A DNA stretch of 64,000 nucleotides from SAR202 cluster bacterium (GTDB lineage Bacteria > Chloroflexota > Dehalococcoidia > Lucifugimonadales > UBA1123), in NCBI GenBank assembly GCA_030752795.1, contig JASMDM010000033.1:1441-65440 (forward strand), given 5' to 3'. Every line of letters begins with the position of its first letter. Position 1 is the stretch's first letter. Below, piece after piece: positions 1-64,000 of the stretch. A program made the translations under genes and the position numbers. The notes beneath the pieces were generated by a model that saw nothing but the letters and a program-made list of their open reading frames with translations, was not told the DNA's origin and made no database searches.

Positions 1-1386
1 CGGCGTCATCTCGTGATGGAAGAACTCCAGCGCAAGCGCCTTCAGCCCGACGGCCTTACGTCCGCTGGCGTGCGCGGCGAGCATCGTGTCGAATTCGAGC
101 CCTTGCAACGACACGCCCTGATCCTCGAGCACCATCAAGTCGTAGTTGGCGTTGTGCGCTGCCTTCGGGACCGCAGGGTCTTCGAAAATCGGGCGCAACC
201 GTTCTATGACGCGGTCCATGGCGAGTTGCTTGCCTTCCGCATGGCCCACGGGCACGTACCAGCCCTTGTTGGGGTTGTTGGAGAACGAAAGCCCGACGAG
301 GTTCGCCGCCATCGGGTCGATCGAGTCGGTCTCGGTGTCGAACGAGAAACCCTCGGGGCGATTGAGCTCGGAGACGAGCTCATCGAGTCTCGCGTCGTCG
401 TCAACGATGATGTAGTCCGACGGTTCCGCTTCTTCCTCGTCGGGAAGCAGCATCAACTGCGCGCCGCCGCCGTGTGCTTGATCCGACGCCGGGATGCGGT
501 CGACCATGCTGTAGAACTCGAGTTCCTGCAGAACGTCGACAACCGCGCTTCGGTTGTACGTTCCGAATTTGCAGGCTTCGAGATCCAACGTTACCGGCAC
601 GTCGCGGACGATCGTCGTGAGGAAGCGCGCCTGCAGGGCAAGGCCGTGGTTGTCGGTCAGGCTTTGCTTGGCTCTGGGCGGCGTGACGGAATCGAGGTTC
701 TCGTAGATGCCGTCGATGCTGCCGTAGTCGGTGAGCAGCTTGATCGCGGTTTTGATCCCGATGCCGGGCACCCCTGGAATGTTGTCGGAGGTGTCGCCTT
801 GGAGCGCTTTGATGTCCGCGATGTGCTCGGGACCCAACCCGCCGTATCGTTCCTTGACGGCGGTCGCATCGTAAAGGGTCTTCTTTTGGACGGCGAAGCT
901 CAACTGCACTCGAACCCAGGGCGACACAAGCTGAAACGTGTCCGTGTCGCCGGTGAGCACGATGGTCTCGATCTGTTGCTCTTCGGCCTGCCGGCAGAGC
1001 GTGCCGAGGACGTCGTCCGCTTCGAATCCGGCCTGTTCGTAGATCGGAATGTCGAACGCCTCGATGAGCTGCCGAATGCGCCCGAACTGGCTGCGAAGCT
1101 CCGGCGGCGTGGGAGGACGATGAGCCTTGTACTCTTTGAAACTCTCATGCCTGAATGTCGGTTGGGGCAGGTCGAACGTGACCGCGAGGTGCGAGGGCTT
1201 CCGGTCTGCCAGCGTTCTGAGCAAGCTGTTGAAGAACCCGAACACCGCCCTGACCTCTTCGCCGGTGCTGCGAACGGTGAGTGGGTCGCGAATCGCGTGC
1301 CAGGCGCGGTGCAAAAGGGCGTGGCCGTCCAGAAGGAGAAGCAGCTGCGCTGGTTCGAGCATAGAGCGCGTGTCGCCGGACGGCAT
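1..1386 (-). CDS. polA: DNA polymerase I, N-terminal part (5'-3' exonuclease domain onward). Partial; continues past the left edge.
   Basis: Absent from the ORF track because it runs off the edge. Reverse translation from ATG 1386-1384 (SD AGGAG = rc of 1393-1397) gives MPSGDTRSMLEPAQLLLLLDGHALLHRAWHAIRDPLTVRSTGEEVRAVFGFFNSLL..., a Pol I 5'-nuclease N-terminus. The frame stays open to position 1 (...LEFDTMLAAHASGRKAVGLKALALEFFHHEMTP). The 530-aa plus-strand ORF 13..1605 is its antisense shadow. Confidence 0.85.
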   Translation of the reverse strand, partial: MPSGDTRSMLEPAQLLLLLDGHALLHRAWHAIRDPLTVRSTGEEVRAVFGFFNSLLRTLADRKPSHLAVTFDLPQPTFRHESFKEYKAHRPPTPPELRSQFGRIRQLIEAFDIPIYEQAGFEADDVLGTLCRQAEEQQIETIVLTGDTDTFQLVSPWVRVQLSFAVQKKTLYDATAVKERYGGLGPEHIADIKALQGDTSDNIPGVPGIGIKTAIKLLTDYGSIDGIYENLDSVTPPRAKQSLTDNHGLALQARFLTTIVRDVPVTLDLEACKFGTYNRSAVVDVLQELEFYSMVDRIPASDQAHGGGAQLMLLPDEEEAEPSDYIIVDDDARLDELVSELNRPEGFSFDTETDSIDPMAANLVGLSFSNNPNKGWYVPVGHAEGKQLAMDRVIERLRPIFEDPAVPKAAHNANYDLMVLEDQGVSLQGLEFDTMLAAHASGRKAVGLKALALEFFHHEMTP

Positions 1387-1719
1387 AGGTATCTCCTATC
1401 GAATCGAGTGGGAACAGATCGATTATACACTCGGCACGGAAGAGCGACCAGAATCTCGGCTGGCTGTGGACTTGCTCAGACACCCAATGACAAGGGCATC
1501 GTGCAAGCATGTCCAAGGTTATTCGACGGATTTGGTCCGCACAAATTTCTACGACCAACAAAAGTAGAGAGCGTGTACCAATCAGTTCTCTGTGGATCTG
1601 CTTAACTTGCGCCGATCATGGAAGACTGGATGAGGAAATCGGAACAACTAAGGCGTGAGCCAGCACATCTACAATCTCTGGCGTCACTCTCGCGCCATCG
1701 TTGCGTTTGCATTACGTTG

Positions 1720-2834
1720 TCACAGCGCTCGTATGCGAAAAAGCGCCAAAATGGAAGTGTCGCTGAGAATGCGAAATCGGCTTGTCCACAGCGATGCGAG
1801 TGCCAGCATTGCGAACAAGGCTGCGGTGCCGAACAGCCCTAGTCCTGGTACGAGGTCCGAAAAAAGCGCGTTTGCTCCAATTTGCTGAGGCACGCTCTTC
1901 CACGCATCTCCGGCACCCAATTAACCGAAGTCACCGTAGCCCCACGCCCAGAGGGTGCATCCGACCTGAGAGCGACCGTGTGTTTGCCCTCATAGTCACC
2001 CGCAGCGATTGCAGTCCAGTTTGTTGCCTGGGTCAATTCTTGGGTTGGGGTGTTCTTCCTGGTGGTAGTCCCGTCGCCGAGTTCACCAGAGTAATTCGCA
2101 CCCCAAGCCCACAAGGTGCCGTTTGACTTGGGGCCCACCGTGTAAAGCTCGGCAGCGATGGCAGACCAGTTTGTGGCCCCGGTCGATTCCTGGGTCGGAG
2201 TCCGCCCGCCGACATAAGTTCCGTCGCCGAGTTGGCCCGTGGTGTTGTTGCCCCATGCCCAAACCGTGCCGTCTAATTTTATCGTGACAGAATGATACGT
2301 CCCGGCGGCGACGGCGGACCAATTGTCCGCGCCCGTCAACTCTTGAGTGGGAGAGGTGACCGTCGCAGGGCCGTTGGTTATCGCGCCGTTCTGACCGTGG
2401 TTGTTGCTGTCCCATGCCCATAGAGTACAGTCAGATTTGAGAGCGACCGTGTGATATGCGCCCGCACCTATCGCGGTCCAGTCGGTCGCCATGGTCGATT
2501 CCTGGGTCGGCGCATTCTTGTCGGCCGTGGTACCGTCTCCGAGCGCTCCGAAGGCATTGTCGCCCCATGCCCAGAGTGTGCCGTCAGACTTGAGGGCAAC
2601 CGTGTGATGATAACTCGCGGCGATGGCTGACCAGTTTGTCGCGCCGGTGTGTTCTTGGGTTGGGACGGATTGTTGAGCGGTGGTTCCGGCCCCGAGTGAA
2701 CCGCCCCATGCCCAGAGAGTGCCGTCCGATTTGAGAGCGACCGAATGATCGTTGCCAGCCGCGACGGCGGTCCATTCACTGACTTCCGCATCGGCTATCG
2801 GTACTGGTCCCACGACCAAAGTGATCGTCGCCAT
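1720..2834 (-). pseudogene. RCC1/BLIP-II repeat protein, apparently disrupted by one frameshift and one in-frame stop, with a C-terminal hydrophobic anchor
   Basis: ORF 1839..2834 carries six tandem H(S/T)VALKSDGTLWAWG.N..G.LGDG units. After ...HTVALRSD the frame breaks (about 1958-1961). The shifted frame reads CTLWAWGYGDFG, then TAA (1921-1923) exactly where the repeat consensus has Gln (G-Q-LG). It then reads LGAGDAWKSVPQQIG...VPGLGLFGTAALFAMLALASLWTSRFR (track ORF 1720..1920). Confidence 0.65.
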
Positions 2835-3370
2835 TGCAGAGAAGCACGGTTGCCTTCAAGATTGTTGGTATTCTGATCAGCCCAGTCAAGGCTACGGATC
2901 GAGCCTTGATTGCTATCATCAGAGATTCTGCCGATCTTCTCAAATTCAAACAGATCTGCCTCCGAGAACCATCGTGATATCATATTTCGGTTGAAGATGA
3001 TATCACATGAAGGATCTGGGTGTGGTTATGAGTGCTCACTCCATAATGATTAAAAATAATACGGGAATCGTTGCGATCATGATTAACCAATTGTGATTCC
3101 CTGCTCTTGGGATTGTTCATAATCCGAAGTTTGCCATATGTGTCGATACTGTGGCTTGAAGACGGACAAGCCGTGAAGATGGCAGGAAGATCAGTGTCAA
3201 AATGCGAAGCAGCGAAGAACGCGCAACGAACACTAGACTGCTGGTCAGGCTATCGTTGAGAGTTCGCAAATGTCCGCCTGATGACCTTGCCTTGCTCGGG
3301 TCTGTAGTGGGGTGCCCGATCAGCGCCCATGTAGCGTCGGGGGTGTCGATTGATTCGCTGCCACCGGGCG

Positions 3371-4792
3371 CTACACGCCCGCCAGCTTTCGTACGTCGTC
3401 GAGCAGCGCGGCGACGGCGGCAGGCGACTCCGCTTCGGCGTAGATCCGCAGCAACGGCTCCGTGCCCGAGAATCGGATCAACGCCCAGTGGCGGTCTTCG
3501 AGCAGGAACCGGACGCCATCCTGTTCATCGATGCCGACCACGGGCTTGCCGCCAATGGAAGACGGCCCCGACACCTGGATTCGCTGGCGGATTTCATCCC
3601 GTTGATCGGGGTCGAAAGCAATGTCGTGCCGGTCGTAGTGGTGCGGTCCGACTTTTTCGTACAGCATCGCCAGCAAGTCTGACGGGTTCTGGTCGGTTCT
3701 GACCATCATGTCCAACATCAGCAACCCGCTGAGGATGCCGTCCCGCTCCGGGACATGGCCTCGGAACGCGTAGCCGCCGCTCTCTTCGCCCGCGGCGATG
3801 GCTTCCTCGGTCATCATCACCGGGCCCAGATACTTGAAGCCCACCTTGGTCTCGAACAACGGGACGTCATAGACTTCCGCCAGTCGGTCGATCATCGAAG
3901 TCATCGTTATCGATCGAACTAGCGGGCCATCTTGCCCGAGGTTCTCAAGCAGGTGCATACACAGGATGGCAAACGTCTGCAGCGTGGTGAGGAACCGCCC
4001 GTCTTCGTCGACGACGCCGACGCGGTCAGCGTCTCCGTCGGTCGCGAGTCCGATGTCCGCGCTGTAGTCGGCCACCGCGTCGATGAGCGGGGCGAGATTT
4101 TGTTCGATCGGCTCTGGTTGAGCCATCCCGGGGAACAACGGATTGCGCTCCCCGCGTATCTCGATCAGGCGCGTGTTCCCGCCTTCCAGAAGCTTGCTGA
4201 AGTAGCCCGCGCCCGAGCCGTGCATGGGATCGAAAACGATGTTCAGACCGGCATTGCGGATCGACTGGACATCGACAATGCTAGCGACGTGGGCCAGGTA
4301 CTCAGGCTCGGGGTCGAAATGCTCCAGCAGTCCCTGGCGTTCGGCTTCGGCGAGGTCCATGCGCTTGATGTCAGGCGCAAGTTCCACGGCCGCGATTCGC
4401 TCCTCGAGCCGCTCCACGATTTCCGGCGAGGCGCTGCCCCCATAGTCGGGCTTGAATTTGAAGCCGTTCCAGATGCTTGAATTGTGACTGGCCGTTATGA
4501 TGCAGCCGGCGCCGGCGTCTTTGCGCAGGAGGTTGAAGCTGATTACCGGGGTCGGGGCTGCCTTGTCGCACAGCATCACGGGTATCCCGTTCGCGGTGAT
4601 GACCTCGGCGACGGCGCGCGCAAAGTCTTCAGACGCGAACCGGTTGTCGTATCCGATCACGAACCCGCGGGTCGCGAGCCGGTTCGCGATCAGAAAGTTG
4701 GCGGTGCCCTGAGCGCAGATTCTAACGTTCTCGAAGGTGAAGTCCTCCGCGATGATCGCTCGCCAGCCGTCGGTGCCGAATTTAATCACCAC
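3371..4792 (-). CDS. alpha-D-phosphohexomutase family protein (phosphoglucomutase/phosphomannomutase)
   Basis: 473 aa with the active-site loop TASHNSSIWNGFKF, the metal loop ATDGDADRVGVVD and the sugar loop GEESGG. Confidence 0.85.
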   Translation of the reverse strand: MVIKFGTDGWRAIIAEDFTFENVRICAQGTANFLIANRLATRGFVIGYDNRFASEDFARAVAEVITANGIPVMLCDKAAPTPVISFNLLRKDAGAGCIITASHNSSIWNGFKFKPDYGGSASPEIVERLEERIAAVELAPDIKRMDLAEAERQGLLEHFDPEPEYLAHVASIVDVQSIRNAGLNIVFDPMHGSGAGYFSKLLEGGNTRLIEIRGERNPLFPGMAQPEPIEQNLAPLIDAVADYSADIGLATDGDADRVGVVDEDGRFLTTLQTFAILCMHLLENLGQDGPLVRSITMTSMIDRLAEVYDVPLFETKVGFKYLGPVMMTEEAIAAGEESGGYAFRGHVPERDGILSGLLMLDMMVRTDQNPSDLLAMLYEKVGPHHYDRHDIAFDPDQRDEIRQRIQVSGPSSIGGKPVVGIDEQDGVRFLLEDRHWALIRFSGTEPLLRIYAEAESPAAVAALLDDVRKLAGV

Positions 4793-4849
4793 GAGTCAAC
4801 TCCTTGAGAACGCGGAACCTCGATCCATTTGATCGCACAGAGCGTAACG

Positions 4850-6073
4850 TCAGTTGCTGGCGCCGTCCGGGAACGCTTCCTTCCGAATCTGATCTGCTTT
4901 GTCGGTCTTCTCCCACGGGAGATCGATGTCGGTTCGGCCAAAATGGCCGTACGCGGCGGTCTGTTTGTAGATCGGCCGTCGCAGATCCAGATCTCGAATG
5001 ATCGCTCCGGGTCGAAGATCGAAGTGCCTCTCGATCAGTTCGTTGATCGTCTCGTCCGACACTTTGGCGGTGCCGAACGTCTCGGCTGAGATCGATATCG
5101 GCGCCGCAACGCCGATGGCGTAAGAGACCTGGAGCTCGACTCGGTCGGCGACCGCGGCCGCGACAAGGTTTTTGGAAACGTAACGAGCCGCGTAAGCCGC
5201 GGATCGGTCGACTTTCGTTGGATCCTTGCCCGAGAACGCTCCGCCCCCATGGCGAGCCATTCCGCCGTACGTGTCGACAAGTATTTTGCGTCCGGTCAAT
5301 CCAGTGTCGCCGACGGGACCGCCGATGACGAACCGGCCGGACGGGTTGATGACCCACCGGGTGTCGCCGTCGATGTATTTTGCATCGATCACATGTTTGC
5401 CCACGTGTTCGATGAGGTCTCGTTCGATGACCGATTGGCTGACCTCGGGGCTGTGCTGCGTGCTCAAAACGACCGTGTGGACGCGCTTGGGGACGCCGTA
5501 TTCGTACTCCACCGTGACCTGAGATTTTCCGTCCGGCCGCATGTAAGGAAGCGAGCCCTCTTTTCGGATCTCGGCCATTCTCTGGCAAAGCTGGTGCGAC
5601 AGAGCCATTGGCAGCGGCATGAGCTCGGGCGTTTCGTTGCATGCGAACCCGACCATCATCCCCTGGTCGCCGGCGCCCAGACTTTCGACGTCCGTGGCGC
5701 CATCTTCTCCACGAGTTTCCAGTGCGTTCGACACGCCGGTGGAGATGTCTTGCGACTGGCTGTCGATCGAGACCGACACGCCGCAGGACTGGTAGTCGAA
5801 TCCATATGCCGAGTCGTCGTACCCGGCCTCGCGAATCGTGCGGCGGACGATGGATGGAATGTCTACGTATGTGCTGGTCGTGATCTCCCCCATGACAACG
5901 ACCATTCCTGTGGTCGTGCAGGTCTCGCATGCAACCCTCGCGAACGGGTCCGCGGCGATGATCTCGTCGAGCACCGCATCGGATATTTGGTCGCACAGCT
6001 TGTCAGGGTGCCCCTCCGTCACGGATTCCGACGTGAACAGATACGAGGGGGAGTCGGTAAAGCTAAAGGCCAT
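4850..6073 (-). CDS. metK: S-adenosylmethionine synthetase
   Basis: 407 aa with [36 protein letters not shown] and [27 protein letters not shown] lies upstream. Confidence 0.97.
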
Positions 6074-6183
6074 TGATTTTCCTCCTGTGACAGCCCCGGT
6101 TCGAAGGGGCGTTGCTTGATCGGATTTTCAGTTGGTTCGGGCAAGATTCCCCGCGTCGGGCGCGAGGCTCGTCGCCTTCCGCG

Positions 6184-7946
<1,763 letters not shown>

Positions 7947-7973
7947 TCATGTGGACGGGATACGGGATTCAGA

Positions 7974-8918
7974 TCACTGCCCGCGCGGCAGAGGGCCCCC
8001 GTCGTCAAGTCCCGCGAAAGTTGTCAGTTTTTCGAACGCCGCGAATCTGTCCGTGATTTCGTCGTGCGACAACGCGGCTAGGCGATCCGCGCTGAAGTCC
8101 TGGACCGTGAACGAACCGATCACGGAGCCCAACACCGCGGCTCGCCTGATTCCTCGCGTCGAAAGATCGCCGGTCGCGGCGAGCATGCCCATGAAACCGC
8201 CGGCGAACGAGTCACCAGCGCCAGTGGGGTCTACGACTCGGTCCAATATGAACGCGGGCAGCGCGAAAAGATCTCCGCTGTTCGAGACCAGCACGCCGTG
8301 CTCGCCTCGCTTGATCACCACGATTTTGGGCCCGACGGCATGGATGCGTTTGGCGGCTTGAGCCAGGTTCTCTTCGCCCGCAAACGCGCGGGCCTCGCCC
8401 TCGTCCATGAAAATCAGGTCGACGGCGGCAACGATGGCGTCGAGATCGGAGCGGCTGCCGTCGATCCAGAAATTCATCGAGTCCAAAGCAACAAGCTTGG
8501 GCCGAGGCGACATCTGCTCGAGAACTTGGGTTTGGAGCCGCGGCTCAATGTTGGCCAGAAACAGGTACTCGGTTGCACGTTGTTCTTCGGTCAACTCGGG
8601 GCTGAACTCGGCGAACACGTTGAGTTGGGTGTCCAACGTTTCGCGTTGATTCAGATCCTCGGTTGAGTAGACGCCGGACCATCGAAACGTCTTGCCATTG
8701 CGTCGTTCGAGTCCGGACACGTCGACCGAGTGAGATTCGAGCAACTCTACGTGCTCGGGCATGAAATCGTCGCCGATTACTGCCACGAGACTAACTTGCG
8801 AAAAATAGCTGGCCGCTATCGAAAAGTACGTTGCCGATCCGCCAAGCGACGTTTCACGGCTTCCCGCCGGGGTTTTTACCGAGTCGTACGCCACCGAGCC
8901 GACTACCAAGAGGCTCAT
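7974..8918 (-). CDS. PfkB/ribokinase-family kinase. Adenosine kinase is the best contextual guess.
   Basis: 314 aa with the PfkB C-terminal motif DPTGAGDSFAGGF and the N-terminal GG.A.N-like region. It lies directly upstream of ahcY. Confidence 0.75.
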   Translation of the reverse strand: MSLLVVGSVAYDSVKTPAGSRETSLGGSATYFSIAASYFSQVSLVAVIGDDFMPEHVELLESHSVDVSGLERRNGKTFRWSGVYSTEDLNQRETLDTQLNVFAEFSPELTEEQRATEYLFLANIEPRLQTQVLEQMSPRPKLVALDSMNFWIDGSRSDLDAIVAAVDLIFMDEGEARAFAGEENLAQAAKRIHAVGPKIVVIKRGEHGVLVSNSGDLFALPAFILDRVVDPTGAGDSFAGGFMGMLAATGDLSTRGIRRAAVLGSVIGSFTVQDFSADRLAALSHDEITDRFAAFEKLTTFAGLDDGGPLPRGQ

Positions 8919-9030
8919 ATCGTTATCTAGTCTCCTATCGTGATCGTCTCAACTCAAGCCGGCCCTTCCGCACACCCCCGTGTCCGTACTTGGCGGACTC
9001 TCGCCACCGGTTTCCAGCCTTGATCCGAGC

Positions 9031-9735
9031 CTAGTCTCTTCCGATTATATCGAACACCGGTCTGACGAGATCGGGCACGCGCCCAAAACTCTCCGCGATC
9101 GCGTCCGCGCCGTCGAGCTCGCCCTTTTTGCCGAACCCGTAACCCGCGCCGACGGATCCAAGACCGTTTTCCTTGGCAGCTCGAACGTCGTCCTGCCTGT
9201 CGCCGACCACCACGGCCAGCGTGGCTTCGAAATGGTTGACCACGTCCTTGACCATGCCGGACTTGGAGACATCGTCCTCACGCCTGTATCTGACCAAGTT
9301 GAAGTGTTGCCGGATCTTCCTTGCGTCCAACACTTCGTTGACGTACGCGGCCCCGCCGTTCGAGCAGATCGCCAACGCGCCGAACTCGCTTTTGAGATCG
9401 ACCAATCCGTCCGCGACGCCGTCGAACAATCGCCCAACGGTCCGCACGAGTTCGAGTTCGCGCTTGTCGATTTCCGCCATCAATCGATCGACGTCCCGGT
9501 CCGGGTGCAATTGGCCGGCCCACTGAGCCATGGCGCTGCCAAGTTGGCCAATGAACGAGAGGATCACGTCCGGGTTAGGCACCGGCAGGCCAATGCTTTC
9601 GAAACTCTCCTGGACCGCTGGAACGGTGACCGATTCGGTCCGAAACAGCGTGCCGTCGAGGCCGAAAATGACCAGGCGATCGGTCCGGCCTATTCGTCCG
9701 CTCCGTAACTCGTCGGATGTCCGGCTTCGATCCAC
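9031..9735 (-). CDS. HAD-superfamily hydrolase-like protein. Motif I reads FGLDGTL, so the nucleophile Asp is replaced by Gly.
   Basis: 234 aa. Motif I is VIFGLDGTLF, motif II ICSNGG and motif IV VVGDRQDDV. The 46-nt overlap with the rhodanese gene leaves the start uncertain. Confidence 0.7.
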   Translation of the reverse strand: MDRSRTSDELRSGRIGRTDRLVIFGLDGTLFRTESVTVPAVQESFESIGLPVPNPDVILSFIGQLGSAMAQWAGQLHPDRDVDRLMAEIDKRELELVRTVGRLFDGVADGLVDLKSEFGALAICSNGGAAYVNEVLDARKIRQHFNLVRYRREDDVSKSGMVKDVVNHFEATLAVVVGDRQDDVRAAKENGLGSVGAGYGFGKKGELDGADAIAESFGRVPDLVRPVFDIIGRD

Positions 9736-10043
9736 GGCTCGGTGCCAGGCATGATGTTGTAGAGCCTCTCGGATTCAACACCCATGGCCGCGGCCATTTC
9801 GCATGCAAGCCCGCTCCGTACGCCAGCGGCGCAAATGAACAGCAGCTTCTTGTCGTCGGGCAGATCGTCCATCCGCGCGAGAATATCGTCGACCGTGATG
9901 AAAATGGCACCTTTTACGTGGCCCTCCAAATACTCATCCGTTCGGCGAACATCTACCACCACCACACCGTCGTCGTTATACATCTCCGCGGCCTCTTCGA
10001 GGGTCAGCCGGAAATAGGGCTCGCCCTGAACCTGTTCGGGCAT
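9690..10043 (-). CDS. single-domain rhodanese (sulfurtransferase)
   Basis: Catalytic loop CAAGVRSG. I moved the start to ATG 10043 (SD GGAGGA = rc of 10050-10055). The longer track ORF (to 10169) would overlap mtnP and has an Arg-rich N-terminus. Confidence 0.8.
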   Translation of the reverse strand: MPEQVQGEPYFRLTLEEAAEMYNDDGVVVVDVRRTDEYLEGHVKGAIFITVDDILARMDDLPDDKKLLFICAAGVRSGLACEMAAAMGVESERLYNIMPGTEPWIEAGHPTSYGADE

Positions 10044-10057
10044 TCTCGCTCCTCCAT

Positions 10058-10924
10058 TCAGTCTTTCACGTATTTGTCGATCAACAACCCAAGCCGCTCT
10101 CGCGCGGCGTCGGGAATCGCGTCCGGGTTCGTGATGATCGCGCTCTCGAGCGCAGATCGGCACGAACACCCAGCGAGATTCGGCATCTCGGCGATCATCC
10201 GTCGAATGATTCGTTGTCCTGTGCTAACATTGGCCAATAGGTTCTGAACGATGAGCTCGACGGACACCTCGTCTTCGGACTCGCGCCACACGTCGTAGTC
10301 CGTGACGAACGCCAGGGTGACGTAGCAAATCTCTGCTTCTCGGGCTAGCTTGGCCTCCGGTAGGGCCGTCATGCCGATTACGCTCGCGCCCCAGTTCCGG
10401 TAAAGCGTGGATTCGGCCCGCGTCGAAAACTGCGGACCTTCCATTACAACGTAAATGCCTCCGGCGTGCGTGTCGGTGCCTTCCGCGATTCCGCTTTTGA
10501 CCGCCAGTGGACGCAGGGTTGGGCAGAACGGGTCCGCGAATCCAACGTGGGCCGCGACCCCGTCGCCGAAGAACGTCGACGGACGGGCTCTGGTTCGGTC
10601 GATGATTTGATCGGGCACGACCACGTCGAGCGGCTTGAGGTGCTCCTTCAGGCTGCCGACCGCGCTGATCGACACGATGCTTTGCACCCCCAAGGATTTC
10701 AACGCGTAGATGTTGGCTCTGACCGGAATTTCTGTCGGCAGGAGCTTGTGCCCCCTGCCGTGTCGAGGCAGGAATGCGACATCGATGCCGTCCAGCGTAC
10801 CCGTGATGATCGCGTCGCTCGGATCGCCAAAAGGCGTCTCCACGTACACTTCGCTTCGGTCTTCGATCCGATCCATGTCGTACAGGCCGGACCCTCCGAT
10901 GAAGCCGACCCTGAAATCAGCCAA
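10058..10924 (-). CDS. mtnP: S-methyl-5'-thioadenosine phosphorylase
   Basis: 288 aa with VGFIGGSGLYDM and FLPRHGRGH, typical of MTAP/PNP family 2. Confidence 0.9.
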   Translation of the reverse strand: MADFRVGFIGGSGLYDMDRIEDRSEVYVETPFGDPSDAIITGTLDGIDVAFLPRHGRGHKLLPTEIPVRANIYALKSLGVQSIVSISAVGSLKEHLKPLDVVVPDQIIDRTRARPSTFFGDGVAAHVGFADPFCPTLRPLAVKSGIAEGTDTHAGGIYVVMEGPQFSTRAESTLYRNWGASVIGMTALPEAKLAREAEICYVTLAFVTDYDVWRESEDEVSVELIVQNLLANVSTGQRIIRRMIAEMPNLAGCSCRSALESAIITNPDAIPDAARERLGLLIDKYVKD

Positions 10925-11993
10925 CGTTGGCCTCCCCGAGCGCCGACAATGACTTGAGGTAGGGGGGCCTCGCGACCGACTGCTCGGTGATGATCGCTGT
11001 GATATATCTGCCCGGTGTCACGTCGAAAGCGACGTTCATCGCATCGACGCCGGGCGGCGCGGTTCGTCTGGTCGCGAACTCCAGCACCTCGTCTTGCGAT
11101 CGTTCCTCGATTGTGATCTCCTCGCCGGAGGACAGCGTAAGGTCGAGAGTGCCTGTCGGCGCCGCCACGTAGAATGGCACCCCGGTCTCTTTTGCCAGCA
11201 CCGCCAGCGAATACGTGCCGACTTTGTTGGCGACGTCGCCGTTGGCCGCGATCCGGTCCGCGCCCACGACGATCGCCTGGACGAACCCGCGCCTGAGAAG
11301 CTGACCGGCCGATGAATCGGTAATCAGCGTGGTGTCGACCCCCGATTTCGAGAGCTCCCAGGCGGTCAACCGAGCGCCTTGAAGCAACGGCCTCGTCTCG
11401 GTCGCGAACACCTTCGTGATGCGTTGGTCGTTCCAAGCCGTCCTGATGACGCCGAGAGCCGTGCCGTAGCCGCCCGTCGCCAACGCGCCGGCATTGCAAT
11501 GAGTCAGCACCTGGCTACCCCAGGGGATGAGCCGGGCCCCGTGCTTGCCGATGCGGTGATTGAAGGCCAAGTCTTCCTCGTGGATAGCCACGGACTCCGA
11601 GGTCAGGTCGGCAACGATCTCTTCGGTGGATTGCGCCGTTGACTGAGCTCCCAAACAACGCGCCAGCAGCCTGTCGACAGCCCACGCCAGATTCGCGCCG
11701 GTTGGCCTCGCGCCTTTGATCTCGCGAGCAGCTTCACACAACCGTTCGGAGAAGTCACCGTTGGCCGTCCCCGACAGCTCCATCGCCGCCAGTGCGAGTG
11801 CGTAGGCCCCGGCGATGCCGATGGCGGGCGCTCCCCGCACGAGCATCTCTTGAATTGCCCGGATGACCTCCCGGTAATCGGATGTCTCGAACCAAACCTC
11901 CTCCAACGGGAGTCGTGTCTGGTCGATCAGGCTGAGGCGGTCGCCTTGCCAGATTAACGGGCTGAATCCAGAGAAGCCAGCGGACTTCACCAT
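10917..11993 (-). CDS. mtnA: S-methyl-5-thioribose-1-phosphate isomerase
   Basis: eIF-2B alpha/beta/delta-like fold with WQGDRLSLIDQTRLP, CNAGALATGGYGTALGVIR and VGADRIAANGDVANKVGTY. I moved the start to ATG 11993 (SD GGAGGG = rc of 11995-12000). The upstream 53 codons of the track ORF cover the riboswitch expression platform. Confidence 0.9.
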   Translation of the reverse strand: MVKSAGFSGFSPLIWQGDRLSLIDQTRLPLEEVWFETSDYREVIRAIQEMLVRGAPAIGIAGAYALALAAMELSGTANGDFSERLCEAAREIKGARPTGANLAWAVDRLLARCLGAQSTAQSTEEIVADLTSESVAIHEEDLAFNHRIGKHGARLIPWGSQVLTHCNAGALATGGYGTALGVIRTAWNDQRITKVFATETRPLLQGARLTAWELSKSGVDTTLITDSSAGQLLRRGFVQAIVVGADRIAANGDVANKVGTYSLAVLAKETGVPFYVAAPTGTLDLTLSSGEEITIEERSQDEVLEFATRRTAPPGVDAMNVAFDVTPGRYITAIITEQSVARPPYLKSLSALGEANVG

Positions 11994-12108
11994 ACCCTCC
12001 TGCGACGAACTGAGCTGCGTGCGAACGGGTGGGGATGGGGCCGGTAGGTTCTCAATACAAAAAGAACTTCCCAATGCAGAGCAGAGAAGTCCTAAATTAA
12101 GGACACTG

Positions 12109-12230
12109 CTCTCATCTCTCAAGCGTGTAACGCTCGTCGGATTTGGCACCATATCTCGTGCGCGGATGGGCGCTCAAGCGGGTTGCCGGGCTTCAAGGGG
12201 CCGATCCCTCCGCCACTCTTGATAAGAGCT
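12109..12230 (-). promoter_or_regulatory. SAM-I (S-box) riboswitch aptamer
   Basis: Reverse-strand RNA is AGCUCUUAUCAAGAGUGGCGGAGGGAUCGGCCCCUUGAAGCCCGGCAACCCGCUUGAGCGCCCAUCCGCGCACGAGAUAUGGUGCCAAAUCCGACGAGCGUUACACGCUUGAGAGAUGAGAG. It has P1 CUCUUAUC/GAUGAGAG, the GGAGGGA..GGCCC..UGAA.CCCGGCAACC core, GGUGCCAAAUCC and AGAUGAG. It lies about 115 nt upstream of the mtnA start. Confidence 0.9.
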
Positions 12231-12260
12231 GCGACTTATTCAATTGTCATGGGCACAAAA

Positions 12261-12290
12261 ATCCTACAACGTGCGACTCGGCAATGTCAA
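12261..12290 (-). promoter_or_regulatory. candidate sigma-70-type promoter for the riboswitch/mtnA transcript
   Basis: -35 TTGACA (rc of 12285-12290), an 18-nt spacer, then -10 TAGGAT (rc of 12261-12266), about 30 nt upstream of the aptamer. Confidence 0.35.
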
Positions 12291-12838
12291 GGAGATGGCT
12301 TCGTCGGGCGTCGTTCAGCCGAGGAACCGGGGTTAACCAGCCGGTCAATCCAACGACGGCAACTGCGTCCGATGACATTCATGACGGACCATGCCAACCG
12401 GCGTCCGACACAATTCCGTAGAGGAGGGTTTCAAACCCTCCAGCCGTCTGCGCCCCGAATCTCGTAACGACCAACAGGACCAGCGACGGCTACCGCGCAT
12501 AGCGATGCATAATGGGGGCGAAACACGCAACCACTCTAGACCCGCTCTGCGATCGATCGCGACGCCGTCTTCGGCGTGTGTCGCAATCGGTCGTGACGGT
12601 CATCAACTAAACAAGTTGTGCCCGACGCGTCTCACGATGCTGAGCATCCGTCCATGGTGAGCATCGCTCCCGTCCGTTCGCCCTTAGCTCGTCGAAGGGC
12701 CGCCCATACTCAAGTGTCGCATAAGTCGCCATGGTCATTTACCCAATACGTTTTGCGCAACGTTTCTTGCCATGATGGGCGCTCCTGAAAAAAAGAAGAG
12801 TTTGGGGTTGCTCAGGCAACAGTGCTAGTTCAACGACC

Positions 12839-12869
12839 GGATTCTTCGGCTGCGGCCTCTGAATGACAT
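12839..12869 (-). repeat. dispersed 31-nt repeat, copy 1 (ATGTCATTCAGAGGCCGCAGCCGAAGAATCC on the minus strand)
   Basis: 25/31 identical to copy 2 at 32555-32585 (ATGTCATTCTGAATCCGCAGATGAAGAATCT). Both copies are intergenic. Confidence 0.5.
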
Positions 12870-12989
12870 GTTTTGTTGGCGCCACTTATTTCGATTGTCA
12901 CCATAACGGCCAGAGAACCGGTCATATTCGGACCGACATCGTCACGACATGCGGGCCAAACCAAACTCCGCGTGGATGCCGAACCCGCG

Positions 12990-13027
12990 CAAAGAAAAAC
13001 AGAGGCCCCGGATAACCGGGGCCTCTG
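12990..13027 (-). terminator. rho-independent terminator of groESL
   Basis: Perfect 12-bp stem CAGAGGCCCCGG / CCGGGGCCTCTG (13000-13011 / 13016-13027) with loop ATAA. It is followed on the minus strand by UUUUUCUUU, 24 nt after the groEL stop. Confidence 0.85.
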
Positions 13028-13050
13028 CACTCATTGCTTCGAGATGGGGA

Positions 13051-14667
<1,617 letters not shown>

Positions 14668-14705
14668 CTAGTCCTCCTGGCCCCGACTCGTCGAGGCTTC
14701 ATTGC

Positions 14706-15011
14706 CTACTTTTTGAATAGGATGTCGTCCTCGCGGAGCACCAGGTACTCGGTGTCGCCTTCTTTGTATTCGGTTCCGGAGTACTTCGAGTAGACGACGG
14801 TGTCGCCGACCGCGACCTCCATGGCAACTCGCTCACCCGCGTCGTTCAATCGGCCTGGGCCGGTCGCGACGATCGTGCCTTCTTGCGGTTTTTCTTTTGC
14901 CGTGTCGGGAATGTAGATGCCCCCGGCGCTCATTTGCTCATCGGATTCCTGGGGTTCAACGACCACCCGGTTACCGAGAGGCTTGAACGAAACCTTCGTG
15001 CCTGTAGCCAT
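14706..15011 (-). CDS. groS: co-chaperonin GroES
   Basis: 101 aa with [11 protein letters not shown]...[31 protein letters not shown] lies upstream. Confidence 0.97.
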
Positions 15012-15058
15012 GCTCTCGAGACCTCCTCACGTGTCCTTAAATGATTGATTACTTCGCG

Positions 15059-15085
15059 TTAGCAGTCGGATTGGTTGACTGCTAA
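15059..15085 (-). promoter_or_regulatory. CIRCE operator (HrcA binding site)
   Basis: Perfect inverted repeat TTAGCAGTC-N9-GACTGCTAA in the groES leader. The consensus is TTAGCACTC-N9-GAGTGCTAA. Confidence 0.9.
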
Positions 15086-15090
15086 AAGTC

Positions 15091-15120
15091 ATAATAACGG
15101 AGTGTTTTCATGTGTGTCAA
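15091..15120 (-). promoter_or_regulatory. candidate groESL promoter
   Basis: -35 TTGACA (rc of 15115-15120), an 18-nt spacer, then -10 TATTAT (rc of 15091-15096), directly upstream of CIRCE. Confidence 0.5.
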
Positions 15121-15154
15121 ATTGATAGTGACGCATCGTGAACCCCGACCCATT

Positions 15155-15246
15155 TCGGCAGCCGAATTGACAGTTGCGAGCAGCCGCATATATCATCCGG
15201 TCGGCAGCCGAATTGACGGTTGCGAGCAGCCGCATATATCATCCGG
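15155..15246. repeat. head-to-tail tandem duplication of a 46-bp unit (45/46 identical). Each copy holds a promoter-like TTGAC(A/G)-N16-TATATC.
   Basis: 15155-15200 = TCGGCAGCCGAATTGACAGTTGCGAGCAGCCGCATATATCATCCGG. 15201-15246 is identical except A>G at 15172/15218. Confidence 0.95.
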
Positions 15247-15283
15247 CAAGCGCGATCCGATCTCAAACGGAGGCCATACCGAG

Positions 15284-16186
15284 CTGCCTAATACACTCGT
15301 GGCGCTGCTGAGGACGATGCGTCCGCGGCAGTGGACCAAAAACCTGCTGGTCTTCCTGGCGCTCTTCTTCACGATCAACGAGGCGTGGACGCTCGACGAT
15401 CTGTCTGCCGCGTTCGAGTTCGTTGGGCGCAGCTTCGGAGCTCTGGCGGTGTTTTGCGCTCTGAGCGGAGCCGTATACATCATCAACGATGTCACGGACG
15501 CCGAAAGCGATCGAGCTCATCCGCGCAAGAGAACACGGCCCATCGCATCAGGCGATCTCGCCGCGAAACCAGCCCTCTTCGTAGCCGTCGCGCTGATCGC
15601 GGCGGTTCTCGGCGGAGCGTTCGCTCTCGATCCGATGTTCGGCGGCGTCGCGGTAGGTTACGTTGCGACGACCGTCGCTTACTCATTCGTGCTCAAGAAC
15701 GTGATCCTGCTGGACGTGTTCGCCGTCGCGGCCGGATTCGTGCTGAGAGTCGTGGCGGGCGCTGCCGTGCTGGACGTGCCGATTTCGCCGTGGCTGTATC
15801 TTTGCACTGGCTTGGGGGCGCTCTACATCGCGTTGTCGAAACGAAGGAGCGAATTGGCGTCGGCGGGCGAGGCCGCAGCCAATCAGCGCGGCATCTTGGG
15901 CCGATACTCGTTGGGTTTGCTGGACCAACTATCAGGCGTCGTGGCGACCTCGGCGATGATCAGCTACTCGCTATACACCTTCACGGCGCCGAACCTTCCG
16001 GACAACCACACGATGATGCTCACCATCCCGTTCGTCGGCTACGGGCTGTTCCGATACATGTATCTGGTGCACAGCCACAATCTGGGCGAGAACCCCGAAG
16101 AGATCATCCTCACCGACTTTCCGATGACGGCATCGATCGTCCTCTGGGTGGCGACAACCGCGTGGGTGCTGATGGCGTTCAGGTAG
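15284..16186 (+). CDS. UbiA-family prenyltransferase, decaprenyl-phosphate phosphoribosyltransferase-like
   Basis: RPRQWTKNLLVF, the NDVTDAESDRAHPRKRTRPIASG motif and about 8 TM helices. The start is uncertain: CTG 15284 (SD GGAGG 15269-15273), GTG 15299 or ATG 15317. The track start at 15110 would read through the groESL promoter and the 46-bp duplication, whose length is not a multiple of 3. Confidence 0.75.
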   Translation: MPNTLVALLRTMRPRQWTKNLLVFLALFFTINEAWTLDDLSAAFEFVGRSFGALAVFCALSGAVYIINDVTDAESDRAHPRKRTRPIASGDLAAKPALFVAVALIAAVLGGAFALDPMFGGVAVGYVATTVAYSFVLKNVILLDVFAVAAGFVLRVVAGAAVLDVPISPWLYLCTGLGALYIALSKRRSELASAGEAAANQRGILGRYSLGLLDQLSGVVATSAMISYSLYTFTAPNLPDNHTMMLTIPFVGYGLFRYMYLVHSHNLGENPEEIILTDFPMTASIVLWVATTAWVLMAFR

Positions 16187-16409
16187 GGTCCGGAGCCACG
16201 TTGTGAGCTGTCCCGCACGAGAAGCCCAATCTGAGACCAATGGTGGCCTCGGTCTTTAGGCCGAGCCTGGGGCCGGGAGCTTGGGCGTCAACGCCAGAGC
16301 ACCGATGCACCGTCCGACTCAACGACGTTCACCAAGTAGCCCATGCAGTCGCCCTGTGCTACACTCCGACAGGCGTCGAGCGACCCATATTTTCGGCGCA
16401 GGAGCAGCG

Positions 16410-18440
16410 ATGGTTCCCCCCGAGAATCTGTTTGGCGCGATACCGATCTGGATAGGCGTCTACCTGCTGACGGCGTTGTCGTTTTCAGGCGCGGGATACA
16501 TCCTCTGGAGGCGCGTTTTCAGGCTCGTAATGATCGGGAAACGGCCCGACCGATTCTCACCGCCGATCAAGCGCTTGCTCCCAGCCGCCTCGATTGTCGT
16601 GGCGCAGCTCAAGGTGCTCCAGAGCGTCTCAATACGCGACCGCGGCGGACTCACTCACGCATTCATCTTCTGGGGATTCCTGTCGTTCTCCGCGAGCTAC
16701 GGCCTGTTCATATGGGCTGATTCCGCTTGGCGGCCTTTTTCGGAGAAAGTGTTGACCGAGCGAGGCGTCGAGGCATTTGGTTTCTACCTGGACGTGCTGG
16801 CGACGATCTTCTTCTTCGTGCTCGTGTGGGTCGCCGTGCGGCGATGGGTGGTCAAGCCCAACCGCCTATCGTTCGACTTGACGCAGAAAAAAGAATCAGG
16901 CTACATCCTGATACTGATCGGGCTGTTGATGGCGTTCACACTGCTGACCGAGGGCGCATACGTTGCGTCCGGCGGTGGCGGTCCGCACTCGACGCCGCCC
17001 GTGGGCAACGCAATCGGCGAAGTCATGATAGACGCCGGAATCGACGGAAACCTTGCCAACGGACTTCAGGCCCTGTTCTGGTGGCTCCACCTTGGCATCA
17101 TCTTGGGTTTCGCCATGTACATACCGCTCTCGAAGCACATCCACCTGGTCGGGGCTCCGCTGAACTGGTACACGCGCTCCCTGGAACCCCGTGGGACGCT
17201 GATCACGCCGACCGATCTCGAAACCGCTGAGGCCTTCGGCGCCAGTCGGGTACAGGACTTCACGTGGCGCGAGTTGTTGGACGGCTACGCGTGCGCCGTT
17301 TGCGGCCGCTGCTCCGACGCGTGTCCCGCGAACATCACCGGCAAGCTGCTGTCCCCGATGCACATCGTCGAGGGCATCAAAGAGCACGTGCTCGAGACCG
17401 GGCCCGGCATATTGAACGGCCAAGACGAGCAAGAGAAGACGCCGCTCATCGGGACTTGGGTCCAGGAAGAAGCGCTGTGGGATTGCTTGACCTGCGGCGC
17501 GTGCATGCGTGAGTGCCCGGTAGGCGTCGAGCACATCAACAGCATCGTGGACATGCGCCGTTACCTTGTTATGGAGCAGGCAAGTATGCCCGAGACCGCC
17601 ATGAACGCGCTCCTCAGCATGGAACAGCGCGGCCACCCGTGGCGCGGGACGACCTACTCACGGACCGACTGGGCCGAAGGCCTCGACATCAAGATTCTGG
17701 CCGACCACCCGGACGCCGACGTACTCTTCTGGGTCGGATGCACCGGCGCACTGGAGCAACGCAGCCAAGCCGTCGCGAGATCGATGGCGTCGGTGCTCAA
17801 GCGCGCGGGCGTCAACTTTGCGATCTTGGGCGCGGAGGAGACGTGCTCCGGCGATCCGGCTCGTCGTATGGGCAACGAGTACCTCTACCAGATGCTCGCC
17901 ATGCAAAACATCGAGACGATGAACGGCTACAACGTCAAGAAAGTCGTCACCATCTGCCCGCACTGCTTCAACAACATCAAGAACGAGTACCCGCACCTGG
18001 GCGGCGAATACGAGGTGCTGCACTACACCGAGTTCGTCGCCGAGCTTATCGAGCAGGGCAAGATCAAGCCCGTCGCGACGGTGGAGTCGTCGATGGCTTA
18101 TCACGACTCCTGCTATCTTGGACGCCACAACGACGTCTACGATCCGCCCCGTCAGGTCGCGAACGCCATACCGGGGCTCGAACTCGTCGAGATGGACCGA
18201 CGTCGTGAGCGCGGATTTTGCTGCGGCGCGGGCGGCGGACACATGTGGATCGAGGAGAACCGCGGCGAGCGCGTCAACCACGTCCGTACGGACCAGTTCC
18301 TTGAGACCTCCGCCGACACTATCGGCGTGTCGTGCCCGTACTGCCTCCAGATGTTCGAAGAAGGCATCGGCGCCAAAGGCTTGGAGGGCGTGAAGCAGGC
18401 GAAGGACCTTCTCGAAATCCTCGACGAGAGCCTGACGTAA
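16410..18440 (+). CDS. membrane-anchored Fe-S oxidoreductase (HdrD/GlcF/DsrK-like; two 4Fe-4S motifs plus two CCG domains)
   Basis: The N-terminal ~300 aa are hydrophobic with multiple helices. Then come CAVCGRCSDACP and CLTCGACMRECP, followed by the Cys-rich segments WVGCTGA, ICPHCFN, YHDSCYLGR and GFCCGAGGG. Start set to ATG 16410 (SD GGAG 16401-16404). Confidence 0.8.
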   Translation: MVPPENLFGAIPIWIGVYLLTALSFSGAGYILWRRVFRLVMIGKRPDRFSPPIKRLLPAASIVVAQLKVLQSVSIRDRGGLTHAFIFWGFLSFSASYGLFIWADSAWRPFSEKVLTERGVEAFGFYLDVLATIFFFVLVWVAVRRWVVKPNRLSFDLTQKKESGYILILIGLLMAFTLLTEGAYVASGGGGPHSTPPVGNAIGEVMIDAGIDGNLANGLQALFWWLHLGIILGFAMYIPLSKHIHLVGAPLNWYTRSLEPRGTLITPTDLETAEAFGASRVQDFTWRELLDGYACAVCGRCSDACPANITGKLLSPMHIVEGIKEHVLETGPGILNGQDEQEKTPLIGTWVQEEALWDCLTCGACMRECPVGVEHINSIVDMRRYLVMEQASMPETAMNALLSMEQRGHPWRGTTYSRTDWAEGLDIKILADHPDADVLFWVGCTGALEQRSQAVARSMASVLKRAGVNFAILGAEETCSGDPARRMGNEYLYQMLAMQNIETMNGYNVKKVVTICPHCFNNIKNEYPHLGGEYEVLHYTEFVAELIEQGKIKPVATVESSMAYHDSCYLGRHNDVYDPPRQVANAIPGLELVEMDRRRERGFCCGAGGGHMWIEENRGERVNHVRTDQFLETSADTIGVSCPYCLQMFEEGIGAKGLEGVKQAKDLLEILDESLT

Positions 18441-18474
18441 CTACGATCGTTATTCAGAGGGTGCCGGACGCAAC

Positions 18475-19530
18475 ATGAAAGCAGCAGTCTTCTACGGCGG
18501 ACACGATATACGAGTCGAGAAGTTGCCAGACCCCGAACCGGGTCCGGGCGAGGTTTTGCTTCGGGTGCGTTCCGCCGGCGTTTGCGGCAGCGACCTGCAC
18601 CCGTACCGAGCTCCGCCGGTTGACGGTATCCGCGAACCGCACCAGCGCGGTCACGAGCTCGCCGCGGACGTCGTGGCGCTGGGCGAAGGCGTCGAGGATG
18701 TCTCCGCCGGTCAACGGGTCGGCGTCGAAGCCGAGCACTTGCTCGGGTGCGGCGCGTGCCGAGCGTGCAGGCATGCCCAGAATCACATTTGCGCCGATCG
18801 CGGATTCCGCAACGGCGAGCGACAGGAGAGCCACGGTTTTTCGCAGCTCGACGTTTGCCTCGCTACGAGCTGCCACGTGCTGCCAGAAAGCGTGTCGTTC
18901 GACGCGGCTACGCAACTGGATTGCTACGCGTGCGGCGTCCACGCATTGAATCGTATGCCGGTCGGACCCGACTCCACAGTGGTCGTGATCGGCACCGGCG
19001 CGATCGGCATGACCCTGGGCCAGCTCGCGAGAGCGTACGGCGCGGGACAGGTCGTGATGGTCGGGACCAGGCCGGAGCCGTTGGCGATCGCGATGGAAGC
19101 GAACGCCGCGGACGTCGTGCTCGCGATCTCGGACGGCGACCCGGTCCAGGCGCTGCTCGATTCGACGAACGGCCACGGCGCCGACACCGTGTTCGAAACC
19201 GTCGGCGGCAAGTCGTCCACGATCGACCAGGCAATCGGCATGGCGCGCTACGGCGGCTCCGTCAGTGTCTTAGGCGTGTTCACGGGATCTCCGACGGTTG
19301 ATGTTCGGTCCGCGTACCGCAAAGAGCTGAACATTCGTTGGTCGAACAGCTACTCGTCATGGCAAGGCGTCTCCGAATACCAGACGGCTCTCCGACTCTT
19401 GGTCAGCGGCTGGGTCGACCCGTCGGCGTTCATCACGTCGCACTTTCCACTGGAGTCGATTGGCGAAGCCTTCGCTGCCGCGGACGACAAGCGCAACTCC
19501 GGCGCCATCAAGGTGATGGTGCACCCATAA
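18475..19530 (+). CDS. zinc-dependent alcohol dehydrogenase (MDR family; threonine/sorbitol dehydrogenase-like)
   Basis: 351 aa with GVCGSDLH, structural-Zn Cys residues (CGACRACRHAQNHIC) and the VIGTGAIG Rossmann motif. Confidence 0.9.
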   Translation: MKAAVFYGGHDIRVEKLPDPEPGPGEVLLRVRSAGVCGSDLHPYRAPPVDGIREPHQRGHELAADVVALGEGVEDVSAGQRVGVEAEHLLGCGACRACRHAQNHICADRGFRNGERQESHGFSQLDVCLATSCHVLPESVSFDAATQLDCYACGVHALNRMPVGPDSTVVVIGTGAIGMTLGQLARAYGAGQVVMVGTRPEPLAIAMEANAADVVLAISDGDPVQALLDSTNGHGADTVFETVGGKSSTIDQAIGMARYGGSVSVLGVFTGSPTVDVRSAYRKELNIRWSNSYSSWQGVSEYQTALRLLVSGWVDPSAFITSHFPLESIGEAFAAADDKRNSGAIKVMVHP

Positions 19531-19606
19531 CGAGGCGTTTGATTTCATCGCCGCCCTTGCGAACGCGCCCTCAGACCATCTGTCCGCAATTGAGGCCGAT
19601 ACCCTC

Positions 19607-19855
19607 ATGGACGAGATGGACGTGTCCGATGCACTACGTGAGTTTGTGGTCGCTGACATCGTGGGCGGGCAATACCAGTGCGACGGCTGCTTCCCCGACG
19701 GGTGCGGCCCCAACGCCGCCGAACATATCCTCTCAGACGGGGGCACATGGCACCCGAAGAGCCTCCGAGCCCAGGACGCGTGGGATCAACCCATCTCACG
19801 CCTCGGCCTAATTCGCGAGATCGCAACGAGGCGAGAGCGACCGGCTTTAAGTTAG
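19607..19855 (+). CDS. hypothetical protein (possibly a 5'-truncated remnant)
   Basis: 82-aa ORF with protein-like composition. The same frame is open and protein-like for 30 more codons upstream (NEAFDFIAALANAPSDHLSAIEADTL) but has no start codon there. An 11-bp-stem hairpin (19846-19874) straddles the stop. Confidence 0.25.
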   Translation: MDEMDVSDALREFVVADIVGGQYQCDGCFPDGCGPNAAEHILSDGGTWHPKSLRAQDAWDQPISRLGLIREIATRRERPALS

Positions 19856-20001
19856 GCCCAGACCTTAACTTAAAGGTAGTGTCTACCCTACACACATACC
19901 CTACACTCGGACGCAACTTGCATGGCTGAGTCAACTATGCTGAACTGAGGCCCATACGCTAGGCTAGGCCGCAACCCCAAGCACAACACGAGGAGGTCCA
20001 G

Positions 20002-20202
20002 ATGACGATCCAACGACGAGACGGCACTATCGCCAAAAACTGGATGCTGACGTCGGTCCCGGTGACCGCAATCGAAGCGGTCCGCGAGGCCGCGTTCGGC
20101 GAGCGACTCACCATGCGAGAGTGGATACTCGCCGCAATCGCCGAGAAACTCGAAAAGGACGCACAACAGGGAAACAGCGCCCCTCGTCGATCGCTACCCT
20201 GA
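20002..20202 (+). CDS. small ribbon-helix-helix (CopG/Arc/MetJ-like) protein
   Basis: 66 aa. A strong SD GAGGAGG sits 6 nt before the ATG. ...VPVTAIEAVREAAFGERLTMREWILAAIAEKLEKD fits a beta-strand-helix-helix layout. Confidence 0.5.
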   Translation: MTIQRRDGTIAKNWMLTSVPVTAIEAVREAAFGERLTMREWILAAIAEKLEKDAQQGNSAPRRSLP

Positions 20203-20656
20203 CCCTGCGAGTGAACGGTCCGGCTCGATGTGGACGACGTCTGCCGCTAGGTCTCAGATCGTTCGTTTCCTTCACAACTCATGAAAATCGACGAGACCGC
20301 CCGTAGGAACTGCGAGCGGTCAGTGCCGACGGATGTTGGCAACAGATCTCCAACTGGTTCGCGGCTGGTCCCACACTCCCGACCGAAATGATTGTTGCGA
20401 CACCTCAACTCCTCCGCATGGCTTCACCTCTTACGACTCCAGGTTTGATCCTGCTCGGAGCACGCAATAGGGAGTCCAGAGGCGCGCGCCCCTCTGGCAA
20501 GGGGACTGGGGGATGTGCCCCAGCGCCAAAACCCACGCGGGCGGGCGGATGGGTACACCGCCTTTTCCGCTACGGGACGATCAAAATTCGGGCGCGACGC
20601 AAACCCGCCCACGGGGTCTCAGAATGGCCAAGCACTTCAGTCAGCAACACGCCAAC

Positions 20657-21862
20657 CTACACCACCGATTGGTCCCTGAGTTCCGCGACGTTGTCGGCGT
20701 CGAGACCGAGTATGTCGCCCAGCACTTCGGCCGTGTGCTCGCCAAGCAACGGCGCGGGCTCAACCCGGACCGGTGAGTCGGACAGCTTGACCGGGCAACC
20801 CGGCACCATGAACTCGCCGCGCTCGGGATGGTCGATCGTGACGATCATTTCCCGTTCGCGCAGGTGCTCGTCGTAGAAGATGTCCTCGGCGTTGAGGCAC
20901 GCGGCTGCGGGCACCCCGGCCTCGCCTAGAATCCGCATCGCCTCGTGCTTCGTGTGCTGCATTGTCCATGCTTCGATGACGTCGTTGATCTCTTCCGTGG
21001 CGTCAGGGATCATCGCGGAATCGGTGTAGTGCGGGTCCTCGAGCAAGTCTTCACGGTCCATCGCTTTGAACAGGGCGTCCCACATGTTCCGGCGAGCGGG
21101 CGAAGACGACAGGAACACGTAGTCGTCCGGGCCTCCGGGCGCGCTCTTGAACGTCCCGTATCCGGGCCTGCCGCGCCAACGGTTTCCGCGCCTGGGCGGA
21201 GCCTTCTTCGTGTCGTTGAATCCGCTCATCGCGATACGAGCCACGTTGAGCACCGCGTCCTGCATCGAGACTTCGACCTGCTGGCCTTTGCCGGTAGCCT
21301 CGCGTTGCCACAGCGCCGCCAAAACTCCGATGACCGCGTGCATACCGGTCCCGGTGTCGCCGATGGTGATGCCCGGTCGAATCGGCGGACCATCGGGCTC
21401 GCCGGTCACACAGATCGCGCCGCCAGCGGCTTGTGCGATCGGGTCGAAACTCTTGTAGCCGCTGTAAGGGCCGTACGTGCCGAAACCCTTGACCCGCGCG
21501 AGGATGATCTTGGGGTTGATCTCTTTGAGAACGTCGTAGCCCAACCCAAGCCGCTCAAGGGCGCCCGGCGCCAGATTCTCCGCAACGATATCGCCCTGCT
21601 TGACGAGATCGAAGAAGATCTCCTTGCCTCGTTCGGTCTTCAGGTTGAGGGTGATGCTGCGTTTGTTGGAGTTGAGGTTGAGGAAGTACGAGGAGTCGCT
21701 GTCACCGCCGACGCCTGACAAGCGCCGGCCGGGGTCGCCTCTCGTGGGCTCCTCGACCTTGATGACGTCAGCGCCGAGCCATGCCAGCATCTGCGTGCAC
21801 GAGGTGCCGGCCTCGAACTGTGTCAGGTCGATTACTCGAACGCCGTTGAGTGCCTTGTCCAT
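20657..21862 (-). CDS. family III CoA-transferase (CaiB/BaiF family)
   Basis: 401 aa with LNGVRVIDLTQFEAGTSCTQMLAWLGADVIKVE and the GIT.GDTGTG loop. Confidence 0.9.
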   Translation of the reverse strand: MDKALNGVRVIDLTQFEAGTSCTQMLAWLGADVIKVEEPTRGDPGRRLSGVGGDSDSSYFLNLNSNKRSITLNLKTERGKEIFFDLVKQGDIVAENLAPGALERLGLGYDVLKEINPKIILARVKGFGTYGPYSGYKSFDPIAQAAGGAICVTGEPDGPPIRPGITIGDTGTGMHAVIGVLAALWQREATGKGQQVEVSMQDAVLNVARIAMSGFNDTKKAPPRRGNRWRGRPGYGTFKSAPGGPDDYVFLSSSPARRNMWDALFKAMDREDLLEDPHYTDSAMIPDATEEINDVIEAWTMQHTKHEAMRILGEAGVPAAACLNAEDIFYDEHLREREMIVTIDHPERGEFMVPGCPVKLSDSPVRVEPAPLLGEHTAEVLGDILGLDADNVAELRDQSVV

Positions 21863-21882
21863 CGAGAACCCCCTCTTTGAGC

Positions 21883-22764
21883 CTAATCTTCCGTCTTGCC
21901 GCTCTCTAACGCATTGTTCATGTACTCAACGAGCTCGGCGCGCATGTCGTCTCGACCGAGCCCTTCGTGAATCGCTGCTTTTAACATTCCGAGTGGCATG
22001 CCCACGTCGAAGTGATCCCCAGGGAACAGGTACGCGAAGACGCCCGGGCCGTCGATGAACTTCGCGATGGCGTCGGTGATTTGAATCTCACCCAACGCGC
22101 CTTTGCCCGCGCTCTCGATTGCGTCGAACACTTCGGGCGCGAGAACGTACCTGCCGATGATCGCCAGGTCGGACGGGGCTTCCTCGAGCTCAGGCTTCTC
22201 GACCATCCCGCGCACTCGCCGCACGTCGCTGGAGCCCGGATCGGGATCGATGATGCCCAGGTTGGGTATCGCCGAGTCCGGAACCTGCTTCACTGCCAAA
22301 ACGTTCGCGCCGTTCTCTTCGTGAATCTTGACCATCGCGGCGATCGTCGGACTGGTGTGGCGGATGATGTCGTCGGGCAGGAACACTGCGAACGCCTCAT
22401 TGCCGATCTCGTCTCTGGCCATGAGCACAGCGTGCCCGAGTCCGCGCTGCTCCTCTTGCAGAACGGTTGTGACATTCACCATGCTGTTGATCGCATTCAA
22501 CGCGTCTAGTCGAGCGGTGCCAGACCGGCTCGCAAGGTGATTTTCGAGCTCGGGGTTGGAATCGAAGTAGCGCCCGATCGCTTCCTGATCGTTGGACACC
22601 ACGAAAACAATGTCCCGGATTCCGGCCCGTGAAGCCTCTTCGACGCAGTAGTGGATCGCAGGGTGGTCCAAAACGGGGATCAGCACTTTCGGGATGGCCT
22701 TGGTCACCGGCAAAAAGCGCGTGCCGAAACCCGCCACCGGTATGACCGCTTTGCGAACCGCCAT
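21883..22764 (-). CDS. galU: UTP--glucose-1-phosphate uridylyltransferase
   Basis: 293 aa with AVIPVAGFGTRFLPVTKAIPKVLIPV and LGHAVL. Confidence 0.9.
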   Translation of the reverse strand: MAVRKAVIPVAGFGTRFLPVTKAIPKVLIPVLDHPAIHYCVEEASRAGIRDIVFVVSNDQEAIGRYFDSNPELENHLASRSGTARLDALNAINSMVNVTTVLQEEQRGLGHAVLMARDEIGNEAFAVFLPDDIIRHTSPTIAAMVKIHEENGANVLAVKQVPDSAIPNLGIIDPDPGSSDVRRVRGMVEKPELEEAPSDLAIIGRYVLAPEVFDAIESAGKGALGEIQITDAIAKFIDGPGVFAYLFPGDHFDVGMPLGMLKAAIHEGLGRDDMRAELVEYMNNALESGKTED

Positions 22765-24063
22765 CTATGCACTCACTCCGACTCGTGCGGAAGTCACGCT
22801 GCCGGTGCGGTAGACACGCCGCAGATCTGTTTGGCTCACCGCCATGCCAACCACAACGGCGAAGAAGATCGCCCCAGTCACGATTAGAATCGGTGGAGCG
22901 GAGAACACGTCGGCCAGGAATCCGTACCCGAGGTTGGCGAAAGCCATTATGCCGCCGGCGTGGAGCAAGTACAGGCTGGAGACTCGTCCCCGCAAACGGT
23001 CCGGCACGATCGTCTGGACATAGGTGTTGGTCAAAGCCATGAACACGGTCTGGGACGCGCCCATTCCGGCGGCGGCGATGACTGCCAACGGAATGACGGG
23101 GCTGAATCCGAGCAGAATTGGGGTCAGACCGCTGAGCACGCCGCTCCAAAGAAGCCATCGGCCCTTCCGGCGCTCGCTCCGCATTCCTGCGATCAGGATT
23201 GCCGAGGAGAACGATCCGATGCCAAAAGCCATGATCAGGAAGCCCAGTATCGACCCGTCGTCGGCGCCGAGTTCCTCGCGGGAGAAAATCGGCAAGATGG
23301 ATTCGAACGACATCACGAGCGCGCAGTGAAACGCCACCAGCAAGATGAAGATCGCGATCGTCCTGTTCGTGTAGATGTAAACCAGACCGTCAACAAACGA
23401 CCTGGCCAAACCCTGTTCGGGAGCTGTTTCGCCCTTCGACACGGTGCGCGTCTGGAACATTTGATAGGCGCTTGCTGCCTGGAACACAACGCATACAACC
23501 AGCACGCCGGACACGCCCACCGATTCGATCGCGAGCAATGGAGAAGCAATAAGTGGGCCGAAGAATTTGCCGCCGTGTCGAGTCGCCGAATTCAGGGTGA
23601 TCGCGTTGAGCAGGTCTTCCTGCGGCACTTGATTCGGGATCAGCGACTGAATCGCCGGCTCGAGTATTGACCGGAGTATTCCGTTTATGAAGACCAACGC
23701 CGCAAGGTGCCAAAGCTCAACTACGTCGGTAATCGCCAGGATCGCAACGGCGCCCATCACGACCACGCCGCCACTCAATGCGATCACTGCCAATCTTCGG
23801 CGGTCGACGCGGTCGGCCAACAATCCGGCGATGGGGGACGACAACAGGAACGGCAGCATCGCGGAGAACGTGATGAATCCGACCCACCCAGAGGAGTCAG
23901 ATTCGTCCAGCACCAACCATGACACGGCCACGATGAAGGTCCACATCGCGGCGCCGGACCACAGGCCAGCTGCCCACGTGTTGCGATAACCGTGGTGTCC
24001 TAGTGAGGCGAAATGCGGTATCGCCGTAATACGTTCCAACGCGCCAGTCCCCATGATCTGCAT
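22765..24063 (-). CDS. MFS transporter
   Basis: 432 aa with about 12 hydrophobic helices and a typical loop 2-3 LADRVDRRR. Confidence 0.85.
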   Translation of the reverse strand: MQIMGTGALERITAIPHFASLGHHGYRNTWAAGLWSGAAMWTFIVAVSWLVLDESDSSGWVGFITFSAMLPFLLSSPIAGLLADRVDRRRLAVIALSGGVVVMGAVAILAITDVVELWHLAALVFINGILRSILEPAIQSLIPNQVPQEDLLNAITLNSATRHGGKFFGPLIASPLLAIESVGVSGVLVVCVVFQAASAYQMFQTRTVSKGETAPEQGLARSFVDGLVYIYTNRTIAIFILLVAFHCALVMSFESILPIFSREELGADDGSILGFLIMAFGIGSFSSAILIAGMRSERRKGRWLLWSGVLSGLTPILLGFSPVIPLAVIAAAGMGASQTVFMALTNTYVQTIVPDRLRGRVSSLYLLHAGGIMAFANLGYGFLADVFSAPPILIVTGAIFFAVVVGMAVSQTDLRRVYRTGSVTSARVGVSA

Positions 24064-24424
24064 TCTCCACCACCACCCTTTGCCGCCGCTTTAGTCCGCC
24101 GATTATATCAGCACGTTTCGATGGGCGTCAGCCGGACGAACGCCAATGGCCGCCAGCCCTGATAACCATGTCGTCGCTAAACAAAGCATCGGCGCAGTAG
24201 GCTACACTACGATTGACCGTGTTCCGGAGGCACCGTATAATCGCCAATGCTGAGGACTGCGGACCCTTTGGGCGCACCCAGTTCAACATGGGGCGAGTCG
24301 GATTTGGTGTGCTCTCTGAAGACATGCCAGGATCCAGTCGGGACTGTACAAATCACGTAGTCAGGGGTACGAATCTCCTCGGACCCACAACCATTATCCA
24401 TTGAGCAAACTGGAGGTTTGTTAA

Positions 24425-25174
24425 TTGAACACTTTGAAAGAGGTTTTGGAATCCGGAAAGACCGTTGTCGGAACGTCAGGGAACGCGACTGGCGATATGG
24501 CCTTGTTGGCTGACGCCGGCTATGACTACATACTTTTCGACACCCAACACTCACCCGTGGAGGTCAAGCAACTAATCCCAGCCATCCAGTCTATGCGCGG
24601 AACGAGGGCGACGCCGATCGTCCGAGTTAGCGCAAACCGCGCGGACCTGATCTGCTTCGCTCTGGACGCCGGCGCCCGAGGCATCATTGTGCCCATGGTA
24701 AACACCAAAGAAGAGGCCGAAGCTATGGTGAGGGCTTGTAGATACTCCCCGCTTGGCGATCGCAGCAGCGCCGGCGCCCGCGGTGAGTGGGGTGACACCT
24801 CAGACTACCGCGGTTATATGGATACGGTTAACAGAGAGCTGGTCATCATTCCAATGATTGAGACGCAACAGTCTCTCGACAACATAGACGAGATACTTAG
24901 TGTCGAGGGAATAGACGTTCTCTTGGTTGGCCCGTCAGATTTCTCAATCGCCCTTGAAGTGCCGCTTGATTATCCGAGCGACACGTACCAAGCGGGATTG
25001 GACAAGATCGTCGCCGCCTCCAAAAACCACGGTGTGGTTGCCGGCATGTACTTCATCCCGCCCGGTATGGACCCTAACTTCTACGTGGACAAGGGATTCA
25101 AGTTCATGGGCATGCCCTGGGCGTCATGGGCGGCGGAAGGTATCCAGAGTGGTCTGGCTGGCATCAAGCGATAA
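24425..25174 (+). CDS. HpcH/HpaI-family aldolase
   Basis: 249 aa. TTG start with SD GGAGG 24412-24416. Contains DYILFDTQHSP, IVRV, IIVPMVNT.EEA and ETQQSLDNIDEI. Confidence 0.85.
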   Translation: MNTLKEVLESGKTVVGTSGNATGDMALLADAGYDYILFDTQHSPVEVKQLIPAIQSMRGTRATPIVRVSANRADLICFALDAGARGIIVPMVNTKEEAEAMVRACRYSPLGDRSSAGARGEWGDTSDYRGYMDTVNRELVIIPMIETQQSLDNIDEILSVEGIDVLLVGPSDFSIALEVPLDYPSDTYQAGLDKIVAASKNHGVVAGMYFIPPGMDPNFYVDKGFKFMGMPWASWAAEGIQSGLAGIKR

Positions 25175-25425
25175 CAATCCAGTCATTCGGGCATTTGCAC
25201 AAACGGAGGCCTTGATCCGCACAGCCCAGGTGGGATAGCGGTTCGAGGCCTCCGCCGGCGAATCGTCGCCGTGATACTATCCACCTTGAGTGATTTTGCC
25301 GGTCGATACTCCTCGACGAAGAACCCCACAACGCGCTGCCACGGGAGATTGATCGCAAAGAGGGTGAACTGACGACCGAGTTCGCATCAAGCTGTTAGCT
25401 GACCGCTGACCGCCATCGAACATTG

Positions 25426-25501
25426 TGGTGGAGCTGGAGGGACTCGAACCCTCTACCTCGGCATTGCGAACGCCGCGCTCTCCCAGATGAGCTACAGCCC
25501 C
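25426..25501 (-). tRNA. tRNA-Ala (anticodon CGC), CCA encoded
   Basis: GGGGCTGTAGCTCATCTGGGAGAGCGCGGCGTTCGCAATGCCGAGGTAGAGGGTTCGAGTCCCTCCAGCTCCACCA. It folds as a cloverleaf with the G3:U70 alanine identity pair and anticodon loop TTCGCAA. Confidence 0.95.
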
Positions 25502-25738
25502 ACACCGTGTCTGGCTGAATTATAGGCTGGGCGCCGGAGGAGTGTCAACGAGACCGGACATTCAGACGCTGTCGCCTGATAACATGAACATATCAGATGT
25601 CGTTGACCGTTCCAAGATCGCGACCCGAATTCGCCCGCTTCGTAATCTTCGCGTAGCGGTGGCATCTTGGTGCAGTGACATCACTCGCAACAGGTACGTG
25701 CTGGCGCGATCAATACGGAATCATAGGCGGGGAGATCT

Positions 25739-26073
25739 ATGCAGGAGGCAATCGTCGCGGTGCTGGCCGCTGAAGCCCAGGCTGCCAGACTGCGATTTCA
25801 CTCCCACTTTGCCGAACGCCTACTCGAGCGCGAGATGCCTCAGACTCACGACATCGTGGATCTACATTGCGATGACGATCCCCAAGTTATCGAACCGTAC
25901 GCAAACGACTATCCGAAGCCGAGTTGTTTGATCTGGGGTATAATCCAGGGAAGGGTCGGGCACGTTTTGGTCACATGGCCGCCGACCCTTTGGTAATCAC
26001 AGCATATTGGCCTGACCTGCGTCCCGGTGACTGGACGGAGAACTTTACGAGGAGGGCGCCGTATGCAGTGTAA
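25739..26073 (+). pseudogene. DUF4258-family (putative toxin) gene, frameshifted near 25975
   Basis: The track ORF 25739..25996 ends ...GRVGHVLVTWPPTLW*. A different frame continues AADPLVITAYWPDLRPGDWTENFTRRAPYAV* to 26073. That is the expected DUF4258 C-terminus (..HVVV....vITaYrPd...W) and it overlaps the next gene's start by 11 nt. Confidence 0.6.
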
Positions 26074-26326
26074 GCTGTGCGGAAATGTAATGCACGAACG
26101 ACTGACCTCGTTCTGCGCATGGGAATCCACCCCAATTGTGAAGGTCGAAAACGTGCCGGCTCTTGTCCGCACCGTGTGTGGTGAGAAAGTATTCTCGCAG
26201 AACACAGTCGAAGAGGTCCAGCGTCTGCAACGCGATGGTTCGGGATACCGCCGCGCCGAGGCCAGGATATTTGACTTCAGCGTTGCGTCCTCGCCGGTCG
26301 AGACATCTTCGACATCCACCGGATGA
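26063..26326 (+). CDS. YgiT-type zinc-finger protein (MqsA-like putative antitoxin)
   Basis: MQCKLCGN...VENVPALVRTVCGEKVF. SD GGAGGG 26051-26056. The second zinc-knuckle pair keeps only one Cys. Confidence 0.6.
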   Translation: MQCKLCGNVMHERLTSFCAWESTPIVKVENVPALVRTVCGEKVFSQNTVEEVQRLQRDGSGYRRAEARIFDFSVASSPVETSSTSTG

Positions 26327-26396
26327 GCTGGGAGTAACTGGCGCACAATCGCTCGGGGTTCTCCCTTTCGGCACGGCGATGGCCCGTTATGTAGCC

Positions 26397-26573
26397 TTAC
26401 TCATCTTTGATGACCGACCGGACCTCCGCCCATACCTCTGGTGTCAAATCATCTTCTGGGTGAACCTTCGCGGCGTGCGCGGCGACCGTTGCAATAAGCT
26501 CGTCTTCAGTTGGCTCGATCGCCTTCCAGTCACGGTCGGCCCCAACATCGCGGCAGGCATACGTTTGAGCCAT
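26397..26573 (-). CDS. DUF1059-family small protein (58 aa; below the ORF-track size cut-off)
   Basis: SD AAGGAGA then ATG 26573. Translation is MAQTYACRDVGADRDWKAIEPTEDELIATVAAHAAKVHPEDDLTPEVWAEVRSVIKDE*, which matches the DUF1059 pattern (..f.C.D.G.dC...a.a.teeEl......Ha...H......). Confidence 0.6.
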   Translation of the reverse strand: MAQTYACRDVGADRDWKAIEPTEDELIATVAAHAAKVHPEDDLTPEVWAEVRSVIKDE

Positions 26574-27113
26574 AGCATCCTCTCCTTAAGCCTTTGACAG
26601 CCGGCTCCTGGCATCCCCGCGCGTTCTCGCGGTTTCGGAAAGTTCACCACGTGACGGACATCGCTCATGTCGAGCAAGTGGCGGCCAAAGAACCGACTTT
26701 TTGACATTGGCGAGTCTACGGACTCCACTGAATACCGTCAAGCCTATTGGGCCACCTTCCGAGTTTGGATTAGTCGCCTTTCGGTGGCGATAACTGGATC
26801 ACAGTTTCTCGATCTCACGAGTTGTTTGAACATTTGCCCTCAACACTTGAATTCGCTATCATTCCCTACTCCGTGTCTGAAGTAATTGCGGCCAAACTAC
26901 AAGTCTTTTCGTCATAACACCAAGTGTTTGTGCGCCCGCCCGGCCGTCGCCCAACTGGATTCGTAGCGGATGAACTGTGCTGTGCTTTAGCAGACTGGTT
27001 TTCGATGCGCCCTAAAGTGTAATTTACTCGATTTCGCGGGCAGCCAGGGTGCAGCAGTGACAGCCAATTGCCGCGCGGCATTCAGGGAACGAAAACGACA
27101 GATCCGACCGTTC

Positions 27114-27145
27114 AAAAAAGGCTCCGCCAAGCGGCGGAGCCTTTT
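27114..27145 (-). terminator. rho-independent terminator after the oxidoreductase operon (hairpin flanked by A-run and T-run, potentially bidirectional)
   Basis: AAAAAA-GGCTCCGCC-AAGC-GGCGGAGCC-TTTT. It has a 9-bp GC stem, and on the minus strand it is followed by UUUUUU. Confidence 0.85.
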
Positions 27146-27166
27146 GAGTTTCTACCGTTCTGGCGT

Positions 27167-28174
27167 CTACTCGGGCGCCGCCGGAATCGCGTCCTCTGGG
27201 TGGATTGGGATGATGCCGGGCAGCCACCACTTCTCCCACATCTCGTCGATCTTTTCCTGGTAGTAGTCGACGTCCTCGTCGGTGAAGTGTGCGTAGCGGC
27301 CCTGGCGCTTCAGGAAGTCGTAGACTGGCTTGCGCTTGCGTCGGCCAGCCTCGATCATGCGCGACGGGCCGTTGAGGCGGAGCTCGCCGTCCTCGATCTC
27401 GTACTGGACCCAGATTCCGGTCTCGACGCCCAGCATCCCGAGCTCGTGCGAGTACATCGGGTCGTAGTCCCAGCCTTTGGGGCAAGGGTCGTACGTGTGG
27501 ATGAACGTCGGGCCGCCCAGCGCCAACGCTCTGCGCACCTTGTTCATCAGGTCGACGGCGTACGAGCCGCAACCCGTGGCGACGTACCGGACGCCCGGAT
27601 GTCCGACAGCCATCATTGCGGCCATGTTCTTCTTCCAGCGTTTGTGCATGATTCGGTGCAGCTTGCCCGGCGGACTGAACGACGTGTTGACGCCGTACGG
27701 CGTCGCGCCTGAGTCCTGGATGTCCGTGTTCGCGTAGGACTCGTTGTCGTAGCAGAACACCAGGTGGTTGTACTGGAGGTGCGTCAGCGACGCCGAGATG
27801 GCTGACAGGCCCATGTCGATGCCGCCGCCGTCGCCGCAAAACGAGATCACGTTCATCGGCTCGTCTTTGATCTTGCCCTTGCTCATCAGCGCTTTGAGGC
27901 CGGCCGCGGTGCCGGTGGCCGCGGAGCCGGACGATCCGAGCTGGGTGTGCATCCACGGCACGACCCACGGCGTCGAGTAGTACGTCGTGTTGGCGACGTA
28001 CATGCACCCGGTGCTGCCGAGCACGATCGTGCGAGGCCCGGCCGCCTTGATCATCAGCTTCATGACCAGCGCCGACTCGCAGCCCTGGCATGTTCTGTGT
28101 CCTGATGTGTAGTACTCCTCAAGCGGCGAATCGTGAACGCCGCTTATCACGGAGAGAGTGTTTGTAGTCGTCAT
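27167..28174 (-). CDS. 2-oxoacid:ferredoxin oxidoreductase, beta (TPP-binding) subunit
   Basis: 335 aa with CQGCESAL, GSTGCMYV and the FCGDGGGIDMGLSAIS TPP motif. Confidence 0.9.
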   Translation of the reverse strand: MTTTNTLSVISGVHDSPLEEYYTSGHRTCQGCESALVMKLMIKAAGPRTIVLGSTGCMYVANTTYYSTPWVVPWMHTQLGSSGSAATGTAAGLKALMSKGKIKDEPMNVISFCGDGGGIDMGLSAISASLTHLQYNHLVFCYDNESYANTDIQDSGATPYGVNTSFSPPGKLHRIMHKRWKKNMAAMMAVGHPGVRYVATGCGSYAVDLMNKVRRALALGGPTFIHTYDPCPKGWDYDPMYSHELGMLGVETGIWVQYEIEDGELRLNGPSRMIEAGRRKRKPVYDFLKRQGRYAHFTDEDVDYYQEKIDEMWEKWWLPGIIPIHPEDAIPAAPE

Positions 28175-28279
28175 ATGTGTGCTCCTGTCATGAGTGAGAG
28201 ACCCTCCGGGTCCCTTGATTGAGTTCGCCCCGCACTGGTCGGGGCCCGCCGCCGTCGCCTCCTCCTCGACCCTGGATCC

Positions 28280-29551
28280 TCACCTCACGTCGATCCATCG
28301 GAGTTCCTCTTCGATGATTCCGGTGTCGGCTACTTTCTGGGTCAGGTCGAACATCTCCGTCGCCGACTGAATCGTGACCTCTCGGCCGCCGAGACCCGCG
28401 ATGTAGCCGACGATCGGCACCCTGACGTCCGCGTCGTACATCGCCGACCGGACCTCGGTGTAGAGCACTCCGCCGTTTTGCGGGGCGCCGAGAGAGTAAT
28501 CTCGGTCGATCACGCCGACCGCCTTGAACTTCGACAGCGACACGCGCAGCTCCTGGTCTGGGAACGGCCTGAACCATCGCACGCGGACGAAACCGACTTT
28601 GCGACCCTGCTGCTCGCGCAACCGCCTGACGGTGACCCGCAGTGGCAGCGACAGCGTTCCCATGCCGACCAGCACCACGTCTGCGCCGTCGGTCATGTAT
28701 TCCTCGATGAACGGGTTTTCGTCGTCCCGATTGAAGATGCGCTTGAGGTCGTTGTGCGCCTCGATGATCACCTCACGGGATCGGCGCATGCCCTCGTCCG
28801 TCTGACGCCGGATTTCCATCAGCCAGTCTTCGTTGACTTGAGGGGCGATGGTGATCGGATTGTCGGGATGCAGAACGAACTTGCCGCGGTCGTATGGAGG
28901 TAGGAACTGGTCGACCAGCGTCTGGTCGGGGACCTGAACGATCTGCTGCGAGTGGGTCAGGAACGCGCCGTCGGTGCTGATCGCGCATGGCAGATACACC
29001 CGCGGATCCTCGGCGACGCGCCACGCCATGAACGCCGCGTCCATCGCCTCCTGCGCCGTGTCGACCCAGCGAAGCATCCAACCCAGGTCTCGGACGGAAA
29101 GTGCGTCGTTGTGCTCGCAACCGAATGCGCCGGGGTCGTCCAGCGCGCGGTTGCCGACCATTGCCACAACCGGCAGCCTGAGTCCGGTGGTCACGGCAAG
29201 AGCCTCGTAGGCGTAGAGCCAGCCGACTCCGGACGAGCCCGCGAACGTCCTCGCGCCGACAGCGGAGGCGTGCTTCACGATCTCGAACTGGGAGTGTTCG
29301 CTCTCGGCCACGATGTACTCGCAGTTGAACGCGCCGTCCGCGATTAGTTTAGACACGTACTGCATGACCGTATCGTACGGCCTGATCGGATACGCCGTGA
29401 TGACATCGACGTCGGCCATCGCGCAGGCAATCGCGATCGCCTCCGACCCGCTGATTAACTGTTCGTTCGCGAGGGAATCTGTACTAGTCGTCACTTGCCA
29501 CCCCCGTGATCTCGATCTCTTTTTTGTAGCTGTCCCATTCGTAGAGGCCAT
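28280..29551 (-). CDS. 2-oxoacid:ferredoxin oxidoreductase, alpha subunit
   Basis: 423 aa with ISGSEAIAIACAMADVDVITAYPIRP and GSSGVGW. The start could also be GTG 29494, which would overlap the upstream stop by 11 nt. Confidence 0.9.
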   Translation of the reverse strand: MASTNGTATKKRSRSRGWQVTTSTDSLANEQLISGSEAIAIACAMADVDVITAYPIRPYDTVMQYVSKLIADGAFNCEYIVAESEHSQFEIVKHASAVGARTFAGSSGVGWLYAYEALAVTTGLRLPVVAMVGNRALDDPGAFGCEHNDALSVRDLGWMLRWVDTAQEAMDAAFMAWRVAEDPRVYLPCAISTDGAFLTHSQQIVQVPDQTLVDQFLPPYDRGKFVLHPDNPITIAPQVNEDWLMEIRRQTDEGMRRSREVIIEAHNDLKRIFNRDDENPFIEEYMTDGADVVLVGMGTLSLPLRVTVRRLREQQGRKVGFVRVRWFRPFPDQELRVSLSKFKAVGVIDRDYSLGAPQNGGVLYTEVRSAMYDADVRVPIVGYIAGLGGREVTIQSATEMFDLTQKVADTGIIEEELRWIDVR

Positions 29552-30662
29552 GGGACCGACCCACCTTGCCCTTTTCGGCTTTGGCCGACGCGATCTTCTC
29601 TTCGAGCCACTTCATGTAGCCGTCTCGATCGCTCGTCCAGTGTTCGAATTGGCTGGCGTTGTCGTTGAACTCGGACTCGTGCACCATCGTGACACACTCT
29701 GCGATCGGGCAGACCTCCTCGCACACGCCGCACCCGCAACAGGCTTCCATGTTGGCGTCGTACACGCCCTCGGGCGTTACGTCGAAGCAGGTGTCCGGGC
29801 ACTGGAGCCAGCACAGGGTGCATTTCGTGCATGTCTCGAAGTTGATGACCGGCCGCATCGTCCTGGTCGACCACTTCTTGAAGTATTGGTTCCGGCCTGG
29901 TTGGTAGCCTTCGTCGTCGCCGCGGAACCCGCCGCCGGTTTCGACAGCAGGTATGACCAGCGCGTCCTCCATCTCCCGCCAACCGGGCATGACGAAGGAG
30001 AACGGCTCCTCGGTGTTGCCCTGTCCCGGTTCGACCGGCGTGCTCTGGATGCGATCATGGGCGTTTCGCGCCGAGGTTTTCTTGAGCTCGTCATTGCCCT
30101 GGTCGGCGATCGTGTCCAGGTACGCTTGCAGGCCGGCAAGCTGCGGGCAGACCTTTGCGAGAGCGCCCATCACTCGGACATCTGTGTGGTCGTCTTTGAA
30201 CACCCACATGCCCGAGAAGCTCTTTGCGCCCTTGAGTATCGCCAGGTTGTAGGACTCATCTCTAACGTGAATGTCTTCCAGAAGCTCGGTTGGCCCCTGA
30301 AGAGATGTCACGAGTATCGTCCCGCCTTCCTTGGTGATGGCGTTGATCGGCTGAAGTCCGGCCCAAGCCCACGACTCGATGCCCTTGCATAGGGTGTCGT
30401 CGACAACTATCGTCACGTCGACGGCGGTGGGCTCATACGTGGCGAGGCTGGCTTCGAGCTCAAGCCCGTCGTCTGCGACCACGGCGAAGTATTTCGCCGG
30501 AATGCCGTTGCGTTCGGGCGAATCGCTGTACCGTCCAAACGCCGTGCCGATTTTGCCTTCCTTCCGCGCTGCGAGCACGATGTTGCGGCATAGGTTGCGA
30601 GAGAGAGTCTTTTGGAAGATCCCTCTGAAAACGACTTCGACAGCGGTAACTGTCATGATCAC
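29484..30662 (-). CDS. 2-oxoacid:ferredoxin oxidoreductase, fused gamma and delta (2x[4Fe-4S] ferredoxin) subunit
   Basis: 392 aa. The N-terminal gamma-type domain (FRGIFQKT...NIVLAARKEGK) is followed by CTKCTLCWLQCP and CCGCGVCEEVCP. Confidence 0.85.
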   Translation of the reverse strand: MIMTVTAVEVVFRGIFQKTLSRNLCRNIVLAARKEGKIGTAFGRYSDSPERNGIPAKYFAVVADDGLELEASLATYEPTAVDVTIVVDDTLCKGIESWAWAGLQPINAITKEGGTILVTSLQGPTELLEDIHVRDESYNLAILKGAKSFSGMWVFKDDHTDVRVMGALAKVCPQLAGLQAYLDTIADQGNDELKKTSARNAHDRIQSTPVEPGQGNTEEPFSFVMPGWREMEDALVIPAVETGGGFRGDDEGYQPGRNQYFKKWSTRTMRPVINFETCTKCTLCWLQCPDTCFDVTPEGVYDANMEACCGCGVCEEVCPIAECVTMVHESEFNDNASQFEHWTSDRDGYMKWLEEKIASAKAEKGKVGRSHGLYEWDSYKKEIEITGVASDD

Positions 30663-30732
30663 CTCCCTGACTTCGTTGATTCGTTCTTTGAGACAGGACC
30701 GTTCGTCCCATCGACTCGGTTCTGTTGATCGA

Positions 30733-31470
30733 TTACGGCCGTTTGCGCCCTTGGATCAGAGTTGTCTTGGTGTTGTCGCGACTGGGCAGATCGTGGACCT
30801 CCCGGTCGATTTGCGTGATGTGCTGGTGCATCGCCGATTGAGCCGCCTCCGAGTCGCGGTTCTCGATGGCGACCAGGATCCGTTCGTGCGATTGCAGCGA
30901 CTTCTGCGAACGTTCCGGAGACATCAGCGCGTCCTCGCGGCTCTGGCTCAGGATGCCGGAGATCGCTTGATTGACCGCGACCAACGCCGAGTTTTTCGTC
31001 GCGTTGGCGATGGCTTGATGGAACGCTATGTCGTACGCGACGCCCGTGCCGCCCGCCTGGATCTCGGCCTTCTGTTGTCGCAGAATCTCGCCCAGCCGGT
31101 CGATGTCGGACTGCGATGCCCTTTCGGCCGCCAGCGACACGACGTGCGGTTCGAGCAGCAACCTCATCTCGAAGACATCGCCAACGCCGTCGCCCGACTC
31201 GTTCAGCAGCGGCGAGAACGCTTGGACGATGGTCTCGATCACGTCCTCGGTCACGAACGTGCCGGCGCCGGGTCGAATCACTACCAAACCCTTTTGGTCC
31301 AGCAACCGCATGGCCTCGCGCACCGAAGCCCGACTGACGCCCATCTGCTGGGCGAGTTCACGTTCCGGAGGAAGCCTGTCGCCTGGCTTGAGGGCGCCGT
31401 CGCGGACGAGACCGTAGATCTGTCCGACGATCTCCTCGGGAATTCGTGTTTTTTTGATGGACTGAAGCAG
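30733..31470 (-). CDS. GntR/FadR-family transcriptional regulator (wHTH plus FCD domain)
   Basis: IPEEIVGQIYGLVRDGALKPGDRLPPERELAQQMGVSRASVREAMRLL followed by an FCD-type C-terminus. The first ATG (31344) lies inside the HTH. The frame is open up to TGA 31480-31482. The best start is CTG 31470, with SD GAGGT 6 nt upstream. Confidence 0.8.
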   Translation of the reverse strand: MLQSIKKTRIPEEIVGQIYGLVRDGALKPGDRLPPERELAQQMGVSRASVREAMRLLDQKGLVVIRPGAGTFVTEDVIETIVQAFSPLLNESGDGVGDVFEMRLLLEPHVVSLAAERASQSDIDRLGEILRQQKAEIQAGGTGVAYDIAFHQAIANATKNSALVAVNQAISGILSQSREDALMSPERSQKSLQSHERILVAIENRDSEAAQSAMHQHITQIDREVHDLPSRDNTKTTLIQGRKRP

Positions 31471-31750
31471 CGTCGTACCTCATCGATTAAACATCAGGTG
31501 GTCAGACCAATCCAAGCGATTATGACACCACTGCTGTGACGTGTCAATATGGTCCGAATCGTCGCTTGTTCGCTGAGGCGGTGCTGATTTATCAGTGTTC
31601 AAGCCAGGCGATTGACAGCCGTGGAATGCTGCAGTCGATTTGGGCGTCGATGTTGACACGTCGGAACTCGATGCCTAACATTCGAGACGGTTGGAATTTT
31701 GCTTTCCAGCAGTTGCTGGAATTGGCCACTGGGCGATGAGGAAGGTAGGC

Positions 31751-32467
31751 ATGGGAATAGAAAACGTAAAAGCGATGACGTTCGACGTCTTCGGCACCGT
31801 CGTTGATTGGCGGGCAAGCATCACACGCGAGGGCCGGAAGCTCGGCGGAGCCAAAGGCATCACCGGCGTCGACTGGGTCGAGTTCGCGGACGCGTGGCGC
31901 GGCGGATACCGGCCGTCGATGGACCTCGTCCGAACGGGCAAGCTGCCCTGGACGAAGATCGACGATCTCCACCGCATGGTGCTCGACGAACTCCTGGCGA
32001 AGTACAACATCACAGGACTCACCGAGGAAGAAAAAGTCGATTTCAACAAAGCCTGGCATCGCCTCGACCCATGGCCGGACTCGGTGGCGGGACTCAATCG
32101 GCTCAAGTCGCGATACATAATCTCGACTCTGTCCAACGGCAACGTCGCCCTGCTGACGAATATGGCCAAGTGGGGCGGGTTGCCGTGGGACTGCGTCCTG
32201 TCCGCGGAGAGTGTCCGCCACTACAAGCCTGATCCGGAGTCTTACCTTGGCGCCGCCGACCTGCTGGGTGTTGAGCCGTCGGAACTCATGATGGTCGCCG
32301 CGCACAAATACGATCTGATGGCGGCGCATGATGTGGGGCTAAAGACCGGATTCGTCGGCCGTCCCGACGAACACGGCCCCGACCGCGAAGTAGACGTCGA
32401 ACCCGAAGACTGGATGGATGCGCACGGAACCGACTTCGAGGACTTCGCGGCAAAGCTCGGCTTGTGA
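31751..32467 (+). CDS. haloacid dehalogenase type II (HAD superfamily)
   Basis: MTFDVFGTVVDW (motif I), ISTLSNGN, and a K...D acid pair near the C-terminus. ATG 31751 follows GAGGAAGG. Confidence 0.8.
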   Translation: MGIENVKAMTFDVFGTVVDWRASITREGRKLGGAKGITGVDWVEFADAWRGGYRPSMDLVRTGKLPWTKIDDLHRMVLDELLAKYNITGLTEEEKVDFNKAWHRLDPWPDSVAGLNRLKSRYIISTLSNGNVALLTNMAKWGGLPWDCVLSAESVRHYKPDPESYLGAADLLGVEPSELMMVAAHKYDLMAAHDVGLKTGFVGRPDEHGPDREVDVEPEDWMDAHGTDFEDFAAKLGL

Positions 32468-32554
32468 GGCGCGACGGAACAGATCGCCTGCGAAGCTCAA
32501 ACTGGTGGATTTGGAGCGACGGTTGCTCTGAAATTGAGTAGATGCAACGGACAT

Positions 32555-32585
32555 ATGTCATTCTGAATCCGCAGATGAAGAATCT
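32555..32585 (+). repeat. dispersed 31-nt repeat, copy 2
   Basis: ATGTCATTCTGAATCCGCAGATGAAGAATCT, 25/31 identical to the reverse complement of 12839-12869. Confidence 0.5.
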
Positions 32586-32849
32586 TGTCTAAGGAAGGAT
32601 GCGATCGCCCAAAGACCTCGATATGATTCAGTTGCCACGTATCGTTCTGCTTCAAACGGTGCAGTGGTCACGATTCAATCGGTCGCCAACTACTCATCTG
32701 CCCACCCGGTCGACGCAGGCACTCAAGATAACTTCCGCAACCGAACTGCGGTGATCTGGCCGTTTACGGCCAGTCCGCCTCCGGCCAACCCGTGAAACGA
32801 GAGTTCACATCAGCCAACTCAACTCAATCAAACACAGGCAACGCCTAAA

Positions 32850-34034
32850 ATGACATTCCACCCGAAAAACGTCCTAATCATGCAGTCGGGCGGCTGCACG
32901 AACGTCCTCAACAGCAGCCTGTCCGGGATCGCCGCCGAAGCCGCCGGGTCTCGCGCGTTCGACCGAATCTACGGCGCCTCTCACGGGCTGGATGGCTTGC
33001 TCGACAATCGGACCGTCGATCTGACGGACGTGCCGGAGACGACGTGGAAGCGCGTCGCCCGTTCTCCCGGCGCCGCGCTCGGGTCGACGCGCCACAAACT
33101 CACGCCTGAAGACGTGCCGATCATCCTGGACAAGCTCGCCGCCCTCGACATCGGCTATTGGTTCATCGTAGGAGGCAATGACTCGGCGGAGACCGGGCAC
33201 ATGCTCACTGTTGAAGCCGCGAAGGCCGGATACGACCTCGTCGAGGTCAACGTCCCGAAGACGATCGACAACGATCTGGTGCTGACCGATCACTGTCCCG
33301 GCTACGGCAGCGCTGCGCGGTTCGTCGCGCTCGCGGCCATGGGCGCAGGCAACGACGCCGAGGCGATGGGCGTTGCCTCGCCGATCACGATCCAAGAGGT
33401 GATGGGCAGAGACACTGGATGGCTGGCAGCGGCGTCAGCGCTCGGCAGGCGGGAAGAGCGCGACGCCCCCCACGTAATCTGCCTGCCCGAAACGCCGATC
33501 TACGAAGATCGCTTCGTGTCGCGGGTCGAGGACGCGTACACACGCTTCGGCTTCGCGGTCGCCGTCGTCTCCGAGAACGCTCGGAGCGCGGACGGCGTAC
33601 TTGGCGGGCAATCCGAGCCGTGGTTCGTCGACGACTTCGGCCATGCCTATTACGACGGCCCGGCCCGATACCTCGCCAGCCTTGTCGCAAAACGTCTCGG
33701 CGTTCGAGTTCGGTACGAGAAGCCCGGCACGATTCAGCGTTCGTTCGTCGCCGCTGCCTCGCCTCGCGATGTCCGAGAGGCCGAGATGGCCGGTCGCGCC
33801 GCGGTCCGTGCGGCGCTTGACGGACACAACGACGTAATCGTCACGCTCGAACGAATCGCCGGAACCAGGTACGAGTGCACGACGGGCTTGGCGCCGCTCG
33901 AAGCCGTTGGCGGCAAAGTCAGAACGATGCCTGCCGAGTTCCTGGACGCCTCAAGCGGTGAGATCCAACCCGCGTTCCTCCGGTACCTGCGACCGCTGGT
34001 CGGCCGCCTTCCTCGATTCGCTCGACTAACCTAG
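32850..34034 (+). CDS. pfp: phosphofructokinase-A family enzyme, predicted PPi-dependent (diphosphate--fructose-6-phosphate 1-phosphotransferase)
   Basis: 394 aa with GGCTNVLN, GGNDS (Asp where ATP-PFKs have the second Gly of GGDGS), PKTIDND (Lys where ATP-PFKs have Gly) and MGRDTGWLA. Confidence 0.85.
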   Translation: MTFHPKNVLIMQSGGCTNVLNSSLSGIAAEAAGSRAFDRIYGASHGLDGLLDNRTVDLTDVPETTWKRVARSPGAALGSTRHKLTPEDVPIILDKLAALDIGYWFIVGGNDSAETGHMLTVEAAKAGYDLVEVNVPKTIDNDLVLTDHCPGYGSAARFVALAAMGAGNDAEAMGVASPITIQEVMGRDTGWLAAASALGRREERDAPHVICLPETPIYEDRFVSRVEDAYTRFGFAVAVVSENARSADGVLGGQSEPWFVDDFGHAYYDGPARYLASLVAKRLGVRVRYEKPGTIQRSFVAAASPRDVREAEMAGRAAVRAALDGHNDVIVTLERIAGTRYECTTGLAPLEAVGGKVRTMPAEFLDASSGEIQPAFLRYLRPLVGRLPRFARLT

Positions 34035-34205
34035 GCAGGGACCCGACCGCAACAGAAGCTGCGTACATCGCGTTTTCGTGGACCCACTCGGCCGCGACCA
34101 AGCCGTACACCGACGTCCCAAATGTGCCTGCAATGGGGCCGTCCACGACGTTTCGCGCAGTTAAGGGCTTGACAAACATTCCGCTGAAACCGCTAATAGT
34201 TAGTT

Positions 34206-36833
34206 ATGTTCACGAGCGGAGCGAACGGAAAACGGAGCGTCGTGTCTGAGACTCTTCGAAGATTGGACCGAGCTGTTGTTTGGATCGGACGGGCTATCGA
34301 AGTCCACCTATCCAAGCGATGGCCCATCGTTGGAGCGATCGGCGTCGCCGGATTGACGTTCGTGATCATTGCGATCGGCATCGCCGGCTACGGTCTCATG
34401 TTGGCGGACGACGTTGATCTTGCACAACTGGGGGGCGCTGTCAACGAGGCGTTGGCGGACGACAAAGGCTCAGGTCTGGAAGTTGCTCTCGCTGACGTGG
34501 ACCATCTGCGCGACCGAACCACGCTCCCATTGCGCTTGGTGCGTTGGGTTGGCCAATTGGGCTCTTCGATGGTGTGGCTGCCTCTGATTTCGACCGAGTC
34601 CGCAGGAGTTGCCGCCCAGGCTGACCGCATCACGTCCGATCTCGATTCAGCCTCGTCGCTAATCGGGTGGGCCGGGAAGTTTATTGACACGTTTGAAGAC
34701 ACTGAATCGGCGATAGTTCGGTTTCAGGACCAAGCTCGGATTGCCGAACTTCGATCCAACCTCGATGAGATCCGCGCCGGATTCGAGAGTGGCGCCGTCA
34801 ACATGCCCGATGCTGGTCGGACATCCAGGTACTCCGTCGTGACACGGGTTCCCGGATTGTCGGACGTCTTCAATGACCTGGAGGCGGCCGAAGACGCGTT
34901 GGTTCAAGCCGCGACAGCGGGCGAGCGCGCCTCGCGTGTCGCCGTCGTGCTCTTGGACCTGGCCGAAGCCTCGCGACCTTTGCTTGACCGGTTTTCAGGA
35001 GGAGGCGTCATTGAGAACGGCGCCTCTGACCCCATTTACGCGGCTCTCACCGGCTTTCGCCAAACGGCGCTCGAGGCGCAGGCGAGTGCCGCTGCGGTCG
35101 GCGACGCCGTGTCCGATCTCGGCGGCTTCGGCGCGTTCTCTGAGAAGCTCGAAGCACTGGACCGACTGGTGGATGCCGCGGTTGTGATCGGTGAGGCCGG
35201 CGTGATTGGATTCGAAGCGCTGAGGCCCGCGTATGAGATTATCAGCCAGTCCGAGGGCGGCATTTTGGACGGCGCCGGAATTCTGCCCGAGGCACTGGCA
35301 ACGCTGCGAGACCGCACAGGCGAGATCGACGACGTGATAGCAAGGCTGGGCGAATCGGAACGGACGCTGCGAGCACTCATCGCCGACGGCAGCTTGCCTT
35401 CAGGTTCGTCCGGACTGCCGGGAATCGTTGATTACGTCGCCGAAGTGCGGGCCGGGCTCCAGCTTGTGAACGGCATCGCACCGGTTGCGAACGAATTGCT
35501 AGGCCATGGCGACGCTCGCAAATACCTCATGCTGGGTCAGTCGGCTGACGAGTTGCGAGGCGCCGGCGGGTTCGTTTCCGGCATCTGGACCATGACCGTA
35601 CAGGATGGCGCCCTCGACGGAGTTACATATTACGATGTCGTGCGCGTCGACGATTGGGATCGGTTGGTCCTGTATCCGGCGGCGCCGCCCGGACTCGAAG
35701 AGCACATGAACGCCTGGGTGTGGTTGCTGCGTGACGTCTCTTGGGACCCTGATTTTCGGGCGACTGCCCAAAGTGCCAGCGCGATGTTCAAGATCGGCCA
35801 AAACCAAGATGTCGACGGTGTCCTCGCGATCAACCAATGGGCGCTCCTTGGACTGGTGCAGGCGGTTGGCGGAATAACACCTCCGGAGGGCGGCGACCCC
35901 ATCACCGCGAACAACCTGATCACCGTGCTGGAGCGGGGCACCGACCTCTACGGTCGCGCCTACATGGACCTCGTGCTTCAAGGGCTGATCGAAGAATTCG
36001 CCAGCCAGAGCTCGCTCTCCGGGCTGATCAGGCTCGCCTCAGCCGTCCTCGGCGCGCTTGAGTCACGAGACCTGGTATTCTATTTTGAGGATACGGACGC
36101 CCAGAAAGCCGTCGAAACCCTGGGTTGGGCGGGCGTCGTCGAGCCATTTTCCGGCGACTACCTCTACGTCGTGGATTCGAATATCGGGTGGAGCAAAGTC
36201 GATAGAAATATCGAAAGAGAAATTTCGTATTTGGTGGACCTGAGCAGAGACGGAAGACCTCGGGCGACTCTCAACGTCGAATACACGAATCACAGCGGAC
36301 CGGATTCGCCGCCTTGCGAACCCCAGTGGCTTAATCGAGGCACTGACTACAGCCAGCTCATCAATGCGTGTTATTGGGATTTCGTTCGCGTGTACATGTC
36401 CGAGGGGAGTCGCCTACTCAATCAGTCGGAATTGCCATTGCCCGAACTGAGCGTTTCAGTGGAGATCGGCAAAGGAATGCCGGGTCAGGAGACGGGCGCG
36501 GTGTCCGCGATGCACGACAAGGCGGTGTTCTCCGGGCTCGTCGTCGTTCCCGCGGGCTCCAGCCGATCTGTATCACTGGTGTACGACTTGCCGGAATACG
36601 TCACCCACGACGACGGAAGCTCCATCGACTATGAATTGTTGCTTCAAAAACAACCCGGCGTTAGAAGCAGGAAAGTGTCAATCGATCTGATTCCGCCTGT
36701 CGGATATAATGTATCGGCAAGTTCGGTCCCGTTTGTGATTCAGGACGATGGTCGCGCACGAATTAACAGCACGTTACAACGCGACGAATCAATACGAGTC
36801 TCGTTCGTGAGGGATCGTGTGCAAGGTGGATAA
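34206..36833 (+). CDS. DUF4012 domain-containing membrane-anchored protein
   Basis: 875 aa. One N-terminal TM helix (IVGAIGVAGLTFVIIAIGIAGYGL). The hallmark segment is ARKYLMLGQSADELRGAGGFVSGIWTMTVQDG. Confidence 0.75.
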   Translation: MFTSGANGKRSVVSETLRRLDRAVVWIGRAIEVHLSKRWPIVGAIGVAGLTFVIIAIGIAGYGLMLADDVDLAQLGGAVNEALADDKGSGLEVALADVDHLRDRTTLPLRLVRWVGQLGSSMVWLPLISTESAGVAAQADRITSDLDSASSLIGWAGKFIDTFEDTESAIVRFQDQARIAELRSNLDEIRAGFESGAVNMPDAGRTSRYSVVTRVPGLSDVFNDLEAAEDALVQAATAGERASRVAVVLLDLAEASRPLLDRFSGGGVIENGASDPIYAALTGFRQTALEAQASAAAVGDAVSDLGGFGAFSEKLEALDRLVDAAVVIGEAGVIGFEALRPAYEIISQSEGGILDGAGILPEALATLRDRTGEIDDVIARLGESERTLRALIADGSLPSGSSGLPGIVDYVAEVRAGLQLVNGIAPVANELLGHGDARKYLMLGQSADELRGAGGFVSGIWTMTVQDGALDGVTYYDVVRVDDWDRLVLYPAAPPGLEEHMNAWVWLLRDVSWDPDFRATAQSASAMFKIGQNQDVDGVLAINQWALLGLVQAVGGITPPEGGDPITANNLITVLERGTDLYGRAYMDLVLQGLIEEFASQSSLSGLIRLASAVLGALESRDLVFYFEDTDAQKAVETLGWAGVVEPFSGDYLYVVDSNIGWSKVDRNIEREISYLVDLSRDGRPRATLNVEYTNHSGPDSPPCEPQWLNRGTDYSQLINACYWDFVRVYMSEGSRLLNQSELPLPELSVSVEIGKGMPGQETGAVSAMHDKAVFSGLVVVPAGSSRSVSLVYDLPEYVTHDDGSSIDYELLLQKQPGVRSRKVSIDLIPPVGYNVSASSVPFVIQDDGRARINSTLQRDESIRVSFVRDRVQGG

Positions 36834-36843
36834 CATAGTTCGG

Positions 36844-38502
36844 ATGAAAAGGCATCTCAGGCGCCCGAGAACCAGAGCCGGCACGTCTCGCTATGTGGGG
36901 CGGGCCATTTTGGCGTACGCGGCCGCGGTGGTCGTCGCGCTGGCGTTGGCGGCGTGCTCGTCCACCGACCTGACGCCTCCGGCGGCGGCGCCACCCGCGC
37001 TGGAAGTCACGCGCGATGTGCCTCCCGCCGTCGTCAAAGAGGTGTTCGCATCGGTCCGAATTACCGAACCGGACAAGTCTGTCGGTCAACTCGATCGAGT
37101 CGTTGTCTCTCCCGTCGTTGTGGTCGCGGATTCAGGTGAGACAGTTGCGCTCTCCGCGCAAGCTTACCTTGAAGACGGCGAAATCGACACTGGAGCTAAG
37201 CTCATCTGGATCGTCAAAGACATAAGGGCGGGTTCGATCAACCCCGACGGCAAATTCACGGCCGGCATCATCCCCGGAGATTATCCCAACGCGATATCCG
37301 TGACGGCGACAAACAAGACAAGCGTCGGAGTCGATCAAACTTCCGAGTTGATCTCGGTGACGGTCGTCGGTGAAAATCGACCGGCGAGCATCGCATCGAT
37401 CGAAGTTCTGCCGGCGGGCCCAGCGGTGTTTTCCGGGCAACTGTTCCGGATGCGAGCGATCGCATACGACGAGAACGGATTTGTTATACCCGGGGTCAGT
37501 TTCGATTGGCGAGTCAATGAGGCCTCTTTGGGCAGTGTGACTGCTTCTGGTTATTTGAACGTCCAGGGTTCTCCGGGATTGTTCACCGGCGCTGTGTCGG
37601 TCACCGCCCGATGGCAGGGACAAAACCTAGTTGAGAAGATTGACGTCAACGTCCTCGAAGAACGACCGGGCCCGGACGACATGACCGTCCAAGTGCTGCC
37701 TCAGCGAGTCCACATCAAATTCGGCGACAACATGCAATTAAGAGCGGTTGCGCTGAACGGACTCGGGGAACTTGTGACCGGAACCCAGTTGCGGTGGAGC
37801 GTCGACGAACCGCAAGCCGGGAGCATAACAGGCGGTGGAATGTTCACGGCCGGCGTCTTCCCTGGCGTCTACACGGAGGCCGTGAAAGTCGAAGCGATTA
37901 TTCCCGGAGAGAGCGGCGTGATCCACGCCGCCGACTTCGCATCGGTGATCGTCCGAGGCGACGGCGCGACCCGCAAGCTGGATGGTGTTGTCGGACGGCC
38001 TGGCAACGTGGTCATTGGCCCGGGCGGCCGCACTATCCTGGTCGCGAGGGCTTTCGACCCCGAAGGACATCCCGCGGAGAACGTCGGCATCCATTGGGAG
38101 ATGACGGACGACGCGGCGGGAACCATCAACGAAAACGGCAGCTTCAAAGCTTCCTCGCAACCAGGCTCGTATCCGAGTTCAGCGAAAGTGGTTGCTACGC
38201 AAGATGCGGACGGCGAGCAGATCGTTCGGTCGGACACCGTGGACGTGAGCATCACGGGTTTGTTGACAATCGCTGAGATTTCGCCTGTCACGTCAACCGT
38301 ACCGCAAGAGCAGTCGGTGCATTTCATGGCGTACGGTACGGACGAGAACGGCCTGCTGCTGCCTGGGCTTGTCGTGCGTTGGGGGCTCGCGGACGAGACG
38401 GCGGGCTCCATTGATGCGTTCGGCAATTTCATAGCCACCGGTGAACCGGGGCTGTACGAGAACCTGGTTATCGCCACGGTCGTACAACCATTAACGGATT
38501 GA
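36844..38502 (+). CDS. lipoprotein with tandem bacterial Ig-like (Big_2-type) domains
   Basis: Lipobox LALAAC-S. At least five ~85-aa repeats end in G(S/T)I...G.F(T/K)A...PG.Y...(V)...A. The alternative GTG 36817 overlaps the preceding stop. Confidence 0.75.
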   Translation: MKRHLRRPRTRAGTSRYVGRAILAYAAAVVVALALAACSSTDLTPPAAAPPALEVTRDVPPAVVKEVFASVRITEPDKSVGQLDRVVVSPVVVVADSGETVALSAQAYLEDGEIDTGAKLIWIVKDIRAGSINPDGKFTAGIIPGDYPNAISVTATNKTSVGVDQTSELISVTVVGENRPASIASIEVLPAGPAVFSGQLFRMRAIAYDENGFVIPGVSFDWRVNEASLGSVTASGYLNVQGSPGLFTGAVSVTARWQGQNLVEKIDVNVLEERPGPDDMTVQVLPQRVHIKFGDNMQLRAVALNGLGELVTGTQLRWSVDEPQAGSITGGGMFTAGVFPGVYTEAVKVEAIIPGESGVIHAADFASVIVRGDGATRKLDGVVGRPGNVVIGPGGRTILVARAFDPEGHPAENVGIHWEMTDDAAGTINENGSFKASSQPGSYPSSAKVVATQDADGEQIVRSDTVDVSITGLLTIAEISPVTSTVPQEQSVHFMAYGTDENGLLLPGLVVRWGLADETAGSIDAFGNFIATGEPGLYENLVIATVVQPLTD

Positions 38503-38545
38503 CGGTTGCTCTCCGCCAACCGAAATCGCGCCGAAGGCAATCTCG

Positions 38546-39400
38546 ATGGCCGATCACGTTGATGATTCAAGCGCCCACCCCTCCGGAAACCTCGTGAGCA
38601 ACCGCATTGCTCTCGCTGCTTTTGTCGCTCTCTTGGGAACCTTGGTCGTCGTAACCTGCTCGCCTTCTGACCTTCCCGATGAACCGCCGCCTGTCGTTGC
38701 GTCGACACCCGACCAAAGTTCATCCGCAGAAGACCCTTCTCTCGGAACGGTGGTCGAGATATTGGATGGCGTCACTGTCGAAATCGAGAACGCCGGCTCT
38801 GTCTACCGGGTTCGATATCTTGGCGTGGCAGTGCCGATTTCTGGCGATTCGGGCGGAGCCGCGGAATTCAACCGGTTTCTCGTACAGGGCAAAACCGTGG
38901 TGCTGGCAAAGGATCTGGTCGACAGAGACACGGACGGCGCGCTGCTGAGATACGTCTACGCGGATGGCGAGATGGTCAACACCAAACTCCTCACAAGCGG
39001 TTGGGGGATGGTGGCAGACTACCCGGCGGAATTCGATCAAGTCGAAGCGTTCTTGCACGCTCAGGCCGATGCCGAGGTGAACAAACGCGGCGTCTGGAGC
39101 GACGCGGTTGCCCAGGCGCCCGATTCGCCGACACCCACGCCAGTCGCGCCCGGCGGATTCAGCATGGGCGGCACGCTTCCCAGCCCGCTCGGACCGGGCG
39201 GGCCCGGTATTTGCGATTTCTCCGGCAGCACGGATCCGATCATCAAAGGCAATGTCGATCCGCTTAGCGCCGAACGACTCTACCATGTGCCGGGCGGCCT
39301 ATTCTACTCGACCACCGTCATCGACGAGAGCGACGGTGAGGCGTGGTTTTGCACGGAAACACAGGCTGAGGCACTAGGGTGGAAGCGTTCGAAGCGGTAG
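38546..39400 (+). CDS. secreted thermonuclease (SNase)-like nuclease with a C-terminal IKGN...YH.PG...FC..E.EA..AGW module
   Basis: N-terminal hydrophobic anchor. SNase core is VYRVRYLGVAVP...FNRFLVQGKTVVLAKDLVDRDTDGALLRYVYADGEMVNTKLLTSGWG...AEVNKRGVWS. Confidence 0.75.
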   Translation: MADHVDDSSAHPSGNLVSNRIALAAFVALLGTLVVVTCSPSDLPDEPPPVVASTPDQSSSAEDPSLGTVVEILDGVTVEIENAGSVYRVRYLGVAVPISGDSGGAAEFNRFLVQGKTVVLAKDLVDRDTDGALLRYVYADGEMVNTKLLTSGWGMVADYPAEFDQVEAFLHAQADAEVNKRGVWSDAVAQAPDSPTPTPVAPGGFSMGGTLPSPLGPGGPGICDFSGSTDPIIKGNVDPLSAERLYHVPGGLFYSTTVIDESDGEAWFCTETQAEALGWKRSKR

Positions 39401-39457
39401 GCCCGTAAACCGCATTATTCCGCGATCTCTACCCTTGCATCGCCCCTCAATGGCCGG

Positions 39458-39466
39458 TGCTATAAT
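39458..39466 (+). promoter_or_regulatory. candidate extended -10 promoter element for dnaE
   Basis: TGcTATAAT (perfect TATAAT at 39461-39466 with a TG motif), about 50 nt upstream of the dnaE start. Confidence 0.35.
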
Positions 39467-39513
39467 CTCGATATCTCCCTGGCGTTTGGCCGAATTTGTT
39501 TCATGGAGGGGCC

Positions 39514-42500
39514 GTGTTCACTCATCTGCACGTGCACACCGAGTACAGCTTGCTCGACGGATTAAGTCGACTGGAACCCTTGGTGGCTCGTGCAAAAGAG
39601 TTGGAGATGGAAAGCCTGGCGATCACCGACCACGGCGGGATGTACGGTGCAATCGACTTCTACCGGCTGGCGAAATCGGCTGGGATCCGCCCAATCATTG
39701 GTTGCGAGATGTATGTCGCGCCCGGCAGCAGGCACGAGCGCAATCCCGCCGACAAAACCCCCTTCCACATGACGGTCTTGGCCAAGAACAACGTTGGTTA
39801 CGGGAACCTCGTCAAGCTGGTGACGAAGTCTCACCTCGAAGGCTTCTACTACAAGCCCAGGGTCGACCGTGAAGCCTTGGAAGAGCACCACGAAGGCCTG
39901 ATCGTACTCTCGGGTTGCCCTAGCGGTGAAGTGCCCTCGCTGATCGCGCAGGGTCGCATGGATGAAGCTACGGCGACCGCGAGCTGGTACCGCGAAGTGT
40001 TCGGCGACTACTATCTCGAGCTGATGGAGCACGGCAACGTCCCGGACCTTCCGGCGATAAATCAGGGATTGATGCGCCTCCACTCCGACATGGGAATCCC
40101 GATCGTCGCCACGAACGACTCGCATTACATCAAGCAGGACCAAGCACACCTCCAAGACATCCTGATCTGCATTCACACCAACACCAACCTCAAGGACGAG
40201 AAGCGGCTACGCATGGAGGAAGACTCGTACTATCTCAAGAGCGCCGCCGACATGGCTGCCTTGTACCCCAATCTCCCCGAAGCGTTGACCAACACGCAGA
40301 CGATCGCTGAGATGTGCGACATTCACATCGACTTCGACCGGATGCGCCTCCCGCAATACGAAACGCCGTCAGGGATGTCGGCGACCGAGTATCTTGCCAA
40401 GCTGTGCTGGGACGGGCTCGAAAAGCGACTCCCCGGCGCCGACGAGACGTATCGTGAACGCCTGACCTATGAGCTTGAGGTCATCCGGCAGACCCAGTTC
40501 GATCACTACTTCCTCGTGGTCTGGGACATCGCCGCTTTCGTGCGCGTCCAGGACATCTTCTTCGCGGTGCGGGGCAGCGCCGCGGCGAGCCTGACGCTGT
40601 ACTGTCTGGGAGTCACGGACGTCGATCCGATGCCGTATCGCCTAGTCTTCGAGCGCTTCCTCAACGTGGAGCGCAAGGAGATGCCCGATATCGACATGGA
40701 CTTCCAGGATGACCGTCGTGAAGAAGTGATCAACTACGTCACCGAAAAATACGGTCGCGAGCACGTCGCCCAGATCATCACGTTCGGGACGATGGGTGCG
40801 AAGGCCGCCGTGCGAGATGTTGGACGAGCCCTGGCGATGTCGTACGGCGATGTTGACCGCATCGCTAAGATGATTCCGCTGAAACTCAACATCACCCTCG
40901 AGGAAGCAAAAACGCTCAGCCCCGAACTCAAAGAGACGTACGATACTGAGGAAGATGTTAGGAGGCTGGTCGACACCGCGCAAGGATTGGAAGGCTTGAC
41001 CCGGCACTCGAGCACTCACGCTGCGGGAGTGGTCATCTCCGAAGAGCCGTTGAACGACGTCGTGCCTTTGCAGCGTCCCTCCAAGGCAGACGAAAACACC
41101 GTCTCGACGACGACTCAGTACGCCATGGAACCAGTCGCGGCGCTCGGTCTGCTCAAAATGGACTTCCTCGGTCTGGTCAACCTGACCGTCTTGGCCAGGA
41201 CCCGCAATCTATTGGCGCAAAACCGCGGACTGCAATTCGGCCTCAAAGACATCCCCCTCGATGACGCCAAAACCTTCGGTCTGTTGTCTCGCGGCGAAAC
41301 CGCCGGCGTCTTCCAGATGGAAGGCGCGGGGGTGACTCGCCACATCAAGGAACTCAAGCCGTCGTCCCTGAGAGACGTCGCGGCCATGATCGCTTTGTAT
41401 CGGCCCGGTCCGATGGAGCACATCGGCACGTTCATCGATGCCAAATTCGGCCGGACCCAGCCCGACTACCCGCACCCCGCGCTGAAGGAAATCCTGGAAG
41501 AGACTTACGGCGTAATCGTGTACCAGGATCAGGTGCTTCACATTGCTCGCACCTTCGCCGGCTACTCGCTGGGCGAGGCCGACATCGTTCGTAAGGCTAT
41601 GGGCAAGAAGAACGTCGAAATCATGGCGCAGGAACGACAAAAATTCCTGGAAGGCGCGAAGGCCCAGGGATTCGAGTGTGAGCTCGCCGAGAAGATGTTC
41701 ACCTTGATCGAGCCGTTCGCGGGCTACGCTTTCAACAAGGCACACAGCGTCAGCTATGGCCTGATCTCGTACTTCACCGCGTACTTCAAAGCCAACTATC
41801 CGGCAGAGTACATGGTCTCGCTGCTCAACTCGTACACGGGCAACACGGACAGAGTCACGACCGCCATTGCTGAGTGTCAGCGATTGAACATCCCCGTGCT
41901 TCCGCCGAATGTGAACTACAGTGGCGTCGAATTCACGATCGAAAACAATTCCGACGGCACGCCCGCGATCCGATACGGATTGGCTGCCGTCAAAAACGTG
42001 GGCGCCGCCGCCATAAAGCCCATACTCGAGTCCAGAGGCGAAGACGGCCCCTATGAGTCCATTGAGCAGATGTGCAGGTCCGCAAACATGAGCGGGCTCA
42101 AGCGCAACAGCCTCGAGAGTTTGATTCGATCGGGCGCGTTCGATGATTTCGGAGATCGCGGAGCGTTGCTCACGAGCATTGAGCGCATTCTTGGATTGGC
42201 CCAAAGCGAAGCCGGACTTCGAGACTCGGACCAATCTTCGATGTTCGACCTGTTCGGAGATTCGGTCCCAACGCCGCTCGCAAACATAGTGCGTCCGGAA
42301 GTGACCACGCCATCGCGAGACCTCGAGACCTGGGAACGGGATCTGCTGGGCGTCGCGTTGTCGAGCGCGAGCTCGTTGGCGAGTCTTCTGGCGTCCGCGG
42401 GCAGTGACACCGTCAAATTCAGAAGCGACATCGGTCCCGAAATGGCCGGGAAGAAGATATCGCTCGTTGGGCAAGTATCGGCGGTGACGCATCGGTTCAC

Positions 42501-43164
42501 CAAACAGAACAAGCCGTTCGCGATCGCGTCTCTTTCCTTGATGGACGGACAGGTCGAGGTCTTCGTGTGGGAGGAACAACTGGACCTGACGAGAGACCTG
42601 TGGGAAGAAGGCAAGATCGTCGCCGTCGCCGGCACGGTGAGACTTCGCGATGACGACGTCAGCATATCGTGCTCGGACGTCAAAGAGTACGCACCCAATC
42701 TTGAATCCAAGGCTCTTGCCGCAACGGCAACTCCCAACCCTGCCGGAACGGCTGCCATCGCGAGCCCATCGGCCGCGAGTGTGACATCGGCGTCGCCCAC
42801 TTCGCCCGACCAGCCTACGACCAACGGCGTCCACGCCCCTGGGACGAACGGGACCGCCGCGCCCGCATTGGCCCATTTGCCGTCGACGCCGCCTCTACCG
42901 GTGGAACCACAATTGCGACTGAACCTACTCATAAGAGAATCCGCGAATGAGATCGACGACAAACTTTTGCTGGACGACATTAAAAGGTTGTTGCTGGAGT
43001 TCTCGGGACCGGACGAGGTGTCGCTCGAAATCGCCGCAGGCGGGCAAGTGTACCGGCTGGACTGGCCTCTGGTTCGTGTTCGGGCTTCGGACGAATTGCA
43101 GGGTCGCCTGGGGGATCTGTTGGGTGAATCGGGTAGGGCAGTAGTGGAGAGTCTGGCGAATTGA
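39514..43164 (+). CDS. dnaE: DNA polymerase III alpha subunit
   Basis: PHP domain FTHLHVHTEYSLLDG, the palm/fingers region and an OB fold. Start is GTG 39514 (SD GGAGG 39505-39509) or TTG 39496. There is a low-complexity Ala/Pro/Thr linker before the last ~110 aa. Confidence 0.97.
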   Translation: MFTHLHVHTEYSLLDGLSRLEPLVARAKELEMESLAITDHGGMYGAIDFYRLAKSAGIRPIIGCEMYVAPGSRHERNPADKTPFHMTVLAKNNVGYGNLVKLVTKSHLEGFYYKPRVDREALEEHHEGLIVLSGCPSGEVPSLIAQGRMDEATATASWYREVFGDYYLELMEHGNVPDLPAINQGLMRLHSDMGIPIVATNDSHYIKQDQAHLQDILICIHTNTNLKDEKRLRMEEDSYYLKSAADMAALYPNLPEALTNTQTIAEMCDIHIDFDRMRLPQYETPSGMSATEYLAKLCWDGLEKRLPGADETYRERLTYELEVIRQTQFDHYFLVVWDIAAFVRVQDIFFAVRGSAAASLTLYCLGVTDVDPMPYRLVFERFLNVERKEMPDIDMDFQDDRREEVINYVTEKYGREHVAQIITFGTMGAKAAVRDVGRALAMSYGDVDRIAKMIPLKLNITLEEAKTLSPELKETYDTEEDVRRLVDTAQGLEGLTRHSSTHAAGVVISEEPLNDVVPLQRPSKADENTVSTTTQYAMEPVAALGLLKMDFLGLVNLTVLARTRNLLAQNRGLQFGLKDIPLDDAKTFGLLSRGETAGVFQMEGAGVTRHIKELKPSSLRDVAAMIALYRPGPMEHIGTFIDAKFGRTQPDYPHPALKEILEETYGVIVYQDQVLHIARTFAGYSLGEADIVRKAMGKKNVEIMAQERQKFLEGAKAQGFECELAEKMFTLIEPFAGYAFNKAHSVSYGLISYFTAYFKANYPAEYMVSLLNSYTGNTDRVTTAIAECQRLNIPVLPPNVNYSGVEFTIENNSDGTPAIRYGLAAVKNVGAAAIKPILESRGEDGPYESIEQMCRSANMSGLKRNSLESLIRSGAFDDFGDRGALLTSIERILGLAQSEAGLRDSDQSSMFDLFGDSVPTPLANIVRPEVTTPSRDLETWERDLLGVALSSASSLASLLASAGSDTVKFRSDIGPEMAGKKISLVGQVSAVTHRFTKQNKPFAIASLSLMDGQVEVFVWEEQLDLTRDLWEEGKIVAVAGTVRLRDDDVSISCSDVKEYAPNLESKALAATATPNPAGTAAIASPSAASVTSASPTSPDQPTTNGVHAPGTNGTAAPALAHLPSTPPLPVEPQLRLNLLIRESANEIDDKLLLDDIKRLLLEFSGPDEVSLEIAAGGQVYRLDWPLVRVRASDELQGRLGDLLGESGRAVVESLAN

Positions 43165-43391
43165 AGTGGGTTCGGGCCGCCACCGCGCCCGATCAGTTGG
43201 TGGCCGAGTTGTGGAGCGAGGTTCTTCGCGACGCCGGGATTCCGGCACTCGTCAGGGCAGGGGACACGTCGTCGTTCTTGGGAGTGTCGGCGTACCCGTG
43301 CCGAGTCCTGGTTGACGAGGATCGTCTCGCCGACGCCAAAGAGATCCTCAAGTCCGAGCTGGACGTCTCGTTGGACGAAGAAGGATCGTAG
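43161..43391 (+). CDS. DUF2007-family small protein
   Basis: 76 aa. The TTG start overlaps the dnaE stop (ATTGA). Contains ...AELWSEVLRDAGIPALV......CRVLVDEDRLADAKEIL. Confidence 0.55.
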   Translation: MKWVRAATAPDQLVAELWSEVLRDAGIPALVRAGDTSSFLGVSAYPCRVLVDEDRLADAKEILKSELDVSLDEEGS

Positions 43392-43426
43392 CGGCCCCAA
43401 GCGCTCGTTGCGCTGAGCCGATACCG

Positions 43427-43933
43427 CTATCGCGCTTCCGCGTCGATTAATCGCCGCTTGAGTGGGATCCGTTCGGCGCCTTTTCCGAACCCGGTCAGCT
43501 TTCCGTTGCTGCCGATGACGCGATGGCAGGGCACTATGATCGGCAGGCGATTCCTCGCCATCGACTGACCGGCGGCGCGCGGCGCGCGAGGGTTCCCGGC
43601 TTGTTCGGCCAACCAGCCGTAAGTTCGCGTCTCTCCGTGCGGTATCGATTGGCACGCCTTCCAAGCGGCCCGATAAAATTCCGACGCGCCTTCCATGTCG
43701 ACAGCCACGTCCTTAAACGTTTCGTGTTCGCCGTCGAAGTATCGCCACAATCGATCGCGGAGATCCTCGAATCTGTCAGGCTCCTGCGAAGCCAGCGCGA
43801 CTTCGGGGCCGAGTTCATAGGCGCACTCGTCGGGAGAATCCTGGGGAAGCGTGCTTCGCCTCAACCCGGTTTCCGACGCCAACACGCCCATCCAGCCGAA
43901 TTGCGTTTCGAAAATATCGTAATACAGGTCCAT
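43427..43933 (-). CDS. ogt: methylated-DNA--protein-cysteine methyltransferase
   Basis: 168 aa with active site IIVPCHRVIGSNGKLTGF. Confidence 0.9.
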   Translation of the reverse strand: MDLYYDIFETQFGWMGVLASETGLRRSTLPQDSPDECAYELGPEVALASQEPDRFEDLRDRLWRYFDGEHETFKDVAVDMEGASEFYRAAWKACQSIPHGETRTYGWLAEQAGNPRAPRAAGQSMARNRLPIIVPCHRVIGSNGKLTGFGKGAERIPLKRRLIDAEAR

Positions 43934-43939
43934 GGGTCG

Positions 43940-46510
43940 CTACCTCGCCGGCGCGCGGGCTTGGCGGGATTGCGGTGTGAGCCGGCTGAACGCCCGGCCT
44001 AGCAATCGCCACCTCGCGCTGTTCCACGCCGCGTTCAAATTATCGATCTTCTCTTCGTCGGGTTCCGTCTCGTCTTGCGTTGGGCGTCGCCCGTATCTGA
44101 TCCTAGCGTATGCCTCGGAGATGGTCCCCACGTTGTCTTCCGCGGACGGCACGACCTGAGCTATGGTCCGGGCGTATTCCCAGGGAGTTTGGTGCGGCCG
44201 TCGGCGTAGACCTGCCAAGAAGCCCAATCGGCTCATCTTCGTGTAGAGACGTTCTTCGGTCGACAATCCGCCCAAGCCAATGTTCCACATCAACCTGCCC
44301 AACAACGCTACGAAGGTGAGCACCCCGACGACAATGGCAATGGGTATCAGGTAACCCGTTAGGTCGATCGCTCGATCGGCCAAACTGGAGCCGCCGCCGG
44401 CGCCTTCTTCTTCGAACCCATCGTCGAATGAGTCGAGCATGTCTTCGGGATCTATGAGGCTCGAATCGCCTTCGCCGAGTCCGCCTCCGAAGTCCACGAC
44501 TGTCTCATCTGGAATCAACCGTTGATGTACGGGCCAGTATGGTGTTGGCTCGAAATCTATCCAACCGTATTCCGGGAAGTAGACTTGACTCCATCCGTGG
44601 CTGTCCGAGTCCTTTATGAATCTCATCTCCGATTGCGGCTCAAGTTCGCCGGGGGCATATCCCGCGGCCAGGCGCGCGGGCACTCCGACCGAGCGAAGCA
44701 TTACTGTCATCGCCGATCCGAAGTAGTCTGAGTACCCTTCTTTGGTTTCGAATAAGAAGTGATCGACACCGTCCGTGTCGCGAGGCGGGGCGTCGATGTC
44801 CTGAGAGTAGATGAACTCCGGTCCGCGCAGGTAGTCCCTGATCGCGACCGCCTTGTCCAGCGGGTTATCCATCCCGGCGGTAACCTCTTCGGCCTTGTCG
44901 CTCACGCGTTCGGGCAATGTCGGCGGAAGCTGAAGATAGTGGTCCGAAATGAACCTGTTATAGTTCGTGTCGGCCCCTCGTAGGTCGTCGTCTTCGGCGA
45001 CCGAAACCATGGAGATGACGCGATACTGCGCGTTCTCGGGCAGGGTGTCTTTGAACAGCCAAGCCACCAGATCGGGTGCGATCTGCGCTTTGCGCTGTAG
45101 CGTAATCGTTTCGATTCCGCCTAGTTCGTCTTCGACCATGTCCAGTAGGACCAGGTCGTCAGGCAACTTCCCGGCCACGAATACGTCATCGGGTTCAAGT
45201 CGCGGCTCGTTAATGTCGGCGCGGAACACTTCCGCGAGCTCCTGAATATCCGGAGGGTACCAGGCGTCGTTCGAGGGATCGTTCAAATCGATTTCGAACT
45301 CTCTGGGGTCCAAGGATTCGATCGTGGCAGGTCTGCTCACCCAGTCGAACCCTCCGCCGGACAAGTACTTGCGGGATTCGAAGCTGAGCTGAATCGTCTG
45401 CTCCACTGCTTCGCGTTTTCTGTTGTCGATGCTAGGCGGCGGCAGAATCGACGGTCCGACGTCGATCCGCTCGGTGCCCGACGCTATCCAACCCTGCGAC
45501 GTGTAGAAGTTGTAGGCCTGCGAGAGCCAGTACGACGGGAATTCGGTGTCCGCCCAAGCCACGACGTCGCCGCCGAACGATATCTTGCCCATGAAAGGCA
45601 ACGTCTTGCCGAAGAAGCGACCCATAGTATCTTTGCGCGATGGCAGAGTTGAAAACAGACGCGTGAACGTGTCTTCCACTCGTGCAACAGGGGAGCGGGC
45701 AGTGCGCCAAAAATCGGCTATCGGGTCCGATACGATGATCTTTAAAGGCAGAAGAGCGGCGATCATCAATACCAGAAGACTGAGCCACAGCGACGCGTGT
45801 AGAGTCAGCCAACTGCCAGCCGGTGTGAAACCGATCTGCAATCGGCGCCACACCTCATGCCTACGCACGGAGTCCATTCGCACGACCAGCAGCATCGCCA
45901 TCAGCATGAACAAGAAGAAACGGGCCGCGTACGTGTCGGGAAGGAAGCTAAGATTCGTGAGGATCGCCAAGCCTGCGAGCACGACCGCTACCCAAACATT
46001 GTTCCACCGGAAGATGAACCAGGAGCTGAAGAATCCCAAAATCCAGGCCGCGGTCAGCAACAGCATGATGAAAGGCAGCAAATCGGTGCTGATTCCACCG
46101 TCGACCGCCGCCTGATACCAAATGTCCAACCTGTCGAACAGCTCGCGAATCCGGCCTGCGGTCGATTCACCTTCCAAGAGCGAAGACGCCCTCCAGATGA
46201 TGAACATGGCGCCCAACGCCAAACCAACCAAGGGCGCGACGATCCACGGCAGGCGGATCTTCGCCAAACCAAGGCCAATCAGCGCAGCCAGCAACAACGT
46301 CGAGGTCAACCCAGGAATCTGGATCCACTCGGCAGCCGTGATCGACTCGCTCACGATCGAAAGCGTCAGCGCGAGTATCGCGAACGTAGCCCACCCTTGG
46401 CTGGGGCTGATTCGATCCCACATGACGAGCGCGCGATGGCGACGGCTTCCCAACGGCTCGATCCGAGCCGGAATGGAAGCAAAGAAAGTTGCCGCGCTTT
46501 GATTGCTCAC
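43940..46510 (-). CDS. polytopic transglutaminase-like protein (TgpA-like: DUF3488-type TM region, TGase core and a C-terminal TM/DUF4129-like part)
   Basis: 856 aa. Core is FLFETKEGYSDYFGSAMTVMLRSVGVPARLAAGY...DSHGWSQVYF...GWIDFEPTP. Ser occupies the position of the usual catalytic Cys. Confidence 0.85.
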   Translation of the reverse strand: MSNQSAATFFASIPARIEPLGSRRHRALVMWDRISPSQGWATFAILALTLSIVSESITAAEWIQIPGLTSTLLLAALIGLGLAKIRLPWIVAPLVGLALGAMFIIWRASSLLEGESTAGRIRELFDRLDIWYQAAVDGGISTDLLPFIMLLLTAAWILGFFSSWFIFRWNNVWVAVVLAGLAILTNLSFLPDTYAARFFLFMLMAMLLVVRMDSVRRHEVWRRLQIGFTPAGSWLTLHASLWLSLLVLMIAALLPLKIIVSDPIADFWRTARSPVARVEDTFTRLFSTLPSRKDTMGRFFGKTLPFMGKISFGGDVVAWADTEFPSYWLSQAYNFYTSQGWIASGTERIDVGPSILPPPSIDNRKREAVEQTIQLSFESRKYLSGGGFDWVSRPATIESLDPREFEIDLNDPSNDAWYPPDIQELAEVFRADINEPRLEPDDVFVAGKLPDDLVLLDMVEDELGGIETITLQRKAQIAPDLVAWLFKDTLPENAQYRVISMVSVAEDDDLRGADTNYNRFISDHYLQLPPTLPERVSDKAEEVTAGMDNPLDKAVAIRDYLRGPEFIYSQDIDAPPRDTDGVDHFLFETKEGYSDYFGSAMTVMLRSVGVPARLAAGYAPGELEPQSEMRFIKDSDSHGWSQVYFPEYGWIDFEPTPYWPVHQRLIPDETVVDFGGGLGEGDSSLIDPEDMLDSFDDGFEEEGAGGGSSLADRAIDLTGYLIPIAIVVGVLTFVALLGRLMWNIGLGGLSTEERLYTKMSRLGFLAGLRRRPHQTPWEYARTIAQVVPSAEDNVGTISEAYARIRYGRRPTQDETEPDEEKIDNLNAAWNSARWRLLGRAFSRLTPQSRQARAPAR

Positions 46511-47676
46511 GAACCGGCCTCCGGCAGTGTCGCCGGCATCGCGTACGGTCTGCCAAGAGCGAGCGGTATCGCATCACCTTTGCGCACCACGTACGGAGAG
46601 ATTCCGGCGGCGTAGAGCTCGGGCACAAGCGCCAGGGGATCAAACATGCTGCCAAAGCTGCTTGCGTCCAAAAGGACGACCGAGACTTTGACGCGGCGTC
46701 GCGCAAGCTCCTCTAACCCGCTGACCCAACCGGCTCGGTGCGACGAGGTGATGACAACGAGTGAGCTGCGGTAACCCCAGAGCTGCTCTTCTTCGGGCAG
46801 AACCTCCTCCAAGGGAGTCGAGCCTTCGGCCTTGCTCATGGCGAGAAACTCCATGATCCGATCGAACTGGCCTCCGCCTGTATCCGCGGGCAGCGCGTAT
46901 CGCTGGTCGCCATACGCGATCAGTCCTGCCGGGAGCTGAGCTTCAATATATTTGCGGGCCAACGAGGCGGCGATGGAGACGGCGTACTCGTCGGTGCTGT
47001 CTTCCAACTCGCCAGCCTGAACGTCTCGATGTAGGTCTACCAACAGCCAAACGTCACTCGACAGACCAAGATCGAACTCCTTGGACATCATTCGCCCCAT
47101 CCGGGCGGAACTCGCCCAATGGATGCGACTGATGCTGTCGCCGAACGCGTATTCACGGACGCTCGCGGCGTGTGGCGTCAGGTCATGCGATCGCCGCCTC
47201 GAGGAACTTTCGCCCGAAATGTTGGACGACGGAACGTTGTACCCTGGCAGATCATGGGTTTGAGGGTAGACGATCAACGTATCGGTTCCGCCGAAAAGGC
47301 GTTCTCGTCGGAACAATCCGAACGCGTCCGTGTTGGACACTCGCACCGGACCCAGTGTGTAGATGCCGCGCTTTCGAGCAGGCGCCAAGCTCAACCAGGA
47401 TCTAAATCCACCGGCGGTCAACGTGACTGCCCTGCCGTTGGAATAGCCGGGGATGTCGCTCAGGTCTTCGACCTCCAGCAACTGTTTCGGCACCTTGCTT
47501 CGGTTCCGAATAGTCAATCGTTCTTCGACTTCGTCGCCGACTCGGACACGCTGCGAACGGCGATCCACCGTTACTTTCAGACGCCGCACGTTCAACCAGC
47601 TCCACACGAAACTGAGGATTGTCGTGAGTCCCAGAATGTACGCCAATCGGAAGAACAGCCCGAACCCGGTAGCCAT
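46507..47676 (-). CDS. DUF58 domain protein (vWA-like partner of MoxR)
   Basis: 389 aa with N-terminal TM helices and IHWASSARMGRMMSKEFD. It has a 4-nt ATGA overlap with the transglutaminase gene. Confidence 0.85.
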   Translation of the reverse strand: MATGFGLFFRLAYILGLTTILSFVWSWLNVRRLKVTVDRRSQRVRVGDEVEERLTIRNRSKVPKQLLEVEDLSDIPGYSNGRAVTLTAGGFRSWLSLAPARKRGIYTLGPVRVSNTDAFGLFRRERLFGGTDTLIVYPQTHDLPGYNVPSSNISGESSSRRRSHDLTPHAASVREYAFGDSISRIHWASSARMGRMMSKEFDLGLSSDVWLLVDLHRDVQAGELEDSTDEYAVSIAASLARKYIEAQLPAGLIAYGDQRYALPADTGGGQFDRIMEFLAMSKAEGSTPLEEVLPEEEQLWGYRSSLVVITSSHRAGWVSGLEELARRRVKVSVVLLDASSFGSMFDPLALVPELYAAGISPYVVRKGDAIPLALGRPYAMPATLPEAGS

Positions 47677-47755
47677 CCCGGTAAATACCGTAAACGCTCC
47701 GAGAAGGATGATCAGATAGAACCTGCCGAGGAAATACGTCTTGATGAGATGCTCG

Positions 47756-48727
47756 CTAGCTGCTAGGCCGATAGCCAGCCTGAGCGCCGGGCACTGGCAC
47801 TTGATCGATGGTGGCTCCGACGATCTCAGCCGCGGCGACCCCGCGCATTCGGGCCGCGGCGGAGACGATGATCCTGTGGCTTAACACCGGGACGGCGAGC
47901 TCTTTGACGTCGTCAGGCAGAGCAAAGTCCCGCCCCCTGATTACTGCCAGCGCCTGCGCTCCCCTGAATAGCGCCAATGACCCTCGAGGGGAGGCGCCGA
48001 GCGCTATGTCCGGATGGACACGCGTTGACTCTACGATGGAGACGACGTACTGCTTGATCAGCTCGTCCACGTATACGCTCCGGATCGCTTCCTGCAGTTC
48101 GTGGATCTGCTGAGCGTTCGCCACTGGTTCCAGCGAATCGATCGGATGGGCGAGCAACTGCCCGTCGATAATCGCCAGTTCTTCTTCCGTGGTCGGGTAG
48201 CCCAAGCTCACGAGCAGCAGAAACCGGTCGAGCTGCGCCTCGGGCAACGGGAACGTTCCTTCGTACTCAACCGGGTTCTGGGTTGCCATAACCATAAAGG
48301 GAGTTGGTACGGCGTGCGTGATGCCTTCGACGGTGACCTGTTTTTCCTCCATTGCTTCGAGCATCGCCGACTGTGTTTTCGGGGTGGCCCGGTTGACCTC
48401 GTCCGCGAGCACGATTTGTGAAATGATCGGACCCGCCCGAAACTCGAAGTCGCCGGACGCCTGATTGTAGATCGACACACCCGTGACGTCTGTCGGAAGT
48501 AGGTCCGGGGTGAACTGGATGCGCTTGAATTCGCAACCGACCGATCGGGCAATGCTGCGGGCGAGCATGGTCTTCCCAACGCCGGGAACGTCCTCGATCA
48601 GGGCGTGACCTTCGCACATGAGTGCAATCACACCCAACTCGACGGACCTGGTCTTTCCGATGATTACCTTCTCGACGTTGTCGATTATAGCTTGGGCTAT
48701 CTGCCTTGCACCTTCGTGGTCCTGCAA
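47756..48727 (-). CDS. MoxR-family AAA+ ATPase
   Basis: 323 aa with Walker A EDVPGVGKTMLARS, Walker B VLADEVNR and ATQNPVEYEGTFPLPEAQLDRF. Confidence 0.93.
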   Translation of the reverse strand: MQDHEGARQIAQAIIDNVEKVIIGKTRSVELGVIALMCEGHALIEDVPGVGKTMLARSIARSVGCEFKRIQFTPDLLPTDVTGVSIYNQASGDFEFRAGPIISQIVLADEVNRATPKTQSAMLEAMEEKQVTVEGITHAVPTPFMVMATQNPVEYEGTFPLPEAQLDRFLLLVSLGYPTTEEELAIIDGQLLAHPIDSLEPVANAQQIHELQEAIRSVYVDELIKQYVVSIVESTRVHPDIALGASPRGSLALFRGAQALAVIRGRDFALPDDVKELAVPVLSHRIIVSAAARMRGVAAAEIVGATIDQVPVPGAQAGYRPSS

Positions 48728-48896
48728 CTCAGTCTCCTAAAGTCGAGCCGGAGCGAAGTCCGGATGTGCCGCCGCCGTTTATCGCAGATCCACCGTGGAC
48801 TCGGGACAAGCGACGGATTGTTGTCCGCGAATCGATTTGCGCATCGGGTGTTGACACGAATTCCATGACGATGCAGATTGCCTCGTTGCGTTTGGC

Positions 48897-48973
48897 TGGT
48901 GGGCGATAGAGGACTCGAACCTCTGACCTTCTGTGTGTAAGACAGACGCTCTAACCAGCTGAGCTAATCGCCC
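48897..48973 (-). tRNA. tRNA-Val (anticodon TAC), CCA encoded
   Basis: GGGCGATTAGCTCAGCTGGTTAGAGCGTCTGTCTTACACACAGAAGGTCAGAGGTTCGAGTCCTCTATCGCCCACCA, which folds as a canonical cloverleaf. Confidence 0.95.
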
Positions 48974-49062
48974 GGGCCCGAGCACGACCCTGAATTGGGT
49001 TGCCGACGGACGTGCGCCGCATCGGGCGGCTATCGGTTTGGGAAAATGAGGAAAGGTCAAAG

Positions 49063-49136
49063 CGCGCTTGGCGGGACTCGAACCCACGGCCTCAGCCTCC
49101 GCAGGGCTGCGCTCTATCCAACTGAGCTACAAGCGC
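49063..49136 (-). tRNA. tRNA-Arg (anticodon GCG), CCA not encoded
   Basis: GCGCTTGTAGCTCAGTTGGATAGAGCGCAGCCCTGCGGAGGCTGAGGCCGTGGGTTCGAGTCCCGCCAAGCGCG with anticodon loop CTGCGGA. Confidence 0.9.
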
Positions 49137-49493
49137 CCAAAACATGACGTTTCCGTTGCCAAGTTAGGAGAATCGACGCTGGGAGTAAACTCGATGCCTT
49201 GGCTTGCTCCCGAATGCCGTACGCCATTCTATCACGTATCTCTTTTGGGATGTAGGATTCGGCCTGCTCGGGTCGCGCTTGCGCTCTAGGAAACCACACC
49301 GCTGTTCCGTGTGTAACTAGGTGGATGTTTGAGTCAATGGCGCGCGCTAACCGATGGGTGCAAGCTTTCACAAACACCCGATATCTCCCGACACTGTTTT
49401 GCGTGGCGGCGTGATTTCGAGCACAACCGTTCGGCATTAATCTTGGAACCAGGGCAGCAAATTAACACTCCGAGGCATCAGCAGGAGACAACA

Positions 49494-50560
49494 ATGAAGC
49501 TTCCGAAAGGCGGATTTCGGCTGGTCGGACAAGAGCGAGGGGTCACCGGCTTGGAAACCGCGGTCATCTTGATTGCGTTCGTGGTAGTCGCTTCCGTATT
49601 CGCGTTCACCGTATTGTCAACGGGCATCTTCTCCGCCGAACGCGGTAAAGAGACAATCCACGCTGGGTTGACCGGAGCGCGCAGTTCCATGGAGCTCAAA
49701 GGCTCCATTGTATCCAACGGCACCGCCGATCAAACGCTTTCGGACGGCGATTCTGTTTGGACAGCCAACCTATTCGGCGCGACTTCCACTCCGACCGTGA
49801 CGGCTGAAACCACGGATAAAAAAGAAGAGACCGGCAGTGCGGACATCGTCATGGATGCCGCATTCACCACTCAATTGGCTGCATACATAAACCTCTCCGC
49901 CACGATCAACTTGAGCGCCATCGACTCGATCAAACTATGGGCCAAGTGGAGCACCCTCACCGCGTCGGGTGACATCGAGATCGTCGTGGATGACACCACC
50001 GGATGCGGTAGTCCACTGGAAAACATCGACATTCCGGTGCTGATCGCGGACGCATGGACCAACGTGACGCTTGCGATATCGGACAACAGCGACATGACGG
50101 CCATCAAGTGCGTGGGGTTTTATCTCGCCGTCGACAGCGGAGCTCAGACCGTAAACTTGGACAGCATTGTCGGCCAAGGTCAGGCTACTTCGCTTCTGAT
50201 AACTTTGGCCAACGCGCTCGAAGGGGAACCGATCGACGTCAGCGAACCCGGCGACTCAGACGCCAACGGCCTGTGGACTCCGACAGCAACCACACACTCG
50301 TCCTCACCTACACGGACAAGAACCGGGTGGTCAGGGATGTCTACTGGACGAACACGTTCGTCGGTCAAAACGACGGTGACGATCTCTTGGAGTCCGGCGA
50401 AAAAGTCGAGCTGAATGTCCGACTGACCGGACTTTCGAACACATACCCAGTCATAGGGGACACGAGGTTCGACGTCGAAATCAGAGCCGAGTCCGGCGGC
50501 TCGATCGTCGTCGAGCGCACGATGCCGGACCTGATCGACTCGGTCATGAACCTGAACTAA
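49494..50560 (+). pseudogene. archaellin-family (archaeal flagellin / class III signal peptide) gene, split by one frameshift near 50268-50272
   Basis: ATG 49494 (SD AGGAG 49483-49487) gives [16 protein letters not shown]|[28 protein letters not shown]...[10 protein letters not shown]. The C-terminal block in the other frame (50270-50560) is [21 protein letters not shown]...[24 protein letters not shown]...RFDVEIRAESGGSIVVERTMPDLI. Both ends match archaellin conserved regions. Confidence 0.75.
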
Positions 50561-50584
50561 CCTACGCGAGTAAGCGAGACCATT

Positions 50585-50622
50585 AGCCCTGCGCCCTGGA
50601 ACAAGGGCGCAGGGCTTTTTTT
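50585..50622 (+). terminator. rho-independent terminator after the archaellin-like gene
   Basis: Perfect 13-bp stem AGCCCTGCGCCCT-GGAACA-AGGGCGCAGGGCT followed by TTTTTTT. Confidence 0.9.
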
Positions 50623-50724
50623 GCGACTAACGAGGGGTCGTTTCCCGAAGGCGGCGCCAAGGGTCCTCGTAGCCGGTGCTCAATTCGCTTCAGAACGAGT
50701 CGGCCAAACCGAACGTCGCGCTTC

Positions 50725-51157
50725 TTACTTGATCTTGTCCCGGCGGGTCAGGTAGTCGTCCCGCCAGGCTTCTTCCCACCCAGGCGACTCCTGGTCATGG
50801 GCGGCAACCTCTGGGAGTTGGTCCAAGGTGAACTGTACCAGCTCGCCGCACATGTATGCCCGATCTGGATGAGCGAAGTTATCGACCCACTGGCGGTCAG
50901 ATCGCCGCATTGGGTCGTCCCGAACCGCTCGCGGAAGCGTTCCAAAATGGCGTTGGTCCTGGCGTACGCGGGGCGGGGCGCCCGCAGATGTTCTTTGACA
51001 GCGCGACACCGCCGACGAACGACGTCGAGGCTTTGACGAGCTCCTCGGGGACGTCGCAGCCTTGCTCCTCGAGTCCAAGAAGCACCGATTGCGCTCAATT
51101 GTACTTCCCCGCAACAAAATCCCGAACCGCGTTTTCGTGACCTGGTTGATCGGCCAT
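50725..51157 (-). pseudogene. C_GCAxxG_C_C-family redox protein gene, degraded (in-frame TGA, at least two frameshifts, shortened middle)
   Basis: SD GGAGG then ATG 51157 gives MADQPGHENAVRDFVAGKYN-TGA(51095-51097)-AQSVLLGLEEQGCDVPEELVKASTSFVGGVALSKNICG. The second frame reads ...RTNAILERFRERFGTTQCGDLT. The third frame reads ...VDNFAHPDRAYMCGELVQFTLDQL...KIK*. The family's conserved Cys positions are spread over three frames. Confidence 0.6.
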
Positions 51158-51575
51158 CCTTCGCCTCCGAATCGATTCGTGTGCATTCACGGATTTCGAG
51201 TCTCGACTCCTCAATGTTCAGTGGCAGTTGACTGTCTCCGCCCGAATCGTCGCCGTTCGCTCTGGCACGAACCGGGGCGACGGCCGAAGCGTAGCATCGC
51301 GTGCAAATGCGGTCGATCGACCCGACCTGATCTGGTTCGAAATTGGGTGCAGACCCTGCATCCCTCAGTCGTAGTATTCGCATCTAAAACGTGAGGTTCG
51401 GGCGAAAGTCGCCTAAATGCCAGTCGACCTTCGGTCGTGCGCCTCCGCGACAGAACGGTTCGGCGATTTCAGCGCCGCGAGGAGATCACACGTGTCAGCC
51501 AAGAACGTCTATCGCTACAAGCGATTCACCACGAAGCTGTTGTTAAACGACATGCGATTCAGCAAGTCTGCCCCG

Positions 51576-52300
51576 ATGTCTGGAGACGACTTTCCGGATT
51601 TCGAATTACCGACAACGGACGGTCATCAAATTCGAAATCCGACTTCGTTGGAGAGCGCCCGCTCCTCGTGATCCTGGGTTCTCTGTCTTGCCCGATGACG
51701 TCGAGCTCGATGCCTACGCTGAAACGGCTCCATTCGGAGTTCGGAGATCGAGTCGAATTCGTCACGGTCAATGTCAGGGAAGCACATCCGGGCGAGAACA
51801 TTCCTCAACCCGATACTTTGATTGAAAAACATGAACACGCTCGGATATTCAAGGAGCGATACGATCCTTCCTGGACGGTCGCTGTGGACGACATCGACGG
51901 GACTCTTCATCGAGCCCTGGACGGCAAACCCAACGCCGCCGACTTGATGGACACGAAAGGGAAACTCGTGTTCCGCGCACTTTGGGCCAGCGACGAACGC
52001 GGCCTGCGACAGGCGCTTCGAAGCGTTTCAGCAGGGCAGGCGCCCGCCAAGGGCGAGAGTCGCGCAATGATGGCCCCCATGGCACGAGCGATGGGCCATG
52101 TAAACCGCATCATGAAAACAGCGGGACCACAGGCCGAACGGGATCTCCTCATGTACGGAACTCCGATGGCGATCACCGGAAAGTTTGCGACGTTGTTCAA
52201 CCCATTCTCCCAGGACTGGGGCGGAGTCGCGGCAGTGACCACGATGAGCGTTTCCATGGTGGCTGCTGTTGTGCTCGTGATCGGGGTCGCGGTTCTGTAA
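51576..52300 (+). pseudogene. thioredoxin-fold, iodothyronine-deiodinase-like protein with a C-terminal TM helix, frameshifted at 51635-51637
   Basis: Frame 1 is MSGDDFPDFELPTTDGHQIR (51576-51635; the alternative ATG 51552 is in the same frame). Frame 2 is KSDFVGERPLLVILGSLSCPMTSSSMPTLKRLHSEFGDRVEFVTVNVREAHPGE... to 52300. Adding one A to the AAA run restores ...GHQIRKSDFVGERP.... Confidence 0.6.
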
Positions 52301-52317
52301 AGCTCGGCGCGTGATCC

Positions 52318-53394
52318 CTATCCGAGCCGGTCCGGCAGTTCCAGTTCAGCCGTGATGCCCTGGAACCACTCGATGACTTCGGGGTGGTACGGGATGCCGT
52401 GCGCGAGGCGCTCGATCTCCTCTTCGTGCTCGGGCAGTCCGGCGTACACGACCCTGTCTTCGCCGGGCGCGGGCGTCGATTCGGACAGCGCCTTCATATA
52501 AGCGTCCATGTCGTCTTTGAACAGGTCGACGTCCACGAACGCGTCTATCTTGTAGGCGATGAAGTGATGCGACGCTCCGCCACGTCGGAAAGGACCGCCG
52601 GCCCCCCCCGACAGCACCGCAGAGAGAATCTCGATCATCACCGCAAGGCTGTAGCCCTTGTGCGATCCGATCTCTCGTGTCCCGCCGAGCGGCAGGATCT
52701 TGAAATCGTCGGGGACGGGCTGTTCGTCCATGATCGGGGCTCCGTCGGGCCCTGCGACCCACGCGGGGAGTGCGTTCACCCCGAGCCGCTTCGCCAGAAC
52801 GATCTTGTTGCCCGCCACCGAGCTCATAGACGCGTCGAAGATGAACGGCGGCTCGTTGCGGGTCGGCGCCGCAATCGCGATCGGGTTGAGCCCGACCATT
52901 CGCTCCGATCCTTGAGTCGGCAACACGCTGACTCCGCCCGTGGTCATCGCGATTCCGATCATGTCGTGCTCCAGCGCCATGATCGCGTGATACCCGGCGG
53001 CCCCGAAGTGCGCGCCGTTGGTCACCGACACCGATCCGATGCCGTATTTCTCGGCCCGTTCGATGGCGATGTTCATCGCCACCGGACCGATCACGAGCCC
53101 GTGACCGCGATCGCTGTCGATGGTGCAGACGGCCGCCGCCTCGCGAACGATCTTCCAGTCGGGAGTCGGGTTAATCCGCCCCTGCTGGAATCCGGCGACG
53201 TACGCCCGCATCATGTTGCTGACGCCATGAGACTCGACGCCCCGGATGTCCGCGTACATGAGCACGTCAGCCGCCTGAACCGCGTCCTCCTCGGGCATCT
53301 GCATCTTGCGAAAGATGTCCTCAACAGTCGCGCGCATATTCTCTTGCCGCACACGAATCGCGATATCTTCAGGCACATGGAACTGCTCAAGCAT
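52318..53394 (-). CDS. Ldh_2-family oxidoreductase (malate/L-lactate/sulfolactate dehydrogenase type 2)
   Basis: 358 aa with ADIRGVESHGVSNMMRAYV, GSHKGYSLAVMIEILS and an overall Ldh_2 pattern. Confidence 0.85.
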   Translation of the reverse strand: MLEQFHVPEDIAIRVRQENMRATVEDIFRKMQMPEEDAVQAADVLMYADIRGVESHGVSNMMRAYVAGFQQGRINPTPDWKIVREAAAVCTIDSDRGHGLVIGPVAMNIAIERAEKYGIGSVSVTNGAHFGAAGYHAIMALEHDMIGIAMTTGGVSVLPTQGSERMVGLNPIAIAAPTRNEPPFIFDASMSSVAGNKIVLAKRLGVNALPAWVAGPDGAPIMDEQPVPDDFKILPLGGTREIGSHKGYSLAVMIEILSAVLSGGAGGPFRRGGASHHFIAYKIDAFVDVDLFKDDMDAYMKALSESTPAPGEDRVVYAGLPEHEEEIERLAHGIPYHPEVIEWFQGITAELELPDRLG

Positions 53395-54075
53395 GTCTCA
53401 TCCTTCTCAGTTTACGATTTCCGTCCGCGATTATCTTCCAGTCGTTGATAGCTTTTATTGATCACAAGGTGAAGGCGCGCAAAAGGTACACCATCCGCCC
53501 TCGTCGTGACAATACAAAGCTCATGATACGTGGTTCGGCGGGTGTGCCCTGGAGTGGATTGGTGTCTCCGAGATCGATAGAACTTCGTGGTTTCGGTACA
53601 CGCGCTGTCCATAGAACGCATTTACCGGCTGGAGTCTTCCATCGATTCGCGGTTGTGGTTGGTCGGTTCGCTTGGAATGCTGATTGCCACTTTGATGCGG
53701 ATTGATCAGCTAGATATTCAATCAATGATCCAGTTCACTTGGAGGATTCTTGCGACACAGATATTCGATGACGCGGGAATTCTTTTGTACGACAACTTCA
53801 CCCCTTGCTCCAGAACGAAAACGCCGCTCGGCGAATTTGAGTCGGAGAATGCTGCGATGTAAAATGATTCCAACGAAAACCTCGTGTCTCGGGAACCATG
53901 GCTCGGTCGGTTCGAGTGGTAAAGTTGCGCAATTAGCAAAGGCGCGTTGGGCTCGCTCCAGACAAGTCAGCTGCAACTGTTGAACGATTGGCTTGATGGA
54001 CGACGGCCGATCAAGTGTGCCGAATCCAATAAGGGGACCTTCAATCAGTCGTACGTCATTCACCGGAGATAAGAG

Positions 54076-56157
54076 TTGAACCCTCCCGCGGGCAACCCTG
54101 AGGGGCGGGCGCAGCGATGGGCTTCGAAGCTGCTTGCGCTGACGATCTGGTTGCTTGTCTATCTCATCGTCAGCGGTCTGGTCATCTACCTGGCCCCGCT
54201 GCCGTCAGACTTCATGGAGTCGCAGGGCTGGGCGTGGAAAGCCGTCCAGTGGCTGGTTCTGTTCCATACCTTCCTCGGACTTATCGCCGGCGCGATTATC
54301 GGCCGTTACCTGTGGAAGCATTACTTCACGGTACGACCGCAGCGATTCGACTTCGGCAGGCTTCTCGGACACATCAGCTTGTGGCTCTTCGTCATCTGTG
54401 CCGTGAGCGGTCTAGTCGTTACATGGCAGGCGTGGTTCGGAGACAAGATCAGCTACTGGGTTGACACCGTTCACACTTGGAGCGGCTTCGTTCTGGTCCC
54501 GTTGCTGGGTTGGCATTTGGTTCGGGTTTGGCTTCGGGTCAGGAGTAGAGCCGCGCTGGATTTGCTGCCTGTTGTGCGAGGCCCGCAGTTGCGACTGGTC
54601 TGGGGGAGTTCGGCGGTTGCCGCTCTGCTGATGGTCGTCGGGGTCGGTTTCGCGATTGTTACCGGCGGGCCCGACATCTCGGCCGGCATCCCGCCTCAGA
54701 CCTACAGCCTCAAGTACGGCGAAGACCCGTTCATGCCGAGCAACGTGGACACGAGCACGGGCGGAGCGCTCAACGCTGACGTGCTGGCGGGCTCGGAGAA
54801 CTGCGGCACATGCCACAAGGACATCTACGACGAATGGGAGGCCAGCGCCCACCGTTGGTCGGCCAGCGATATGTTCTACACCACCGTGGCCAGCGCGATG
54901 CAAGAAGACACCGGCATCGAGTCGACCAGGTATTGCGGCGGCTGTCACAACCCGATCCCGATTCTTTCGGGCAACCTGACGACCGTGGTCGCCGAAGCAC
55001 TCGCTGAAGAAGGGAAATCAGGCCAAGAGGCTCTCCATTACGAGGAAGGAATATCCTGCACCGTTTGCCACGGCATCACTGCCATACTCGGCGCCAAAGG
55101 GAACGGCAACTACCAGGTCACCCCTCCGCCCAGATACCTGTTCGAGTTGGACGACCAGGACGGCTTTCTCGGTAAACTCAGTCAGTTCCTGATCCGCGCT
55201 TACCCGCAAACTCACCGAGAATCGCTCTCGCGGGGGCACTACAAGCTGCCCGAGTTCTGCGGCACGTGCCACAAGCAGTACCTCGATGAAGAGGTCAACA
55301 ACTTCGGCTGGGTCAGGCTGCAGAACCAGTACGACAATTGGAAAGAGAGCAAGTGGAATAAAGGCCCGGACGATCCCGAGACGATCGTGTGCATCGAGTG
55401 CCACATGCCCCTGACTCCGAACGAACAGGAAGTGAGCTCGGGCGTGAGCGACGGCGACCCGTATGGTCCTCATCCCGGTCAACATCGCAGCCATCGCTGG
55501 TTGGCTGCCAACCAGGCTATCCCATGGCTGCTTGAAGACCACGAGCAGGTCGAGCTCACCGAGCAATGGCTGAAGGGCGAGATCGAGATACCCGAGATTC
55601 AGGACAAATGGGAAACGGGGCCCGTGATTGGCACGAACGTTGTGGCGCCGGAGACGGTCGAACCCAGAGAGACGCTCGAATACATCGTGGTCATCGACAA
55701 TAACAAAACCGGCCACGAGTTTCCGACCGGACCGTTGGACTTGATCCAGACCTGGATCGAGGCGAAGGTTCTCGACGCTTCGGGCAACACTCTGTCGCAC
55801 ACGGGCTGGATCGACGAGAACAACTACGTCGACCCGAACGCCCACTACTTCAGGTCGTTCCCCATTGACGAAGAGGGCAACGTCATCTACCGTCACAATC
55901 TCTGGGACATGGTTGGCACGACGTACCTCAGGGTGATCTTCCCGGGCTTCTCGGAGAAGGTAACTTATACGATGGAGGTGCCCGAAGACGCCGATGGACC
56001 TCTCACGATTGAGGCGAGGCTGAGGATGCGCAAGTTCCATCAAAAGATCGTGGACTCCGCCACCGACAACAGCGGCCTAACCTTCCCGATCACCGATCTT
56101 TCGTCCTCGAGCATTGAGGTCGATGTGGTGAATCAGGTGGCCGGGAACATCGAATAG
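54076..56157 (+). CDS. fusion of an N-terminal five-helix, His-containing membrane domain with a periplasmic pentaheme c-type cytochrome
   Basis: 693 aa. TTG start with SD GGAG 54065-54068. Hydrophobic helices contain His residues (LFHTFLG, GHISLW, VHTWSG, GWHLV). There are five CxxCH motifs: CGTCH, CGGCH, CTVCH, CGTCH and CIECH. The C-terminal ~230 aa are heme-free. Confidence 0.85.
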   Translation: MNPPAGNPEGRAQRWASKLLALTIWLLVYLIVSGLVIYLAPLPSDFMESQGWAWKAVQWLVLFHTFLGLIAGAIIGRYLWKHYFTVRPQRFDFGRLLGHISLWLFVICAVSGLVVTWQAWFGDKISYWVDTVHTWSGFVLVPLLGWHLVRVWLRVRSRAALDLLPVVRGPQLRLVWGSSAVAALLMVVGVGFAIVTGGPDISAGIPPQTYSLKYGEDPFMPSNVDTSTGGALNADVLAGSENCGTCHKDIYDEWEASAHRWSASDMFYTTVASAMQEDTGIESTRYCGGCHNPIPILSGNLTTVVAEALAEEGKSGQEALHYEEGISCTVCHGITAILGAKGNGNYQVTPPPRYLFELDDQDGFLGKLSQFLIRAYPQTHRESLSRGHYKLPEFCGTCHKQYLDEEVNNFGWVRLQNQYDNWKESKWNKGPDDPETIVCIECHMPLTPNEQEVSSGVSDGDPYGPHPGQHRSHRWLAANQAIPWLLEDHEQVELTEQWLKGEIEIPEIQDKWETGPVIGTNVVAPETVEPRETLEYIVVIDNNKTGHEFPTGPLDLIQTWIEAKVLDASGNTLSHTGWIDENNYVDPNAHYFRSFPIDEEGNVIYRHNLWDMVGTTYLRVIFPGFSEKVTYTMEVPEDADGPLTIEARLRMRKFHQKIVDSATDNSGLTFPITDLSSSSIEVDVVNQVAGNIE

Positions 56158-56262
56158 GTGCAGGTCGATCTGAGCCAGCCGAACGAGACGGCGCCTACGA
56201 CAGCCTTGGTTAGATGGGCAGCCGTCGACAACTCCACTCGACGTTGCCGCGCGCGATCAACT

Positions 56263-57531
56263 ATGCGTCCACTCATCGTTGTTGCACTCCTTGTCCTCGC
56301 GACGATCATGGCCGGATGCAGCGGGTCATCTTCTTCGGACTCAGGAGACAAGCCAACCTCCGAATCGGTCGTCGACAAAGTTGGTCTGATTCAGCGCGAG
56401 GACGGCGCGTGGCGCATGTCGGGTCACGACAGCCTCCATTCCAACCGCATAAACGCCCCGTCGATCGAAACTCCCGAGATCAAATGGGAGAAGAAACTTA
56501 GCCATCGTATCCTTGCGGGCGCGGCTATCGGAGAAGATGGAACTGTCTACGTATCAGCGGAAGGCGAGCGATTTGAGTCTGCCGGGCACGGCCTGTTCGC
56601 CTTCACGTCTGGAGGCGAACAGGTCTGGAGCCTAGCACTGCCCGCGCCAATTCGGACGACATCCCTGCTGCAAGGTGACTCGATTCTGTTCGGTTCGTAC
56701 GACGGTGCGTTCCAATCCGTGTCCTTGGCCGGCCAGCGACTTTGGCGGTACGACCCCGAGGACCTGTCGCACCGCATTTCCCTGTCTTCGCCGGCGACGG
56801 CACGCGATGGCACGATTTACTTCGGCGACCACGGCGGGTCGCTTCAAGCCGTCTCCTTCGACGGTGCTCGGGTCTGGAGCTATGCCACCAACGACTACGT
56901 CAGGGCCGCGCCCTCGATCGCACGTGACGGTACGGTGTACGTCGGTTCCAACGACGGCACGTTCTACGCGCTGAACCCGGACGGCACACTGAAATGGTCG
57001 TTCGAGACGGGAGGACGGATAGACTCACCGGCCGCGATCGCATTGGACGACACGGTGTATTTCGGATCGGCGGACGGAAAGCTGTACGCGCTGACCCCAG
57101 AAGGCGTCGAAAAATGGGCCGTACCAGTTGGCAAAGGATTGATGGTATTCACATCGCCTGCTCTGGGGCACGATGGAACGATATACGTCGGCACGACCGG
57201 CACAGCGCCGTTGGGGTCGAGCCAACCTCAGCAAACTGCCGCCTTCCCTTTCATGGCCATCAGCCCGGATGGGGCGGTCAAATGGGAGTTCCCGCTCACC
57301 CAATGGATCCGATCGTCCCCCGCGGTGGTTTCCGACGGTACGGTTTATTTCGGCGGATGGGACGGGACGCTCTACGCGCTCACACCCCAAGGTGAGTTAA
57401 AGTGGGAACTCAGCCTGGGAGATATTCCGGTCGAGCAGGCGATCGAGGCGCCGCCGGCGGTCGCGCACGACGGCACGATTTTCATAGGAACGTGGGATGG
57501 GAGATTCTTTGCCATTGGCGAAAGCGAGTAG
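56263..57531 (+). CDS. PQQ-like (BamB-like) beta-propeller repeat lipoprotein
   Basis: Lipobox IMAGC-SG. There are repeated DGT(V/I)Y(V/F)GS.DG.(L/F)YAL.P.G..KW blades. The alternative GTG 56158 abuts the cytochrome stop. Confidence 0.8.
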   Translation: MRPLIVVALLVLATIMAGCSGSSSSDSGDKPTSESVVDKVGLIQREDGAWRMSGHDSLHSNRINAPSIETPEIKWEKKLSHRILAGAAIGEDGTVYVSAEGERFESAGHGLFAFTSGGEQVWSLALPAPIRTTSLLQGDSILFGSYDGAFQSVSLAGQRLWRYDPEDLSHRISLSSPATARDGTIYFGDHGGSLQAVSFDGARVWSYATNDYVRAAPSIARDGTVYVGSNDGTFYALNPDGTLKWSFETGGRIDSPAAIALDDTVYFGSADGKLYALTPEGVEKWAVPVGKGLMVFTSPALGHDGTIYVGTTGTAPLGSSQPQQTAAFPFMAISPDGAVKWEFPLTQWIRSSPAVVSDGTVYFGGWDGTLYALTPQGELKWELSLGDIPVEQAIEAPPAVAHDGTIFIGTWDGRFFAIGESE

Positions 57532-59266
57532 CCGCCCCCTCTCGGGCTTGGTCGTTGCTCAGGCGCTCGCCGTACTGTTCCTAGCCGCCACTTGGACGTT
57601 CACGGCTTGCCGGTCCGGCGTCGAGGAAGCGACAGGCTTCATCCCGGACGAGGAGCGTGTTGTTCGGAGCGAAGACGAGGGCGTGGAATTCGTCGATGTC
57701 ACGGCCGAATCAGGCATCGCCTTCAGTCACTTCAACGATGTTAGGACGTCCGTCCTCATCGAAGACATGGGGTCCGGCGCCGCGTGGGGCGACTACGACG
57801 GCGACGGGTTCGTCGATCTCTTCATCGTGAACAGCTCGCGCGACGAACTCGGTGAGAACCCAGCGAACACGGGCAAGCTGTTCCGCAATCACGGCGACGG
57901 CACGTTTGAGGACGTGACCGCACGATCGCAAATCAAACAAGCCGGGCTCGGCATGGGCGCGGTCTGGTTCGACCACGACGGCGATGGCGACATCGACCTG
58001 TTCGCGACGGGCTTCGGTAGGCAGCAACTCTTCCGCAACGGCGGCCACGGCGTCTTCGAGGACGTGACGACGCAGAGCGGACTCCGGATCGAGTCCGGTT
58101 GGCCGTCCGGGTCGACGGTCGCGGACTACGACTTGGACGGCGACCTTGACCTCTACGTGCCCCACTATGTCGCTTTCGAGATCGGCGATTCTGAGGTCGA
58201 GACATTGCTCAACAAACAGTACGGCCTCGATATTCCGTTCACCCTGAATCCGTTCTCGTACGAACCGCTGGCCAACAAGCTCTACCGCAACAACGGCGAC
58301 GGGACGTTCGATGACGTGAGTTCGGTCGCGGGAGTTGCGAATGCCGAGGGTCGTAGCCTGCAGGCCGTTTTCTGTGACCTCGATGCTGATGGGTTGCCGG
58401 ACCTTTACGTCGCCAACGACATCTCTCCGGACGCGCTTTTCATCAACCGGGGCGACGGCACATTCGAGAACATGGCCGAGTACGCGAGGACCGCGGACGC
58501 TCGCGGCTCGATGGGTGTGGCCGTCGGAGACTACGATGGTGATCTCGACCAAGACATCTGGGTGACTCACTGGATTGCGCAAGACGACGCTCTGTTTCGG
58601 AACATGTCCCAGCTATCAAACGGCGACGAAATCAGGTTCGTCGACCGGATCGCCGCCGACGTGGGCGAGAGATCGCTCAGCTACGTGGGTTGGGGAGTAG
58701 GCTTCATCGACTTCGACAACGATGGGCGCTTGGACGTGATTGTGGTTAACGGCAGCACGTTCGAGCCGCCGGAGGCGCCGACGACCCTCGACACGATGCG
58801 AAACCTCCTCTTCCGCAATCGAGGCGAGGAAGGCTTCGTCCTGGTGAACGACATTGCCGGCGATGTGTGGGCGACGAAAGACGTCGGGAGAGGCGCTTCT
58901 TTCGCCGACTACGACAACGACGGCGATTTGGACATCCTCATTCTGGCCCGAGGCGATGGCGTGAAGCTGCTCCGGAACCAAGGCGGCAACGCCCGCAACT
59001 GGCTGACCCTCGATTTGAACGGCTTTTCTGGCAACAGACAGGCCATAGGCGCAACTGTAACCATAGGCGCGGGCGCCACGAGCCAGAGGCAGACGGTCGT
59101 GGCCGGTTCCAGCTACCTTTCGATGAACGATGTACGAGTCCACTTCGGGCTTGGCGACCACGACATCGTCGATTCAGTCGAGGTCCGTTGGCCTGACGGT
59201 CATTTGCAGATGTTGAGTGCCGTCAGCGTCAATCAGGTGCTGACCATCTCCAAGGATCGACCGTGA
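57497..59266 (+). CDS. CRTAC1-family lipoprotein (FG-GAP/VCBS repeats plus an ASPIC/UnbV domain)
   Basis: Lipobox TFTAC-R. There are repeated GDYDGDG..DL.V.N and FRN.GDGTFEDVT units. The C-terminal part is NWLTLDL.G...NR.AIGA.V......Q...V.AGSSYLS.ND...HFGLG. It overlaps the previous gene by 35 nt. Confidence 0.85.
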   Translation: MGDSLPLAKASSRPLSGLVVAQALAVLFLAATWTFTACRSGVEEATGFIPDEERVVRSEDEGVEFVDVTAESGIAFSHFNDVRTSVLIEDMGSGAAWGDYDGDGFVDLFIVNSSRDELGENPANTGKLFRNHGDGTFEDVTARSQIKQAGLGMGAVWFDHDGDGDIDLFATGFGRQQLFRNGGHGVFEDVTTQSGLRIESGWPSGSTVADYDLDGDLDLYVPHYVAFEIGDSEVETLLNKQYGLDIPFTLNPFSYEPLANKLYRNNGDGTFDDVSSVAGVANAEGRSLQAVFCDLDADGLPDLYVANDISPDALFINRGDGTFENMAEYARTADARGSMGVAVGDYDGDLDQDIWVTHWIAQDDALFRNMSQLSNGDEIRFVDRIAADVGERSLSYVGWGVGFIDFDNDGRLDVIVVNGSTFEPPEAPTTLDTMRNLLFRNRGEEGFVLVNDIAGDVWATKDVGRGASFADYDNDGDLDILILARGDGVKLLRNQGGNARNWLTLDLNGFSGNRQAIGATVTIGAGATSQRQTVVAGSSYLSMNDVRVHFGLGDHDIVDSVEVRWPDGHLQMLSAVSVNQVLTISKDRP

Positions 59267-59279
59267 AGGGACCGCTTCG

Positions 59280-62200
59280 ATGACCGAAGTGTCACGCCGT
59301 GAGCTGTTGCTGGCTGCCATCGTTGCGGCCGCCGCCGTCGCGGTCGGCGGCTATTTCATCTTTGTCGGCAGCGGAGAATCGAATGGGGTAGCCCAGGCTC
59401 GCATTCACAATGCTCGGGGCATCGAGCTACTTGAATCAGGCCGACCCACCGAAGCGGCCGATCAGTTCCGGCAGGCGACAGGACTCGACCCGGATTATTA
59501 TCACGGTCAACTCAATCTGGGCATAGCGTTCTTTCACAGCGGATCGGATGAGAGAGCGCGTGAAGCCCTGCTGGCAGCCGTGAAGCTCGTCCCCGACGGC
59601 GTTCAATCGAGCTATCTCTTGGGCCGGCTGGATCTGCTTGAAGACCAAGAGGCGGACGCGATCGAAAGATTCAACGAGGCCCTGCTGTCGGACCCCAACG
59701 ATCCTTTCACCAACTATTTCCTCGGCAAGCTTTACTTCGATGCCGGCCGGATGTCGGAGGCCCGCGAACGGCTCGAAAAGGCGATCCTGGTCGACGGAGC
59801 GATGGCCGCAGCGCACTACACGCTGGGGCTCATCCTGCTCCAGGAAGGCGACGAGACGGGCGGGCTGAACGAGATGCTCGCGTACAACCAATTCGTCATT
59901 CGTAGACAGGCCGATGACCTGGGCACGCGACCCTATCTCGACGAAGGTAGGTACGCCCGGGCGGTCGAAGACCCTGACGGCCCCGACGATGCGATCGTCT
60001 CGCCCGAAGCCACGGCCGTTCGGTTCACGGACGTGACTCAAGGCTTGGGAATACGCTTCGCGCACGGCGGATCGACCGACCCGGACATATGGCGGAGCCA
60101 GCCGGTGACGCTGTACCGGGAACTCCTGCGCGAGCAGGTGACGTCCTTTTTCGGCTCAGGTGCCGCGTTCCTGGACTACGACGGCGACGGCAATCTCGAC
60201 CTCTACATCGCGAACGCCGGACCGACTGACACGGAGTCCGCAAACGTCCTGTTCCGCAACGCCGGAGACGGCACATTCGAAGACGTGACGGACCAGGGAG
60301 GCGTCGGTCACACGGGGCAGGGGATGGGCGTGACATTCGGCGATTTCGACAACGACGACGACCCCGACCTGTATGTCACGAACGCAGGTCCGAACGTGCT
60401 CTTCCGCAACGAAGGCGACGGGACCTTCACGGACGTGACGGCTCAAGCGAGGGTCGGCGACACCGGATTCGGTCTAGGCACCACGTTCGTCGATATCGAT
60501 CACGACGGCCATCTCGATCTTTTCGTGGCCAACTACGTCGATCTCGATGCGATAGCCGATGGAGAAGCGATTCAATTCCCGCACGACGTGCCGGGCCAGC
60601 ACAACGTTCTCTACCTCAACAACCAAGACGGCACATTCTCGGACGTGACGGTGGACGCCAACTTGGACGGCGCCGCTCCGAGCGTCGGCGCAGTGTTCTT
60701 CGATTACGACGGCGACAACGATGTCGATTTTTATCTGGGCAACGACGGCCAGCCGGGAATCTTGTACAGCAACAATCGGGACGGCAGTTTCTCCGACGTC
60801 ACCGGTGAATCCGGATTGGCCGGCGTTGTGGCCTCGCGAGGCGTCGCGGCCGGCGATTACAACGGCGACAGTTTCATTGACCTGCTGGTCAACTCCGGTT
60901 TGACGAACGGCACATCGCTCATCGTCAATCAGGGCGACGGCACGTTCGCAACCGACCAGTCGTTTCGCGCGCTGGCCGATCGGCGCGACGACGTTCCGGC
61001 GTGGGGAGCGTCCTTTATCGACTACAACAACGACGGCGCACTCGATGTATCGCTGTTATACGGCGAGTCCAACGGCGCGATCGTCTTGTTCCCGAATCGA
61101 GGAGATGGAACGTTCTCGGACGTTGAGACCGAAACGGGTTTGCATGAAGTGGCGATCGATCGCGGACGGGGCATGGCGCTAGGCGACTACGACAACGACG
61201 GAGACACAGACATCTTCGTGGTGAACAACGGCGCCCGACCGGTGTTGATACAAAACGACGGCGGCAACCAGAACGCCTGGCTCAAGTTGACGACCGTGGG
61301 CGACGGCAGCAACCGCATGGGCCTCGGAAGCAAAATCGAGATCAAAGCAGGACAGCTCTGGCAGAAGAGGGAGGTTCGCGGCGGATCCGGATACCTATCG
61401 CAGAACAGCTCCGAGCTCTTATTCGGATTGGGCGACGAACAGCAGATCGGAATGGTTCACGTCCTGTGGCCCAGCGGACTCCGTCAGCGCCCGAGCGAAT
61501 TTTCGGTCAATCGCGATCTGACCGTCATCGAGCAGGGCAGAAAGTCGTCCTGTCCGCTCCTGTATACGTGGGACGGGGAACGCTACACGTTCATCACCGA
61601 CTTCCTGGGCGCCGGCTTCATCGGCATTCTGGTCGGACCGGACACCTATTACCAGCCCGACTCCGACGAGTACGTCAGGATCGACGGCAGCCTATTGCTG
61701 GAGAAGGGCGGGCAGTACTCGATCAAGATCACCGAGCAGCTCGAAGAAGTCAGCTATCTCGATGAAGTCCGATTGCTGGTGGTGGACCATCCGTCGGGCA
61801 CGGAGATCTACCCTAACGAGGTGCTGAAGATGGGACCGCCGTTCCCCGAGTTCAAGGTTCACGTCACGGCAGATGCCAGGCCGCCGATTTTCGCAACAGA
61901 CGGTGACGGGCGCGACATCCTCGCTGCGGTCAGCGATCTCGATCGGAACTATCCGACATTTCCGCTGCTTCCGTACCAAGGAATCAGCGCGACGCACTCT
62001 ATCGTCCTCGACCTCGGTGATCTGTCCGGATCCGATCGAGTTCTGCTGCTCATGGATGGTTGGATCGAGTACTGGAACTCGCAGAGCGTCCGGCAAGCCC
62101 TGGACGACGGGGTGCCGTTGCAGGCGCCGAAGCTCGAGGTCTGGAGCGACGAAACTGGATGGGTGAACGTCATCGAAGATTTTGGCTTCCCCTCGGGTCT

Positions 62201-62813
62201 TCCGAAAACGATGACCGTCGATCTGACCGGCGTGTTCCTGTCCGATGACTATCGAGTCCGAATTACGACCAACATGGAGATCTATTGGGACCGAATCAGG
62301 GTCAGCGCCGGCGCCGGCGATGCTCCGGTCAAGATCACGACCTTGGCCCCAAGTCGTGCGGCGCTCGATTGGCGAGGATACCCCAAGCTGTCGCTGCCCG
62401 ACGGCAAGAACCCTCCGGTATTCCTGCACGACCAGCCCGTCGACACCGCGCCGTTCGCCGACCACGCCGGGTACTACACCCGGTACGGCGAAGTCACCTC
62501 GCTGCTGCACGAGCTCGACGACCAATTCGTTATCGTGCACCACGGCGAGGAGATCGACTTGACCTTCCCGGCGGATAGTGTCGCCGCGTTGCCAGAAGGG
62601 TGGACCCGGGACTTCCTGTTGTACGTCGACGGCTACGTCAAGGACGGGTGGCGCGACACCGCACACGGCAACACCGTGGCGCCGCTCCCGTTCCACGGCA
62701 TGTCAAGCTACCCATACCCGGACGGCGAGGCCTACCCGGACGACCGGGAGCATCGCGAATACCTGCGGGACTACAACACGCGTTGGATCGGCAGCGCTCC
62801 CGATCGCCCCTAA
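59280..62813 (+). CDS. large CRTAC1-family protein: signal anchor, TPR repeats, FG-GAP/VCBS repeats, an ASPIC/UnbV domain and a ~420-aa uncharacterised C-terminal domain
   Basis: 1177 aa. TPR-like helices span aa ~40-200. There are multiple GD(Y/F)D.DG..D....N repeats. The ASPIC/UnbV block is NAWLKL...G.GSNR.GLGSKIE......Q.REV.GGSGYLSQNS.ELLFGLG. It is followed by SCPLLYTWDGERYTFITDF.... Confidence 0.85.
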   Translation: MTEVSRRELLLAAIVAAAAVAVGGYFIFVGSGESNGVAQARIHNARGIELLESGRPTEAADQFRQATGLDPDYYHGQLNLGIAFFHSGSDERAREALLAAVKLVPDGVQSSYLLGRLDLLEDQEADAIERFNEALLSDPNDPFTNYFLGKLYFDAGRMSEARERLEKAILVDGAMAAAHYTLGLILLQEGDETGGLNEMLAYNQFVIRRQADDLGTRPYLDEGRYARAVEDPDGPDDAIVSPEATAVRFTDVTQGLGIRFAHGGSTDPDIWRSQPVTLYRELLREQVTSFFGSGAAFLDYDGDGNLDLYIANAGPTDTESANVLFRNAGDGTFEDVTDQGGVGHTGQGMGVTFGDFDNDDDPDLYVTNAGPNVLFRNEGDGTFTDVTAQARVGDTGFGLGTTFVDIDHDGHLDLFVANYVDLDAIADGEAIQFPHDVPGQHNVLYLNNQDGTFSDVTVDANLDGAAPSVGAVFFDYDGDNDVDFYLGNDGQPGILYSNNRDGSFSDVTGESGLAGVVASRGVAAGDYNGDSFIDLLVNSGLTNGTSLIVNQGDGTFATDQSFRALADRRDDVPAWGASFIDYNNDGALDVSLLYGESNGAIVLFPNRGDGTFSDVETETGLHEVAIDRGRGMALGDYDNDGDTDIFVVNNGARPVLIQNDGGNQNAWLKLTTVGDGSNRMGLGSKIEIKAGQLWQKREVRGGSGYLSQNSSELLFGLGDEQQIGMVHVLWPSGLRQRPSEFSVNRDLTVIEQGRKSSCPLLYTWDGERYTFITDFLGAGFIGILVGPDTYYQPDSDEYVRIDGSLLLEKGGQYSIKITEQLEEVSYLDEVRLLVVDHPSGTEIYPNEVLKMGPPFPEFKVHVTADARPPIFATDGDGRDILAAVSDLDRNYPTFPLLPYQGISATHSIVLDLGDLSGSDRVLLLMDGWIEYWNSQSVRQALDDGVPLQAPKLEVWSDETGWVNVIEDFGFPSGLPKTMTVDLTGVFLSDDYRVRITTNMEIYWDRIRVSAGAGDAPVKITTLAPSRAALDWRGYPKLSLPDGKNPPVFLHDQPVDTAPFADHAGYYTRYGEVTSLLHELDDQFVIVHHGEEIDLTFPADSVAALPEGWTRDFLLYVDGYVKDGWRDTAHGNTVAPLPFHGMSSYPYPDGEAYPDDREHREYLRDYNTRWIGSAPDRP

Positions 62814-62899
62814 GCAACAATCAAACGACCCGGCTGCGAAAACCAGTCACAACCGGGTCGATGTTCTCCGCGGGCAGCACTGACGCTCGTCTCGTTCGA

Positions 62900-63661
62900 T
62901 CAGCGCGGCAGGAGTTGGGCGCCGGGGTCGAACTCTTCCCTTATGAGACGTATCTCTTCCTGTGTCGGCAACGGCGCTGGGTTGACGTTTTCTGGGATGT
63001 AATCATGAACGAACCCGGTGTTCGCCCTGACCTTGTCCACGGTCACGCCGGGGTAGATCCACTTCAGGGTCGCCTGTTTCGTCTCGGGCGGGAAGTCGAA
63101 GATGCAAAGGTCCGTCATTATCATGCAAGGTCCGGTGCCTGGGAGGCCGAGGGCCTCGCGCGACACGTCCCCCAGATCCTGGTGCCCGACGCCTGATATG
63201 AAGTCGACCTTGTCCACGAAATTCCTGGCCTCGTGATCGACCGCGATGATCTCTCGCCGCATGTATGCGAGGTGAGTTGGCTGAAGTATCGGGCCGACCA
63301 GCCGGACGCTTGGATTGTCGTAGTCGCCGATCGACACGATGTTCTGGTTGCCCCACTTATCGACTTGGGCGCACGAGGACAGGCCGATGTCAATCTCGCC
63401 GAGATAGATGTTCGCCGCCGAAATGACCCGCATGTTGTCGCCCAGGATCCCTTCCATGAGAAGCGAATCCGTTGATGTGATGTAGCAGTTGGGAGCGTGT
63501 GATCGCCGAGCCAAAGCCAAACCGACCCCGGGAACGTACGTGTGCAAGATTGTGGTGATCTCTCCGGTCGACATGCCGAGAAACATCACGTCGCCGTCTT
63601 TGAGCTCGTGAGAGATGATCGACGCCATGATCTCCCATTTGGTTGGCACTAATTCACTCAT
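62900..63661 (-). CDS. CoA-transferase beta subunit (glutaconate/3-oxoacid CoA-transferase B-like)
   Basis: 253 aa with FLGMSTGE, GEIDIGLSSCAQVDKWGN and a family I CoA-transferase B pattern. It has a 4-nt overlap with the upstream A subunit. Confidence 0.8.
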   Translation of the reverse strand: MSELVPTKWEIMASIISHELKDGDVMFLGMSTGEITTILHTYVPGVGLALARRSHAPNCYITSTDSLLMEGILGDNMRVISAANIYLGEIDIGLSSCAQVDKWGNQNIVSIGDYDNPSVRLVGPILQPTHLAYMRREIIAVDHEARNFVDKVDFISGVGHQDLGDVSREALGLPGTGPCMIMTDLCIFDFPPETKQATLKWIYPGVTVDKVRANTGFVHDYIPENVNPAPLPTQEEIRLIREEFDPGAQLLPR

Positions 63662-64000
63662 ACCAGAGCGCCTCCTACGTCCCTCAGGCTCGCCAGTGTG
63701 CCGACGCCTACCAGGTTCAAGTAATCTTCATGTGTCTCGCAGCCGTACACGTACTTGTCCGTGAAGTCGTTCCAAGCTCCGGGGTCGCCTTTCAGTCTCG
63801 CCCGCCCGGCCTTGGCGTACATGCCGATGAACTCGTTGTCAGCTTCAGTCACGCCGGTTGAGGAACTCGGGTGCGTGCCGTACGGGGCCTCGACGATCGC
63901 CCTCGTCCGAAACTCCGGAATCGTCGGCAGGTAGCTTCTCTGGAACTGCGTGGGTATGTACTTTGAAATCTGCTCATGAGGCACGATCCGTTCGACCGTA
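63658..64000 (-). CDS. CoA-transferase alpha subunit, C-terminal part. Partial; continues past the right edge.
   Basis: The frame is open to position 64000 (..TVERIVPHEQISKYIPT...AIVEAPYGTHPSS...). The track ORF start at 63984 is an internal GTG. Confidence 0.7.
   Translation of the reverse strand, partial: TVERIVPHEQISKYIPTQFQRSYLPTIPEFRTRAIVEAPYGTHPSSSTGVTEADNEFIGMYAKAGRARLKGDPGAWNDFTDKYVYGCETHEDYLNLVGVGTLASLRDVGGALV

What the first reader, a model, noticed from the sequence alone, without database searches (positions are those of the whole stretch)
49494..50560. Orphan archaellin-family gene in a bacterial chromosome, split by a single frameshift
The N-terminus, [16 protein letters not shown] / [28 protein letters not shown], is a class III signal peptide: a short basic leader ending in Gly followed by an uncharged hydrophobic helix. 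It takes the specific form found in archaellins (..RG|x[15 protein letters not shown]). The last ~95 aa, read in the other frame, reproduce the conserved archaellin C-terminal block (...ltY.D......v.Wt...vG..d.D.LLE.GEK.E..V.L......rF.VEI.....G..i.veR..P..i). The ~200 aa between them are Thr/Ser/Asp-rich and variable, as expected for the surface-exposed domain. Everything around the gene is bacterial (SD sequences, CIRCE, S-box, bacterial tRNAs). No archaellum motor or assembly genes (ArlH/I/J, ArlF/G, prepilin peptidase) occur in this window. The gene has its own SD and a very strong terminator, and it lies next to a tRNA-Val/tRNA-Arg pair. The two halves join if one C is added at GGCC|TGTGG (50268-50272), giving ...[15 protein letters not shown].... 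To my recollection, archaellum-like clusters have been noted in a few Chloroflexota, but I cannot verify that here. An isolated and possibly inactivated copy would be either a relic of such a system or a filament subunit used by a different machinery.
Basis: partly seen in the sequence, partly recalled or inferred. Interest (0 to 1): 0.8.

Follow-up and report, generated by a model that had tools for sequence, protein, structure and literature searches.

The report
Frameshifted spare archaellin gene in SAR202
This is a real archaeal-type flagellin (archaellin) gene in a marine SAR202 Chloroflexota bacterium, recently broken by a one-base deletion; such bacteria are already known to carry archaellum genes with many scattered archaellin copies, so it is a decaying member of a known system, not a new one.

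Summary
An ATG at 49494 opens a 306-codon frame. The -1 frame then continues to a stop at 50558-50560. The joined 355-aa protein passes Pfam PF01917 (51.9 bits, cut-off 29.5). Its best solved relative is the Litorilinea aerophila bacterial archaellin (9i5h).

The lesion is a single C lost from the Ser261 codon (TCG to T-G, between 50274 and 50275). It is not an assembly error: 11 independent assemblies checked carry it, and the 306-aa product is indexed in 94 collection blocks.

The organism is a SAR202 Chloroflexota bacterium. Published work (Lim 2023; Sivabalasarma 2025) already describes archaellum operons in this group, with about six further scattered arlB copies. Intact members of this same 350-aa subfamily head complete arlB-(CDE)-G-F-H-I-J operons in relatives.

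A sister species has the syntenic ortholog killed independently by a nonsense codon, and its second copy is cut by an IS21 element. dN/dS between the two orthologs is 0.04, so both lesions are recent.

Verdict: a recent pseudogene of a dispersed arlB paralogue. I could not establish whether this genome still has the motor. Side observation: residues 80-227 form an inserted CBM-like domain that also occurs in phage virion proteins.

The parts
48897..49136 (-). tRNA-Val(tac) at 48897-48973 and tRNA-Arg(gcg) at 49062-49136. These are conserved landmarks of the locus, lying between moxR and the archaellin gene.
   Evidence: ARAGORN and Rfam. The same pair is in the same position in the sister species locus L099.
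49483..49487 (+). Shine-Dalgarno AGGAG, 6 nt upstream of the ATG.
   Evidence: Read directly from the sequence.
49494..49541 (+). Class III signal peptide leader, residues 1-16 ([16 protein letters not shown]). Predicted cleavage is after Gly16.
   Evidence: TIGR02537 at 30 bits. Val17 aligns with residue 1 of the mature L. aerophila ArlB chain 9i5h_C. That structure starts at the predicted cleavage site, Ile29 (PMC12488501).
49542..49640 (+). N-terminal hydrophobic helix of the mature archaellin (residues 17-49). This part forms the filament core.
   Evidence: Nearly invariant across 91 homologues. Helix 20-49 in the AF2 model of the intact homologue P0003. About 80% identical to 9i5h over residues 17-79.
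49731..50174 (+). Inserted domain of about 148 aa (residues 80-227). It is absent from the L. aerophila archaellin and is predicted as a CBM-like beta-jelly-roll with conserved Cys171 and Cys206.
   Evidence: The PDB alignment skips residues 80-227. pLDDT is above 90 in this region. Foldseek hits CBM11, CBM30, CBM4, CBM22, CBM29 and CBM8 with TM-scores up to 0.64 normalised to the target. The domain alone finds 803 representative clusters, including phage virion proteins.
49494..50274 (+). 5' part of the archaellin gene in frame A: codons 1-260 plus the first base of codon 261.
   Evidence: PF01917 profile positions 1-66 are hit by this part.
50274..50275 (+). Site of the 1-nt deletion: the C of the Ser261 codon is lost (TCG to T-G).
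   Evidence: Codon alignment with 10 intact homologues. Invariant G259 is in frame A; invariant D262 and D264 are in frame B. The lesion is identical in L001-L010 and L019.
50276..50560 (+). 3' part of the archaellin gene in frame B: codons 262-355 plus the stop. It encodes the C-terminal beta-strands of the archaellin globular core.
   Evidence: PF01917 profile 91-161. Aligns to 9i5h chain residues 66-182. dN/dS against intact homologues is 0.03-0.06 in this frame.
50412..50414 (+). Premature stop reached in frame A after a 46-residue out-of-frame tail ([10 protein letters not shown]...AKKSS).
   Evidence: This 306-aa product is what gene callers report in public assemblies (P0121).
50585..50623 (+). 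Intrinsic terminator: 13-bp stem with 10 GC pairs, 6-nt loop, T7 tail. It is placed for the full-length gene.

Best explanation
The gene is a dispersed arlB (archaellin) paralogue of the horizontally acquired archaellum system of SAR202/Dehalococcoidia Chloroflexota.

The intact form is a pre-archaellin of about 355 aa. A PibD/ArlK-type prepilin peptidase removes its 16-residue class III leader. Its hydrophobic N-terminal helix packs into the filament core. Its globular domain, here enlarged by an inserted CBM-like domain of about 148 aa, faces outward. ArlH/I/J-driven assembly and rotation would give an archaellum.

In this lineage one C was lost from codon 261. Translation now runs out of frame for 46 codons and stops. 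The last four or so beta-strands of the archaellin core are lost, so the copy is most likely a recent pseudogene.

What is shown: family membership, the nature and position of the lesion, its fixation in a clonal and widely sampled population, and independent inactivation of the ortholog in a sister species. What is inferred: loss of function of the 306-aa product, and the assembly mechanism, which rests on homology to the L. aerophila and archaeal systems.
For: Family membership:
- PF01917 at 51.9 bits against a cut-off of 29.5; TIGR02537.
- Best PDB sequence hit is 9i5h, E 1.4e-28, aligned in two blocks that flank the insert.
- The AF2 model of the intact 82%-identical homologue P0003 has the L. 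aerophila bacterial archaellum as its top Foldseek hit.

Host:
- Homologues are named SAR202 cluster, Dehalococcoidia or Chloroflexi.
- Neighbouring genes are bacterial: dnaE, moxR and a SAM riboswitch.

Link to the motor:
- Intact subfamily members sit directly upstream of ArlCDE-like, ArlG, ArlF, ArlH, ArlI and ArlJ genes in L107.
- The same arrangement occurs in L096, where the archaellin is cut by an IS.

The lesion is real:
- It is identical in 10 loci from NCBI, ENA and JGI assemblies and in a Tara contig.
- The 306-aa product is indexed in 94 collection blocks.
- No intact allele above 82% identity appears among the best 120 listed hits of a search of 5.8 billion proteins.
- The site is not a homopolymer.

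The lesion is recent:
- Frame B has no further defects.
- dN/dS is 0.03-0.06 downstream of the shift and 0.04 against the syntenic ortholog.

Decay is recurrent:
- The sister species has CAA to TAA at codon 80, and an IS21 element truncates its second tandem copy.
- Other family members have out-of-frame tails or truncations (P0113, P0102, P0109).

Literature: SAR202 isolates have six clustered and six scattered flaB copies, and no filaments were seen (PMC10444878).
Against: I could not examine the rest of this genome. It is therefore unknown whether intact paralogues, arlFGHIJ and pibD are present.

Loss of function of the 306-aa product is inferred from the missing core strands. It has not been tested.

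The population is so clonal (0-1 SNP in the gene) that selection after the frameshift cannot be measured.

The promoter scan found no sigma-70-like site upstream, so expression status is unknown.
Confidence: 0.78

Rival explanations
1. Relic of a lost system. This SAR202 species, and perhaps its sister, has lost the archaellum motor, and the archaellin locus is a decaying leftover rather than a spare copy in an archaellated cell. This rival concerns only the state of the rest of the genome and is compatible with the best explanation, which leaves that state open.
For: Two sister species each carry independent knock-outs at the same locus, and in the sister both tandem copies are broken. No arl gene is in the 64-kb window. 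Among the top 120 ArlI relatives in each of two searches, none had the very wide distribution of this population's archaellin, and none was named SAR202. Cultured SAR202 showed no filaments or motility (PMC10444878).
Against: dN/dS of 0.04 between the two orthologs shows strong constraint until very recently. Each ArlI list shows only 120 of more than 6000 hits and also misses the known SAR202 isolate ArlI, so absence cannot be read from it. With up to 12 arlB copies per genome, losing one or two is expected even when the motor is retained.
Confidence: 0.3
2. Recoding. The full-length archaellin is still made by programmed -1 ribosomal frameshifting or by transcriptional slippage.
For: Frame B is perfectly preserved, and the terminator is placed for the full-length gene. 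One population variant (CTG to CCG at codon 260; P0123, P0128) is synonymous in frame B and non-synonymous in frame A.
Against: There is no X XXY YYZ heptamer in the overlap of the two frames, and no homopolymer at the site. The 90 nt downstream fold no better than shuffled sequence (z = 0.04). Homologues have a plain in-frame Ser codon there. The sister ortholog is broken by a different kind of lesion at a different place.
Confidence: 0.03
3. Sequencing or assembly artefact, with the real gene intact.
For: Single-base indels are a common assembly error.
Against: The same deletion is in 11 independently assembled contigs from different projects and assemblers, and the product is indexed in 94 collection blocks. 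The site is not a homopolymer. No intact allele appears among the listed hits of the protein search.
Confidence: 0.02
4. The truncated 306-aa protein (leader, helix, inserted domain and a new 46-aa Ser/Thr/Arg-rich tail) is itself functional, for example as a membrane-anchored or filament-tip display of the CBM-like domain.
For: The signal peptide, the helix and the whole inserted domain are upstream of the shift and intact. The allele is fixed in a widely sampled population.
Against: The shift removes the conserved core strands that complete the archaellin globular domain, into which the insert is embedded. The sister ortholog stops at codon 80, before the insert, so no common truncated product is selected. 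Fixation in a clonal population is equally expected by drift or hitch-hiking.
Confidence: 0.07
5. It is a bacterial Flp/Tad or type IV pilin rather than an archaellin.
For: [quoted passage not shown]
Against: At E up to 1, the only Pfam hit is PF01917, and it spans both ends of the profile. The C-terminal domain aligns to a solved archaellin. Subfamily members sit in arlG-F-H-I-J operons.
Confidence: 0.01

Closest known systems
Scattered flaB/arlB copies of SAR202 'Candidatus Lucifugimonas marina' (Lim et al. 2023, PMC10444878)
   Same: Same bacterial clade (SAR202, Dehalococcoidia) and same gene family. The arrangement also matches: archaellin genes dispersed in the chromosome, away from the flaB x6-flaGFHIJ cluster.
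   Different: This copy comes from a different SAR202 lineage; the isolate's proteins were not among the 120 closest hits. It is frameshifted. Pseudogenised copies and the inserted domain are not mentioned in the text or held supplements that I searched.
ArlB of Litorilinea aerophila, the solved bacterial archaellum (PDB 9i5h; Sivabalasarma et al. 2025, PMC12488501)
   Same: Same cleavage-site register and the same N-terminal helix, at about 80% identity over residues 17-79. The C-terminal globular core is homologous (E 1.4e-28 by sequence). It is the top Foldseek hit for the intact homologue.
   Different: The L. aerophila subunit is 183 aa when mature and has no insert. The SAR202 subfamily carries an extra domain of about 148 aa between the first core strand and the rest. 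The window copy is broken.
Euryarchaeal (Methanotecta-type, arl2) archaellins, Pfam PF01917
   Same: Same family profile, class III signal peptide and operon logic (arlB-CDE-G-F-H-I-J) in relatives.
   Different: The host is a bacterium. The gene has host-like GC content and a bacterial SD and terminator.
CBM-type beta-jelly-roll modules (CBM11, CBM30, CBM4, CBM22, CBM29) and the insert found in phage virion proteins of phrog_3287
   Same: The predicted fold of residues 80-227 matches these CBMs (Foldseek E of 1e-4 to 1e-5; TM-score up to 0.64 normalised to the target). The same sequence module is inserted in phage virion structural proteins and repeated in a PilN-like protein.
   Different: No Pfam model hits it, sequence identity to CBMs is only 10-15%, and no sugar binding has been shown. 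This resemblance is a lead, not a membership.

Membership tests
Archaellin (ArlB/FlaB, Pfam PF01917) | Profile match above the curated threshold that covers both the N-terminal helix and the C-terminal core. | tested here: met
   51.9 bits against a cut-off of 29.5, covering profile 1-161 of 162. The halves hit profile 1-66 and 91-161 separately.
Archaellin (ArlB/FlaB, Pfam PF01917) | Class III signal peptide: a short basic leader ending in Gly, followed by a hydrophobic helix. | tested here: met
   TIGR02537 at 30 bits against a cut-off of 20. Val17 aligns with residue 1 of the mature 9i5h chain.
Archaellin (ArlB/FlaB, Pfam PF01917) | Globular domain homologous, by sequence and fold, to a solved archaellin. 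| tested here: met
   9i5h, second aligned block, residues 228-354 to chain 66-182. Foldseek top hit is 9i5h_C at E 1.6e-7, obtained for the intact homologue P0003 and not for the window protein itself.
Archaellin (ArlB/FlaB, Pfam PF01917) | Intact reading frame. | tested here: not met
   A 1-nt deletion in codon 261 leads to a stop at 50412-50414. It is therefore a pseudogene member of the family.
Archaellum system (arlB with arlF/G/H/I/J and a PibD/ArlK peptidase) | Motor and assembly genes in the same locus. | tested here: not met
   tblastn with ArlG/F/H/I/J and the ArlCDE-like protein against the 64-kb window hit only the archaellin gene.
Archaellum system (arlB with arlF/G/H/I/J and a PibD/ArlK peptidase) | Subfamily members associated with a complete arl operon somewhere. 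| tested here: met
   L107 has arlB(360 aa)-351 aa-ArlG-ArlF-ArlH-ArlI-ArlJ. L096 has the same order. Contig lengths also pair P0117 with P0270 and P0114 with P0322.
Archaellum system (arlB with arlF/G/H/I/J and a PibD/ArlK peptidase) | Motor genes, peptidase and intact paralogues elsewhere in this same genome. | not testable with these tools
   The window's own genome was not retrievable. The genome-contig scan returned only two other species. The ArlI look-ups landed in other samples.
Bacterial Flp/Tad or type IV pilins | Match to Flp_Fap, N_methyl or pilin profiles. | tested here: not met
   No Pfam family other than PF01917 hit at E up to 1.
Programmed -1 frameshift genes | Slippery X XXY YYZ heptamer or a slippage-prone run at the shift site, with a downstream stimulatory structure. 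| tested here: not met
   No heptamer or run at the site. The downstream fold has z = 0.04.

The most novel reading that the evidence does not exclude
The most novel reading that remains open has three linked parts. (1) The parallel, recent knock-outs of the same archaellin locus in two cosmopolitan, clonal SAR202 species are not neutral loss of a spare copy. (2) They reflect selection against displaying this filament subunit. (3) The reason would be its surface domain, a CBM-like module also found inserted in phage virion proteins, which could be a glycan- or particle-binding adhesin or a target for phage. Under this reading, marine SAR202 'archaella' would be at least partly adhesive or receptor-bearing filaments undergoing lineage-specific loss.
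Probability: 0.12. Interest if true: 0.55.

Novelty: new member of a known kind. Interest (0 to 1): 0.3.

Why it matters
An archaeal motility gene in a bacterium would have been striking a few years ago. It is now documented for SAR202 and other Chloroflexota, including a solved, working filament. This locus therefore adds detail rather than a new principle.

The details are of modest use. First, dispersed arlB copies in abundant ocean SAR202 populations are being inactivated repeatedly and recently, by a frameshift here, by a nonsense codon and IS21 in the sister species, and by IS elements or frameshifts elsewhere. This bears on the open question of whether marine SAR202, in which no filaments have been seen, actually use their archaella.

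Second, the large SAR202 archaellin subfamily (more than 2000 homologues) carries a folded CBM-like insert that is shared with phage virion proteins. I found no paper that describes this. It could point to an adhesive or glycan-binding role for the filament surface.

Tried and rejected
Adding a C to GGCC restores the frame, but it gives Pro-Val where homologues have Leu/Val/Ile followed by Ser/Ala. Codon alignment supports a lost C in Ser261 instead.
- Selection test within the population. The contigs are too clonal to use: 0-1 SNP in the gene and about 0.13-0.25% divergence over 20 kb.
- Finding the same genome's motor. The genome-contig scan returned only UBA2160 and an Arabian Sea SAR202 MAG, not the window's genome. 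The two ArlI homologue searches list only 120 of more than 6000 hits. The cluster listing and five look-ups (P0226, P0389, P0273, P0301, P0267) landed in other samples. A search for MAG accessions in the supplements of PMC12488501 found nothing.
I used the intact homologue P0003 (82% identical) instead.
- Genomic island next to the tRNAs. GC content is not anomalous, and the locus is syntenic in a sister species, so recent insertion is not supported.
- Recoding. No slippery site, no homopolymer run and no stable downstream structure.
- Flp/Tad or type IV pilin assignment. No such Pfam hits.

Full report

Yes. An ATG at 49494, preceded by AGGAG at 49483-49487, opens a frame that runs to a stop at 50412-50414 (306 aa). 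The -1 frame is open from 50054 to 50558-50560.

Joined, the two frames give 355 aa. This protein scores 51.9 bits on Pfam PF01917 Arch_flagellin (E 1.4e-13; gathering cut-off 29.5) and covers profile positions 1-161 of 162. The two halves hit profile 1-66 and 91-161 separately. NCBIfam TIGR02537, the archaellin/type IV pilin N-terminal domain, gives 30 bits against a cut-off of 20. No Flp/Tad or type IV pilin family appears at E up to 1.

The flanking features are also as described:
- tRNA-Val and tRNA-Arg lie upstream on the minus strand.
- A strong hairpin followed by a T7 tract sits at 50585-50616.
- The S-box riboswitch is at 12109-12228.
- No other arl gene occurs in the window.

**2. 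Where exactly is the lesion, and is it real?**

Sixteen- and 92-sequence alignments show invariant G259 encoded in frame A, and invariant D262 and D264 encoded in frame B. Ten intact homologues read GGC CTG TCG/TCC GAC at the DNA level. The window reads GGC CTG T-G GAC.

The lesion is therefore the loss of one C from the Ser261 codon, between 50274 and 50275.

The deletion is not an assembly artefact, for four reasons:
- The 306-aa frame-A product is a recurrent gene call. It forms a cluster of 11 near-identical sequences, and the exact window product is indexed in 94 collection blocks from NCBI, ENA, JGI, Logan and Tara.
- Ten fetched loci and a Tara contig carry the identical deletion. They show 0-1 SNP in the gene and 26-50 mismatches per 19.9 kb of shared flank.
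- The site is not a homopolymer.
- The closest intact protein among the best 120 listed hits, in a search of 5.8 billion proteins, is only 82% identical.

**3. What organism and what system?**

The surroundings are bacterial: dnaE, DUF2007, MGMT, transglutaminase, DUF58, moxR and the two tRNAs, together with a SAM riboswitch elsewhere in the window. Named homologues are from SAR202 cluster, Dehalococcoidia or Chloroflexi MAGs. GC content of the gene (55-59%) matches its flanks.

The literature already covers the phenomenon. Lim et al. 2023 (PMC10444878) report that cultured SAR202 genomes have six tandem flaB genes followed by flaGFHIJ, six more flaB copies scattered through the genome, and a FlaK candidate. 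They saw no filaments. Sivabalasarma et al. [quoted passage not shown]

The window protein's best solved relative is that structure, 9i5h (E 1.4e-28). Residues 17-79 align to chain residues 1-63. This puts signal-peptide cleavage after Gly16 (RG|VTGLE). Residues 228-354 align to chain residues 66-182.

**4. Is the gene an 'orphan'?**

In this window, yes. For the subfamily, that is the norm:
- UBA2160 has a tandem pair between moeA and a dipeptidase gene.
- An Arabian Sea SAR202 MAG has four tandem copies followed by an acyl-CoA ligase gene.
- Another MAG has a singleton.
- Most marine metagenome loci with usable flanks also lack motor genes.

The subfamily is nevertheless tied to the motor. 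In L107 an intact 360-aa member (66% identical to the window protein) is followed by an ArlCDE-like gene, then ArlG, ArlF, ArlH, ArlI and ArlJ. L096 has the same order, with its archaellin cut at the 3' end by an IS.

I could not determine whether the window's own genome has the motor. The genome scan did not return that genome. The ArlI searches list only the top 120 hits. All five look-ups led to other samples.

**5. Evidence on the history of the locus**

A sister species (L098-L100) has exactly the same synteny, including the two tRNAs, at about 75% nucleotide identity over 7.5 kb. Three findings follow:
- Its ortholog (355 codons, 87% amino-acid identity) carries an in-frame CAA to TAA change at codon 80.
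- A second tandem copy is truncated after codon 287 by an IS21-family element.
- Three independent assemblies of this species are essentially identical.

Between the two orthologs dN is 0.071 and dS is 1.77, giving omega of 0.04. Downstream of the window's frameshift, dN/dS in frame B against intact homologues is 0.03-0.06. Both genes were therefore under strong purifying selection for nearly all of their separate history, and were knocked out recently and independently.

Other family members also show out-of-frame tails or truncations (P0113, P0102, P0109/P0111). Decay of individual arlB copies is thus recurrent in SAR202.

**6. Alternatives**

Recoding is unsupported. There is no X XXY YYZ heptamer and no homopolymer at the site, and the downstream RNA folds no better than shuffled sequence (z = 0.04).

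A functional truncated product is unlikely. The shift removes the conserved C-terminal strands of the core (E269-275, 285-290, 304-310 and 326-332 in the model). The sister ortholog stops even earlier, before the insert.

**7. The middle of the protein**

Residues 80-227 are not a low-complexity spacer. They are conserved (DKK motif, W149, C171, C206) and are predicted with pLDDT above 90 in the intact homologue P0003. After the archaellin itself, the Foldseek hits are carbohydrate-binding modules: CBM11 1v0a at TM 0.63, then CBM30, CBM4, CBM22, CBM29 and CBM8.

Searched alone against 1.84 billion representative proteins, this domain finds 803 clusters at E up to 1e-3. The proteins range from about 100 to 2800 aa and carry one to three copies. 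They include:
- a PilN-like protein with three copies;
- a protein with a Laminin_G_3 domain;
- a protein with an SU10-adaptor domain;
- several phage virion structural proteins of phrog_3287, in which the module is likewise an insertion.

Some archaellins (P0001, 502 aa) carry it in duplicate. No Pfam model covers it, and no paper in the library combines 'archaellin' with 'carbohydrate-binding module'. This is a side observation. Glycan binding is a hypothesis only.

**8. Verdict**

The finding is accurate as an observation, but it describes a member of an already published phenomenon. It is a dispersed arlB paralogue of the SAR202 archaellum system, recently pseudogenised by a fixed 1-nt deletion. 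The parallel inactivation in a sister species and the CBM-like insert are modestly new details. Whether the lineage keeps a working archaellum is the question that remains, and it is easily answered with the full genome.

Noticed in passing
window 49731-50174 (residues 80-227 of the archaellin): Inserted domain of about 148 aa with a predicted CBM-like beta-jelly-roll fold and no Pfam model. Searched alone, it finds 803 representative protein clusters. These include phage virion structural proteins (phrog_3287, where it is also an insertion), a PilN-like protein with three copies, and large Laminin_G_3 surface proteins.
   Followed up: partly
L099 6449-9807 (also L098, L100): Sister SAR202 species with the same dnaE...moxR-tRNAVal-tRNAArg synteny. 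The orthologous archaellin has a CAA to TAA nonsense change at codon 80. A second tandem copy (P0066) is truncated by an IS21 (IstB) element. Three independent assemblies differ by 1 base in 8.8 kb.
   Followed up: yes
L096 4461-6558: In a relative, the archaellin directly upstream of the ArlCDE-like/G/F/H/I/J genes is cut at its 3' end by an rve-family IS transposase gene on the opposite strand.
   Followed up: partly
L101-L104 (MAGs GCA_022572805.1 and others): A widely sampled Chloroflexi population has arlB(363 aa)-438 aa ArlCDE-like-ArlH-ArlI. What follows is a 200-aa protein that has no Pfam hit and no match to ArlJ, in place of ArlJ. tblastn found no ArlF, ArlG or ArlJ on these contigs, so the cluster may be reduced or rearranged.
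   Followed up: partly
proteins P0001, P0002 and P0055 (about 500 aa): Archaellin variants in which the inserted domain is partly duplicated in tandem (a repeated TADT.DKK.GTASAD...WVK block).
   Followed up: no
window 50271-50273 (codon 260); variants P0123 and P0128: Some population members read CCG instead of CTG one codon before the deletion. This is Leu to Pro in frame A but synonymous (CCT to CCC) in frame B. It is a single observation and too little to interpret.
   Followed up: no
window 39496-62813 compared with L001-L010: The population is extremely clonal: 26-50 mismatches per 19.9 kb between contigs from unrelated NCBI, ENA, JGI and Tara assemblies.
   Followed up: partly
window 54076-62813: Downstream gene set: a 693-aa multihaem-cytochrome-like protein, a PQQ beta-propeller protein, and two FG-GAP/ASPIC (UnbV) proteins, one with TPR repeats (Pfam labels). 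This may be an extracellular redox or adhesion module. I did not examine it.
   Followed up: no
window 12109-12228 (minus strand): SAM-I riboswitch (86.7 bits) upstream of a 411-aa ORF at 10917-12152.
   Followed up: no
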